Shown: positions 1 to 64,000 of the stretch, one piece after another
How the letters are laid out: each line of letters starts with the position of its first letter
Position numbering within the stretch: position 1 is the stretch's first letter
Source: Trichoplax adhaerens
Lineage: Eukaryota > Animalia > Placozoa
Direction of reading: 5' to 3'
Length of the DNA: 64,000 nt
NCBI RefSeq assembly: GCF_000150275.1
Contig: NW_002060961.1
Location: forward strand, 186,001-250,000
The notes under the pieces: model-generated
Seen by the model: the letters and a program-made list of their open reading frames with translations, nothing else
Told to the model about the DNA's origin: nothing
Databases searched by the model: none
Program-made: the position numbers and the translations under genes

Positions 1-995
1 AAATTACTATCAAATATTCTTTTACATGGGAGTCATCAATCACATTAGTACATTGCTAAACATCAGCACGTAATTATTAAGGCTATCATGGCCTTATATA
101 ACATACAAAAAATGTGAATCGTTTCATCATACTAGTCATAATCAACACTTACTTTATTAAGATATACAGTTATACACTCATAACCACTGAAATTAGTTAA
201 AGTTACTACGGGTATAAAAGTGCTTGCTGATTTTGTTTAGCAATTTACTAAGTTTGCTCTTGTAACATTTAATTATTAGTTATGTATGACATAGGGTTTA
301 ATGATTAAGTGGAAGTAGATTTAATAGCCATCTAGAGATTTACGCAAACGCACTCAGTAAGAAAATAGATTCTTTATCATAAACCGCAAGTATGAGGTAG
401 TTATCGTATAGCAGGGCGTAAGCTGTCATGAAGAAGCGTAAGAACAATTGACTCTTTGATATTTGAAACTAACTAAATCTGAGGAAGAAATAGCTAGAGT
501 TTATAGCTTTGAAGATATACCACATGCACAGAATATGATTGTAGTGCTAAACATAGTTTATACCATAATAGTTTTATACGGTAGAAAATAGCGAAGACTG
601 TAAGTTTTGTAAATATCTAAGCTTGGCAACCTTAATTATCGACCGCGCGAAAATGTTGTAAAGATGTCTATATTTAAGGACCACTTAGAATGCCTATGCT
701 AAGTAAATGCTACAAACACAATATAATCTTTATGCACTGCATTATGGTAGTGAAAAGTCATCACCGTATTCCTTATTCAAACTCAATGCTAGAAACTACC
801 TTAAAACTAAACAATCTCATTACGGTACAACATATTTCTAGAAAAACACGTATGGATTGTGGTTGTTGTATAACTTTATCGACGAAATAGCTTTTTAGTT
901 ATTCAAACCAAAAATCAACTTTCACCAACTAAATTGGTGCGTTAATAGCAATACTAATGCAAGTATAGGAGATGCAGTTTATCTGAGTCCCAGAT

Positions 996-1045
996 NNNNN
1001 NNNNNNNNNNNNNNNNNNNNNNNNNNNNNNNNNNNNNNNNNNNNN
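996..1045. other. Assembly gap (50 N)
   Basis: Run of N in the sequence. Confidence 0.99.
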
Positions 1046-1469
1046 ATACCTCGAAATAATAAGAATGACAAAGAAAAGGGCATAAATCATGAACAATTTG
1101 ATCAGTTATGAAGTCATGTATCATGTGTGGGTATTGCAAGCAACACTAATTAGATTGCTCTATTCAGCTAGAACAAATATCAAGTCTGTTGATTGCTAAT
1201 CCATGTCCATGAATCCTTACATCCACGTATTCATACATACTATATTACAAATGTCTTTTCAATTGTGTGTCTGTCAGTGCGTAAAACGTGAACATTTATT
1301 CATGCTGCATGCTAATTCAAAATACACAATTCTGCTGTGTTGTCGCCATTTATCCGTGAGCAGCACAAAATTTGTCTGTGCATAAAACAGTTGCATGCTA
1401 TCCAAAATATAAATTATTCTACTGTATGGCCGCCATTCATCCGTGTGTAGCACAAAATGGAAACTAGAG

Positions 1470-2590
1470 GTGACAAACCAGGTTATTCGAAAACGAGGTT
1501 AATGCCAAGGACAGCATGCTGCACGATTGGCACAAGATTGGGAAAGACATGCCTTTCATAGACAAAATGAAAAACAGGAGAAGAACGCGTGACACGATTA
1601 TCACTAGACAGAGAAAGACGCCCTGCTCAAAGACAGAATGGAACAGAAGTAGGCATGTAGTGCGACTATTACAAAATGCACTGATGCAATCCATACGAAG
1701 GAACTTGGGAAACAAGGAGCAACAGCCATGCCGTAATGCATGACCTGGACAAGCTGCAATATTGCTTTAACTAACAGATCGTCATGAAATCGGCCAATGG
1801 AATAAAAAATGCCCCAATGCAATGCATTTATATTCACTAAAGAGAAAGTCGCCAAATCAAGCCTTGGAAATTCACGATTCCAGCTCCGTTGTAAGAAAGG
1901 GAAAATTGAGCTACCGCTAATTCGATCTCCACCGTCTCAATACTTGGCGCTATTAACGGAAAGTTCAGAAGAAGCAAAGCATTTTCGTACATGCGTATAT
2001 TTTTGTGCTTATTATAATGCCTTCACCTTTACATTAAGTGGTGCAAATTTCGATTGACAACTTGTAAATGGAATAGATAGAGTATATAGGTTATACATTG
2101 CGAGAGTAAGAAAGTTTTATTCTTTTGCTGTCTGCAACTCTTATTCCTAGCGAAGACGAGCAACCCAAATTTGCCTAAATTTACATTTATAATATGGATG
2201 AACAAGTCCCCCATCGATTGAATTTCAACGATGTGCTGAATGCACCAGTTGTGGAAATGCTAACGAGATTACTTAAACAGCGAAGATTATTATGTTGCAA
2301 ATTGTGTTCCGAATTTAGAACAATTCCAGCCACAAAATACTCAACCTTATGAGCTGCTAATATAGTCCATTCCGGATCGCGATCGATGTTTCGATCATCC
2401 TACAGCTTCAGAAGTGGCTACAATTTTACCTTTTGAAATGCTATGGAATATATCTTATATCGAAATTTTATAAAGAATACATAGTTCTAGAATTGAGTTA
2501 CGATATCGAGTCATTTCCTTGGCACAGAATTGTCATAAAATATAAAAATGGGCAATGTGAAAATTTTTCAAGATCGCTTAGTCCTACGTT
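1470..2590 (+). mobile_element. Degenerate Helitron Rep/helicase N-terminal fragment
   Basis: Frame-disrupted Helitron-typical motifs in the expected order: QHAARLAQDWERHAFHRQNE (~1512-1570); PQCNAFIFTKE...CKKGKIELPLIRSPP...LLTESSEEAKHFR...YNAFTFTLSG (1809-2045); LIPSEDEQPKFA*IYIY (~2140-2190); PTASEVATIL (~2399-2428); RIVIKYKNGQ (~2526-2555). Stops and frameshifts are present. Confidence 0.8.
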
Positions 2591-3047
2591 AGAGTATTCG
2601 AAATAGGTTACGAAGCTACAAAGTGTTCTATATCATCCATATTTCTTCATAGCCGATTCTAGGAAATTTATAAAGAATAAAAATATTGAATAGGTATCAA
2701 TTTATGATACAATCTTGCTTTTTAGTAAATCTTAAATCAAGTAATCTTCTGAAATAATAACGATTTCTCTGTTATTGAAGCACACCATGACGAAATACAA
2801 ATTGAGTATAACAGCAATTAGAGTATGAAAATTTTTCATAGGGTGAAAGCTGGTGCCCACTATGACAAATAAAATTTAGACTTTATTTTATCCTAATTGA
2901 AAACTAATAATTACAATTGAATAAATATTATACATTTTTAAAGTTAAGTACTGCTATTTTGAAGTTAGATATTTAATTTCTTTCCTTCACAATTCAATAA
3001 TCCTCTATTTTACCTCTTAACATCCTCACTTACCTAAATGCGCGTAG

Positions 3048-6000
3048 ATCTTTAAGTGAAAACTCTATTGAATATATTCCATCGCATACATTTTCTACAT
3101 GGGCTCCGTTAAATGTGGTGTAAGTATTTTAATTTATAATGTAGTTATACTTTAATCTCTTGGAGTTATAATTGATTAATTGTAGCTGTTTAACAGAAGC
3201 GAAAGATTTAACTTTTAATATTTAATTAACTTACTTTAAATTTAAATGCAATATGATCAAGTGATATACATTACAATCATTGCGTGGATAATGATAAATT
3301 TCTTTTGATTAACATCTTTTTTGATATCATGAGCCCTTTACTTCCTCAGTAGATTGTACCGTAATAAATTAAATTCCATTAATAAAATGGCTTTTGGTCG
3401 TCATTCCTTATTGCAGTCATTGTAAGTAGCAAAATAACGCTGTTGAATAGTTATGGCACACTGATTAGTATATTCGCAGAGTCGTAGGAGAAAATAATTT
3501 CCGAGCCTTACCAACGGATTTATTCGAAAAAATTCCCCATCTGATAACCTTGTAAGTAAGCTATAAAAGCTTTATTATTGCTAAATTAGCGATAACTATA
3601 CTTATGCAGTACTATAAAAATACACTTGATAACCGAACTATGCTATCATATTGATGTTTGAAATGCAGCTAGAAATTACTTTTATGAAATAATACTTCCT
3701 TCTATAATGTATTTATAATATTAGGGTTTAAATTACTATACTAGACAACAAATATCATTATGCTTATCATCGACTTATAACAACCTATAAAATGCTTTGT
3801 AATCAAGTAGTAATCATCACATTAACTGTGACCAAGAAAAGTGCAGAGAGACCATATCTCTACTGATAATTATAGGATTTAATTTACTAAGCTAATAATA
3901 ACAACCAGTATTCCAATACTTCTTATAGCTATAAAGGATTAAGATTATCAATACTGAATAATGAATACATAAATATCTAACTCATGATAATATAATTATC
4001 ATTTTAATGAGAGTATTGAGATCTTCTAATATTTAATTTCGTTTGTACAGGCATGTAAATCACAATAACATTAATTCCGTTGCTAATAAAGCATTTGAAA
4101 AGCTGCGAAATCTAAAATTACTGTTAGTATTAATTTCATTAAATTAAAAGTTTACTTGCATATATTTTTAGTCAAACTTGTTTGATTAATCTATAATCTT
4201 CAATTACGAAATTTCGCAAACTTTAGAATAGCAATATCAACATTCTTGTACTTCTTTACAATTACTAGATATTTGTGATCTCTATTCAGCTCTGTAAATT
4301 GTTCATAAAGAAAAAACAACTCAAATGAAATATTTATTTATAACAGCAATTATTTTACAATGAATATAATTTAACAGTAATATGAAAAATAATGATCTAA
4401 AATACTTTGGCAAAGATATATTTTATTTACGGACAAAGTTATATCAAATGTAAGTCTAAGAGCGAAATGAGTTCTTTATTTCTTGAATATCTGCTTACTT
4501 ATTGTAGCAGTTGGTGTATAAAATTTATGCATTAAAGTTACCAGATACTACTATAGTATGTAACGTTTTCTTCAAACAGCGATTTAGGACATAATCCGAA
4601 TTTGCAACTACACAACCTAACTACTTATCAACAATTGACTGGAGCATCTCTACTGTAATAAAATATAAAATAAGACTTAATATTTTAAATTTAAAATAAG
4701 CCTTAATATTTTAAATATACTTAGTCAATACATAATGCAGATAATAATATTAATTATTGAAACAGAGCAGATTGAATATTGCTAAACTGTAGTACTTGGT
4801 TAATTATATTTATTTAACTGTTTACATTTCACAGTGATGATACGAGTAGTATTAGCCATTGATAACTTGCCTACACTAAATATTAATGACCTTTTTATTT
4901 TTAATACAGGTCATTATCAAATTGTAGTTTGAACTACTCAATATTAACTAATATTCTGAAAGACACGCCTAATTTAAAAAATATGTAAATATCTTTGCTC
5001 TTTTCGTATACCTACTAAGTAATTCTAAACGTTAAAAAAAACTACAGATGACACCAACGGTAATTTCTATCTGGGATACTGCATTAGTAAATTCTCAGAT
5101 CAGCATTAAAATACACTACTTTCCGTTATGAATGATTGTATACAAATACAGTTGATCTAGTTTCTAGTTTTTATATATTAACAAATAATGAATTTTAGTA
5201 AATGAAGGTTCTAATGCTGTAGCGATAATAAACCTGAAAAGGCAATAAACTCTTCAGCATGACATTATTTCATTTCTGAACATTAAATTTCTAAATCTAG
5301 TTGAAAGAAAATGACGCTTTATTATAATGTTAATTAAATTTTGATACAACTTAGCGAACTTATTAAAATAATAGTTAATCTATTATGCAAAAAGAAAACA
5401 TAAAAGTTTCTAACTTCCTTTCTTTACATTGTAGATGGCTATTAGGAAATAATCTATCCGGAATCAACACTAGTATATTTTCCAATCTTAAATCTATGGA
5501 TAGTATGTAAGTTTAGCGGTGGTGGATGAATAATAATAAATAAAGTATAATAATATTCCTAAATTCATTAATATAGTTCACATTATCACAAACTGATATT
5601 AAAAATGATTATATTAAATACATCAGCATACATATCATACTAACAAAACACTCTAACTACAGATTAAATTAAATATAAAAAAAAGGGCGGTATAAATCTG
5701 AAGCAACCTTTCGAATAGAAACTTTAGATTATACTCAATCAATTACTATACGGTAGTTGCATTATCAATGCTCTGGGATCTGATGTCCGACACTATCCTA
5801 ATTTTTGATTATATAAGATCTTTAAGTTATACTGGACTTTCTACTCAGCAAATTCGTCAAATTTTATCTCAAAGAACAGAGTATCGCTATCTGTAAGATA
5901 AAAGAAATGGTTTTACAATTAACAAAGCAATGTCAATTTACTGATCTCACCAGGTACTTTCATAAGCACTACTTACCTTAGTTAACATTAAAATTTTGTA

Positions 6001-9000
6001 ACAAGATCCTTGGATGGATTAGAATTACATGAATTTCCAGAAAAACCATTTCAAATCTTATCTAAAGCCTTTTATCTGTAAGTTCCATCTATCTTTACTA
6101 AACTGACTAAAATCATACGTTTTTGAAGCCATCATTTATTCATATTAACAGTTTCATACGCTTATATCTGCAACTTTTAGATCCTTGAAATCGAATGGCA
6201 TGCGCTCAATTAAACAAAAATCTTTACCCTTGCTAAGAAAATTGAATGCTCTGTGAGACATTGTAAAATAGTGCAGTCATCCATTCTAGACAGAACTGAA
6301 ATAAATACATCACAAAATACAGTATTGATCTATCACTCTTATACGAACAAGATTTTATTCAAAAATGCTACTAAAAAAGCTATCATCTAGAGCTATCTGT
6401 TATGAAGGAGGCATACAGATGCAACTTATTTTACTCGACATAACTTTACCAATACTACATCTATGACTCCATCCATTTCATTAATTACTCTCGTCATCAT
6501 TAAATATCCTTTATAAATAATTTTGAAGTCATCTTTATAAATGATTCATAATAATTAAAATAATTCTAAATTAATTTGATTTCGGTCGGTAAAATTACTT
6601 CTCGACTTGTTTTAATTACTATTAATAATATTTACCAATAAATCCGTATAGACGGTTAGACAGAAATTTATTAGGAAACGACGCTTTTAAGATCCTTCTA
6701 TCGCTGACTTCCATAGAATTATTGTAAGTTCATTTAGAATTAATATAGATTTTATAAATAACTTTAATGGTATAATCAAATAATTAAAAACATGAAATGG
6801 TAACAAGATTATCGTCAATATATGCAGCTAACATATCCCAATTCACTATTCTATTCGGTATAATCCATAATTATTTTCATAATCTAGATCAATTACTCAT
6901 AACAACATTACGGATGTCTGCCTTCCTAAAGATTTCTATCAAAGTGGACTTTCGATCGCTAATTTGTATGGTGACACTACTTTATTTAAATGAACGTATT
7001 TCATTTTGTCTTATTTCAACAAAAAATAGAATAACTCAATATTTACATTTCCAGTATAAATATAAATGCATACAAATTATTCAAGCATTATCAGCTTAAG
7101 ATTATCAAAAATTGGCTTGCGTTCAATAACATTTATGAATTCTTTTCTGTTTGCAATTAAATCTGTTATTTACTGTTTTACTTATATACTTGAAACAATC
7201 AGAGATCTTACAGGCAACAGAATCACCACCCTGACACCTTATTGTTTCCAATCATTCTCATTGCTAAATACCTTGTAAGTAACATAGTAAAGATATGTAG
7301 AATATATAGGATCTGGAAATAATAAGCAACTTACTAAAGCAATCGAGTTAAATGCAAAATGGCCATGCTCTTCTATTAACATAAAATTACGGAGATTTGA
7401 AATGGCTCAGCTATTTAACTATTATTTAGGCTGCTTATAATATTATATTAAGTTAATTATCAAAGTACTTTACACCGCTACCTTTAGCTTAGTTATAACT
7501 ATATTTGCAGATAAATGTAGTTTTGAAGTAGCGTCACATGCAATAGGATTTCATTCGAATCGATAAACTTGCTATTTTTTGCTTAATACTGCATCCGAAT
7601 GTGCGTGAATGTACACCCTTTTACGTCCATATTCTATTTTATGAACTTCTATCGCCTGAGAATATTTCATCGCATTTTGTAAATTCTGTTAGATCTACTT
7701 TAGAGGTTTCAACATATGCAATGAGGTAGTATTCACTATCTGACAAACCCAGTTCTCTTTTGATAAATAGTTTATTTGATTTATTTATCGCAGACTATGT
7801 TATCATGGAAAGTAATTTGAAATCCATTAAATGCAGATGTTAAATTATGAAGATTAAATGTAATTTAATTGCCGGCGAATATATACGTATCTACCAACAT
7901 AGATTTATGATAAAATATAGAACGAGAGGTTATTCGTCTTTGTGTCTTATCCTCGGAAGCAGAACAAGATATTCTCATTGCGCTACTACATAATATGTTC
8001 AATCTACCAGACTAGGAACTTATTCATATTATATTATAAACAAACTGAATTAAGGGTGTAATTTTTACATTCATAATTTCAGTCAATCTAAATATAAGCC
8101 TAACTGTTAGGACTGTAATGAAAATGTGCAATTATCTTTAAAAATTTTACCTTTCGTATAACACCTCATATATAATACTAGCTTCAAAATGGTATTATAC
8201 GATATCGTATTCATTAATTTCTCTATATTTCTGATTCTATAATAGTTTCATGACCGTAATGTACTAGTTCGTAGTGCACATGTTTATTGTATATGTTATG
8301 TATATGTCGTATACAATGTCCATAAGCGCATACAACGCAACATTTAGCCATGAAATTTAATTTAGATAAAATTTTTCACGTAATGCAGGATTAATGAGAA
8401 ACATAGCGCTATACTGTCAATATGCATACATGTTGATAGCTAACATAAATAGTTCATTAATTAAGAATACACGGCTAGATGAACTATTGCTGGCAGTATA
8501 ATTTACTGTACGTAGTACTTTGTGAAGTCTCAGCTACGGAGTCTATAACAGTAAAAGGCGATAACTAAATTTGTTTTCAACTAAGTCAGCTAGTGTAAGC
8601 AAACTTACTGTAGACTAACACAACTTGATACTAATAGTTAATTGAACTAGTAGACATCTTTTTAATAAAAATATTTCAATTCAGCTCAACAAATGTTAAG
8701 ATGCATTAACATTGCTGAGAAGAAATTAGCATCGTATCGATGAAATACTATACTATAGTATCGACGTAAATCGTAGGTACTCAGTTCGCACAATGTGTAA
8801 TTATGCATTATTAACTTTATTTTCATGAGCGTCGTCGAAATCAATTTCGTAAGCATAACTACCATATATTTATAAAGGTGAATTGGCCTTTATAGCATGC
8901 ATGAGAGCGATTTTGTCTATTAATAGGGCTCTAACCCAATCTTGATTATGCTAACTGAACTTTTAAAGTGACAAAGGTCTAGTCGAATATGATCCACATT

Positions 9001-12000
9001 TGAAAATGTTCTCTCTCAAAAATGTTTAATCAATTTATTACAGACTAGTAGAATAAGTAATAATTACATATCGGCGAGATTAGTATGAATCACAACCTGA
9101 TTATAGGCTTATCAATGTTATTATAATTGTCGGAAAATACTAAAAGATCAAAAAATTTAAGTTTTATTATTAACACAATTCATTCTCAACTTCAACACTA
9201 TGATTGTCTATTAATGATTCGAAATAGATACTACACAATTCGTAGTCTTACACAATAAAGAAAGTCTACTTATATTCTGATATCAATTATTATTACTATC
9301 ATATCTGTAGCTATACTTCTAAATGAATATTTTTTATACTTTCAATGTCATTGCTCATGCAGATTATTCATGAAATGCTTAAAAGAAACTGATATGATTG
9401 ATCGATTATATATTTTTTTTAGAACTTTATCAGATAATCCGCTTATTATTTTCAGTAAACAAGCGTTTCGAAGTAGTAACTTAATAAAATTGTATGTATG
9501 TATTCTTAACATCGATCTACAATTATTTACGATTCATGTTTCTTTTACTTATAATCAGTCTATATTCATAGCCTATTATTAAACAACTAGAACCAAGCAA
9601 CAATTAAAATTTATTTCTCTACTATAGTACTATGATAAAAGTAGAGATTATACGTAATATTAATAATTTAATCCTGTACTCGACTTCGAGTAGACATTCC
9701 AGTCGTGAATATCTATGCTGCGTTACAATGTCACTAGTGACAGACTGCCAACCACTACCCGATCAATTTACACTTTCTACTTGTACCGATATACTCTCCC
9801 ACACCCTTTTACGAGTTTTTATTTGGATGATTGGTGTTATTTCTGCGATCGGAAATTTTATTGCTATCATATGGCATACTAAAAGTATGACAAAAGAATT
9901 TCAAGTTGTTAAAACATTACTTATTAACTTATCTATAGCTGACTTCACTATGGGTATCTATTTGATCAACATTGCATCAGCAAATATCTATTTTGCAGGA
10001 ATTTATTCTGAATATTTGGAAACTTGGCTTCGTAGTCCATTTTGTTCAATAGCTTCTTCGTTAATTACATTATCGAGTTTTATGTCGACTGTTATCTTAT
10101 TTTTGATTAGCCTTGATCGATATTGGGGTCTAGTATACATGTTTGATAACTATCGCTTATCCTACCGTTTTGTTGTGATATCATTATCCTTGTCGTGGGT
10201 GCTATCTATTATTTACATTGGATTGCCAGTCATCTATAGTATTAATCAACCTAGCCAATATCGTTTCCATGGTACAAATGGTGCTTGTATACCCGGTAAT
10301 CTATCGAATACGTACTTCCTGATATGGTTAATATTTTATTGTGCTTTTACTTTTGTAATATGGATAACGATTAGTATGATGTATATCGCCATGATTGTAA
10401 CGTTAACACGTATTCGAAAGCAAGCTAATCGTCAGATATCATCGGTAGAGAAGATTATCCAAGCTAAAATGATAGCTATTGTTATTACTGATCTCATCTG
10501 TTGGATGCCATTATATATCGTCTTACTTCGATTCTTATTTGGCTATGGATTAGATACGCATTCCTTACCGTTTATTGCTGTATTATCATTGCCAGTGAAT
10601 TCATGTATTAATCCAATTTTTTATACCATATTTACTCGAACATTCCTCAATAAAGCTAACAACATGATACGACAACTTCGAAATATCTTAACATTATGTC
10701 AAGTATATCTTTATCAGTGCCATAGCAATTCCAGTAGTCAATCATTCGGTAGGTATAAAATTTTCTACAATGCTATAAAATTTCATTAGGAGATACTTGA
10801 TATTTGTTAGTTAGGAGAAAAAACGGTAGTGTTGATGATATTCGGCATTAGTTATAAAGTAAGAAAATGCCATCATCATCAGGGATAGATTAATCTCTAG
10901 ATCTAATATTGCGATGGATTTGCATCCATATGACCGCATAGCCGTTGATATAATTAAGCTGGTACTGCAGTAAATATATGCGCAGATCGATTTAAGTAGG
11001 CAAAATAGGACTGATTTGGACAATGCTAGTATTTCTATTAGGTTCTTTGGATATCTAATCAGAAGAGTTTATCGATTGCTAAGAGTAAGATGAGAAAGTC
11101 TCTTAAAAGACTCTTGTAAAAGCACCGTATTTAATTGCAATAGAAAATTTTGCTCGCATTTAGCTAGGTACGTAGACTCTATTATTTACCGCGACTATTT
11201 TATGAGCGTATTATTCCCACTACAATCTTGGTATAAATATGAATCAGAGCCATCCACAAACCTCAAGGAATTAAGCAATACAATTACCTTTGGACGTATA
11301 GAATTGATAAAGAACATAGATCACTTTAACAATCTATTGTAGTATGCAGCTTTAATCACAGAAAATTGCAGATGTACTTCTAGTGCGATACTATGAATTA
11401 ATAAGTACTTTCCATATTCTCAGTTGTCAATATTCTATTGATGATGAAATACGAGTAAATAACTACAGTTTTCTATAATGATATAGATAGTAATTGGTAT
11501 TGGTGAATTCGCTACTAATTCAGTGGTTTCTAATTGCATATAAATAGGAATTACAATTCTATTCTACATATAACTAAGCCAATACTGATTACAAATATTA
11601 TAATTATGGCATAAATGTAGAAACATCAGGCGAAAATCACAAAGATATATCAATTCTATCGAAAGAAACAAAGTGCTTAACTCAGGTATATTCTCACTCA
11701 GATTTATATCTGTAATATTGAGATCGTTGACTTATTTACTGTGTTGTAACTTTGTCGTCGTCATAATTATATACAGATATAATTCTATATAAAAGTTTTG
11801 TGATTCTTTCCCTAGACATATTACAAAATTAAACTGACAGATAAAAATAATAACGGCACCTTTGGTTTAATAAAATTTTACGATGCAAATAACAAGAAAG
11901 ATTGGCAAAGTGAAAATAAATTCTACAGGGTTATAGCATCAAACAAATTTCAATTGCAAAACATCATACAATTACTATCGTTAGCTAAAGAAACGGAACA

Positions 12001-14034
12001 TAACATTATAATGGACATGCCATTTAACGATATTTATCAAAAACTGTAAGGCTTAAAAATTTTTATCGTTATAATGTAATTTATATGCCATCGTTAAATG
12101 CTTTTGTATCTGTTTCATACACTATCATTTCAAATAGACATAATACACTATATTTACTGTATAAATGTTTATAATAACCTATTTCGTCAAACTTTGCGAA
12201 ATTGATTAATTATTATATATTACCATATCCATAGCAATCCAAATTAACCGAAAACTATGTTAAATTTATAAACTTATAGTTCAAAAAATAAAGTTGTTTA
12301 CTCAGTCGCAATTAAAACTGAAAACTTTCTTTCTGTCAATAAGAATACTCTCTTACACACAAATATCAGACCTAATTACTGAAGAAATAAAAATAATAAA
12401 TGAATGTCTTTACAGTAATATAATCTTGCTTCATTGATGCTTCTCTGATGCGACTAGATGTTATTCTATAAATCTACGAAATAATGTTTAGATAATCAAA
12501 GCGATTCTAAAAGCTAGAATATTATTTTTCGAATAGATGCCTATATAGTTTAACCTCATATCTAAACTAAAAGTATCAAAATTAACTTTAATTAAGCTAT
12601 AGTTATAATTGTATCGGTAATATATTGTCATCTTTGGATCATCATTATTATGCAAAGGCAGAGGAATAACGTCACTCCAATAGCTTTGTAGTAGTAAATA
12701 ACTAGAACAGTATGATATTCGTAATATAAGTATCTATATAATATGTGCAATTGTGCATACAAGTAGAAGAAATTCTCTTGAAATTTGATACTGCTAATAT
12801 CATACTGATTTTACAGCACATATTATTCTTTATCTTTAGATTTTCATGTTATGAATCCCCTCACATAGATCAAGATGTACAAATTCTAAGCACATTGATT
12901 CGTTCCCAGTCAAAGGATTTGACGTCAGTCAATGTTCTACGAATTATCGAAGATATTGTAAAAGCTATTTCATCATTGCAAGCCCATTTGATCGTCCATG
13001 GTGGTATAGATACTAATGCTATCATTATCTATATCCCAACTGCGGTATTTAATGCATAAATATTAACTATCAGTCTTAATTTTCACTTAGTACCAAGTGT
13101 CAAATTAAACTTTGCCACTGGCAAGCAATTGTACGATAATAAATAATAGCCTATATTATCATACTTAATAGACAAATGCAGCATTTTAATTGTATAATAT
13201 TATTAACTATATCTCATGAATCCTACAGTAAATACGTGTATTAATACATATGTATACATCAGTGTTAGACTCTGTTCGATAAAATTCCCACATTCAAAGT
13301 TATACGTTCAGCGTTATTTACAACTATATTGTATTTTTAACAGATCAAGCCAATTAAGGCTGTTTTAGGCAATTTTACCGCTTCTCAAATATTAGAAAAC
13401 AACCGCTCTTCAAAATTAAACCAAGAAATTGAAAACAAAATAAATAAAAATGTAACCGATCTGGCGCAATTATACTATAGCCTCAGTTCATACTGCCAAT
13501 CCAAAATAACTATGGTATCCTGCAAATATGTTATCGATAGTGAGCAAGTTTATCGTCAGAATGAATCAATCGTGAAATCTCTGGCTAGTTTCTGCCTATT
13601 AATCATCTGTATTGCTTTAGCAGCATACAAAATACTTATTATGATCAGACACATGCCTACAATTACCACCACTACAGCATGCAGTTTTAATTTCTAAATA
13701 ATTAAAATATATATAAAAAAAAAATAGATGGAGTTAGTAATTGCCTCTGCAAACATCATCAGTTTTCTGAAAGGTAGTTGAGGTATTGCCTTTAATTTCC
13801 ACATAGAATTGATATAAAATACAATATGTTTCAGCTAGATTTCTAGTATTATATTTATAGGATTGATCAAGAACCGATCTAATAAATCTCATATTTATAT
13901 TTTATCAGTTAGAAAAAGAAATATCTGCCATAAATAATCATCAACGGCTAAAAACTCTGCAGGATTATCGTATTGACCATATCTTGCCAGTACTTCAAGA
14001 CACAATCAAAAATCTTACTGATATAAATGACTGA
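3048..14034 (+). CDS. LRR-containing rhodopsin-class GPCR (LGR type C / RXFP-GRL101-like) with a predicted C-terminal pseudokinase domain; 5' end not found
   Basis: LRR exons at 3048-3119, 3350-3421, 3480-3551, 4051-4122, 4378-4449, 4580-4654, 4910-4984, 5435-5506, 5818-5892, 6006-6077, 6181-6252, 6652-6723, 6888-6965, 7203-7274 and 9423-9491 (all AG/GT-bounded, phase 2, 69-78 bp). Hinge plus 7TM exon 9694-10748 (YLCC..CQP..DQFTLSTCTDIL, NLSIADF, SLDRY, TDLICWMP, NSCINPIFY). Phase-compatible downstream exons 11621-11685, 11816-11979, 12840-13044, 13344-~13514 and a tentative last exon 13909-14034. Confidence 0.85.
9694..10748 (+). other. Hinge and 7TM domain exon of the LRR-GPCR
   Basis: ORF 9632-10789 has seven hydrophobic segments, DRY, CWMP and NPIFY motifs and a short Cys hinge typical of type C LGRs. 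Confidence 0.95.
11816..13514 (+). other. Protein-kinase-fold (pseudokinase) exons downstream of the 7TM
   Basis: TYYKIKL..GLIKFYDANNKKDWQSENKFY..QLQNIIQLL (subdomains II-IV), VLRIIEDIVKAISSLQAHLIVHGGIDTNAIII (VIa/b), KAVLGNFTAS (VII), NKNVTDLAQLYYSL (IX-like). Confidence 0.75.
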
Positions 14035-15918
14035 AGTAAAGAAATCCTTGCTGTGCACATTAATGGTGTAAATGTGCCGGTAATAAAATTATTAAACTTA
14101 ATCGCACAGCAAGTACTTTTCTTGGTACTATCGTGATTATACATCAATGAAAAATTCTTTAATTCTCATTAATTTAACTGCAGATTTACTTTCTACAACT
14201 AACAGCATATACCCTATAGATACTTCCTGAGATATCATTCATACCTATAAATGTTAAATACCATTTAATTTGCTTTGGCTTATACTAGTAGTCATCTTAT
14301 CCATATTGATAGTCTTATATTCATTGCAACAGTTTGCATGTTTTCAGAAGACTATTTACTGTACCCAGTTTAATCGTTGTAATGAACCATATACAAATAG
14401 GATAGCAATCATACTGCCCTCAAGTATAATTGTTTGGCGGTGATTGTAGTAGGTTTTACTCAATTAATGGTAATAATGGCTAATAACTATAATACCGTTT
14501 GATTTCTCTTTCTCTTAACAACCACTGCGATACTGCAGAATTAATCAAGTATACGAATACATTCATATATATTATACATAAAGCATTATCTTTCCCAATT
14601 TCGCGGTAGATATTCTATGCAACAATAGTGTGATATGCATTAAATTTTACTTAAATTTTAATCTCTAACAGTTTATTGATAACATTGGAGTAAAGCAAAT
14701 TCTATAGCATATTAATAGCCTATTGCAAACTTAAATCAATAAAGAATTACCGGACATAAATTCCTAGATTTGATGTTTATTTTTTATTATTTGAACTGCA
14801 ATTAAGTTTCTTTAGCCATCAAGCTGTAACAATCGGTGTAGTTCTTCTAAACACCAGCAAATACAAACCATTAAAAATGATTGATAATTACGAATAGCGT
14901 TTGAACAAATTTGTAAAGTTTTGGTGAAACATCAAGGGCAATAACTAATAGATACATGTCGATAGATAAATTTGTATACCCAATACCTTTGATTTAATGT
15001 TACAATTTTATGGTCTACGTATACTTTACTAACTTAATGGCACAACAGAAGATCTGGTACATAACATACATATAAATATATATATATATATATTAGTTTC
15101 ATATTAAGAAACCCATTCGTGTTAGAAATATTTATACTGCATAGATTTCAATTTCATGTTGAATTTCTTCTGACGCTAAAGCATCAATAATATGATGATA
15201 AGATGTAGCATACCCTAGACAGCTTGATAAACAGTATATAGCAGTAATGAATACATAATTAAAGCATACCATACTCTTTTATTACTATAACTATGATTCT
15301 AGATCATCGTGGATCTTTTGCAATTTAAATTTCTTATTGAGCAAGTCAGCCCTTCGATAATTCCTATTTTTAAAACTTTACTCACAGAGCAAGATTTGGA
15401 AAGTATCAGCAATTGGCTAAAATTTATCGTCTTGTGAGAAAGCATCAGAATTACATTTTAATGAAATTTTCCTAAGATAATGGTATCGAAATAACATTAA
15501 AAACGCTAATCCTTTCATTACGGTTTGGCAAATAGCAATTTTGATACAGCCATACAAAATAAAAGTCTAAAATCCATGCATGATATTTTTATTGGCTAGT
15601 GAATATTATACATATACGTTTAACGTTACATATTGTAGAGATATGGCAGTGATTCAAGAATTATAAAGAGATGTATCGTAGGTTTGATACTTTCAAAGCT
15701 GCCAGAATGTTGAAGTTAAATATCCGAATTCAAATTTATCAAGTATTAAAAAATTTTACGACATTACAATTAAAAATATTTCATGTTAAACGCTAAATAT
15801 TTGCTGCCCATAATCAGCTTAACTATCACTGAGTGATGGTTGTATTCTCAATATTTATTCTTTTTTCTATTGTCAGCCTGTTCAAACACATTTCTAAAGG
15901 TGGTTTCGTACCAATATT

Positions 15919-18900
15919 CTACAAACGTTGTAACGGAATCTATAAAAATCAACCATTTAAGTAAATATTCGTATCACCAATGAATTACTATGACATATGG
16001 TATCTATTAAAATTGTATGGATAACCGGTTCTTTAAACGTACAGCATGTAGATTTAGGCGTTGCAACTCTTGAACACGAATTCTATCGATAGCTAGCGTT
16101 ATTTTAGTTGAGGAAACACCAAGATCTTCAGCGAAGCGCCCAATTAAATCATAAGCCACTATGTTAGCTCCATTCTAAATTGTAAAATCAACATATATCT
16201 CATGTTCAGTTCGACATCTATTGGATAGATATGGTTATTAAAAACGATCGCTAACCTTGTCTGTGTACGGATGAACTGTTAAATCAATTCCCTCGTTAGA
16301 AAGCTTCTGATAAACCATGACATCAATATTACTTCTTCTATATTCTGATTTTGGGCGTTCTTTTCTTGAAGCAGGAGCAGCATTACCAGAACTTAGATCA
16401 TTAATCATTGAATAGCGCTTCATATTTAAGTCCGACCGAGGAGGACTACGATGGCGCAAATTATGACTTGATAAGGATCTTCTAACAGGTGGCATGACGG
16501 TGATTTTCATAGAATCATCTACATCGTCCTCATTGTCGCGCAAATGTAGATTACGGTTTCCACCTGGATTTATTTGAATAAAAAATTCGATGCATTAGTC
16601 GCTTAGTAGTTCAATATCAGCAATGAATCAATTACCATATATTGTAATAATATTGAGGCCAATAATAAGCGCATGGCGTAGAGATATGCTCGTAGACTTT
16701 TACCTGATTCTTCGTTCTGTGAATATCCTGATAACCTGGCATTATTTTCCGCTTCAGTATTATCTAGCTCTTCGGCCTTTTGTAGCGCAATAATTAAGAA
16801 ACATTGCCAGATAAAGCAAACCGAAACAACATAACTACACCACATAAGTTCAAAAAATAGTATCTTTTTAAATCTAAATTCCATAGATACCTTAGTACTT
16901 ACCAGTTTAATAGCAGTTTCCATTGACATTTTCTTATCTCTAACAGCCTTTAATAGTTTTAGTCGGTCAGACTGACTGAGTGATTTACCAATCGTAGGAG
17001 ACGGCGAATAAGCTAAAGAACCAAGACCTGATATTCTAGACAATGGTATCTCGTAAAAGTTGCAAAATACATCTTATTTACCTTTCCTTGCAGCAGAATC
17101 CGTTGGAGATGAATCTCTTCTGCTTCTTCGTCTAATTACCGATTCGGTTGACGATGAATCCCTTCTAATATGTTCTAATAATAGCAATAGAAATAAATTA
17201 ATCTATACTACATGTATGAACTGATACAATGTCCGGCAGTGACATATTTTAAACTATATTATACCCTTCCGATAGTTCTCTTCCATTCGATCTACTTCTG
17301 TCTGTTGAATCATATTTATTGTAAAGATTATTTTCTATTTTAGCACTTAACCTTTGACTAAATGATTTCATTCTGTTGATAAAGTATATAACTTACCCCT
17401 GTATCACTGTCCATCTCACCAGCTAAAAAAAAGGTAGAGTAGAATCTCACTTAATTTATCATAATTAATCTCTTTGGCAACTTTCGTTACATAGACATTT
17501 TGATATGATAATAACTTACTTGATTTCCGACGTAATGATAAATTAAGCGTGGATCGAAGTTTAGTACTTGTGGCTTCTTTAATATCTTTCTTTAAATTGG
17601 ACATTTTCAAAGAAAGGTTTCTCTTCCATGTTTTACCAGTCTTAGGCCGACCATCTTGAATTTGACCTAAAGCCGCATTATTGTCTTGCGAAGGCCTCTT
17701 TGGAACAGCTAATGTGAGTGTATAGATTAACAGATATCCTTTTGTTAGACATAAGGTGGTAAAAACGTTACTCTTTATTGACCATAGCCATATTTTGGTG
17801 CTAAAAAATTTCTGTAAAATATTGCTAGAGCATCACTGTACGTTGATAAACTGAAAAAGACGATAGACTAACATAAAGAAGGCAGTTTTATATTTATTAA
17901 TTAAAGTTTTTATAGATAGTTAATGCCTTGCTATCAATACAACAAGTACTACAATGCCTAATAGGATATAACTTTTACAAAGACGGTCAGTGACAATTCT
18001 AATTTGAAACGGACTAAGAATACGCAAGCATTACCTGATGTTTCTTCCCTTCGTTCAAGGTAGATATCGTTCCTGTTATCCTACATTTTATGATAAATAG
18101 TAATTAGATAGTTGGTAAGAAATTCAATAAGAACCAAATTAATGCAACATTTTAACCTATAGTGTTTTCAAATTGTAATGTAACTGATATATTTTTAAAT
18201 ATAGGCATCTTATATTATTCTTAAATATCAATACCTTTACAGTCTTCTTGCACTATATTCTAATATAGCTTATCGTATTTAGTTATTTATAGCACTTACC
18301 GTTTTCGCTATTTTCTACAATTATTTACTATTACATTGTCTATTATGGTATATGTTGTATCTAATCCTACACTCTTATTCTCTCCATGCGTTCTGTATTT
18401 ATCATAAAAACTATGATAACACCAATTTCAGCCTCAGATTATGTTAGTTGCAATAGTCGCAGTGTTAGTATTTCCTTACGCTTCTTTACGATAGCTTACG
18501 CGCTGCTCTACAAAAACTATCATATTGTATGCAATCACAGTCTACAATAAAGCATCCATTTTCTACTAAAATCTTGATGTAAAATTCTCTATATGGCAAC
18601 TAAGTTCGCTACCGCCGACTCATCGAACCCTCCATCACGTAATCTAATCTCTAAAACGTACAAGCTAGCTGTCTTAACTGCACTAATTATAACAGCATGC
18701 CATCCAAAAAAAAGATTGATCAATCTACTTTCGAATTACCTTTTCACTTTCAGCTCTGTTTGCTATAGGGGATACAACTTTACTTTTAATATTTTGCTTG
18801 ATTCCTCGTACTCTTAAAGATTGCAATTGTTGTAAAATTTCTAAAGCTGATGCATCCAAGGTATCCGAATAGTTTAACGCCAACTCTGATAATCGATCGC

Positions 18901-21900
18901 TATCCTAAACATAGGAAATAAAAGCCATTTAACAAAGTATGTTATAGGTGCATAGTCGAAATATCATGCACCAGTTTAAGTCATCACATCAACTTAATCA
19001 GCTTACAACCCCTGTTACACGAAATCTATCTTACGAAATAAGATATTGACTGGGAGTATATTGTAAGCCGTCGGCACAATTTTCCTAATCATTCATTAGT
19101 GCATCGAAAACTGATCTAATGCATTAATTGTTCTTTTATCATTGACACAGTGAAGATACTGGGTTAATCAAGTTCTTTGAAATACTGTAAAAACATGTCA
19201 TAGGAGGGAAGAGAAAGACTAAAGACTACACCATAAAGTCAAAACCTCTAGCGTGGTTAATCCGGAATCAGCTGTAAATAAATTTATGAAAGGGCAAATT
19301 GTGTCTTATCCTTTTCCAACTTTAGCCAACAATACAGTTGGTGTAAATCTACACACAAGTACTAAGATTAACTACGAAAATGTTCCACCCTTTTCTCTTT
19401 TCCAAGCCTTTTGTATCCAACTACAGTATGATCATAATCATCTAAAATATCGATCAAGTTGATCAGTGATCAAAAATTTCTCTACTTTACTCGTAGCCAC
19501 ATTGAAAGCATCAATAATTAATTTAATGCGTGCATTAAACTGGATTCAACTCGCATCAGAAATCCAATATCTTTCGGTCAATTTTGCTTTAGATAATGTG
19601 ATTACCACTGCTATTGTATGACTATCCGTGGCGCCATTTTGTAATGACATCAATAGTCTGGGGGGTTTATTGCATTACCTATCATTAATACCATATTGGC
19701 TTAAAAACTACGCCATTGATGATGATGTTCTTGAGAGATAGCAATACGCTGTTATGAAACTCATATTGTCCATTAATTATTCCCATAATATTTTCTGCTC
19801 TATTTATTTCCACTTACGGTTTACTGTCTGATTTCTACCAATTAGGTATGTCAAAGTATGAATATTATAATTATGCTATTGTACCAGTCAACAGTCTTAA
19901 TTAACCAAGAAAGTAAGCCCAAGGAAAGATAGCCATTATTACACCCAACTGGCTCTCGTTTCTACTTTTTGCCTTAACAGCAGGCATTCTACGCGGTATT
20001 ATTAGCAATATTGTTAGTATAGGTCATCATTTCTTACAGTATAAGAGTATCAGGATATTTACTCGGATCCATTTACTACAGTAATGGATAGAATATCCAA
20101 ATAATACAGCAGTACAATCAAATAAAACCTTCCGGCCATCCTCGTAACAATTGGAGTTAGTTCAAGATTCTTTCTCGAATACATAACAGTAACAGCTGTT
20201 ATAGAAGGGAAAAAATATTAAGTTATTTTGTCGTGTTTTACTGACTACACTTTTTGATGCATAATGTGTGACCGTTGACCAACTGTAGCGTGCAATAATT
20301 AATAAGAATTCTATCGTATGATTGCCTTTATATCAACAAGCCATGAGGTTATTTAGAAGGATCCTTTTGTGTTTACGGATTAGATGATATATTTATTTGC
20401 ATCTATCCGCAACCTATGTAATGAAATCTTGCCATATAGTATGATTGATGACGGGAAGTAAATAAAAGTAGTGAATAAATCGTACTTTTTAATCATTACA
20501 GCTTTAGCGACAATATCCGATGTTAAGTGCAAAGATGCGAGAAATGCGAATGGCAATATATAGTAGGTATCCAAAATTGAACGAGTTCTACCGTATATCA
20601 CACAAGGACTTTATGATGGCACCTGGCTAGCATAATTCTCGTATTCAATTTTAGTCATTCACTGACATAGCCTTACATATGGAGAATATTTACCATCATT
20701 TAATTAACTATTGCGATTCTATCGATGGATAAAAAAAGGAAAATTTCGAGTCGAAAATTTTTTTCTTTCGATTTGGAAAGTCTACTGATTGATTAATTAA
20801 TTATTAGCTAAGGGCAAGCTGCCACCTTAGCTCAATACGATGCAACCCTTCTATTCTCTCTACTTGGCTATTGACTGTTTATAGCATTAAGCCAATGGAA
20901 GGAAGATTGAAGTTTCATTTTCTGCTGTCGTGATGGATGCATTTTATAGGACAAACGTAAACTATCATGGCAACACTTTATCCATGAAATATTGTTGTTA
21001 GAAAGATAGCGTATTGCTTGAACTCATCTCGTGTCTTCAGGAGTAAGGTGTTCAAATAGCTGATTGATGTTAATCGCTATAACTCTATCGACTAGATGTA
21101 TACTCGTATCCAGGGTTTAACACAACTGCCAACCTCATCGAGCAGCCAAGTTTGATCATTTTTGAAAAAGCGATGCTTTATGTATACGCTTATATTACAC
21201 ATATGTATTGTATGATCTATATACATCGTACAGTAAGTTCTCTTTCGACATTTGCTACTCCTATTCAGCTTGACAGCAATCTACGAGTACAGTCAAAAAA
21301 AGGGTCAAAGCTTGAATTGCAATCCAAGTTGGACAGGCTACTATTCCAATCTGTTGATAGCAAAATTGCCTAGCGATACCTAAAACTAAAAAGCATCATC
21401 AACCTTATCGAATATCGCACATCTTTGACGAGAGATTTCGTTGTTTACTTTTATCATTATGACTGTATGCACAAGTGATTAAAAAGGATTACTAATTGTT
21501 AATTGTTATTTGCATATGGCATATATGCCTATCTCCTGCTCTCGTTGCCCACTGTACAACTATCTCATTTGAACCAAGGGAAAAAAAAAAAATGATTGGC
21601 TTGGATTACAGTAACCCACTACGGCGTAATTATCAAATCATGGATATCTTGTTGTGTTTTTGGGGGAAATAATTTCCCTCAGTCTTTCTTCATCCATCGA
21701 TGGAGAAAAGTAACGACAAAAGTCAAGAAGTCAAAAACAATAGCGATTAAGTAAACAAAGAACGTTCTCAATGATCAATTTTTCTGCAGTCGTTGACTAT
21801 CGTCTAGTCCACACAAAAGAAAATGAATATCCTTGTACTAGTTAACATGTTATCTAGTCAACAATCTTAATCCTTATAGTGTATATCGTCGTCTTTTTCT

Positions 21901-23183
21901 ATCGATCGCCGTTAAAGGATAAAAAAAAAAAAACTAACCGATTGAAGTAGGAGTTTCGATGAATGGAAAAAAAAACTTTATCTAGTGTGTGGGACAGTCA
22001 ATAAAGCACAGCGATTGATATGATCTGGATCACTTCAACAATTTGGATTAGTTAAAGGGGTAACATGAGAGTAAATTGTCATCCATATCATGTAGACGAT
22101 TGAAGATTTTGGGTTGATTTAATGAGTAACTAAAACAATCGGTCAAGTGATTGCTTGATTGATAATTGAATTGCATGGACTATCAATCAATACAAATGCT
22201 GTAAGTTGTGTGTGTTTATAGCAAGAATGAATTGATATCATTTTCCATGGGATCCGATAAAACTATGACGGGTAGCTGTTGCCTAACATGCTAAAAGGAG
22301 AAATAGCAAGTGGGAGTTGACCTTTTGCTGAACTAATTATAATTAGTCACGTTTTACGAAGCTAAACCAATTTGCAAGTGGAGTATTGTCAAGCATTAGC
22401 ATCAAGATTGCAGTTGGTGGCCGTTTTAATCAAGACGCTTCAATGACGACGGCATACTGTAGAGTGTAGAATCGCTTTTACTAGGTGTATTGCATTTTTA
22501 CTCCAGAGTACAGTAGGACACTATCAGATAAAAAATGGCTAATATCGTATTTTGATTCCTACCTCAGCATTATAGGGCTGACGTGTTAAATCGACGCCAT
22601 CTTCGATTAATTTATCACGAAGAATCATTTTTAACTCAAGCGGAGAATATCTTTTCAATTGTCGACATGCTCCATTTTGTAAATGGAGCGGAATGACAGA
22701 ATTGGATTGATTGATTGGATTATCCACAGCAGCAGTAAAGCTAGTAGCTCGAAATCTTGCCGCAGTTGAATCAGTTGGATTAGCCGATGGATGATCTGAA
22801 TGACGGTGTGGATGAAATCGCGTTGGCGAAGAAGGAAATGAACTATCTTGAGTGTCTTCTTCATTTTCAATCTCGTAATAGTAGCCATCATTTGCGGTCT
22901 GGCCATAACGATTTCGACTGGTATCGACGAAATCATCATCACTCTCTGCCTTTGCCATCGGTGGCTGATTGGTTATTCCTTGCGATAGCTGCTGATGTAA
23001 TCGACACGAGGCCGCTATGATTGCAATCCTAGCTGATCTTTGCTGGATCCCCATCACGTTGAGATCATCATTTCCAATATTGCAACATTTTTGGAGATTG
23101 TCATAACCGCGTGTTTTAAAATGATTGTAGAAATTACTACAACCGAACGATTCCAACCACGATTGGAGGGTAAATTGATTCAT
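15919..23183 (-). CDS. SASH1: SAMD5/SASH1-family scaffold protein (N-terminal SAM plus SASH1-like helical motifs)
   Basis: Exon 1 (23183-22563) has a SAM domain (WLESFG..FKTRGYDNLQKCCNIGNDDLNVMGI) and the SAMD5-like YSPLELKMILRDKLIEDGVDLTRQPY. Exon 18904-18740 encodes DSDRLSELALNYSDTL..LQSLRVR. Several small exons lie at 18080-17080. LSQSDRLKLLKAVRDKKMSMETAI lies at ~16985-16903. The C-terminus is KLSNEGIDLTVHPYTDK|NGANIVAYDLIGRFAEDL..IDRIRVQEL..HA|IPLQRL*, with the stop at 15919-15921. Confidence 0.85.
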
Positions 23184-23683
23184 GGCACGATCAACATGAA
23201 GGCAGTATCATCGACCACCAAGAAGAATGCCGATGGTTTTAGTCGATGCTGGGATGATATGGCGTTGACTGTCCACTCCTCTAGACTAGATCGAGTCTAT
23301 ACTGTACTCACTAGTTGATCAACTGCCGTAAGCCAAAATTGGTCGCCTACCATGCACTCTCCAGCCCCCTTGTTTACCTCCCTATGGCCATCTATTGTTG
23401 GCGTGAATTTTGAATGATGTTTTTATTCCTGCTAGGCATTGAAACCCCACGTCGACAACGTTATTGGATAACAAAAGCATCAAGCAGACCGCCAGTCTAA
23501 TATAAAGAGCGTCGATATCGTTACAACAGGGATTATCATGGATTACTTAATCTCCTCTACATTAGATGGAGTAGTCGATGACCGAGGGGACGATTGTCTT
23601 GTAGGGTTCTGTCATGGGCTACTACTGGATACTAAACGGTATATAGTATCGAATCGTCCAAGGCACTGTCTAGCCAATATAGT

Positions 23684-24095
23684 CGTGGTCTCTCGCTGAT
23701 AGCAGCGATGAGTTCATTAGTAGTTTTTACTTAGAAGAAGGAGTACTCTTCGCCAGCTGTCATGATGATCCGGGTCGATTATCTTTCATGGTTCTCCGCG
23801 AAAAGAGGATCACCGCTTGGCTTGGTGGTCTATTGCTGGTAGCAGCGATGAGTTCATTAGTAGTTCTTACTTAGAAGACGGAGTACTCTTTGCCATATTG
23901 ATGATCCGAGTGGATTATCCTGCGTGGTTCTCCGCGAAAAGAGGATTACCGCTTCGCGATGTGGTCTATCGCTGGCAGCAGCGATGAGTTTCATTACTAG
24001 TTCTAACTTAGAAGACGGAGTACTCTCCGCCGTAACGACGATCTGGGTGGATTATCCATCATGGTTCTCCACGAAAAGAGGATCACCGCTTCGCT
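23684..24095. repeat. Three diverged tandem copies of a ~138-bp unit
   Basis: gtggtct..gcagcgatgagtt..cttagaaga.ggagtactct..ggattatc..tggttctcc.cgaaaagaggat.accgctt recurs at ~23684, ~23824 and ~23960. Confidence 0.92.
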
Positions 24096-24456
24096 ATGGT
24101 GAATACAGTATTATAATTGTCCTGATTGTACCGCACTTGATAAATGCAAAATCGTTGCACACTCGCTAGCTGTATAGCTAAAATAATGCGCTACTGGGCG
24201 AAAAGATAGTGCTGCGTTTCAAACTACTTGCACTGCTTCTGGTAGCCATACTATTGTCTACTGTCTGGGAGTACATCCAAAAAGAAAGTGTTAATCTATA
24301 ACATACCGATATTATATTATTCGCGTATTCTTATTACTGTATATCATTCTATATCTATAATTGTATATTATGTGGTAGCTATACCAGCCATTTTACGAAC
24401 GAATCACTCATTGCCTTAGTCATACAGTCATTTCCTTTTGAATAATAGGCAGCTTT

Positions 24457-24790
24457 ACCCTGCGCACCATGCCGTGTGAATGAGATTTCTCGCATAATTC
24501 ACAACAAAAGAGATACATTAGTACAGTTTAAGTAACATGCTTCATTAATTTAATTAATTCTACTTAGCCTCAATGTACTTTGACAAATGGAAGAAAAAAA
24601 AGCTTCCGTAGATACGCGTAGATATACAGTTGCTATTTACAGAACTGCAGTATATGACCCTTTGCACCATCCCGTATGAATGAGACTTGTCTAATAATTC
24701 ACTACAAAACAGATACATTAGTAAGTAAACATGCTTCATTGATTCATTTAGCCTTAATGTACTTTAGATAAATGGAAGAGAAAAAACTTG
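24457..24790. repeat. Diverged direct duplication (~140 bp)
   Basis: gcaccat..cgt.tgaatgaga..taattcac.acaaaa.agatacattagta..aacatgcttcatt..ttagcct.aatgtacttt..aaatggaaga occurs at ~24457 and ~24657. Confidence 0.85.
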
Positions 24791-25280
24791 ACGTAAAATC
24801 TATCGATGCATATGTACATCGACAGTATGATTCATTTCGATCTCGATCAATCGGTGTATTATTGAATGCGTGGTTTGGCAACGATCCAAATTCAGATGAT
24901 CCATCAAGAGAGATCGATTGATATCCATGTTACTTAATTCAAATTGGCTCATACTGAAGCATTTTATTCCATTTTGAATAATGGAATAGGAAATGAATCA
25001 CGTTCGTCCATTCTACAGTAACTATTTCTAGAACTCGATTTAATTGATTTTAATGTTGGATCAAGTTGAACAATCCATGATGATATTCAAATAGGCTTGT
25101 GTATGCAATACTGTGTCGTAGCCATTTTGGTGAATTTCCTCTACTCGTATTGTACTTTACGTCTTTAGCACACCAAAGAGCATGCGCAATTCTACAGTAC
25201 TACAGTACAGTGGAAGGCATTGACTGTACAGTACAGTATGAGATCAGCTTGTACTGTACGCAGTGTTGGTTCCCTTTTGA

Positions 25281-25312
25281 CGGTCATGTGATCCTGGCAA
25301 TGGTCACATGAC
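25281..25312 (+). promoter_or_regulatory. Paired E-box/M-box motifs (GTCATGTGA, GTCACATGAC) upstream of TMEM35 copy 1
   Basis: ggtcatgtgatc and ggtcacatgac lie ~160-190 bp upstream of the ATG, next to a TACAG tract. This is a motif match only. Confidence 0.3.
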
Positions 25313-25471
25313 TGGATACCGTAGTGTACGATGGTCCTGTGGTACCAAGGTAGAGGGAGAGTGGGCAAGCGGTCTAGCCATCTATATCTAGTGTAGCTTA
25401 TATTACAGCTTGCTCATCATTTCCTTGCGTTGTTGATTAAGCGGCAGTCTGCGTTATTCTACTACAGCAAA

Positions 25472-27929
25472 ATGGCAGTTTTCAAATGGCTACTAAGGAC
25501 AATTCTTGCTGGAGCATTTATCCTTGGAGGTGCTGTCAAGCTCATGCCAACGATTCATGAAGAAGCCTATCAGCATATGGTAAATTCCAATGCATACGAT
25601 GTGCAATCTTGATTAGGGCCAATGCAATCGACATTGTCTGTATGTAGAATGCACTTTTTATTCCATATTGTGCCGTCATTCAAATTAGTTTGCATGATTA
25701 GCTTGCTAACCCTCCCACCCACCTACCCTTCGCAAATCAAATCATGCCGTAGTCTTGCTGTACACTCTACTTTAGGATGAAAAAGGTTGTCTTAGTTGGC
25801 TGGCTATCAGTCATCATGCACACCGTATCGCCATGGTAATCGAGAATGGATGATTACTTTCATGACAGCTCCATATCTTTCCATAGATTGATGAAACCGT
25901 CCCACTAGGGAGGATCATTTTTGTCTGTGCAACGATAGCCTATCTAGGCGCTGATGACGACCTGTATCAATAACTTATTCCAATTTAATAAGTACTAGAC
26001 TGTTATTGATCATTCCTAGGATACAGTATTTAAAGCCAGTGTTCAGCTTGACTCACTCCACAAGTCTCCATCTTGATATAATAATCACATTTCTGCATAT
26101 CAAGACGAGGATGGATTTAATTTGATTATCCAAGGCTTACAAGCTGACGTAAAGACACAACTGCATCACTTTAGTGAAAGCGGATTCTACCCGCTCGAGA
26201 ATTACTTACACTAACTAGTACTAAGCATAAAATCAACGCCTTCATACTGGGTATAGTTTGCCTACAGCTTAAGCCATGGCAATAGTTGCATCAAGATAAA
26301 ATCAAATTCCCCTTTTTACAGCCAAAACCCTTTCAAAACCATCATCAATGAGATCATGCATGGTCTATTTGATCAAGATATTAGTTTTGTTTACAGAATA
26401 AGATGAACCATGTGTTTTTTCTCACGTACCATACAGCACAAATACAATCGCTCTATTTGTTGTACTTTGTACTACCTTCATTTGCAGTTAATGCTGGCTG
26501 GTGTTTTTTCTGGCACTTTGACCGTACCGACCGATACTACAAGATCATGCTTGACAACAGGACTAATTTAGCATTCTGGGCACACTTTTGACGGAACACA
26601 GTGTCCACTGTGCAATGTAGAATAAGACACGCATAAGCATGACAACAAAAATGGCGTTGATTACCTTCCGTAACATATGCCTTCAATACAGTAGAATGAA
26701 GTGGAAGTAACTGACAATTTACCAAGTACAGTAGACATCAAGAGCATAGGCAATGCAGTAGTATAAGACGATATCGTCCTCAACAAGCAAGTACACAAAA
26801 TTGCTATACTATATATGCAATCCACCAATATGCAGGCCACAAAGTACCGTACTCAAAGGTACCCTATGATCGCTTATTGTAATAACTGAAAATGAATGAT
26901 GACATTCATCTTTTCCTGCCAATGATCATTTCAAATTTCTATGCATAACTACAAATATTAAAGGTCTGCAATAACACTAGCACTGGCTATGCCAACACCT
27001 TTATTGCCTATCCTAGACAGAAGCCACAGTCGATTTGAATTTCTAGACTACATTACTTCTAGAATCAATATACTGTACAAACACTCATGGACATCATTAC
27101 TACGTCCATCAACATCAGGATTGCATAGTAACAGATCACGTTGATAAGCTAGCAAAGCCCCTTTTCATCAAAATTGCCATATCCTGCCCAGAAGACAGAA
27201 GCCGCAGTAGATGTCAATTCCTATATTAATTTAATTTAGAATCAATACATAAACACTCATGATCATAACTACTACGTTCACCATGACTGTAGGGTAACAA
27301 CTAACTTTCACGAGCTAATTCAATGCCCCTTTCTATCAAGATTGCCATAGAACAAAATTAAATCAAATTCGCACTTAAATGAACATCTCTGTGACTGTCT
27401 GGTAATACTACAACAAGGATAATAATACTCTTTCTATTGCAAACACACTTGCTACCCACTAGATGTGCATTACATTAGAATGATTACAAATAGCACTTGT
27501 AACCAAATACGATTTTGGACAGTAGACCACGAGCTTGTAAAAGATGTAGAAAGTAAATTGATGTCATCATCTTACAATACAAAATCTCTTTTATTTTAAT
27601 CAAAGGACAAGGCATTTGCTCAGTTTTTCGATTTCCTGCCATTCGAACGTATTAGCTATCCTACTAGCCATAAACAGTTATTACAAGTTACCGGAATGAC
27701 TGAAGTAGCCTGTGGTACATTCATGTTTATTGGGCCTGCTTTCCTACGAGCCCTTAGCAGCATGATCTTGATGGGCATTATCAGCGCCGTCATGTACAGC
27801 ATGCATTCGCTGAAACATCCTCAAGAACATTTTATCCCTGTTGGCGTATTGTTCGGATTGCTATTTTTGGAACGAATGTTTAGTGGTGGCTCCGATAGTA
27901 GCTCGGCGAAAAAGCAAAAGTATCAATAA
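25472..27929 (+). CDS. TMEM35B: TMEM35/NACHO-family (DoxX-like) ER membrane protein, copy 1
   Basis: Exons 25472-25579 (MAVFKWLLRTILAGAFILGGAVKLMPTIHEEAYQHM) and 27606-27929 (DKAFAQFFDFLPF..GMTEVACG..FIPVGVLFGLL..KKQKYQ). Four hydrophobic segments and a C-terminal KxKxx ER-retrieval motif. Confidence 0.8.
27018..27350. repeat. Intronic diverged tandem duplication (~175 bp)
   Basis: cagaagcc.cagt.gat...tagaatcaata..aaacactcatg..actacgt.ca..gccccttt..atcaa.attgccata occurs at ~27018 and ~27195. Confidence 0.75.
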
Positions 27930-30694
27930 CCGATCCACTTTGCACTAGCTTGGTTATAATGCTGTACTATTGTTTGATTGATTCCATGATTCTCTAGAGC
28001 AGTATGAAATTGTACTACATTTCGCCAACTTCAAATTGCATCCGTGAACATGAAACTGTCAGGAAAGCTCTACTGTGTCAAATTTTTCATTTCCTGTTGC
28101 GTTTGATTGAGTTGAATTTGCTTTCTTATCGATCAACTTAATATCGAAGATATTGACTATTAATAAAATTTTTAAATACTCCGTTAAATAGTTAAATTGC
28201 TATATTGACCATGTTATCACATTGCATTACCATAGTTGCACATTAGAAAGACGTTCAGTCTTGACAAATGGAGTCATACCCAATAGATAGGGTTATACTA
28301 TGAATTTAAATTAACAGCACGCGTTCATTAAAATAAATAACCTCTTCAATAATACAGTACTTACTTAACATGAGTGAGAATGGATTGTTAAAAAAAAAAT
28401 AGATGTTAACACATAATTACAGCCTATCTTAGTTCAATATGGTAGTTATTGTGTTGGTATCTCCTACATAAATCAAGCAATTTAGTTGATACTAGAATAG
28501 CCGATTCCAATGTTTATATGCTTATTAAAATACAATAGAATAGAAACTACTAATGAAATAGAGGAAATAAACTCATATTTGGACTAACCACATAAGAATT
28601 ATTGTCAATTCTCTCACTAAGCTGGACAGAAAGCTTTAAAAGAGAAAAATTATTCATAGAGCGTTCTCTGGCTAACCTTGCTTAGGAAAATGTTTATCAC
28701 ATTTCATTCATAATTAATCATTACCTGCATAGATTAATACATATAGAATAACATCATCTAATCAGAAAGGTATGCTATTGCTGTCATGATAAAACGAATT
28801 GTACCATCTTTTGACAATTTATTACCACACTAATAAGGATCAAATTGTAGCCAGTATTCAATTTCGAATTAAGATTGTGTCAACGATATCGATACTAAAA
28901 TTGACGTAGCATATTCTACTACGATACTCATAATTCGTCATAGCCTTCTATAGTATATAAAATAATCAACGATATAATTTATCACCCAATCTTGCCAATA
29001 TTTCATAATTGTACAATATTCACTTAATTTCAAAGGTAAAAAGTCGTCAGACAAATGATGTTATTTACTGTTACTGACAAACTAAGCGAGTGATTTTAAC
29101 ACCGGTAGCGAATTAAAAAAAAGATCGCTCAAAATAGCATAAAACGTTACTAGGATGAAATCTCTAAAACAAATATGCTATAATCCATTCTAATTATTCA
29201 TTAACTTCAAATTTGTATAATATACATGTCCGGCGATGTTAATGCATAACTGATTTTTTTCAGTGTACACCATGTTAAACTAGACGGCACGACACATTGG
29301 AATCTGCAACACATATATCAACATAGCAGTTATGGATTTAGTAATAAACTCAGCATCAATGATATCACGGAGTCCTGAATTTTAATCCTTAAACTTGTGC
29401 CTGTACAGTAATTATTCAATTGAAATTCAGCACCTTTAAGGCGGACTAGTTCAAAAAAAATTTTAGGTAATACCAAGTATTGTCAATTAACATGTATAAA
29501 GCTGCATAAACACCTGCTGAGCCATAAGTTTACATGTTTGGACAAGCAAAGCCATCCTATCAAATTTTCTTATACAACGCTTTATTTCAACATAATATGC
29601 ATATAGTGATCAAAAATAAACTTAAAAGCCATTTATATAACCCTACAGTACGCCAAATGGTGTCTTTTAAAGTATATCCAATTTCAATCATTGCTTGCTA
29701 TATGCCTCAATTCAAAGAACAACCGCATTTGTGATGCTGGTTAATTTACCCATAAATACTTTTTACTTCTAGGGATTAACCTGCGATAATTTTAGTTTAA
29801 CTGGCTGCATCAAGACTGTTTCAATTCTATCCTTTTGAAAGAAAGCGATGTAACAAAAAGGATACAGTTGCTTATATTTTATTACTACACGTATCCAACA
29901 CTATTACTGTAGTGGTCTACACATGCGACAATTTTATGCCGACGTGATCTGATAATTAGCTATTAACTGTCAGTGATTGATATCAATGTCATGTCGAGTA
30001 CCATGCCGAGTAAAGTCCAATGGACTTTGTAAACAGAGCTTTAGTAGAATAAATCTTGCCATTTCAATTTTATTTTGAACTCTGGACTCCACGCGTGTAC
30101 GTGGCAGAATTTCTGTCCTTAGCAGCTAAATTCATAATCTATAAGTAATTATTAGTACCTTTATACAAGTAAGATAGATGCACTGGTTAAATGGCATGTA
30201 CATTGTATAAGCACTAAATGTGCAACATGCACGTAGAATATTTTTCTACTAGAATCTTTCAGCATGGAGTCAGCAACCCATAGACTACATGGAAAGACCC
30301 CTGTACCGTGGACGTAGTCCATTATGCTGTGGATGTTTTCATGAGCTGCTATTTCTCGCATCTTTTCTGGTAGTATTGCATATTGCGTTATGATATAACG
30401 GGTATTATTTCTTGGAAATCCTTTACTATATGTATGCACAACAGGTAGTATATGATATTTAATATAGCACCAGCTGCATTAAAGTATTCAATAAACAAAG
30501 TACTATAAACTTGAGATATCTAGTTTCACTCGTACAGTACTTATAAAATAACTCTCAATGTTTCCGTTCTTCATTCTTTTAACTTGACAACTACTAGCAA
30601 TTTGTCGACTGCCATTCTAGCACTGCCTAGTAAATAAGATAGTTGCTCTTAACACTTTGCAATATAAGTACTGTATCTATCAAATAGAAGCAGC

Positions 30695-30990
30695 TATCGA
30701 AAGTGGCATTTGTGCTGGTGTTAATAAAGTTAATTCTTGCGAGTCCATTCACTTAATCTAATGGAAGCACCTATCTTAAATGGTATTTGCGCTGTTGTTA
30801 GTAAAGTTGATTCTTATGCGTGCATGCATTTAATCTAATAACGGTACCTATCAAAAATGGCATTTGTTCTGTTGTTAATAAAATTAATTCTTAAGGGTGC
30901 ATTCATTTAATCTAACAGAACTACCTATCGAAAATGGCATTTATTTTGCTGTAAATAAAGTTGATTCTTACGGATACATTCATTTATGGA
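30695..30990. repeat. Four tandem copies of a ~77-bp unit
   Basis: ctatc.aaa.tggcattt..gct..t.aataaagtt.attctt...catt.aatctaa starts at ~30695, 30771, 30849 and 30925. Confidence 0.85.
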
Positions 30991-32955
30991 GGCATTGTAA
31001 CGCTAAAGCCAGATATTAACGTCAACTATCATCGTAGAATCGTAATTTCTATCTACTATACAAGTTTAGTATAGATGACTATCATAAGTATTACCTTTCG
31101 ATGCTACCGCTTCTGCTGAATAAATACAAAATTTACGTAAAACTATTCCGGTATCGATCATGATTTATAAATTCTGTTAATCAATCAGTGAAGACTCCAT
31201 TTCGAAACAAAGATAGCAAAAGCGATAGACTCAATATATCTGCAATCTTATTTCTGACATTTTTTCCTTTTATCTCCATGCTTTATATAGCTGCAGGTAT
31301 GTCCCCATGTCATTCTAGAAAACTAGATAACAATATACAAAATTTTGTAGATACTTTTCTATAATGGAAAGTAAAAATTTTCCCGATAATTGTCAATCTC
31401 CTCTTAGTTATAGGCAGATATAGATCCTTTACTAGTATAGAATCATATGGTACATACCAACAGCCATCAATGATATCATACATGAGACTATACAGTGTAA
31501 CTAAATTAGGTTCGCACTGCGTAAACTTAAAATTTATAGAATCCGAAATCGTCTATAAAACAACCTTGATCTTTTATTGATCATTGAAAAATTTAATAAT
31601 AAATGCTACATGTTCTTACCAAATGAGGTACATGAATTTAGCTCTGAGCTAGGTTCTTGTACAAAATTGTCTGGACGAAGATACAATCGATGTTCCTGGC
31701 TAGATTGTTGGCCTTCGATAAAAGTCATTTTACTTTACAATTCATCAATAGCTGGTGGACACAATTCTGTACGAAGTATTTATTCCTGCAGAATAAAATT
31801 TATACGATCAATTAAAGGTGGTGCTACTATATTAAAAGATAATCCTTCTTAGCAAGTAAATGAAACATTATAGCTTCGAAATATGACAAAATAAAATAAA
31901 TATTACTAGTACAATTAGCGCTTGCCCTCGTGCTATGAACCTGTGTTGTAGTCATTTAGCAACTTAATCGTTATGTCACTTGTGTAGAGAGTTAGACCAA
32001 CGATGATATATTTTACATTAAACAACATAATGTGACGAATGAAATCATTTATGTATTAATTATCTATTGCTACGATACGCTGAAGTTATAATATGTTCTA
32101 TTATATCTAAAGTATTCTTAACAACAGAATTATTTACGTCGGTATGTAATAAATCATCTAGTGAGTTGAAAAAGTGATAAAAATAAATTTCTATTATATT
32201 GTAACTAAACAAGAAATTAATTTCATAAACAGTACCGTAGATTATACGCGTATGAAATCACAATATTTAGATTTAAGAACCTAAATTTAAACGCCTTTCT
32301 AATCCATCATCTACATATAGTACTGTCTTAATTTTTAGTTAGTATACCGTATAATCACTACTTCTAATTTAATGGCAATATATGATATTTACGTTCTAAT
32401 TATACAGTAAAATTTATCGCACATTTTCATCTTTGTTACAATAAGATGTCACCTAGCATTAAATTATACGCTATATATGATATGCGTACTTGCACATGTA
32501 TGCTTTATATTCGAATTTCTTCACTGTGTGATATTGTAATTGTTGGAATGCTATCTATACGCTATTGATTAATTGAAATCGAAATTTTAAGTAATAAATA
32601 TTAATATGAAAACTAATGACTTTGTTCTATCCCATAATAAATAAAAATTTAGACCAGAACATTGAGCATTAGCGTGTGAAAATCCTACACTGTGCTGTAT
32701 AATAGCGTTGATATCTACGAGAATCATACTATTGTTAATAATAGACATCTTTTCAAAAGCTAATTTGTATAACCGATATACAGTATAACAACTACGTAGT
32801 TATCTATCAACTTTATTTACTTAGTCAACAACAATAAAACAATTTTACTACGCAGGACAATAACTAATTTCTAATTACAGAACCAGGCATGATAAGTATT
32901 TAAACGTAGTCATCAGCTTTATAGTTGTATTGTGGTAAGTCTCTTTTGAAGCAAG

Positions 32956-34772
32956 ATGGCCGTTGGTAAATGGATAGTTCGAACAGTTCTTGCATCTGTT
33001 TTTATTACTTTAGGTACAATTAAGATAGTCCCGTACGTTGGTAAAGATGTACACAAGCACATGGTAGGTAATATTAAAACTAGCTTACAGTACACTTCTC
33101 TGATAAGTTTGCACTACTATTACTATTGATAAGTAATCATGGCATATACACTATCAATAAAATATTATAAAATTGATGGTAAGGATAATTTGTTGCTAAC
33201 AGATTGAAAAGAATAGTTGATGACAACTATTTATGTCATTTCTACAATATAATCGTAGACAGACTGTTACAAATATGATGAAAATAAAAGGTAACATCAG
33301 ATTAAACATTACCCTTAAACAGTTCATCTCCGAAGCTATTGCAATGAAAATAACTAAGCAACATAAACTTACCTTACAATAACATCGGCTAGAAAATTGA
33401 AAAATAAACGGATGATAGGTCCTCATCAATGGATACCGTCGTTAATATGCCAGTCCTCAATATTATTGAAATTCGGCTTTCACTAGTTAACGGCAGCTTC
33501 CTATTGCATCTACTTCATTTACACTGACAGATTAATATCCGAAAGAAATCAGTATTGAACCACAAAACTATGTCTTAGCAGATACTTACAAGTAAATACA
33601 TAAGTTTCACAATAATTATAATAATTATTAAAGGACAATAATTTGGGCATCACTATATGCGTAAGTTGGATGCTAACTATCAAATGCGTATTAGATTTTC
33701 TTATATTGCTGAAAATTAAAAAGAGAGGTGAAGATATTGTATGATAGGACTAGAGTTTTATTTAGTCCACTCTTATATAGCTATTTCTCTGATAAACTGG
33801 TCAATTCTTAAGTTCTATCCTAGCACTGCGTTTTAACAACTTTCTAATTAAAATGAAACAATGTGCGTTAATATGATCATGAATCGAGTAAAATTTTCAT
33901 AGCATGGCCCGTGGTTAAAAATATTGAATACAGTAAAATTATGATTCATTAACGTTATAAATACCCAAAGCTATAACTGTTACTGTATGCACTAACATGT
34001 TCTATCGTCTTAGTATACCATCATCTTAGTCATAACGCCAAAAGTAATTATCTTTGCCACTCATATAGGATAATGTTGCTTAATTGTACTCTACCATATA
34101 CTAGATCATTTTTACTACTTGCTATATCTATTCATTACGTTATAACTCCCCGTTTTAATACATTTTAGAATCATTCTATATCTCAAACTGAAACACTTTA
34201 GTTTATAAATTGTTTAACTATCTGTAATATAATGGCCACTTACGTCCAAGAAATACGCCGTAATTCCGTAAAAATAATATACATTTATCCATTTACAGTA
34301 TACTAATAGCATTAATGAAATTCAGAATTACGATAGCGTGCAANNNNNNNNNNNNNNNNNNNNNNNNNNNNNNNNNNNNNNNNNNNNNNNNNNAGGTATA
34401 CAGTAGTATATCTATAACGCTTGTATAATAAATCTTCTAAATACTTATTTTTAGAGTCAGGAATTTATTAAATTTGCTTCCGTTTTTCCGCTGAAATATA
34501 TTGGATTCACAATTGGAGCAAAACGCTATATGCAATTAACTGGAATATTAGAAGTTATTTGTGGCTCGCTTCTCATTTTTAGTTCAGGATCCTTACGAAC
34601 TATCTGCAGGTCCGCTTTGACGGTAACAATGGTTGCTGCTATATACACTTTGGGAGCTTTACGATATAATCCAGTCGAATTTATACCTGCAATCGTCTGT
34701 CTCAGCTTGCTGATTATTGATAGAAAATTGACTGATAATGATAGTAAGAGTATTAACACAAAAAAAAGCTAA
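32956..34772 (+). CDS. TMEM35B: TMEM35B-like (NACHO/DoxX family) membrane protein, copy 2
   Basis: Exons 32956-33063 (MAVGKWIVRTVLASVFITLGTIKIVPYVGKDVHKHM) and 34455-34772 (FIKFASVFPLKYIG..GILEVICG..MVAAIYTLGAL..FIPAIVCL). It matches the TMEM35B hallmarks FAEVFPLK and IPAIVCL. Confidence 0.87.
34344..34393. other. Assembly gap (50 N)
   Basis: Run of N inside the intron of TMEM35 copy 2. Confidence 0.99.
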
Positions 34773-36786
34773 AATGGGTTAGATTACATATATAAGCGAA
34801 CAATTTATGATATTCAGAATGGAAACAATGTCCTCGAGATTTAGCCATTAAACCTCTAAATTGTAAAATTTACAACGACACTTGCTTTGCTAATTTATTA
34901 CACTATACTAAAATTAATATATCAATTACGAGCTACAACTTGCTAGAAATATTTAAAAATAACGGATTTTGTAAGACATTCTATTAATAATATAAAATGT
35001 AAATGCTTCCATAAAATCAATTTCTTACAGTCTACTTTAAGAGAAGCACAAATATGATTTGTATACCAAAAGAAGCAATACGTTGATGTATCTGTAGGGA
35101 AGTGACGTAAAGTCATATTGATGCTGATATTAAGTTGTACGGATGTCTAATAAATTAGTAAGTACATGATGATACGGTCAACTGGAGTGCGTGCTGTATT
35201 GGTGTAACAAAGTATAACAGTCCATGTTAAACTAGAACCTAACCTAATAGGGCGAGCTATTACAGCATCATATTTACTGTACGCTCGCATATATAAATAC
35301 TGTATAAGTAAGTATATACTATGACCCGTGCAGTATAGTATTAATAAAGATTAACTATACTGCTATTGCTTAGAAATAATTTGCTCACATCAGGGTTTAC
35401 GAAGAAAAGAAATGTAGGTCTGATAATTTCCACTATATCCGTATTATCCCTTATTCCTTACGATGACCATTACGTAGTAAAGCAGTCCTGCGTAAAATAG
35501 TAGCTATAGCTGTGAAAGATATTCGATTATTTCGTACAGCAGCATTACTATGCGAAGTGATAAAGAGTAAAAGAAATCGACCTGTTCCTATACAGTATAC
35601 GCATAGAAACTGACTCCATAAATTATACATTGTTATCGTTATCTCAGCCTACTTCGGTACTGATCTAATATCAGAAGACCAAAAAGTATTCTTGATGCAG
35701 TATTATAATTATACTCTTCGAGCAATTAGAGGTATAAATTAAAGAGGCAAAAATCACTGCCACTATAAGTTGACAATTTATTTATTTTTTGTTGTTGTTG
35801 AGAATGACTATAATAAAAAACAAAAGGAATCTGTACAAGAATTTTTCGAATCATTTATTATGTCTGATACCGAGTATAGCATAAAATGATTTATACATTA
35901 TCATATATCTAAATAATGTTAAAATTTCTTTGTTGCATTACATCTTTGACATTGGTTTAAGCATCTGACTAGTAGAAGATGCTAACAATATATAAGTCTT
36001 TGAATCGTGATCAGTTAATTATATATTGGATATCTAACTGTATGAATATAAACGGTACACGTATACAATACATGAGAAAATATTGGAGCCAGCGCGTACC
36101 CCTTCATTCTCTATGAAATAAGTGATTATCAGTATAGATGTCAATGTAGGAAGTAGATTGAGATCAGTAAATCATGATTGGAACAAGTTACTGATACTAT
36201 TATCTTCATCAAGTGGTATTTATACAGGAACGGTCTATAATTTACAAAGCTTCAGAAACGTATCAAGGTCATAATCAAATAGAGCGGACATATTACCATC
36301 CTAACAATTGATTCTTATCCACATTACCATGTATGTGCCTATTATTCTAAAACTGTTTTCTATACACGTCTAAATCGAAGTCAGTACTTGCTAACTACAG
36401 CCATTTCAATCTAACCTTAGGGTCTTTCTCAATGTACAATTTATCTCTTCGTAGGTAGATTTTACAATACTATGGCTATAATTTAACATGCCTTAATTAA
36501 CGCGAAGTTAAAAGAAAATCTATTTATATGCATTTTCTTCCTTGAAAATTCGGAGATTTGTACGTGTAATTTTTATACTTATTGCTTCATCAACTCAAAT
36601 GTTTGTAAGTCAATACCAAAATTTGTATCCAGTTCAGTAGTTCAGATATAGATTTAGTCCATATGACGTTAAACATCACAGAATAAAAGTTATTAATTTG
36701 GATTTGCTTTAAAGTACCATTGTACGGATACCTTGAGATTAATTTAATGATTTCCCATGGAGAGTGAAGATAAGCGGAAGCGTCTA

Positions 36787-39434
36787 TCAATAATGCCTGT
36801 CTGGAATTTTTGAGTAATTTAGAGATAAGGTTTCGTGGTATAGCTGTCAAAATGTCACAGACAAGTACACAAAATAGATTAACGATAGCGAAGTAAGCTC
36901 AAGCGACTTCCAAATCCTGTGCTACGACGCGACATAAAGCTAAATTCTACGATAACTTTTATGTATTACCTGACTAGTGGATCTTGGATTGCCTTGGTAG
37001 CATTTATCTATTACCTACAGTAATCATTCATTACCATAATTTCATGTACGTAAGTAAGGCCAGCAGCAACAATATGGTCAAATTGGGGACATTTTAAGAG
37101 AAAATCCTAGAAGTCCCTCGTAAAACTAATCAACTTAAAATAACCATCCATCTGTACAGTACCTTGTCGAAGTAAGACTTTAGTTTGCCCTGGATCTTGC
37201 GATCGGATAGGAAACCCTTCACCTGGCTACAATCCTGTAAAGAGACATACGTAACAATGGTTACTGACAGCGTCCATGAAAGCTACAGTATACCTGTAAT
37301 AAGACGAAAACTAACCAAGTTAATCGATTCTGCTCCAAATTCCGATGCTAATCCGGGTTTCGATCTTGACATCTCCTTATTAGATGCTACCTGATTCTAA
37401 TTATAACAACATATAATCAGTCGCACTATCATTACGACGGAACTTTCCCTAAAACTTCAAATTGGCGAGCAGAGATATTGAAAGGCATGATACTACAGTA
37501 GTAAAGAAGTTGTGTACTTTGAAAAGTACTTACTAATTTCGTGCCCACTAGTAAAATCGGGACATTACTAGTACCAGCAAACTGTTCAGGATCGTATTCT
37601 TTTGGGCTGGCGAATAAGTATATATATATTGTTGGATATAAGCGATATTCTCGGTTTAATAAGACGATGCATCATTGAATATTGCAATGAACATAAAATA
37701 AATAGTCAGAAAAAAATTGAATCTTGATGATATTTTTTACCCTTCTTTGATAGGACTTTTCATGCCTAGAATTACATGAAATACATTAAATGATTACATC
37801 AATTGTAAAAACTATACGCCATGACAACTATCCCTGCTAAGCAGGATTGATTCATAATTTTGACCGACAAGTTAGTGTACTGTCTTTTCGGTTAGAGCAA
37901 TTGTACCTCAAGAGCGCAAAATTTGTAGTGCTGGTTATTTTACCTGCAGATTCTCGACTTCCAAGAGCTTCTTGTAGCCATTTTCTTAAGTTCATTAATG
38001 ATTTTCGATTGGATAAGTCATGCACGAGAATGATACCTAAAAATAGACAATTGTTGTTGAATACTCCATTAAGATGTCCGCTAAAATGTAGGGCTAGTAT
38101 GATATCGAGAAATCGGTAATTACTTGTCCGTTATTGATAAAATAAAGACAAGTGTATATGAATGTCTTCACAGACAGTTTGACGTTTCAAATTGTAAAGT
38201 AAATCAGCGCAACCAGCCGCTTACCATGAATAACGTTATAGAATATCCCTCTACTAGCGGCATGACTCGATGATCCACCGACATCAAACAGTTCAAGGAA
38301 ATACGGTTTATTCCCATGTCTATTATCGCCATACTCGTGAACCTAGTGTGTAGGAGATAACATTTGACACGTAAAACTTTTTAGTCCTGCGTCAAGGCAT
38401 GAACAAGTTATTCTGTCATGATTTAAGCATGCAATCGATCGATATTGCAATTACCGTAACAACTACAAAAGCAACACACCAAATATGACGATAAAATGAA
38501 GACTTTTTTTATTAGAACAATAAGCCCGAAAAGAGGCAATATGTGTCCTGTCGTTCGATGCAGTTTTGTATCATCTCGATTGACAAAGAATAAAGCTCGA
38601 TCATCATCATTAGATTGGCGGACCCTATCTTCAAATAGGCTTTCCTACGAAGTGGGTTATACCCATCTGCATACGATTCTATCGTGTTTGTAGATTTGAT
38701 TTTAATGTATTTAATTGGATGAAGTGATGTCGTAAAATATTTCAAGCAAACTGGAGTTGGCACTAGAGCTGATAGGAGATACTGTATGTTATTATCTACT
38801 GCACACTGGCATTCCCGCTACAGTAACTTAACAGTACCATTCCATTCCGACGAATTTTCATCTTGCAAAATATTTCATATTGTAATCGACATTGAAGGTA
38901 GAGTTATTGGTACACTTGTGCTAGCAGATATATTGCATATGATTTGCACTCACTTTTATACTACAAGTGAAAATAGATGGGTTCAACGACAGGTAATGGA
39001 GATCCACTTTGTCTCACCTTTACATGAATAGAGCAACCAATAGTCCAATACGGATTGGACAAAAATTCTTGATGGCAAAGTAGATGTATCAAGGTCGTTT
39101 TCCCCACTCCTAGAGATAGAAATAAGACAATTATTGTGAATGTTGAATAGTTTGAGCACCGATCATGTTGACCATGGATCTTTAGAATAGACTTGATGGT
39201 CAACAATTCAAAGTCAAAATGACTGTGTCCATTAGCAAGTTACTTCATTGTACTGTATGTTTCAATAACACTATTTTATCTTGTCTTTTATTCGATCAAT
39301 GGCTACAACTACTTCGTATTAGTCATTATTTTAAGTGGTCGTCTAGACCATCTAATCCTATCATTCCTATTGTGTAGCATCAAGTTCTGACCGGAATCAC
39401 CCAAGACTAAAATTCGAACTTTATCAACATCCAT
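36787..39434 (-). CDS. RABL3: Rab-like protein 3 (small GTPase)
   Basis: Spliced MDVDKVRILVLGDS|GVGKTTLIHLLCHQEFLSNPYWTIGCSIHVK|VHEY..YFLELFDVGGS..IFYNVIH|GIILVHDLSNRKSLMNLRKWLQEAL..EYDPEQFAG..PILLVGTKL..KLKSYFDK|VIDK..RHY*. Confidence 0.93.
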
Positions 39435-39715
39435 CTTGCAGTGGTGGCATCACTTCTACGCTTTGCTTTTTTTCTCAATCGAAAGCCAATAGAATGAAAT
39501 TTGAAGACGAGCTGCTAACGCTTATGTAGAGTAGAGTACAGTACTGCAGTATACAGTACGATATACAGTGCTGTACAGCAGTAATCGAGTACAGTATTAA
39601 CAGTACTAGAGACTGGAGCATAGAACCAAACCTTCGACAGGTGTATCTGCAATCCCTCAAGACCACAATGCTAATCGCTGGCATCAATCAATACGGAAAA
39701 GAGGGAGAGCATTAT

Positions 39716-40800
39716 CGCTATTGACATTTTGGTGGAAAAACTACTGCAGTACTGCATGGGCAAGTTGGAACGTTGACCGATAATTATTATGATTGAATTT
39801 AAATTTTGCAATTATAGTATGTACAGTACAGCATCGCTATTGACATTTTGGTGGAAAGAGGAAAATTACTGCAGCACTGCATGGGCAAGTTGGAACGCTG
39901 ACCGATAATTATTATGATTATGATTGAATTCCAATTTTTGCAATTACTGTACAGTATCGCTGTTGACATTTTGGTGGAAAAACAACTGCAGTACTGCATG
40001 GGCAAGTTGGAACGTTGACCGATAATGAATATGATTGAATTCAAATTTTTGCAATTACAGTACTGTACAGCATCGCTATTGACATTTTGGTGGAAAAATT
40101 ACTTCAGCACTGCATGGGCAAGTTGGAACGTTGACCGATAATTATTATGATTATGATTGAATTCCAATTTTGCAATTACTGTACTGTACAGTATCGCTGT
40201 TGACATTTTGGTGGAAAAACAACTGCAGTGCTGCATGGGCAAGTTGGAACGTTGACCGATAATTATTATGATTATGATTGAATTTAAATTTTTGCAATTA
40301 CAGTACTGTACACTGTACAGCATCGCTATTGACATTTTGGTGGAAAAATTACTTCAGCACTGCATGGGCAGGTTGGAACGTTGACCGATAATTATTATGA
40401 TTGAATTTAAATTTTGCAATTACAGTATGTACAGTACAGCATCGCTATTGACATTTTGGTGGAAAGAGGAAAATTACTGCAGTACTGCATGGGCAAGTTG
40501 GAACGTTGACCGATAATTATTATGATTATGATTGAATTCAAATTTTTGCAATTACAGTACTGTACACTGTACAGCATCGCTATTGACATTTTGGTGGAAA
40601 AATTACTTCAGCACTGCATGGGCAAGCTGGAACGTTGACCGATAATTATTATAATTATGATTGAATTCCAATTTTGCAATTACTGTACAGTATCGCTGTT
40701 GACATTTTGGTGGAAAAACAACTGCAGTACTGCATGGGCAAGTTGGAACGTTGACCGATAATGAATATGATTGAATTCAAGTTTTGCAATTACCGTGCTG
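39716..40800. repeat. Tandem satellite, 9 copies of a ~116-135-bp unit
   Basis: tcgct(a/g)ttgacattttggtggaaa..tgcagtactgcatgggcaagttggaacgttgaccgataattattatgattgaatt..ttttgcaatta starts at ~39716, 39835, 39957, 40073, 40194, 40323, 40442, 40577 and 40693. Confidence 0.97.
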
Positions 40801-41565
40801 TACTGTACAGTACAGTACGTAGAGTAGAGGCGTAAATGAACTAGATCCATAGCTGGATAGGGGAGCGTGAGAGACGAAAGAAGTTGAAGAAAGCTTTCAT
40901 CGCACTATCGCCATTTATGACAAGATCGTGCCTTGATAGAGACACTTGGGTTAAATTTTCCAAAAATTGGAACCTCTTAAATGAAAAAGTTCACGTTAAA
41001 TGTCGTATGTGGGTGTCAGCGAAATGATCCTCACTTGCGATCATAGAATCATCAACGCACCCTCGACAAGGACGATGGTTCATAAAAGCGAGCCAATCGG
41101 TTTATATATGTAGACTAAAATGACTCTAATTATGGGCACAACGAGGCGCAACCCTGCGCAGTGAGTGTGCACCAAGAATACAGTAGCAGTGTACCGAACC
41201 GTACCTGACCGTACAGTACTCTACTGTACTGTATTTGTATTAATGCAAAATTGAAATGAACTATTGTACTGTACTGTACAGTGTACAGTGTACAGTAGCG
41301 GCTGGTTTTGTGCCACTCGCTACACTGTACACTGTACTGTACTGTACGTTTTGGACGATAGCGTACAGTACTGTACACTGTACAGTACACTTGAATGACC
41401 AGAAAATTGATAAAATCCTCTACGTTCTTTTCCATTCAAGGCAGCTTTCCGTCCGTCTTTCTTTTCAGTACAGTACTGTACTGTACTGTACTGTACTGTT
41501 GCAGCATGGTACTGTAGCACGGGTTGCGACCATACGACCAGGTCTGACAAAATTGGGGAAATAAA

Positions 41566-42207
41566 ATGGATAAAATAGTCTATCGAACTCGCATCTCCTC
41601 GGCTATTCTTGCTGTTGTGAATGGTTTAAGGGGACCCTTAACAAAAAGTGGTACGTACAAATCCAATGTAGCTTCAATATGCCGCATTTCTCTTCAACGA
41701 TTATATTCAACAGAAATAATTAAAGCCAATCGTCCAAATTACTATTACGTGCTTGGTATATCGCCGAGCGCAACTCAAGCTGAGATCAAAGCTTCTTATT
41801 ATCGCCTTTGCAAGAAATATCACCCTGACGTAATCGGTAGTAGCCTGGTAGATCATAATAAATTTACTGAAATTACTGAGGCGTATTCAGTTTTAGCTTC
41901 TGTCGAATTGCGTCGAAAGTATGACAGAAGTATGATGGTAGAACATGGGTATCCGGCACATTCTACACGTTCAAAAAACAATCCTCGACCAACCATGCAT
42001 TCTAGTAGTCGGTTTGATCGATCTCGTCGAGCTGACTATGCTAGCGCTTATACGTTGAAAAGAAACGATCAATCGCCACATGCGGCAAAAGAAGCTACGG
42101 ATCGAATGAATCAAGTTGCAGCTGAAACGAGGGAACATCGGAGATCAATTTGGACGGTTATGCTACTAATTCTAATTTTGGCTCCTATATTGACCCGTAT
42201 CAGTTGA
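41566..42207 (+). CDS. DNAJC30: Mitochondrial J-domain co-chaperone, single exon
   Basis: Basic amphipathic N-terminal presequence, J domain YYVLGISPSATQAEIKASYYRLCKKYHPD..FTEITEAYSVLASVELRRKYDR, and a C-terminal TM segment. It is intronless, like DNAJC30. Confidence 0.85.
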   Translation: MDKIVYRTRISSAILAVVNGLRGPLTKSGTYKSNVASICRISLQRLYSTEIIKANRPNYYYVLGISPSATQAEIKASYYRLCKKYHPDVIGSSLVDHNKFTEITEAYSVLASVELRRKYDRSMMVEHGYPAHSTRSKNNPRPTMHSSSRFDRSRRADYASAYTLKRNDQSPHAAKEATDRMNQVAAETREHRRSIWTVMLLILILAPILTRIS

Positions 42208-42589
42208 ATCAGATTGGATGAAAAATTACCAATGATTTGCTGACTTGACAAACTACAGTAGTTTATCACTTTGAAAAGTGATTCCTCAGTAACCTTGACC
42301 TAGCCTACACAGATATGTACAGTATTTTACAAGTTGAAGACTCGGATTCCTGCTATTATTAGAGTCATGACTGTTGTACTGTTAACACTATACAGTACAG
42401 AAAGACAAGTTGACATTCCAATCAATATTACGCAAGATACCAATGAATGGAAAATTTCATTTCATCTTCTGACTTTTACTTTCCTGTCACCAACCAGCTT
42501 TATGATAACATAACTTAAAGGTCAACTTCTACATATTCACAGTACTGTACTTTGTAAGCCGATGACTATTTTAGTTAGGTAAAACTAGA

Positions 42590-44456
42590 GAACTGATTTT
42601 ATTGAATAATTTGCCGAGCTTCCCTACACTTCGCCTGCTGCTAGCCTTGGTCAATTATCCTGCAAAAATAATATAATCAATTATATAATTATCGATGTGT
42701 GGACATCTACTGACTAACTTCTACGATCTTCCTACTATTAGTCAGAATTACAGCCACAAGACTAGACTACATTACAAGAGCTTGTACTAATCAATTCCTG
42801 TAGCACATCATAACCAGTGATTCATAGTCACCATCTAAGAACGTTGGTTTTACTAAATTTAGTCAACTAAAATTTCACGGTAGTTTATACTAACACATTT
42901 CTACAGAGCGGACCGTATAAATAAGCTATATTCTAGCTCAGGTAGTTTTTCATCGTTACTGCAAACGGACAATGTACGTATATTTAAAAGATAAGAAACT
43001 GAACTTATCAGAGAAGTAAAACATCAATCTTTGCATTTATAGAAACTATAGCAGTTGCCTTGAGCATCAGAAGTATATTGTAAATATGCAATGTAATTAA
43101 CGTACCGAATGAAAGCTTCCATCTTTTGTAAACTACTGGTACTGTATCTGGTGTACCATCGCTCATGCTGTAAATTGATCTGATTAATTGTCAATCAGTG
43201 ATAAATTGTATAGTGAAGTAAAAAGTAAAAGTACAGTATAGGACGCAAAGTATAATGAGTGAGGATCTACTAGTATTTAATAACTATTATTATAGTACGC
43301 AATGATACTGATTACAGAGTATTCGCCAAGCATTCAATCAAGTATTTACGTGTAGTATATTACATTATCTTGCAATTCAGTTCCTAAACTGGTACACACG
43401 CTAAAGCTGAGCGATTGCTGCGAATATTTCAATTTCTATGCTATTACGTACAGAATCAAGCATACTTATGATTTTATTCTCGATTTTACGCTTGTCACAA
43501 AGTGACTTTTATTAACTAATGCTTAGCTTATTTTCGTCCGATAACAAACTTGCTATTTGTCCAAAATACCGTTATTTATGGCGTTATACATTCTTTTAAA
43601 GATAAATGCATAGTTTTATAATATTATCTCAATACTTATAATTAATTAATATTTACGGAAATTGACTTTTTTTTCAATAAAGTTTTGGATTTAGTTTTGT
43701 CTAAGAGAGTCTAATGTAGTTATTGCTCCCCTGATGATAGGAGATCGTCAGTATTTAGAGTCGTACAGTAAGTAGATATCGGGGAGGACAAACCGAACAC
43801 TCGACTTAACTCTGATTTAACGCCATTCAAGGCCTTATTTCGACGTATTGACGAGTAGTAACTTTGTAAAACTGCCGGTATAGAGTTAGAATGAGCGTCT
43901 GACTGAGCAGGTAGATACCATGCATATGAAAGTGGACGATGATCGGCAGAACCAGTGTTTCCGTTATACATTACAAATGCTGTCAATGTATTTGAGGTAA
44001 AAAGTCGAAACGAATATGTCAAGCGACCGTGATAACGTAAAGTAAAAGGTGCAAGCATAGCACGCGAAGTATCACGAACGAGGGATCAACTAGTAATATG
44101 CGTATATAATTTTGTAATTATTAGCAGGAATTCGAAAGTGATTGATTATAATCCCCATCATCTCCAGCACGAGTAAACGCTTCCAGTAGACAGCATTGTT
44201 TACAGTACTGTACAGTAAGTATATAACTTCCAATAATTATCATTCATCTTATCATACTGTAATAAATGTCCAATTCCTGCTAATAACGTGCTTAGCGACT
44301 TTGGTCGGTAGTAAACATTTCAAGTTTATTTTGTTGTGAGCAATACAGTCGTCCTGTTGTGGTCAATCGGCCCAATTGCTAGAATTGACTTACGTAGGAT
44401 TATCCGACTAATTTCGCTTTGATCATCGGGTATTTATCGAGCTATGAGGGAAAAGG
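42590..44456 (-). ncRNA. Putative spliced non-coding 5'TOP transcript (snoRNA-host-like)
   Basis: Pyrimidine start CCTTTTCCCTC (~44456-44446), donor gtaagt at 44393, a CAG/GT-bounded 63-64-nt exon at ~43148-43086, and a last exon from 42659 with AATAAA at ~42603-42598. No long spliced ORF was found. Confidence 0.4.
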
Positions 44457-44567
44457 ACGAAATCAAAATTTGCCGGTGGTCATCCCAGGGGCTAGGGTTA
44501 GACTCCTCTTTTCTACAGTACACTGTACTGTAGGATTACAGTGTAACATACTGTACACTGTGCTTGT

Positions 44568-45035
44568 ACCAATCAAGTTTATGATCGAGATCACGTGAAC
44601 TATTGATCGGTCAAATCGTGGAAACGGACTACTGTACTGTACACTGTACAGTGTACAGTATTTCTTTGGTCATTTTCAAGCTACACCAATCAAATTTAGG
44701 ATCGAGATCACGTGAACTATTGATCAGTCAAATCGTCGAAACTGACTACTGTATTTCCTTGGTCATTTTAACTGCACTCCACCACTGGAACCGTACCCTA
44801 CAGTACACCAATCAAGTTTATGATCGAGATCACGTGTACTATTGATCAGTCAAATCGTCGAAACTGACTACTGTATTTCCTTGGTCATTTTAACTGCACT
44901 CCACCACTGGAACCGTACCCTACAGTACACCAATCAAGTTTATGATCGAGATCACGTGAACAATTGATTGGTCAACGCGTCGTATTGGCTTGGTCATTTC
45001 AACAACACTCCACAACTGAAACCGTCCCCTACACT
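44568..45035. repeat. Four tandem copies of a ~120-bp promoter unit, each with CCAAT and an E-box (TCACGTG)
   Basis: accaatcaa.tt.a.gatcgagatcacgtg.ac.attgat starts at 44568, 44685, 44807 and 44929. Confidence 0.93.
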
Positions 45036-45206
45036 ATACTATACTACTCAGTACTGTTCAAGTATTCATAGTCCGATGACTAGGCAACATTTCAGAGTAA
45101 ACAAGTGCAGCCGTATCCTGTGCAATGGGCATCAGGGGTTGCTTATAAATTTATTTGAAACTTGCAAATTGACGACTGTCTGTAAATAAAGTAGAATAGA
45201 AAAGCA

Positions 45207-48200
45207 ATGTCTAAAAAGTAAGTCAAGATGAGTATCATTGAAATCAATTAGGAAATGAATGCATCAATATTAATCTTTCTAGACGGTATATGTCTCTGCC
45301 ATGTACTCGTACACCCCTCCACTGACTCAGTCTACAGTAGAGCATAGGAGACTAGTGTTTCTATGCTAGTGTTAAGCTACAGTAACTTCACAATTTAGTA
45401 AGCAATTTACTCCAAATCATTTGTAATTCAATTGACGATGGATGCATGGGATTGAATCGTTTAAACATGCCATCCAAATGGTTTGCATCTATTAAGATTG
45501 ATTTACTTAGTCCTTTATTGAATCGATTTTGCAAGGCTAAATAGTATCTGTTGCTGCATTCAAATCGGACATACTTCCTATATAGTGTATTGCCGGAGAT
45601 AGCTTGATCAACTTCAACGGCTTACTTTTCGTCCTTATCATGTTATATCACGATATCATGCCACTCTATACGGTAGTTAGACTATTTAAATGTCCTCAAT
45701 CGCCTTGTACTGTATATAAAATGTTACTGAAGAAATGGTGATTGATTTGTGAAGGGATAATGACCTCCTCGATAGATAAAAGATAAGCACATGCCAACTA
45801 GAAAGTTACCAGTAATCCATCACGATACTGTATATATGTTATGTATATATATATATATATGTCATATACATTTGTTAGTTAATCCAATGTTTATTATGTC
45901 AAGCAAATGCTATTAAAAATCTGTCACACAATGCAGTTATTGCTATACAGCGAATATCTTCATATCTGGCAGTATTATGACATGGATAATAGTAATTATA
46001 CTATCAACTGTCGGAAAAATCTTATCCTATGTGCTCTTATCCTTCAATGGCTACTAGGAATAAAAGAAAGAGGGAAAGTAGCGATTCGATCAGTTCTTCC
46101 GATGGCGAAAGTATGTATTATCATATATTATAGAAAAAATCCATAATGTAAACAATTTTAAGAAAGTACTAGTCGATGCTTTTGATGTGAAGGTTTCACA
46201 TAAAGTGAATGTTTGAAGAATTGCTATAGCAATATTCATATACCGTACCTGGATCAACTCATTTAATGTATGCACAATAGCGTACAAAACTGTCAGTAAA
46301 CTACACATACTGATCTATAAAATCAATATTTTCACCCTTGATTCCATCATATTCTCATTCTGAACAGAGCATTCAAGCAGCCATCATAAAAAGCATAAAA
46401 AGAAACAAGAAAGCGATCGCAGAAATGTCAAAGATATAGGTATCCTAATGATAATTTTTATATCAAACAAATTGAGTAGCAAACGTCTTGCCTTTTCAAT
46501 ATAGTCAGCACTTCACATCGATGCGACACTTAAACTTTTATAATGCATCTGACTTGTATAAAAAACATATTCTATTTAGTCTACTTAGCATAACACTTAG
46601 GATAGGTATATTGTATTCTTATTAGTGCAATAACCTCACTCATTTGAGAATGAATCTCTTGGCCATAGGTCCTGACGATTTTTACAATAAAAACTCCGAA
46701 TTTCGGACATGGTTAATTGAGAAAGTAAATATGTGAAAAGTTATGGTAGTGCATAAAGCACTTGTATTACACTTTGATATCATTGGTTATCACATTGGTA
46801 CCGAATACTACGATATCAGCAACGATAAAAACGATGAATCCTTTGATTTTTTAAGATCTAACTGAATTTCTTTAATACTTTTTAAGTATGGCGCCCATTT
46901 TGACAGTTATTCTAGTAGCAAGGCAAAGAAAATGTTTAAAAAGTTTTGTAAGAAATGGAATAAAGGAAAATTAAATGAGGTTAACATAGTATTCAAATTT
47001 ATACCGCTATTCCATACAAATTTTTGTTACACCACTATATACGATTCTAAAATGGACCTATGCATGGTTCAAATATGGAAAGCGCTTTTTTGAAACTTTA
47101 TAAAGTAACAAGTGTGCAGTATTGTGCTACTGTACATGTATACTTTGATAATAAATACAATTTATTTGGTCTTTATTTAGAAATATTATAATGGAATTCA
47201 ACCATCCACTATAGAACGTGAAGCTAGGACGGGCTACAAATGGAAGGTAGATAATACTCTAGCATTTATTTTATTTTAATAGTAAAGTAGGCTGGTTATC
47301 AATATACTGACGCTCTTCTGCTACCCAGTATAAATGCAGATTCAACAGTTCTTGTAACGGATATTTATTCTTACACTATAGTTCGCATCTGATATTGATG
47401 ATATCAAATTAGGATCTGTGAAAGATAAAGTTGGTAGTTGGACTAAAGGTAAAGGTGTAGAGTTACAACTAGGCGATAATAAAACACATCCTAAACATGT
47501 TGGCGACGCAGAATCGATCAAGCCAATTCAAGGACCAGCTGCTGGCCCTAGAATAGTATGTTTATTATACCGAGAAAATTGCTTTTAACTATGCTGTATT
47601 ACGACCTTGTAATGATAGTACTTTCATTACCTTTTATATTGCATAATAAATTATAACCATTATAATGGATTTCTTAGTCTACAGCATCACAAGCTGATAA
47701 AGAAGAATGGAACGAGTACGAAAACTACTTCAATAAAAAAAGATCTAAAAATGCTAAGGAGCATGACAAAATGGTAACATTGCTTCTGAATATCTAATAA
47801 TCCGGTCGTACATTTAAATTTATTTAGTAAATATTATTTAGGTTTTAGACGAATTATTGCCAAAAGCTACTGGAAGAGAAGCCGTAATAGAAAAAAGGAA
47901 GGCGAGATCGGAAACTAGGCGACATAGAGATGTTAGCCCAGGTTAGCGATCTTATATTGAATATAGCTTTCCATTAGCAACTAAAAGTACATTTATAACG
48001 GTAATGATCATTCACTTTAATAATTTAATTATGTAGTGGACTTGACCGATAATCTCTAGATATTTGAAATTAACATTATCGAGCAAATTCTCTATAAAGT
48101 TGTCCCGTCAAAAATTTATTCACCAGAGAATCTATGTTTTTACGGGCAACAAATTTCAGCAGGCAACCATGTTGCCTCTAATGTTATCAGATTTTAAGAA

Positions 48201-48863
48201 TGAGTTTTGCAATCTGAATTACTAGTATATGAAATAAAGAACGTACGATAGAGTATTAAACGACGTTAGAAATCTGTATTTGTAAAGTATCTAGCAGATT
48301 CTTATAAAAGATTTCATGTCAAACCATTTGCTACTACAATGATATTTTTTAGTTACTAATTCGTAACAATACCGTAGAAGTTACGTACTAATCTTTGATT
48401 ATGTACAATTAGGGGTGTCGGAATCATTTTTAATGGGCTCAAGGTTAGATTTTGTTTACTTATTATCAGTACATGTTTGTACAGTATAATGTACTGCTTG
48501 CTAAGGGTTTACCCGTACGAGTATGATTGCAATGCTTGAAACAGTGGAATGGACTTCCTTTTAAAGCATACTGTACTTTTACGTAATAGCGGGCCTGACA
48601 TCGAGAGAAATAAGCGAAAACGAGAGGAAAGAAGGTAAACAGGATAAAGATAGTTACTCTCCTTTGCACTCATAGTATAACTAGCGAATATATCACATTT
48701 AGGAGAAATGATCTCGTATAATCTAGTTATAATTTACATTTTAAGTATTTCGATGTTCTACAGCTTCATTCTTTAATATATCTCGTACGCTAGGGTTAGA
48801 CGATACCATGAAGCCGTAGAGAAAGTTAAAGGTTATCAAGAAAAAGAAAAGTCTCGGATGGCA
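45207..48863 (+). CDS. SCI1 (style cell-cycle inhibitor 1)-family nuclear protein; 3' end uncertain
   Basis: Spliced MSKKNKRKRESSDS..HHKKHKKK..GPDDFYNKNSEFRTWLIEK|YGAHFDSYSSSKAKKMFKKFCKKWNKGKLNE|KYYNGI..RTGYKWK..VLDELLPKATGREAVIEKRKAR..GYQEKEKSRMA. The core matches the SCI1-type pattern DYF.KN.EF..WL..F...WN.GKL...YY.GI. Confidence 0.78.
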
Positions 48864-50271
48864 GTATGTACAATAATCTGACTCTCCTGTATTACTGTAT
48901 TTGTGTATATAAAACGTATATGGCACTCTACATCACTATCATAAATTGCATATGTCAATAGTAAGTACCAATAGTTTATTAACTCAATGTTTCGCAAAAC
49001 ATAGGAGCTGTTGGCACTTGCTCGCGCGACAAAAAGTGAGAACGCCTTATGGTAGCCTCGCAGCTTTCTCCGGATTTAGATTTTATGTTTAATTTCATGT
49101 AACATAAAATATAATTTATATATATGTTATCCGCATAAATTCTATAACCTAGTTGAATGGAAGACTGTATCTCCTGAATGCATGTGTTAGCCATCAGGTT
49201 GCTTCATTGCCCATTTGTATTGATCTGCAACAGTATCTTCTCGCCTTTTCACTACACTATCTCACCAACGGTGATGCTATCAATAAAGATTTGATTTAGT
49301 AAATGAAATCGTAAGCTTTATAGGTCAGAATTCGTGAATCAAATATTGAGAAATTTCATCGCTTGATTCCTTTGAAGATGCGGACACTAAATCTACATCA
49401 TTCCTGTACTGTATTATATTGCATGCAAGTATTTTAGCGAAATAAGTCTGCTGAAACTTCGTTAAAGGTGTACTAATATTACAATAGAGACAAAATCAAT
49501 TCTAACCTACAATCTAGTCTGTACAGCATACCGTAGTTGTATCACTGTACCAAAAGTACTGGACTACCGTTAATTAATAGGCCATACGAATTCACTACGA
49601 ATAAGAACCGGCTAGCTGTAGACGCCAAACAACTTTAAATTAGAAGCCAGTTTAAAACTATCATTATAAAAACTCCAACATCATGCTCAATGAATCTTTC
49701 TATAAAACATGTATTTCAGTTAAATTATACCAATACACTTTAAATCGAAGAATAACGGTTTATTTCATTTACCGTTCAATTTACATTATGACGGCTTAAG
49801 GATGGATCTGAATCGATATCTCTAGGTATTTACCAGTAATTGGTCAAGTTTGTGTACAAGAGGCTAATTTTTTTCTTAAAATTACGATATCGGCACTACA
49901 GTTTCTACTTAAATTGCACGATAAACCTGATATAACTCATAGCTAAATGATACTTCAATATAAGATAAGAACGCGAAATTTGTAATAATGTTGTCATTAT
50001 CATTACACTAAGAAGTAACGTAAATTTTAGTTGAATTAGAGAAACTAGAGTGATTGTATAAATCTTATACTACCTATGTAGGCATGAATTGACATGTTGA
50101 AGATAACTACTGTACTTTTTCATAGCTACTCATAATCGGGCGATAAACTCCTACTAAAATATCGCCCCAAGGTTAAGTAACTCTACAGGCTACCATGAAC
50201 AGTTTTAGATCAAAACCAGGAATTATTTTAGTTCTATACGTGTATGAGAAAAATTTCATTAAAATATTTCA

Positions 50272-52983
50272 TTAACGTATTTTTCCTGGAACATATTTTT
50301 TATCGAGGATAGGATCACATAAGAACATGTGCAAGCACTTTTCATTTTGAGCCAATGGATGTCCAGCGATCCTGTAGGAAAGAAAAAAAAAAAACAGTAA
50401 CATCACTTTGATTTCTTAATAGTTGAAGATTTTCAATAATGCCAAAAGATGTCACTAAGAGTAAAGGACGGGACATTTGTATATGAATAATTTTAAGTTA
50501 GGAAAATCTATAGCCACAAAACGTACTTATTAATGAATCCTTCAAGGCCAGAACGGCGCTCCTCAATGAAACCTTCTTCATATATACCTGTGTATTTCAT
50601 ATGGCATAAGTAAATAAATTGAAATCCCCAAATAGTTTGCAATTAATATTACCATTAAGACGGGTGATAAACTAATAATAATATCAATTTAGTTATTGTA
50701 AAATATATTGCGTCCAATTGATTAGTTAACTATATACCGCGTCAAAACTATCTATGAACTACGTGTTATATTGTATGCATTTGCTAAGTATTTACCATCG
50801 TCAGATCGAAATGGCAATTGCCTTTTCAATGCTTTCCCAGGTAAAGGAGGCACTACAATCTGAAAATTAATTCAAATCCACATTATTATTAGAAGCTATT
50901 AAAATATTTTGAAAATTTCGAACGAAATTACTGACAATACGCGAAATGTAGTATTACTCGTTTATTGTACTGCTTGACTATATAAATAACGAAATTGGCA
51001 GTCACTATCATAACTTGGCCAGTTTATGTCTAGTATTTTCCGTAAATTACTGTCATGGTATTAGCGATCATTATGTGGAATTGTTAGTCGTCCAGCTTTC
51101 CAATACAGTAATTACAATTTAGAGCAAATTGTAATTGATATCCTTTTTATATCTAGCAGAGGCTTTACTATACTGTGACTTATTGTAAAGTTTGCAGAAG
51201 AAACTCTGATACCGTATAAGATGCAATATTAAAGTATAAAGAGGATTATTTTGAATTGTAAGTTAGTTAATACTATGTTGTGTACCTTGCTTGTCCTTTC
51301 TAACTCCGATTTTAGCCATTCGAAGTCGCTATAGCGTCGTCTGACCGATGTTTCGCGCTTTTTAAATATTGGAAGATTGGTCTAATGATGTTAGAAAGAA
51401 AGGATGAAAATAATATTTTAGAAATTGCCAAAGAAAGAAAGATACACTACCACGCGTCTAGCAGAATTCAAGCCGAGTGGTGGAAAAAGGTAAATATGCG
51501 TCATATAGAATTGAATCAACAGATCATCGAACTAGTACTTAACTTAAAAAGACTACTTTACTTTTATATTATCTAGCAATGCACTTCAACGACGACACAA
51601 GTAATAAAACATTGCATTAATTAAAGTATTTCATCTACGTTTTCAAGATAAACAACATCATCATTTCAATTATGTAATTAATTCGTCATCATTATCATTC
51701 TAGACCATGAACTCACTCCAAGTAGAGTTAAGGGGGTAATCTCAATAGGAGCATTAATATTAAATTGGCAATAAAGGCCGCTCAATCACAGCAACAGAGC
51801 ACCCAATTTAGCCAATAGTTAGTAGCTGACTTTCACTTCAATATATCGATTACTCTCAAATGTTCAGCAGAAAGTTGTTGTAACCCGTTGTTGTAATTGG
51901 TCCTCGTTTACTCAGTATACGAGTATATTCGTTATTGTAGCCTGCCTATGGGAAGGCATTTGAACTTGAGATAAACCGAACTAAAATCAATTCAACTGGA
52001 AGGAAAAATTGTATCAAAAGTGTATTCCGGTTTTAATCCACTAGTATCTTTCAAATTAGCCCCGCCTTTACTATAGTGTGGTTATTGAATCGACTACAGT
52101 TTATTTTCAGTTGAACTTGATGTCTATTGGAAACATCTTGAGTGATTGATGGCGAACGAGCACAGTAACGATTGTATCTTGCTGTCCATGACTGTTGACC
52201 TATTTTCAATTTTGTCCCTCTATACTGATATTAAGCGTAAGCGCTTCCAAATTGTAACATAGAATCGGTTCAAGAAATTATCTTGAGAGTGCTCTTATCG
52301 ATCGACATTTCTAAAATAATTGTGGTGTGTCAATTTTAAGCATAACCATGTACCAAAACTAATTGAAAAACAGCCAATTCTAGACAGTTATCCTAGCTTT
52401 CAATGGAATTCATGATTGGCCATGAAAACTGTAGGTAAAGTGGTGGTCTAATTGAAACAAAGTGGAATTCAACCGTCATGACTAACTAACTGTATCGACG
52501 GTGATGATTTTCCATGTGGGTGAAAACTACATGATACTGTAACAGAAAGCGAAGAGAACATTTTTCAGCTTGACTCGTCTACTTTTCTACAGCACAATTT
52601 CATTAAATTGATTCCGTTCTGCAGAGCAAGAAATGCATTAAAATGGCAAACTATCGCGGGATTGAATAAATCCAATTAGTTCTTCCACTTAGTCTATGCA
52701 GAGTCAAGCGAGCGAGCGAGTGAGTGTCGTGTCGATTGACTCTCAGCCATTGACGTATTGATTATCATTCACCCGTCACCCCTCGTCGATCGATCGATCG
52801 TGCACGAACCTTCATCTTGACTTCGTAATCGGTGAAGCGCTTTTTACCCAAGTCATGGGTTTCAGGATTGATGACGTCGATCTCTAGGCAGTTATCGGGC
52901 TCCGCGTAAGCATCTTCTAATGTTTGCTTTGGAGCGTTCAATCGATGAGTTCCAATGTCAGAATGATCTTCAGTGTCGGACAT
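50272..52983 (-). CDS. SNX3: Sorting nexin 3/12 (PX-only)
   Basis: Five exons: ..RLNAPKQTLEDAYAEPDNCLEIDV..RFTDYEVKMK|TNLPIFK..SVRRRYSDFEWLKSELERTSK|IVVPPLPGKALKRQLPFRSDD|GIYEEGFIEERRSGLEGFINK|IAGHPLAQNEKCLHMFL..YVPGKIR*. Confidence 0.96.
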
Positions 52984-54001
52984 GATGGCTAGCAGTGAAG
53001 CAGTTGGGAAAAGACGATCTTGAAGCTTTGATGATGATTATCATTCACTCACTATACGGGCAACCGGTGAGGTAATCAGTCTACTCTACAGTACACTGGT
53101 ACAGTACAATGTCGTTATCATGGCTGGGCACTCGTGGGCAGGGGACAGCACAGAAGTGCATTTGAAACTCACTAGACGTGTCAACTCGACCGCAACGTCA
53201 TCTCACACCCCGAGCATGTTTTGGCGGTGTCATTTTTTGCAGCACAACCAGACCACGGTGTTGAACGCTACAGTATAAAGTACTGGAGACGGAAAATGTC
53301 ATCTGTACACTACTACTGTACTCTACAGTACAGTACAGTAGTACACTCATACCAGCCAGCGGTGACGTGCCTACAGTACAACCAGGTACTGTACTTAGTG
53401 TACTATACTGTACAGTATGTATTGTACACTGTACGATAGGAGCCAGTTCTACTGTAGGTAGAGTAGAGTGCTATTAGGCAAAATAAATTGTAGTAAAGCT
53501 GCAAAAATTTGCCCAAAATTCTCTACATACAGATAGATGAAGGGACAAATCGATCCACTTTTAAAACTACAATTCTGTAAATATCCTCCTAATTTGAAAT
53601 AACTACCGAAGTACAGTGTACAGTACAGGGTAGTTTTTCCAATGCTTTAAAATTGCGAATTCGTGCCGCTTCTCCAGGCTGCGGTGTTGCGCTTAAAATA
53701 TACAATATCGATTAAACCAAGTTGCCTTACGATGTTGCTACGACAGTATCGTCACAATACTTTCTTCCTTTTACCACTGAAATGGATGAATTACAATACG
53801 ATATAGTAGTAAAGTGCACACGAGTAAATAAAACTCTATACTGACAATTCCATAAGCTACTAAATACTACGGTAGCATGGAGTAATCCATGGTAGTTCAT
53901 GACTGATTAAGTATTGCTATATCATCTCAATATACTCCAGTGAAGAAATGAAATGCTGCCAAAATTGTGATACACTGCAACATAGCCTGTGCATTATAAT
54001 T

Positions 54002-54490
54002 ATTCAACTCCAACGGCATAACTGTCAATTCGTGCAATCCAAATTGAGTTAATATGGTCGTCTTGTATCGACTATCATTCATTGCAAGCGCCACTTTCAT
54101 TGTACCCTCAACGCCCTAAAATTCTGTAATTTCGCCATTACCTTCCATTTGAAGCCTTCTAAAAAAAAGATACAACATTAAATAAGTACCTATTGCTAGG
54201 AGACGAGTTGTCCGATAAAATATTGAATTTTTTTATCATATCTTTTTAAGTAATTCAACTCGAACGGCATAACTGTCAATTCGTGCGATCCAAATTGAGT
54301 TAATATGGCCGTCTTGTATCGACTATCATTCATTGCAAGCGCCACTTTCATTGTACCCTCAACACCCTAAAATTCTGTAATTTCGCCATTACTTTCCATT
54401 TGAAGCCTTCTAAAAAAAACAATATCGAATAAGTACCTATTGCTAGGAGACGAGTTGTCCGATAAACTATTGAATTTTTTTATCATATCT
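54002..54490 (-). mobile_element. Near-identical ~245-bp tandem duplication containing a degenerate Ty3/gypsy RT fragment
   Basis: Copies at 54002-54243 and 54253-54490. The minus strand reads MKVALAMNDSRYKTAILTQFGSHELTVMPFELN, similar to gypsy RT D..KTAF.T..GLYEF.VMPFGL.N. Confidence 0.65.
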
Positions 54491-55908
54491 AAGTAATTTA
54501 ATGACTATCAACTGTATCGTGAGTAGTTTTATATGAGTACAATAGCTACTAGAACTATGACACGGGTATGAATTTATCAAATCAGAGCGATGAACTTTTT
54601 GACAAAGAATGACTAGGTGTAGTGTAAACATTGCATGCTATACGAGGCATACAGTATACGTATAACAAAATGGAAGATATGTCAATATTTCAAGAAATTC
54701 TGAAAACTTGCAGATTACCAACAGTTGATAGTAGAGTCATGGACTACGAAGTATTTAGTACTCCATGGTAGAATATACTGTATACGCGTATTAATATATT
54801 GTGTACTTCTATTGGTTAGAGATGATGAAATAGAATAGGCCTAATGAAGCAAAAACAAATTGAAAATGACATAACAGCGTCACTGAAATTGATAAATCGT
54901 AATTTCATGATAGCGATCTAAAGAATGAAACACATCGAATCTGTAGTATCATTGTAGTAGGACGTTATATTTTTAGATTTACTATAGGTATAAATACAAC
55001 TGTCAATACGTTTGCTAGAGGATCAGCCTAACAATTAATAAATTGTAAGCACAGTAATAGAGAATACCATAATGATGCACTAATTGCATCATTGTCGTAT
55101 ACCGACCTCACGTTATTGATAATAAGTGAAGTTGAGTAGAACTATGTGAATAATGTTATTAATTTGTACGTGTGTTGCGTATACGCTTTACTATGAGAGA
55201 ATGTAATATAGAAATACTCTCTGTAAAAATAACTTGAAGTTGAGAACTGAGCACGATTACAGCACATTGCATTGACATAATGTTTAGATTAATTATTTAT
55301 ATGCATGAATGAATTTTATGATTGTGGTCGTTAATAACAAGAGAAGATTGTCTTGTCGATTTGAGTACAAGATATAACAGAGATGACTATAACTAAGGTA
55401 GAATAGTATATTTAAAGTGGTCCTACCGTATTCAGAAATAATTCAAAATATATTCTTTTATCTATAGAGCTAAAGCGATATTTATTATTTTATACGGACA
55501 TATTTATACATGTCGATGTATCCCAAGAATACATACGAATACATTGTCGTTTTTACCGCATGACGAAAATTATAATTAATTATTGATATCGTATACGGAT
55601 CGCAGCATATACGATAATTATGAGCGCTGTATTGTATTTTCCATAGCAAATAGAATAGGTTTTATCACTGTTCTAATCTCCGAGCGTTACTGAATAAAAA
55701 GATCTATATGGTCGGTAAATGATGCAAAATAGGATACTCTAGTCATTTCATTACTATGGATATACTGCATAATAAATAACCAATACAGTATCCTATTCAT
55801 TTCACTATAATTATTGTTGATCAATTTTACAATATCAATCAAGCGATTTATAAAAATGCTATAGAAAATTGAAAAGCTACAGTAATTTAGTTGTAAATGA
55901 CTGGCAAT

Positions 55909-58900
55909 TCACGATATCCTGGAATTTGATTTTACAACTCCTTTCAGCATTTTATGATTGACCGGCCAAGAAGCATTTAATGATAGATCATCTTCGGGTC
56001 GACTTTCATCTTCACGATCAATTGTAACTTTATGAATTGGCTTCCTCACTCCAATAACCGATAATAATTTCAATTCCATAGGCCCAAGACGCAAGTAATC
56101 CTGAAGGAAAATTGTTTTCCGAATAATAAGTTAACTAGAGTCAATACTTTTACCTCATAGCGAAAACGCTACGTGTATAATGGCAGTACAGAAGGTCCTA
56201 TTTGTTTGCTATGCAATACATATTGCAAATGTTAAATTAATTTTCAATTTATCCCATATCAGCTACACATACTAATGATTCTCAACGATAGGATATACTA
56301 ATACAAGTACATCATGATTTTAGCAAAGCAGAAATTTGAATAAAATCAAGAAACAATGTCGCACACACCTCGAAATCTTCATCTTCCAGATCTAAAAATG
56401 GATCATCGTCATCTTCGCTACTTTCAGTAAAATCAGCTTCAAACTCTGTCGTATCTTGAACTTTATTTTTACTATCGCTTATCCCTAGAGTTTTATCACT
56501 TTGACTTAGAAAATCGGAAACTTTTATAGATCCGCTATCAAATGTTGATAATTGCTGATAATCAAAGGAATTATGCAAAATTTCCTGAGGCTGCGTATAA
56601 TCTCTTTTGGCAATATCAAGTTTATCCAAAGCAACTTCAAGTTTATCTGTTATGGAAAGCAATCAATTACAACCGCAGTAAGTACTTGAAGAATTTTAAT
56701 ACTTTTATAAATAACTTAAACATATATGTATTTGAGCTCATTACCTTGATCGCTTAAACCATATGCGTAAGGATCATTCTGAGGATCATCTGTTCGGTCT
56801 TTTTCACCAAAATTGAGATAAAATTTTCTACAAAGCATAGAAAAATAATAGATCTATGGCAAGCTGCTAATCTTAATCAACTACCTGATATGAAATCTAG
56901 GAATATTGGCAAAGTGATGCTGATATACAACGCCTTACTTGGAAATCCTAAGATCAGCTGCCTTGCTATCGAAAAGCGTTCCCATTGCATGTAGATTCTT
57001 GCTTTCTATTTCTTCAACTAGCCTCGTCAATTTTTCATGTTCTTCTTGATACAATGCAATCTACCAAAAGATAAATATTGAATACATTCAAATTATATCC
57101 ATTTACGAAGGAAAATGTGATATTTCGGTTTATTTTTAATTTTATTTACAGTAACTAATTTAGCAAGGATTAAAACTACTTAGCAAGCAAATACTGATAC
57201 ATATTTTGTGTTTGAATGCTAACCAAACACGGTAGGAATGAAAGTTGATGTCAAGGGAAAGATCGTTCATAAGTTATAAATCTCATTATTAATTGAATAA
57301 AGTAATTTTATGTAGCTTTTTAGGAGATTTTACCTCTTTCTTCATCCATTGATTATCTTTTATTTCCACATGATTTGTTTTATCCATATTTTGAAGTGCA
57401 ACCTTTTCAAAACACGAGTAAAATTAATATCAAGATTCACATCTACTGGCAAGTAGTGCCCAATAAGACTTCTTTCGCTACCTCAGTTGCAATATCCTTC
57501 TGTTTGTTAAGCTGGAGTTCTGTTGATCGTTGTAATTCGTTCTTTTCAGATTCTACAGCCTTTCTTGCATGATCTATATTTGTTGTAATGTATGAATAAA
57601 TATTTATTTGTAACTAATAATCACCAAAACCGTTTTTGACTTTGTTCAAAGTAAGATAATCCTAAATCTAATCCTTATCCAACCTACCTGCCATTTCTTC
57701 GAATTTCATGTCAATATCCTTTAGTTCCTGAACTAAAATTTCTATCTGCTTTTTATGTTCAAACTGGCCATATTCCTAAAATTAGCAGAAATAAATCGGA
57801 GAACATAAGTATTTACGAATAAGCACAATCTAGATCTGGATGCAATCAGATATGTCATTATTCCACTGAGTTTAAACTGACCCGATAATCTACTAACTGA
57901 TCAACTTCAGCTTGTGTCAACTGAATAATTGCATCCCGTCTTCTAATTTCCTCAATCATTTCTAAGAAAAATATCACAGTTTTAAAAGCTATTTTGCTAA
58001 TACATCAGATCTGGTAATAATGTTGTGTCTAAGTTGTTGTTATATTAGCTTCTAAAGAATAAGAGAATACCCTCAATATCTCGCTCTTCTTGCCGAGCTG
58101 TGGCTAATTTATCTTGAAATGCTTTTTCTACCACCTCATACCCTACTTCCTCAACTTTTTGTAAGTTCAGATCTCGTTCTTTCGACTGCTTTAAAAGCTG
58201 CTTCATATGGTGTAGTTGTTCTATTTTTAATTTTTTATTCTAATAGCAATAATTATAATTTACTGTTAAGGAAAAATATTGTGCTGGCTCACACATAAGG
58301 TTTCGTATCAACGTGAGAGTAAATATTTAATCAATTAATGAAGTAGCAATATTGCTTTATCTCATTAATAAAAATATAGGAGCTAATAAATTCTAAGAGA
58401 CTGACCCTATCTTTCAATATTTTACTTTTTTCTTGATAATCTCGAAGAGTTCCTTGTGTTTCTTCTATTAACTTCTCTTTACCAGCAATTCTACATTATA
58501 TATTATAAAAAACTTACAATCAACCAATAAGAATATTTTTCTAATTAAGCTTAGGTGCTCTTATTTGCATGGTTGAGGTCATTATTACATCAATCATCAA
58601 ACATCAAACATTTCTCCATAAGTATAAATTTAAATGATGTACCGTACGCTAGCAGTGAATCAAGCTTAAAATTCAATAACAGTGCTATATTATGAAATAT
58701 TTATTTCACTGTTCCATTCTAAGGATATTCCAGTATGGCTATGCTAGATAATGGTTATTTTATACTTAAACAGCTTCTTCAAATAAGAAAGAGATGATTC
58801 CGAAGATTGCAATTGAGGCATATAAAAATGTTTCCGAGGTGTAACTATGCTTAACTTACACCAAAAGCACCATACTTACTGTATTTCAATCATAGTCTCT

Positions 58901-58989
58901 CTCATCTGAATTAGTTCATTCACTTTGTGGTTTTTGCGCTTTTTCTTAGTCTTTTTCTTTTTACCGTCATTTTTATCATTTTTCCCCAT
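55909..58989 (-). CDS. CCDC83: Coiled-coil domain-containing protein 83
   Basis: Spliced MGKNDKNDGKKKK..NKKLKIEQLHHMKQLLKQ..VVEKAFQDK..LQLNKQKDIATE..EIKDNQWMKKE|IALYQEE..ESKNL..LFDSKAADLRIS|KFYL..LGPMELKLLSVIGVRKPIH. The motif order matches CCDC83. Confidence 0.85.
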
Positions 58990-60422
58990 AGTTAATAGCT
59001 TCCTAAGAAGAAAAGTCAATCACTTTCTTGTAGTCATCATACAGTTTCTACAATCGTAAAGACAGTTATCCGTTTTTAATGTGAAAGATGGTCAATTGGA
59101 TCTATAACCCAAAGCTAGAAAGTAAACTTGACCCTGTGTACCGAATATTGCGCTTACTAAAAGTACGAATAGTATTATTCTTTTGACAATTAATTGAATA
59201 CGTTTTATCTGGTATAACGTAGATAAAGTTAAATTAAGCTGAATAGGCATAATGAGAATTATAGTATTGGACTTACCTCCACTGTATTTATTTTGATCTT
59301 TGTAATTATAATTAGTCGAAATCTATCTGCAATAAGCTACCTTCCTACCCCTTCACTTGCCTGATATGAAATAGAAATATGTTATTTACTGTAGCAAGAT
59401 ATTACATTATACTGATATCCATTTCCATATCTAAAAATGATTCCTGAAAAATTTTGGAGTACTGTATAAAAGTGTCCTTTTGCTAGGCGATTTCACATGC
59501 CAATGGCGTATAAACAAATTCTGACTATGCTACTTTAAGCTGATTTACTAGAATTTTATATATTTCATACAGTACATACCCAATTTGCCGATACGTTTAT
59601 TTCCTTCAGTTGATAATACAGTATTGTTATTGCTGTGTAAGTGCAGATTGCAAGCTAGTCTTCACGTACGAGAATACTCATGAATACCACCAGTACTGTA
59701 TATGGAAGAACTAAAGTTAGAAGCTAACACTATCTAAAGAGAATTGTGCACCTTCACTATTTTAAGAAATTTCCGCAGTAACTTCATTAATTAATCAAGG
59801 TTAAATCACTTCCTCCATACATGTATTTACTGCATCAATACGCGTATATCCTAAGGTGAACCTCGATAGAGTCAGGGATGAAATATTGTTATGTACGCCG
59901 ATTTATTTTCATATTATTATTTATTAATAAATACATGATATAGGTATACTGTAGTAAACGAATATTTTCTCTGCTTACAGTAATCACCCTGCTTCAAGTA
60001 CTGCTGTGTAGTATAAGATGTCCAGTATAATTGCAGTGGCACTTTTGCGAACTCTGTGCAATTTGTAACGGTATCCTAGTAACGGTTCGGATGGGAGGAC
60101 GGCCGTAGCAATGATTTGGTACAATCATGGTCGTGTACAGTGTACAATGTACGGTAGGGTACAGTATAATCCTGCTCTGGTTGTGCATTGTACAGTACTG
60201 TACACTGTCCGCTGTGCTGTCAGGTCAGTAGTGACATTATTTTTGCTAATATTCCTAACTACTATTCAGACTACACTCTGCAATACGGTAGACCATGTTG
60301 GCAAAACTAATGTCACCAAACAGCGAATGATGGACGTTGAACAGTACGGATCGCCTGCAATTTAAATACTGGACCCAGGATCAGCCATGCCAGAATACGC
60401 TTGCGCCGTGGTCTGGATTAAA

Positions 60423-63047
60423 ATGGCGGCAACCAAAGATCTCAAGAACGAGCTTGCGGATCTCATTAAAAAGAAGATAACTTTAACGGTAACCTTTACT
60501 CTATGTTATTTCTTTAAAAATTCTATGCTCTTATCGTCCCTGTATATCGAATCTTTCTCAATATTCAATGATCGATCCAGGATAGCAATAAGTGAACGTT
60601 TTTCACTCAATGTAAAGAGCAATTTCCCCCCCAAAAACAGTCACTACAGTGATGGACAATGCGTTAAGACCAGTACAGTACGGTACGGTACTGGAAACGA
60701 TTGTGGTCCTGCTCGTAGTATCACTAGTATGGTCTACAAGGTACTTACATAAACTCACTCCCTGCTACAGTATGAGGTTGTCCAACAGTAGTCTTCAGTC
60801 CAGGACAATAATCATTACTTCAAGGGACCCAATTCAGTCCTTACTGCAGCATTTCTCTCGTTGAAAGAGAATCTTTCTTACCAATTTTGATCCAATTCGA
60901 TTGATGTACGTTGGTGAGATGGAAATTACAACTAAATTTGTGAATTATAAAGGCAAATCATGGATTATACTGCTGTAATACCCAGTTCTCCTTGAGAAAT
61001 AATGTTATTTTACTGTAGTATACTGCCTTTATTGTCAGTCGAGTAGTGCATCGAAGCAAAGCAATATAACAGGGAATGGAGACGAAGTAGCAGGAATCAA
61101 CCTGAAAAAATGACTTCTATGAATGCTGTAGAGTACAGTGCAATAGACATCAACAACCACATCAATAGAGAATAGGAATAGTCCTTCTCAGGCAGTGATG
61201 AACTTTCAATCTTTACAGCATATCCATTACAGTAGAAAAGGAACTGATTCCAAGTTTTACATCAAAATCTTGACCTAGCCATATTAATAACAGTCTCGTG
61301 CAGAAGAAGTTCTAATCAAGACTATCAAATCATTCAGAATAAAATAAATAAAATGCAGTGCTGTACCACTGCTGGTTGATGTAGCTACAACACAACGCAA
61401 TAGGATTCGACAGTAGTCGACTGCATATATGGAGATTGTGAAGGTCTACGAGCATAGTGTGCTGTAGGCATATTTAGGCTGCTGAGAGTGATTGCGATAG
61501 CTATCAATCTACTGTGAAAGCTCGTTTCCCTTGCAAGTTCAGCTGCAACTAGAAATAGGCTCTATTAGCACAGAAGAGCATAAATCGAGATACAATCACT
61601 TGTTAACGTCAAATTTCAAATTTTGCTCCTATTAGTAGGCATCGAAATTACTTACAAGTCCAATAGGTTTTCAATTCCGTAACCTAAACGTTATGAGCCA
61701 ATTTCTTTGACGTCTTGTAACACCATGACCTTGTCGAGTCCATTACAGCTTGTTATTTTATTGCGGATTTCTAGATATCACACAGTACACTATATACATT
61801 TCTACGTTCACAATTTCAATTGATTTTCAATAACTAGGAGGACTTGAACAATTTAGAGAAGCAAATCTATAATTTTGAAAGCAGCTATTTGGAAGATACA
61901 TACCTCTATGGCAATGTTATTAGAGGATGGGACCGTTTTCTTGCTAATAATAAGTAAGAATAAGAGTGATAAATGATTTTGTTCTACTATTGCTAATCAA
62001 TCTTCTGCAAGACATTGTATGTATAGAAGCAACAGTAAATCCTCTTACCTTTCTGATTGAATATATCCTACTAATAAGTAATTAATTTTGATGGCTTTTA
62101 TTGCCAAACTTACCAAGATGTCTCCCTCAGGCAATCTAGTGTATTGTATAATTAATCACGGTACATCAACAAGGAGCTTCTGTTACTTGCAGATCAATCT
62201 CAAACAAATATTTCTGCAATTCTAGATCCACGAATCAAAAAATCGAAAGACGAAACCGTAAATTTAAAGAAAGTGAAAGACTATTCTCCAAGTCTTCCGT
62301 CACATCAAGACACAATCTGGTAAATGAATATATTTTAGCCACCTCCTAACGTGACAACTTTCAACTTGTCACGAAACTTCATACTGATACATTATGATTT
62401 TATAGATAAACCCACTCACACAAGAGCTCAACAATGAAAATGGTTAGTTATAACATTACTGTAATCTTTAACCTTGATAAACTTCTACATGCTGGCTTTC
62501 CTTGCAAATAGAAAATTTAAAATCTCCTTCCTCATAACATTAGCTGAACCAGTTGTACCTGAAACTGTTAGCCATCAAGTAGAAACTAAAGAACCAGTTC
62601 TACCCGAAGAAGAACGTAAAACAGTTGATAGTAAAGAAAGTAAGTCAATTACAATAAAATTCCAGTGCATTTTCGCTTTAAGCAATGTTTTCACACAGTT
62701 CTTGGTTATTATCGTATTGGTAGATATATCACAGAAGAAAAAGCGAAAAAATCGTCATAACAAGTAAGCGCTATAAATTGACTAGACTTTATGATTCGTT
62801 ATACATGTTGTATTTATGTTATATATATATATATATATCCAATTCAAATTTCACGTTGATTTACATGCTATTATAATCAATGACAATGTATCTTCCTTTG
62901 ATCTTAGATCCGAAGAGAAACTAAAGAAAAAAATTGCGCGCGTTGGAGCACAAAACGACGTCCATCAGGTTATTTCTTCTGTTCTGTATTTCACCATACA
63001 GCGACTGTTACTCATTTTTTTATGTAATGATACTTTAGGAAGATTAG
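60423..63047 (+). CDS. MEAF6: Chromatin modification-related protein MEAF6/Eaf6 (NuA4/MYST subunit)
   Basis: [22 protein letters not shown]|[35 protein letters not shown]..|[27 protein letters not shown], followed by small low-complexity exons to a TAG at ~63047. Confidence 0.95.
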
Positions 63048-63536
63048 TCTGAATTCCTGTTATCGGAGGCGATATTCCACTGGCTAACCATGACATTGCG
63101 TATCTCTCTCTCTCTTCCTGGTGTTAGAATGTCCTGAATGATTAATGCGCTATTACCAATAATTATTGTTATTGATAATATTGAAAATATTTTCAATGCA
63201 AGACGTGAGAATTATGTAAATATTTTATAAAATGATAGACTGAACAGTGCATTATCTTGGAGATCTATTACTAATTGCACAAGATCGTGTATTTGTCTTT
63301 AATGTATACAGATATTTTGTGCGTATTGCACGACAGTGATCTTTGTTAATTAAAACTAGATCGCATTTTTAATGATTTGCTACATCACTTAGTGTATGTA
63401 TTGCACCCATGCAGTTATAAAGTAATAGAAATTGTAGCCCTGACTAGCTTATTTAAATTATTATGGAGCACTCAATGAAATAAATAAAACGGAAATACTG
63501 TATATTGCTGAGTTAACAGATGAAAAGTTTCTGAAG

Positions 63537-63745
63537 TTATTTGTGCTTGGCTATGGAAATTTTGGTGGAATCAACAAAACCCCTTTTCAAAGTAAAATAA
63601 ATCTTCAATCTATATCGGTAATCTTTTAGAGTGCGCGCACTATTCTCAAGTATAAGCTCGGGGCAAAAACTTTGTGCGTTTGCAATCCTTAAAGCGCGGT
63701 TCCAGAAGCAGTTCGGTACGAAACTATGACACATTGGTACAACTG
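63537..63745 (-). CDS. 3'-terminal exon of an unidentified gene continuing past the window
   Basis: ORF ..PMCHSFVPNCFWNRALRIANAQSFCPELILENSARTLKDYRYRLKIYFTLKRGF..* with coding-like composition, convergent with MEAF6. Confidence 0.5.
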
Positions 63746-64000
63746 AGTTTCAAATCTAATTATCAATCTCACACCTTGTATGTTCATCTATCGTATTAAG
63801 CAACCATATTATATTTTCTTATGGAGATATTACAAGTACGTATTTTAGGCTACCGTAGTACTGAAAGCAAATACTGTATGAGTGCAGGTAAACATTGCGC
63901 TAGCTAATAATTAACTTAAAGCGTACAGACCAATTATGAAAGCTTACATAATATTTCGTAGATGTAATTTTCATTTCATTGATTTCTCAATGAAGAACAA

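What the first reader, a model, noticed from the sequence alone, without database searches (positions are those of the whole stretch)
3048..14034. LRR-GPCR fused to a C-terminal TGF-beta-receptor-like pseudokinase (GPCR-kinase chimera)
Seen in sequence: after TM7 the frame leaves at a donor (10748|gtaggt, phase 1). It continues through AG/GT-bounded, phase-compatible, stop-free exons at 11621-11685, 11816-11979, 12840-13044 and 13344-~13514. These give TYYKIKLTDKNNNGTFGLIKFYDANNKKDWQSENKFYRVIASNKFQLQNIIQLLSFSCYE..VLRIIEDIVKAISSLQAHLIVHGGIDTNAIIIY..KAVLGNFTAS. Established knowledge: this follows kinase subdomain order, and IKFY..KKDWQSE..FY..QNII closely recalls the activin/TGF-beta receptor motif VAVKIF..DKQSWQNE.EVY..HENIL. 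Animal LGRs normally end in a short unstructured tail. Inference: one receptor couples an LRR ligand-binding ectodomain, a G-protein 7TM and an intracellular kinase-fold module, which could be a lineage-specific signalling architecture. The ORF track hides it because the domain is split over small exons.
Basis: partly seen in the sequence, partly recalled or inferred. Interest (0 to 1): 0.92.

Follow-up and report, generated by a model that had tools for sequence, protein, structure and literature searches.

The report
LRR-GPCR with spliced pseudokinase tail
This Trichoplax gene joins a hormone-receptor-type GPCR to a catalytically dead protein-kinase domain; it is one of about 16 such genes in the genome, and the papers I could search do not describe this receptor design in animals.

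Summary
The window is Trichoplax adhaerens DNA. The hinge+7TM exon (9628-10748) ends in a phase-1 donor. It continues through a 65-nt mini-exon and three larger exons that encode a kinase-fold domain. One junction is wrong: exon 3 runs to 12045, not 11979. The 3' end is unsettled (donor 13571 or about 13607; last exon 13909-14034).

About 16 paralogous LGR loci, plus one distant one, keep the same order, strand, intron positions and phases. Twelve LGR paralogues without a tail lack the phase-1 donor. Public gene models already join the parts. RDD41878.1 matches the first five exons of this locus at 100% identity and the last exon over most of its length.

The EB exon profile alone hits protein kinases (E 1.4e-5). 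AlphaFold models match kinase domains at Z 15-16, and TGF-beta/activin receptor kinases rank first. The Gly loop, HRD Asp, catalytic Asn and DFG Asp are missing, so it is a pseudokinase. The tail is under purifying selection (dN/dS 0.28).

Recent surveys of GPCR-kinase fusions report none in animals beyond sponges, and a review of the 46 Trichoplax LGRs never uses the word kinase.

This scan had already found the same family on two other pieces of this genome.

The parts
3048..9491 (+). LRR ectodomain, split into many short exons of about one repeat each. Examples that read as LRRs lie near 3049-3120, 3345-3422, 3478-3552, 4049-4120, 5433-5507 and 7201-7275. The last one, 9423-9491, has exact boundaries. 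The 5' end of the gene was not determined.
   Evidence: LRR-like open stretches on the + strand. Single-exon Pfam LRR_8 hits are weak (E 0.0014 and 0.037). Full-length paralogue models carry LRR_8 at E 8e-38 and 4e-24. Boundaries of 9423-9491 were read.
9628..10748 (+). Hinge plus complete 7TM exon (rhodopsin class). The DRY and NPxxY motifs are present. It ends in phase 1.
   Evidence: Pfam 7tm_1 E 2.8e-25. Acceptor at 9627|9628, in phase with exon 9423-9491. 52-60% identity to about 15 paralogous 7TM exons.
10749..10754 (+). Splice donor GTAGGT, phase 1, 38 nt before the stop of the read-through frame.
   Evidence: A phase-1 donor-like site in the same place occurs in 11 of 12 tail-bearing paralogues. 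It is not found as a pattern in 12 tail-less LGR controls.
10787..10789 (+). In-frame stop (TAG) that would end the protein if the intron were retained.
11621..11685 (+). Linker mini-exon, 65 nt. It enters in phase 1, leaves in phase 0, and encodes 21 Ser-rich residues.
   Evidence: It is identical in public model RDD41878.1. Paralogues have candidate mini-exons of 62-68 nt with the same phases. It is too short and divergent for tblastn.
11816..12045 (+). Exon EA, the kinase N-lobe: beta2, beta3 Lys, alphaC Glu, beta4 and an insertion. Phase 0 in, phase 2 out.
   Evidence: 12 of 12 paralogues share the same boundaries and phases. (public model). (alignment A2). (the only PDB hits are the TGFBR2 N-lobe, E 0.24).
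12840..13044 (+). Exon EB: beta5, hinge, alphaD, alphaE, degenerate catalytic loop (HGGID..) and beta7.
   Evidence: 13 loci share the acceptor and donor. The profile of this exon alone hits protein kinases in the PDB at E 1.4e-5 to 1e-3, always at the alphaE/catalytic-loop position. In 1.84 billion representatives it hits family members and then bona fide kinases.
13344..13571 (+). Exon EC: beta8, GNF in place of DFG, a helical segment in place of the activation loop, and alphaF with its Asp. The end 13571|GTGAAA is the paralogue-consistent donor. The public model reads on to about 13607, through a hydrophobic stretch.
   Evidence: 10 of 10 paralogues have a GTAAG-type donor at the homologous Val codon. 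(extent of the public model).
13909..14034 (+). Last coding exon: 41 codons plus the stop TGA at 14032-14034. It is poorly conserved among paralogues.
   Evidence: The acceptor 13908|13909 is phase 0 and compatible with the donor at 13571. Two residues of the public model at this junction could not be placed on the window.

Best explanation
The locus is one Trichoplax adhaerens gene for a leucine-rich-repeat GPCR (an LGR, closest to relaxin and glycoprotein-hormone receptors). Its C-terminal tail is a full bilobed protein-kinase fold that has lost its catalytic residues. It is a receptor pseudokinase attached to a 7TM.

Shown:
- The exon chain and its phases.
- Its conservation at about 16 paralogous loci and one distant locus.
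- The kinase fold.
- The loss of the Gly-rich loop, HRD Asp, catalytic Asn and DFG Asp.
- The retention of the beta3 Lys, alphaC Glu, HRD His, DFG Phe and alphaF Asp.
- Purifying selection on the tail.
- Intact DRY and NPxxY motifs in the 7TM.

Inferred:
- A protein hormone binds the LRR ectodomain and activates the 7TM, which can probably still couple to G proteins.
- The tethered pseudokinase does not phosphorylate anything. It acts as a conformational or scaffolding module that recruits or allosterically regulates a partner, such as an active kinase or an adaptor, or that mediates receptor pairing. Other receptor pseudokinases and the kinase-homology domains of receptor guanylyl cyclases work this way.
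- The fusion arose once in placozoans, probably from a TKL-group kinase that may have been of the TGF-beta/activin receptor type, and then spread by tandem duplication.

One gene:
- The 7TM paralogues at about 50-60% identity are all followed, on the same strand and within 0.6-4 kb, by exons EA, EB and (where detected) EC. Paralogues at 39% identity or less are not, except one.
- A phase-1 donor lies before the stop in 11 of 12 tail-bearing loci, against none of that pattern in 12 controls.
- Boundaries and phases are identical for EA in 12 of 12, EB in 13 of 13 and EC in 10 of 10 loci.
- Public model RDD41878.1 maps at 100% identity onto exons 10391-10748, 11621-11685, 11816-12045, 12840-13044 and 13344-13607. 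It comes from an evidence-based MAKER run that used transcriptome data (PMC6057997).
- TRIADDRAFT_60495, RDD45091.1 and RDD39592.1 are full fused models: LRR_8 E 8e-38, 7tm_1 E 1e-25, PK_Tyr_Ser-Thr E 3e-4.

Kinase fold:
- EB-exon profile against the PDB: CDKL3 at E 1.4e-5, then MST, PAK, RAF, KSR, VRK3 and others at the alphaE/catalytic-loop position.
- After the family members, the hits in 1.84 billion proteins are true kinases.
- AlphaFold2 of RDD41878.1: pLDDT 83-94 over residues 140-340.
- Foldseek: at least 500 kinase hits, probability 1.0.
- VIA-align: Z 15.0-15.5 over 205-220 residues.
- Paralogue tail model: pLDDT 82, pTM 0.81. In an unfiltered search, TGFBR1 scores Z 15.8 and ACVR2B Z 15.5.
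- The nearest ESM Atlas clusters are all kinase families.

Dead catalytic site:
- Alignment columns, and the register against LRRK2 and TGFBR2.

Selection:
- dN/dS 0.28 over 221 tail codons for a close pair. Synonymous sites are saturated in the other pairs.

LGR identity:
- The family profile hits RXFP1 at E 2e-51, then FSHR, LGR4 and TSHR.
Against: - The splice junctions therefore rest on conservation and on automated public models.
- The public model of this locus is partial. It starts at an internal Met in TM5/6.
- Some public models of paralogues are tail-only (TRIADDRAFT_61685, RDD39140.1).
- No Pfam kinase model reaches its gathering score. The best is 20.9 bits against 23.1 in a paralogue. 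It is 14.2 bits for this locus's model, and 11.1 bits (E 0.24) for this locus's single exon.
- The EC-exon profile finds nothing in the PDB.
- The scaffolding mechanism is pure inference. No partner, ligand or expression pattern is known.
Confidence: 0.8

Rival explanations
1. Alternative splicing. The gene makes both a conventional short-tailed LGR, by retaining the intron after 10748 and stopping at 10787-10789, and the long pseudokinase form. The tail would then be an optional, regulated module. This adds to the main reading more than it opposes it.
For: An in-frame stop follows the donor within 5-62 nt in all tail-bearing paralogues. Intron retention would therefore always give a normal-looking receptor with a short tail.
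Against: No transcript data were seen. A stop soon after a donor is expected by chance in 30% GC intron sequence.
Confidence: 0.25
2. Two neighbouring genes. The LGR ends at 10789, and a separate small pseudokinase gene lies downstream. The pair was co-duplicated as a block, and gene predictors fused them wrongly.
For: Some public models are tail-only. I saw no RNA evidence for the 10748/11621 junction.
Against: The phase-1 consensus donor at the end of the 7TM frame is specific to the tail-bearing clade. The first tail exon enters in phase 1 and EA enters in phase 0 at an acceptor, so neither offers an independent start. Order, strand and spacing are kept at about 17 loci on at least 9 contigs, with 7TM divergence down to 32% identity. 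Two independent annotation efforts fuse them.
Confidence: 0.07
3. The tail is an atypical but active kinase that uses relocated catalytic residues, as WNK or CASK do.
For: The beta3 Lys and alphaC Glu are kept in this copy, and the Glu is invariant in the family. The fold is complete.
Against: There is no Gly-rich loop. The HRD Asp position holds G, N, S, C, H, F or D among paralogues. The catalytic Asn position is A or S in nearly all paralogues. The DFG Asp position holds N, K, S, G, E or D. Positions this variable argue against a conserved alternative catalytic mechanism.
Confidence: 0.06
4. The tail exons are decaying relics of an old fusion and no longer contribute to function.
For: Some copies are clearly broken: C1394:267-271k has stops, and C1404 is a fragment.
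Against: Frames are open and splice sites are consensus at 10-13 loci, despite 25-45% protein identity. dN/dS is 0.28. The AlphaFold models are confident.
Confidence: 0.03

Closest known systems
Animal LGRs (relaxin receptors RXFP1/2, GRL101-type receptors, FSH/TSH/LH receptors, LGR4-6)
   Same: An LRR ectodomain encoded one repeat per exon, a Cys-containing hinge, a rhodopsin-class 7TM in one large exon, and DRY and NPxxY motifs. The family profile hits RXFP1 at E 2e-51, then FSHR, LGR4 and TSHR. Public names are 'GRL101-like' and 'Relaxin receptor 2'.
   Different: From general knowledge, known LGRs end in a short unstructured tail. Here the 7TM exon splices on to about 290 further residues that form a kinase fold. 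The review of the 46 Trichoplax LGRs never uses the word kinase (PMC9545775).
GPCR-TKL/K of acanthoecid choanoflagellates, and GPCR-TK of choanoflagellates and sponges (eLife 2025, PMC12716839)
   Same: A 7TM receptor with a C-terminal domain of the protein-kinase superfamily, found in Holozoa. The kinase is of TKL or TK type.
   Different: Those 7TMs cluster with no known GPCR family, or fail to form one family. This 7TM is a bona fide rhodopsin-class LGR. Pfam and InterPro detect those kinase domains, and the paper does not use the word pseudokinase. This one falls below the Pfam threshold and lacks the catalytic residues. [quoted passage not shown]
GPCR-bigrams (GPCR-TKL, GPCR-PIPK) of oomycetes and Amoebozoa (PMC5784254, PMC6033456)
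   Same: The design principle is the same: a GPCR fused to a C-terminal signalling domain of kinase type. Multigene families arose by expansion.
   Different: The lineages and the 7TM classes differ. Those domains are treated as catalytic. [quoted passage not shown]
TGF-beta/activin receptor serine/threonine kinases (STKR family, TKL group)
   Same: They are the best structural matches: TGFBR1 Z 15.8, ACVR2B Z 15.5, and ACVR1, ACVR2A and TGFBR2 at Z 15.0-15.5. The N-lobe motif K-x-[FY]-x(4-6)-W-x-x-E-x-x-[FIV]-[FY]...N-I aligns with TGFBR2, which is the only PDB hit of that exon profile.
   Different: There is no GS box and no activin-receptor ectodomain. The catalytic residues are lost. There is an insertion between beta4 and beta5. 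No intron position is shared with the two Trichoplax type-I-like receptor genes, and there is no significant profile score against them. RLK, IRAK and RIPK kinases are structurally within 1 Z.
Receptor pseudokinases and kinase-homology domains (receptor guanylyl cyclase KHD, ROR/RYK/PTK7, HER3, plant NFR5). This comparison rests on general knowledge.
   Same: A membrane receptor carries an intracellular kinase fold without catalytic residues, and the fold works as an allosteric or docking module. NFR5 and IRAK3 pseudokinases are among the structural matches.
   Different: Those receptors are single-pass. Here the pseudokinase hangs on a 7TM GPCR.

Membership tests
Rhodopsin-class GPCR (Pfam 7tm_1) | Seven-helix domain scoring above the Pfam gathering threshold | tested here: met
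   89.7 bits against a cut-off of 30.5, E 2.8e-25, profile positions 4-260 of 260.
Rhodopsin-class GPCR (Pfam 7tm_1) | Activation motifs: D/E-R-Y at the end of TM3 and NPxxY in TM7 | tested here: met
   LDRY and NPIFY were read in the ORF translation. This was checked by eye, not by a numbering tool.
LGR (LRR-containing GPCR) | N-terminal leucine-rich repeats on the same polypeptide as the 7TM | tested here: inconclusive
   About 8 or more LRR-like mini-exons lie on the + strand upstream. Two give weak LRR_8 hits (E 0.0014 and 0.037). The last LRR exon, 9423-9491, is in phase with the 7TM exon. Full-length paralogue models have LRR_8 at E 8e-38. The complete exon chain and the 5' end of this copy were not reconstructed.
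LGR (LRR-containing GPCR) | 7TM most similar to known LGRs | tested here: met
   The family profile hits RXFP1 at E 2e-51, FSHR at 1e-37, and LGR4 and TSHR at about 1e-36.
Protein kinase superfamily (fold) | Bilobed fold: N-lobe sheet with alphaC, and C-lobe with alphaE, catalytic loop and alphaF | tested here: met
   AlphaFold2 models have pLDDT 83-94 in the domain. Foldseek gives at least 500 kinase hits at probability 1.0. VIA-align gives Z 15-16 over 200-220 residues.
Protein kinase superfamily (sequence) | Pfam Pkinase or PK_Tyr_Ser-Thr above the gathering score | tested here: not met
   The best score is 20.9 bits against 23.1 (paralogue TRIADDRAFT_60495). This locus's model scores 14.2 bits. 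The single exon scores 11.1 bits (E 0.24). However, a 13-sequence profile of one exon reaches kinases at E 1.4e-5.
Catalytically active protein kinase | Gly-rich loop GxGxxG | tested here: not met
   The residues that align with the TGFBR2 loop, upstream of beta2, contain no Gly motif in this copy or in the paralogues.
Catalytically active protein kinase | beta3 Lys and alphaC Glu | tested here: met
   The Lys is present in this copy and in 10 of 12 paralogues. The Glu is invariant, in register with TGFBR2.
Catalytically active protein kinase | HRD catalytic Asp and catalytic-loop Asn | tested here: not met
   This copy reads H-G-G-I-D-T-N-A. The Asp position is Gly and the Asn position is Ala. 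Both positions vary among paralogues. The register comes from the LRRK2 alignment.
Catalytically active protein kinase | DFG Asp | tested here: not met
   This copy has G-N-F. An Asp occurs at that position in only 2 of 11 aligned copies.
TGF-beta/activin receptor kinase family (STKR) | Kinase domain closer to STKRs than to other kinases | tested here: inconclusive
   STKRs are the top two of 48,161 chains and most of the top 50, but other TKL kinases are tied within 1 Z. The N-lobe profile hits only TGFBR2, at E 0.24. The catalytic-loop profile prefers CDKL, STE20 and RAF kinases.
TGF-beta/activin receptor kinase family (STKR) | Activin-receptor ectodomain and (type I) GS box | tested here: not met
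   Pfam Activin_recp and TGF_beta_GS match only two other loci in the genome, on contigs C1412 and C1408. None is near the LGR tails.
GPCR-TKL/K and GPCR-TK (choanoflagellates, sponges) | 7TM or kinase domain clustering with those families | not tested
   No sequences of those families were at hand. The paper reports that its searches found no such protein in metazoans other than sponges, although T. adhaerens was in its sample.

The most novel reading that the evidence does not exclude
The tail descends from a TGF-beta/activin-type receptor kinase. It lets these placozoan hormone GPCRs signal without G proteins, by docking onto or allosterically switching an active type-I-like receptor kinase or another partner. 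That would wire an LGR directly into a receptor-kinase pathway, and the 16-fold expansion would make it a major placozoan signalling system.
Probability: 0.12. Interest if true: 0.9.

Novelty: new variant of a known kind. Interest (0 to 1): 0.7.

Why it matters
GPCRs fused to kinase-type domains are known from oomycetes, amoebozoans, choanoflagellates and sponges. None has been characterised functionally (PMC12716839). The surveys I read state that such fusions are absent from other animals. Here a family of about 16 genes in an early-branching animal puts a kinase fold on a receptor of a well-understood class, the LGR hormone receptors. Ligands, structures and signalling assays exist for that class in other animals.

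This makes an open question testable: what does a kinase-type module do on a GPCR? The family also adds a clear case of pseudokinase evolution by domain fusion followed by expansion. And it shows that the 46 annotated Trichoplax LGRs are not all conventional.

The proteins are already in public databases, partly under automatic names such as 'Protein kinase domain-containing protein'. The novelty is therefore in recognising and describing them, not in new sequence.

Tried and rejected
- The search for homologous proteins with the tail region found only the query itself.
- Ten short family fragments from ENA and Logan carry no names or taxa, so the family's range outside Trichoplax is unknown.
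- Single-exon Pfam scans gave nothing significant.
- The EC-exon profile has no PDB relatives.
- A three-sequence whole-tail profile hits only kinases, but at E 0.2-0.6.
- Alignment A6, which mixed whole tails with single-exon rows, was misaligned by MAFFT and was discarded.
- TALE-repeat hits at E 1e-16 are a repeat-summing artefact.
- Test for descent from a Trichoplax TGF-beta receptor gene: intron positions are not shared, and the family profiles do not score those genes. There is no support, but also no refutation.
- The accessions of these proteins were not found in the held supplements of the LGR review.
- Literature searches combining placozoa or rhodopsin-like 7TM with pseudokinase found nothing relevant.
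- Joined step left out: I sent no joined spliced model of the window's exons to any search or folding tool. Exons were searched one by one by reference. Whole-protein work used public database proteins returned by the tools.

Full report
WHAT THE WINDOW IS
The window is G000:C1396:186001-250000, from a 105.6-Mb assembly of 1414 contigs with about 30% GC. Public proteins TRIADDRAFT_60495 and TRIADDRAFT_61685 sit on contigs whose lengths equal those of G000 contigs C1400 and C1390. A Trichoplax sp. H2 protein maps onto the window (100% over its first five exons, about 90% over the last). The genome is therefore Trichoplax adhaerens.

THE OBSERVATION
The ORF 9632-10789 is a rhodopsin-class 7TM (Pfam 7tm_1, E 2.8e-25) with LDRY and NPIFY motifs. 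Its ATG is internal. The exon starts at the acceptor 9627|9628 and is in phase with the last LRR exon, 9423-9491. Upstream, back to about 3048, the + strand holds a string of mini-exons, each about one repeat long, that read as LRRs. Two of them give weak LRR_8 hits on their own.

They are phase compatible and stop-free.

Two corrections follow from the comparative work below.
- The third exon ends at 12045|GTAAGG, not at 11979.
- The end of the 13344 exon is uncertain.

A MULTIGENE FAMILY WITH ONE FIXED ARCHITECTURE
I searched the whole genome with the translated exons one at a time. There are 17-20 matches to exons EA (11816-12045) and EB (12840-13044), and fewer to EC (13344-). The 7TM exon has 115 matches. 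The roughly 15 with 49-67% identity are exactly the ones that lie 0.6-4 kb upstream of an EA-EB-EC set on the same strand. The next-best 7TMs (39% identity or less) have no tail, with one exception described below.

In 19 fetched loci the structure is the same.
- The 7TM frame carries a donor-like site in phase 1, 5-62 nt before its stop, in 11 of 12 loci. In 9 of these the site is GT[AG]AGT or GTAGGT.
- In 12 tail-less LGR paralogues used as controls, 5 have no donor-like site after NPxxY. The rest have scattered sites in mixed phases.
- A candidate mini-exon of 62-68 nt (phase 1 in, phase 0 out, Ser-rich) follows.
- EA is 224-239 nt in 12 of 12 loci. It starts at an acceptor in phase 0 and ends in a (C/T)T|GTRAG-type site (one weaker GTTCGT) in phase 2.
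- EB has the same acceptor and donor in 13 of 13 loci.
- EC starts in phase 0 at ..tag| in all loci. In 10 of 10 it ends at a GTAAG-type donor (one GTATGT) that falls on a conserved Val codon after a W-x(6-7) motif.

In the window the homologous donor is 13571|GTGAAA. It is phase 0 and fits the acceptor 13908|13909 of the last exon. Reading on past it, as the public model does, adds a hydrophobic stretch that the paralogues lack.

A profile of EA also picked up a much more divergent LGR on contig C1407, whose 7TM is 32% identical. It has EA-, EB- and EC-like exons and the same L|gtaagt donor. The fusion is therefore older than the core clade.

Some copies are broken (C1394:267-271k, C1404) or sit on small contigs that look like uncollapsed duplicates.

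PUBLIC GENE MODELS
I searched a profile of the single exon EB (alignment A1) against 1.84 billion representative proteins. It returned family members first.
- P0011 is RDD41878.1, named 'G-protein coupled receptor GRL101-like protein' [Trichoplax sp. H2], 417 aa. It maps at 100% identity onto window exons 10391-10748, 11621-11685, 11816-12045, 12840-13044 and 13344-13607, and onto most of 13909-14031. An existing model therefore joins TM6-7 to the tail through the junctions given above. That annotation was an evidence-based MAKER run fed with transcriptomes (PMC6057997). I cannot tell which junctions had read support.
- TRIADDRAFT_60495 (697 aa) has 7tm_1 plus sub-threshold kinase hits.
- RDD45091.1 (1129 aa) has LRR_8 (E 8e-38), 7tm_1 (E 1e-25) and PK_Tyr_Ser-Thr (E 3e-4).
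- RDD39592.1 (896 aa) has LRRs and 7tm_1.
- UniProt names two tail fragments 'Protein kinase domain-containing protein'.

IS THE TAIL A KINASE FOLD?
Single exons of this copy give nothing significant in Pfam (PK_Tyr_Ser-Thr E 0.24). Several other lines of evidence do support a kinase fold.
- The 13-sequence EB profile hits protein kinases in the PDB at E 1.4e-5 (CDKL3) to 1e-3 (MST1/2, PAK1, RAF1, KSR1, VRK3, VPS15). Every hit lies on the alphaE/catalytic-loop stretch. Five stronger TALE hits are a repeat-summing artefact.
- In the large library, the hits after the family are genuine kinases, led by multi-kinase-domain proteins.
- The EA profile's only PDB hits are the N-lobe of TGFBR2. The E-value is 0.24, which is not significant alone, but the hit is collinear and in the right place.
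- EC finds nothing.
- AlphaFold2 of RDD41878.1 with a 44-row family alignment gives pLDDT 83-94 over residues 140-340. Foldseek returns at least 500 kinase domains at probability 1.0. VIA-align gives Z 15.0-15.5 over 205-220 residues, spanning model residues 123-397.
- A second model, of the tail-only paralogue TRIADDRAFT_61685, has pLDDT 82 and pTM 0.81. Against 48,161 PDB representatives without a Foldseek prefilter, it ranks TGFBR1 (Z 15.8, 205 residues, rmsd 3.8) and ACVR2B (Z 15.5) first. Rice RLK, RIPK, IRAK1/4, NFR5 and RIP3 follow. These are all TKL-group kinases. Other groups follow at Z 14.5 and below.
- The nearest ESM Atlas clusters are all kinase families.

PSEUDOKINASE
I used the registers given by the TGFBR2 and LRRK2 alignments and the family columns.

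Lost:
- There is no Gly-rich loop.
- HRD reads H-G-G in this copy. The Asp position holds G, N, S, C, H, F or D across copies.
- The catalytic Asn position is Ala.
- DFG reads G-N-F. An Asp is there in only 2 of 11 copies.
- There is no APE motif. The models put a long helix there.

Kept:
- The beta3 Lys is present in this copy and in most others.
- The alphaC Glu is invariant.
- The HRD His, the DFG Phe and the alphaF Asp are kept.

The tail is under constraint. dN/dS is 0.28 over 221 codons for the closest usable pair. The other pairs are saturated at synonymous sites, while pN is 0.33-0.50.

TGF-BETA-RECEPTOR LIKENESS
Trichoplax's two type-I-like receptor genes (found with Activin_recp and TGF_beta_GS) share no intron position with the tails and do not score with the family profiles. 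I file the tail as TKL-like and possibly STKR-derived.

LITERATURE
- van den Hoogen et al. 2018 (PMC5784254) describe GPCR-TKLs in oomycetes and Amoebozoa. They state that GPCR-bigrams are rare or nonexistent in metazoans.
[quoted passage not shown] T. adhaerens was in their sample. They note that no such receptor has been characterised functionally.
- The review that counts 46 Trichoplax LGRs contains the word kinase zero times (PMC9545775).
- Other searches found nothing relevant.

The library does not cover subscription journals, so an earlier description elsewhere cannot be excluded.

MECHANISM
Shown: the architecture, the fold, the dead catalytic site, the purifying selection, and the intact 7TM activation motifs.

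Inferred: a protein hormone binds the LRRs and activates the 7TM. G-protein coupling is probably retained. The tethered pseudokinase serves as a docking or allosteric module, or as a pairing interface, as other receptor pseudokinases do. An intron-retaining short isoform that ends at 10789 is possible and untested.

LIMITS
- I saw no RNA reads.
- I sent no joined spliced model of the window's exons to any search or fold. Exons were searched one by one by reference. Whole proteins were public database entries. One search joined the exons in a script only to check frames.
- The 5' end of the gene, the exact LRR exon chain and the last two junctions are not settled.
- Two residues of the public model at the last junction could not be placed on the window.

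EARLIER FINDINGS OF THIS SCAN
The scan had already reported the same family from two other pieces of this genome, with the same reading (s1-771347, s1-760346). My counts and conclusions were reached independently, before I read them.

Noticed in passing
L056 = G000:C1407:2278500-2285500, minus strand (7TM 2283714-2285111, EA-like 2282932-2283168, EB-like 2282594-2282827, EC-like 2282050-2282508): A far more divergent LGR, whose 7TM is 32% identical to the window's, also carries EA-, EB- and EC-like exons with the same L|gtaagt donor. Its catalytic loop has lost even the His-Gly. The GPCR-pseudokinase fusion therefore predates the core clade of about 16 genes.
   Followed up: partly
L038/L040/L041 = G000:C1404:1069000-1086000 (EB 1078767-1078967, EC 1080588-1080829): An isolated EB+EC pair with a stop inside EC, and no 7TM or EA within 10 kb upstream. 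It is probably a decayed partial copy. Its EB reads H-G-D-I-S-M-D-N, which keeps an Asp and an Asn at the catalytic positions.
   Followed up: partly
L057 = G000:C1412:805500-811500, + strand, 1948-2367: A lone open frame with an EA-like motif (GWLEY..KERKKWKREKSF) and no other family exon nearby. It is a relic or a chance match (20 bits).
   Followed up: no
L032 = G000:C1394:267000-271500: A family copy with stop codons in the 7TM, EA and EB exons. It is a pseudogene inside the C1394 tandem cluster, which holds six family members between 134 kb and 354 kb.
   Followed up: no
L025, L036 (contig C1288) and L039 (contig C1266): Small contigs carry copies that are nearly identical to loci on C1394 and C1400. 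They are uncollapsed haplotypes or very recent duplicates, so the count of about 16 genes may be slightly inflated.
   Followed up: no
L054 = G000:C1412:1679000-1687000 (+) and L055 = G000:C1408:4973500-4982500 (-): These are the two Trichoplax TGF-beta type-I-like receptor genes (Activin_recp ectodomain, GS box, active HRD and DxG motifs). One encodes the kinase almost wholly in a single exon. The other has introns after VAVKIF, after the alphaD region and inside the DLG motif.
   Followed up: partly
window 13572-13697: Reading through the paralogue-consistent donor at 13571 gives a 20-residue hydrophobic stretch and a stop at 13695-13697. The public H2 model includes part of this stretch, which is probably a mis-chosen donor.
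   Followed up: partly
window 1474-1740 and surroundings (1000-2500): A region of higher GC (0.38 against 0.28) with an 89-residue open frame lies upstream of the LGR. It is probably part of a neighbouring gene and was not examined.
   Followed up: no
L026 and L031 (contig C1394), inside the 7TM exons: Runs of N interrupt the 7TM frames of two paralogues. They are assembly gaps or withheld stretches, so these copies could not be judged intact.
   Followed up: no
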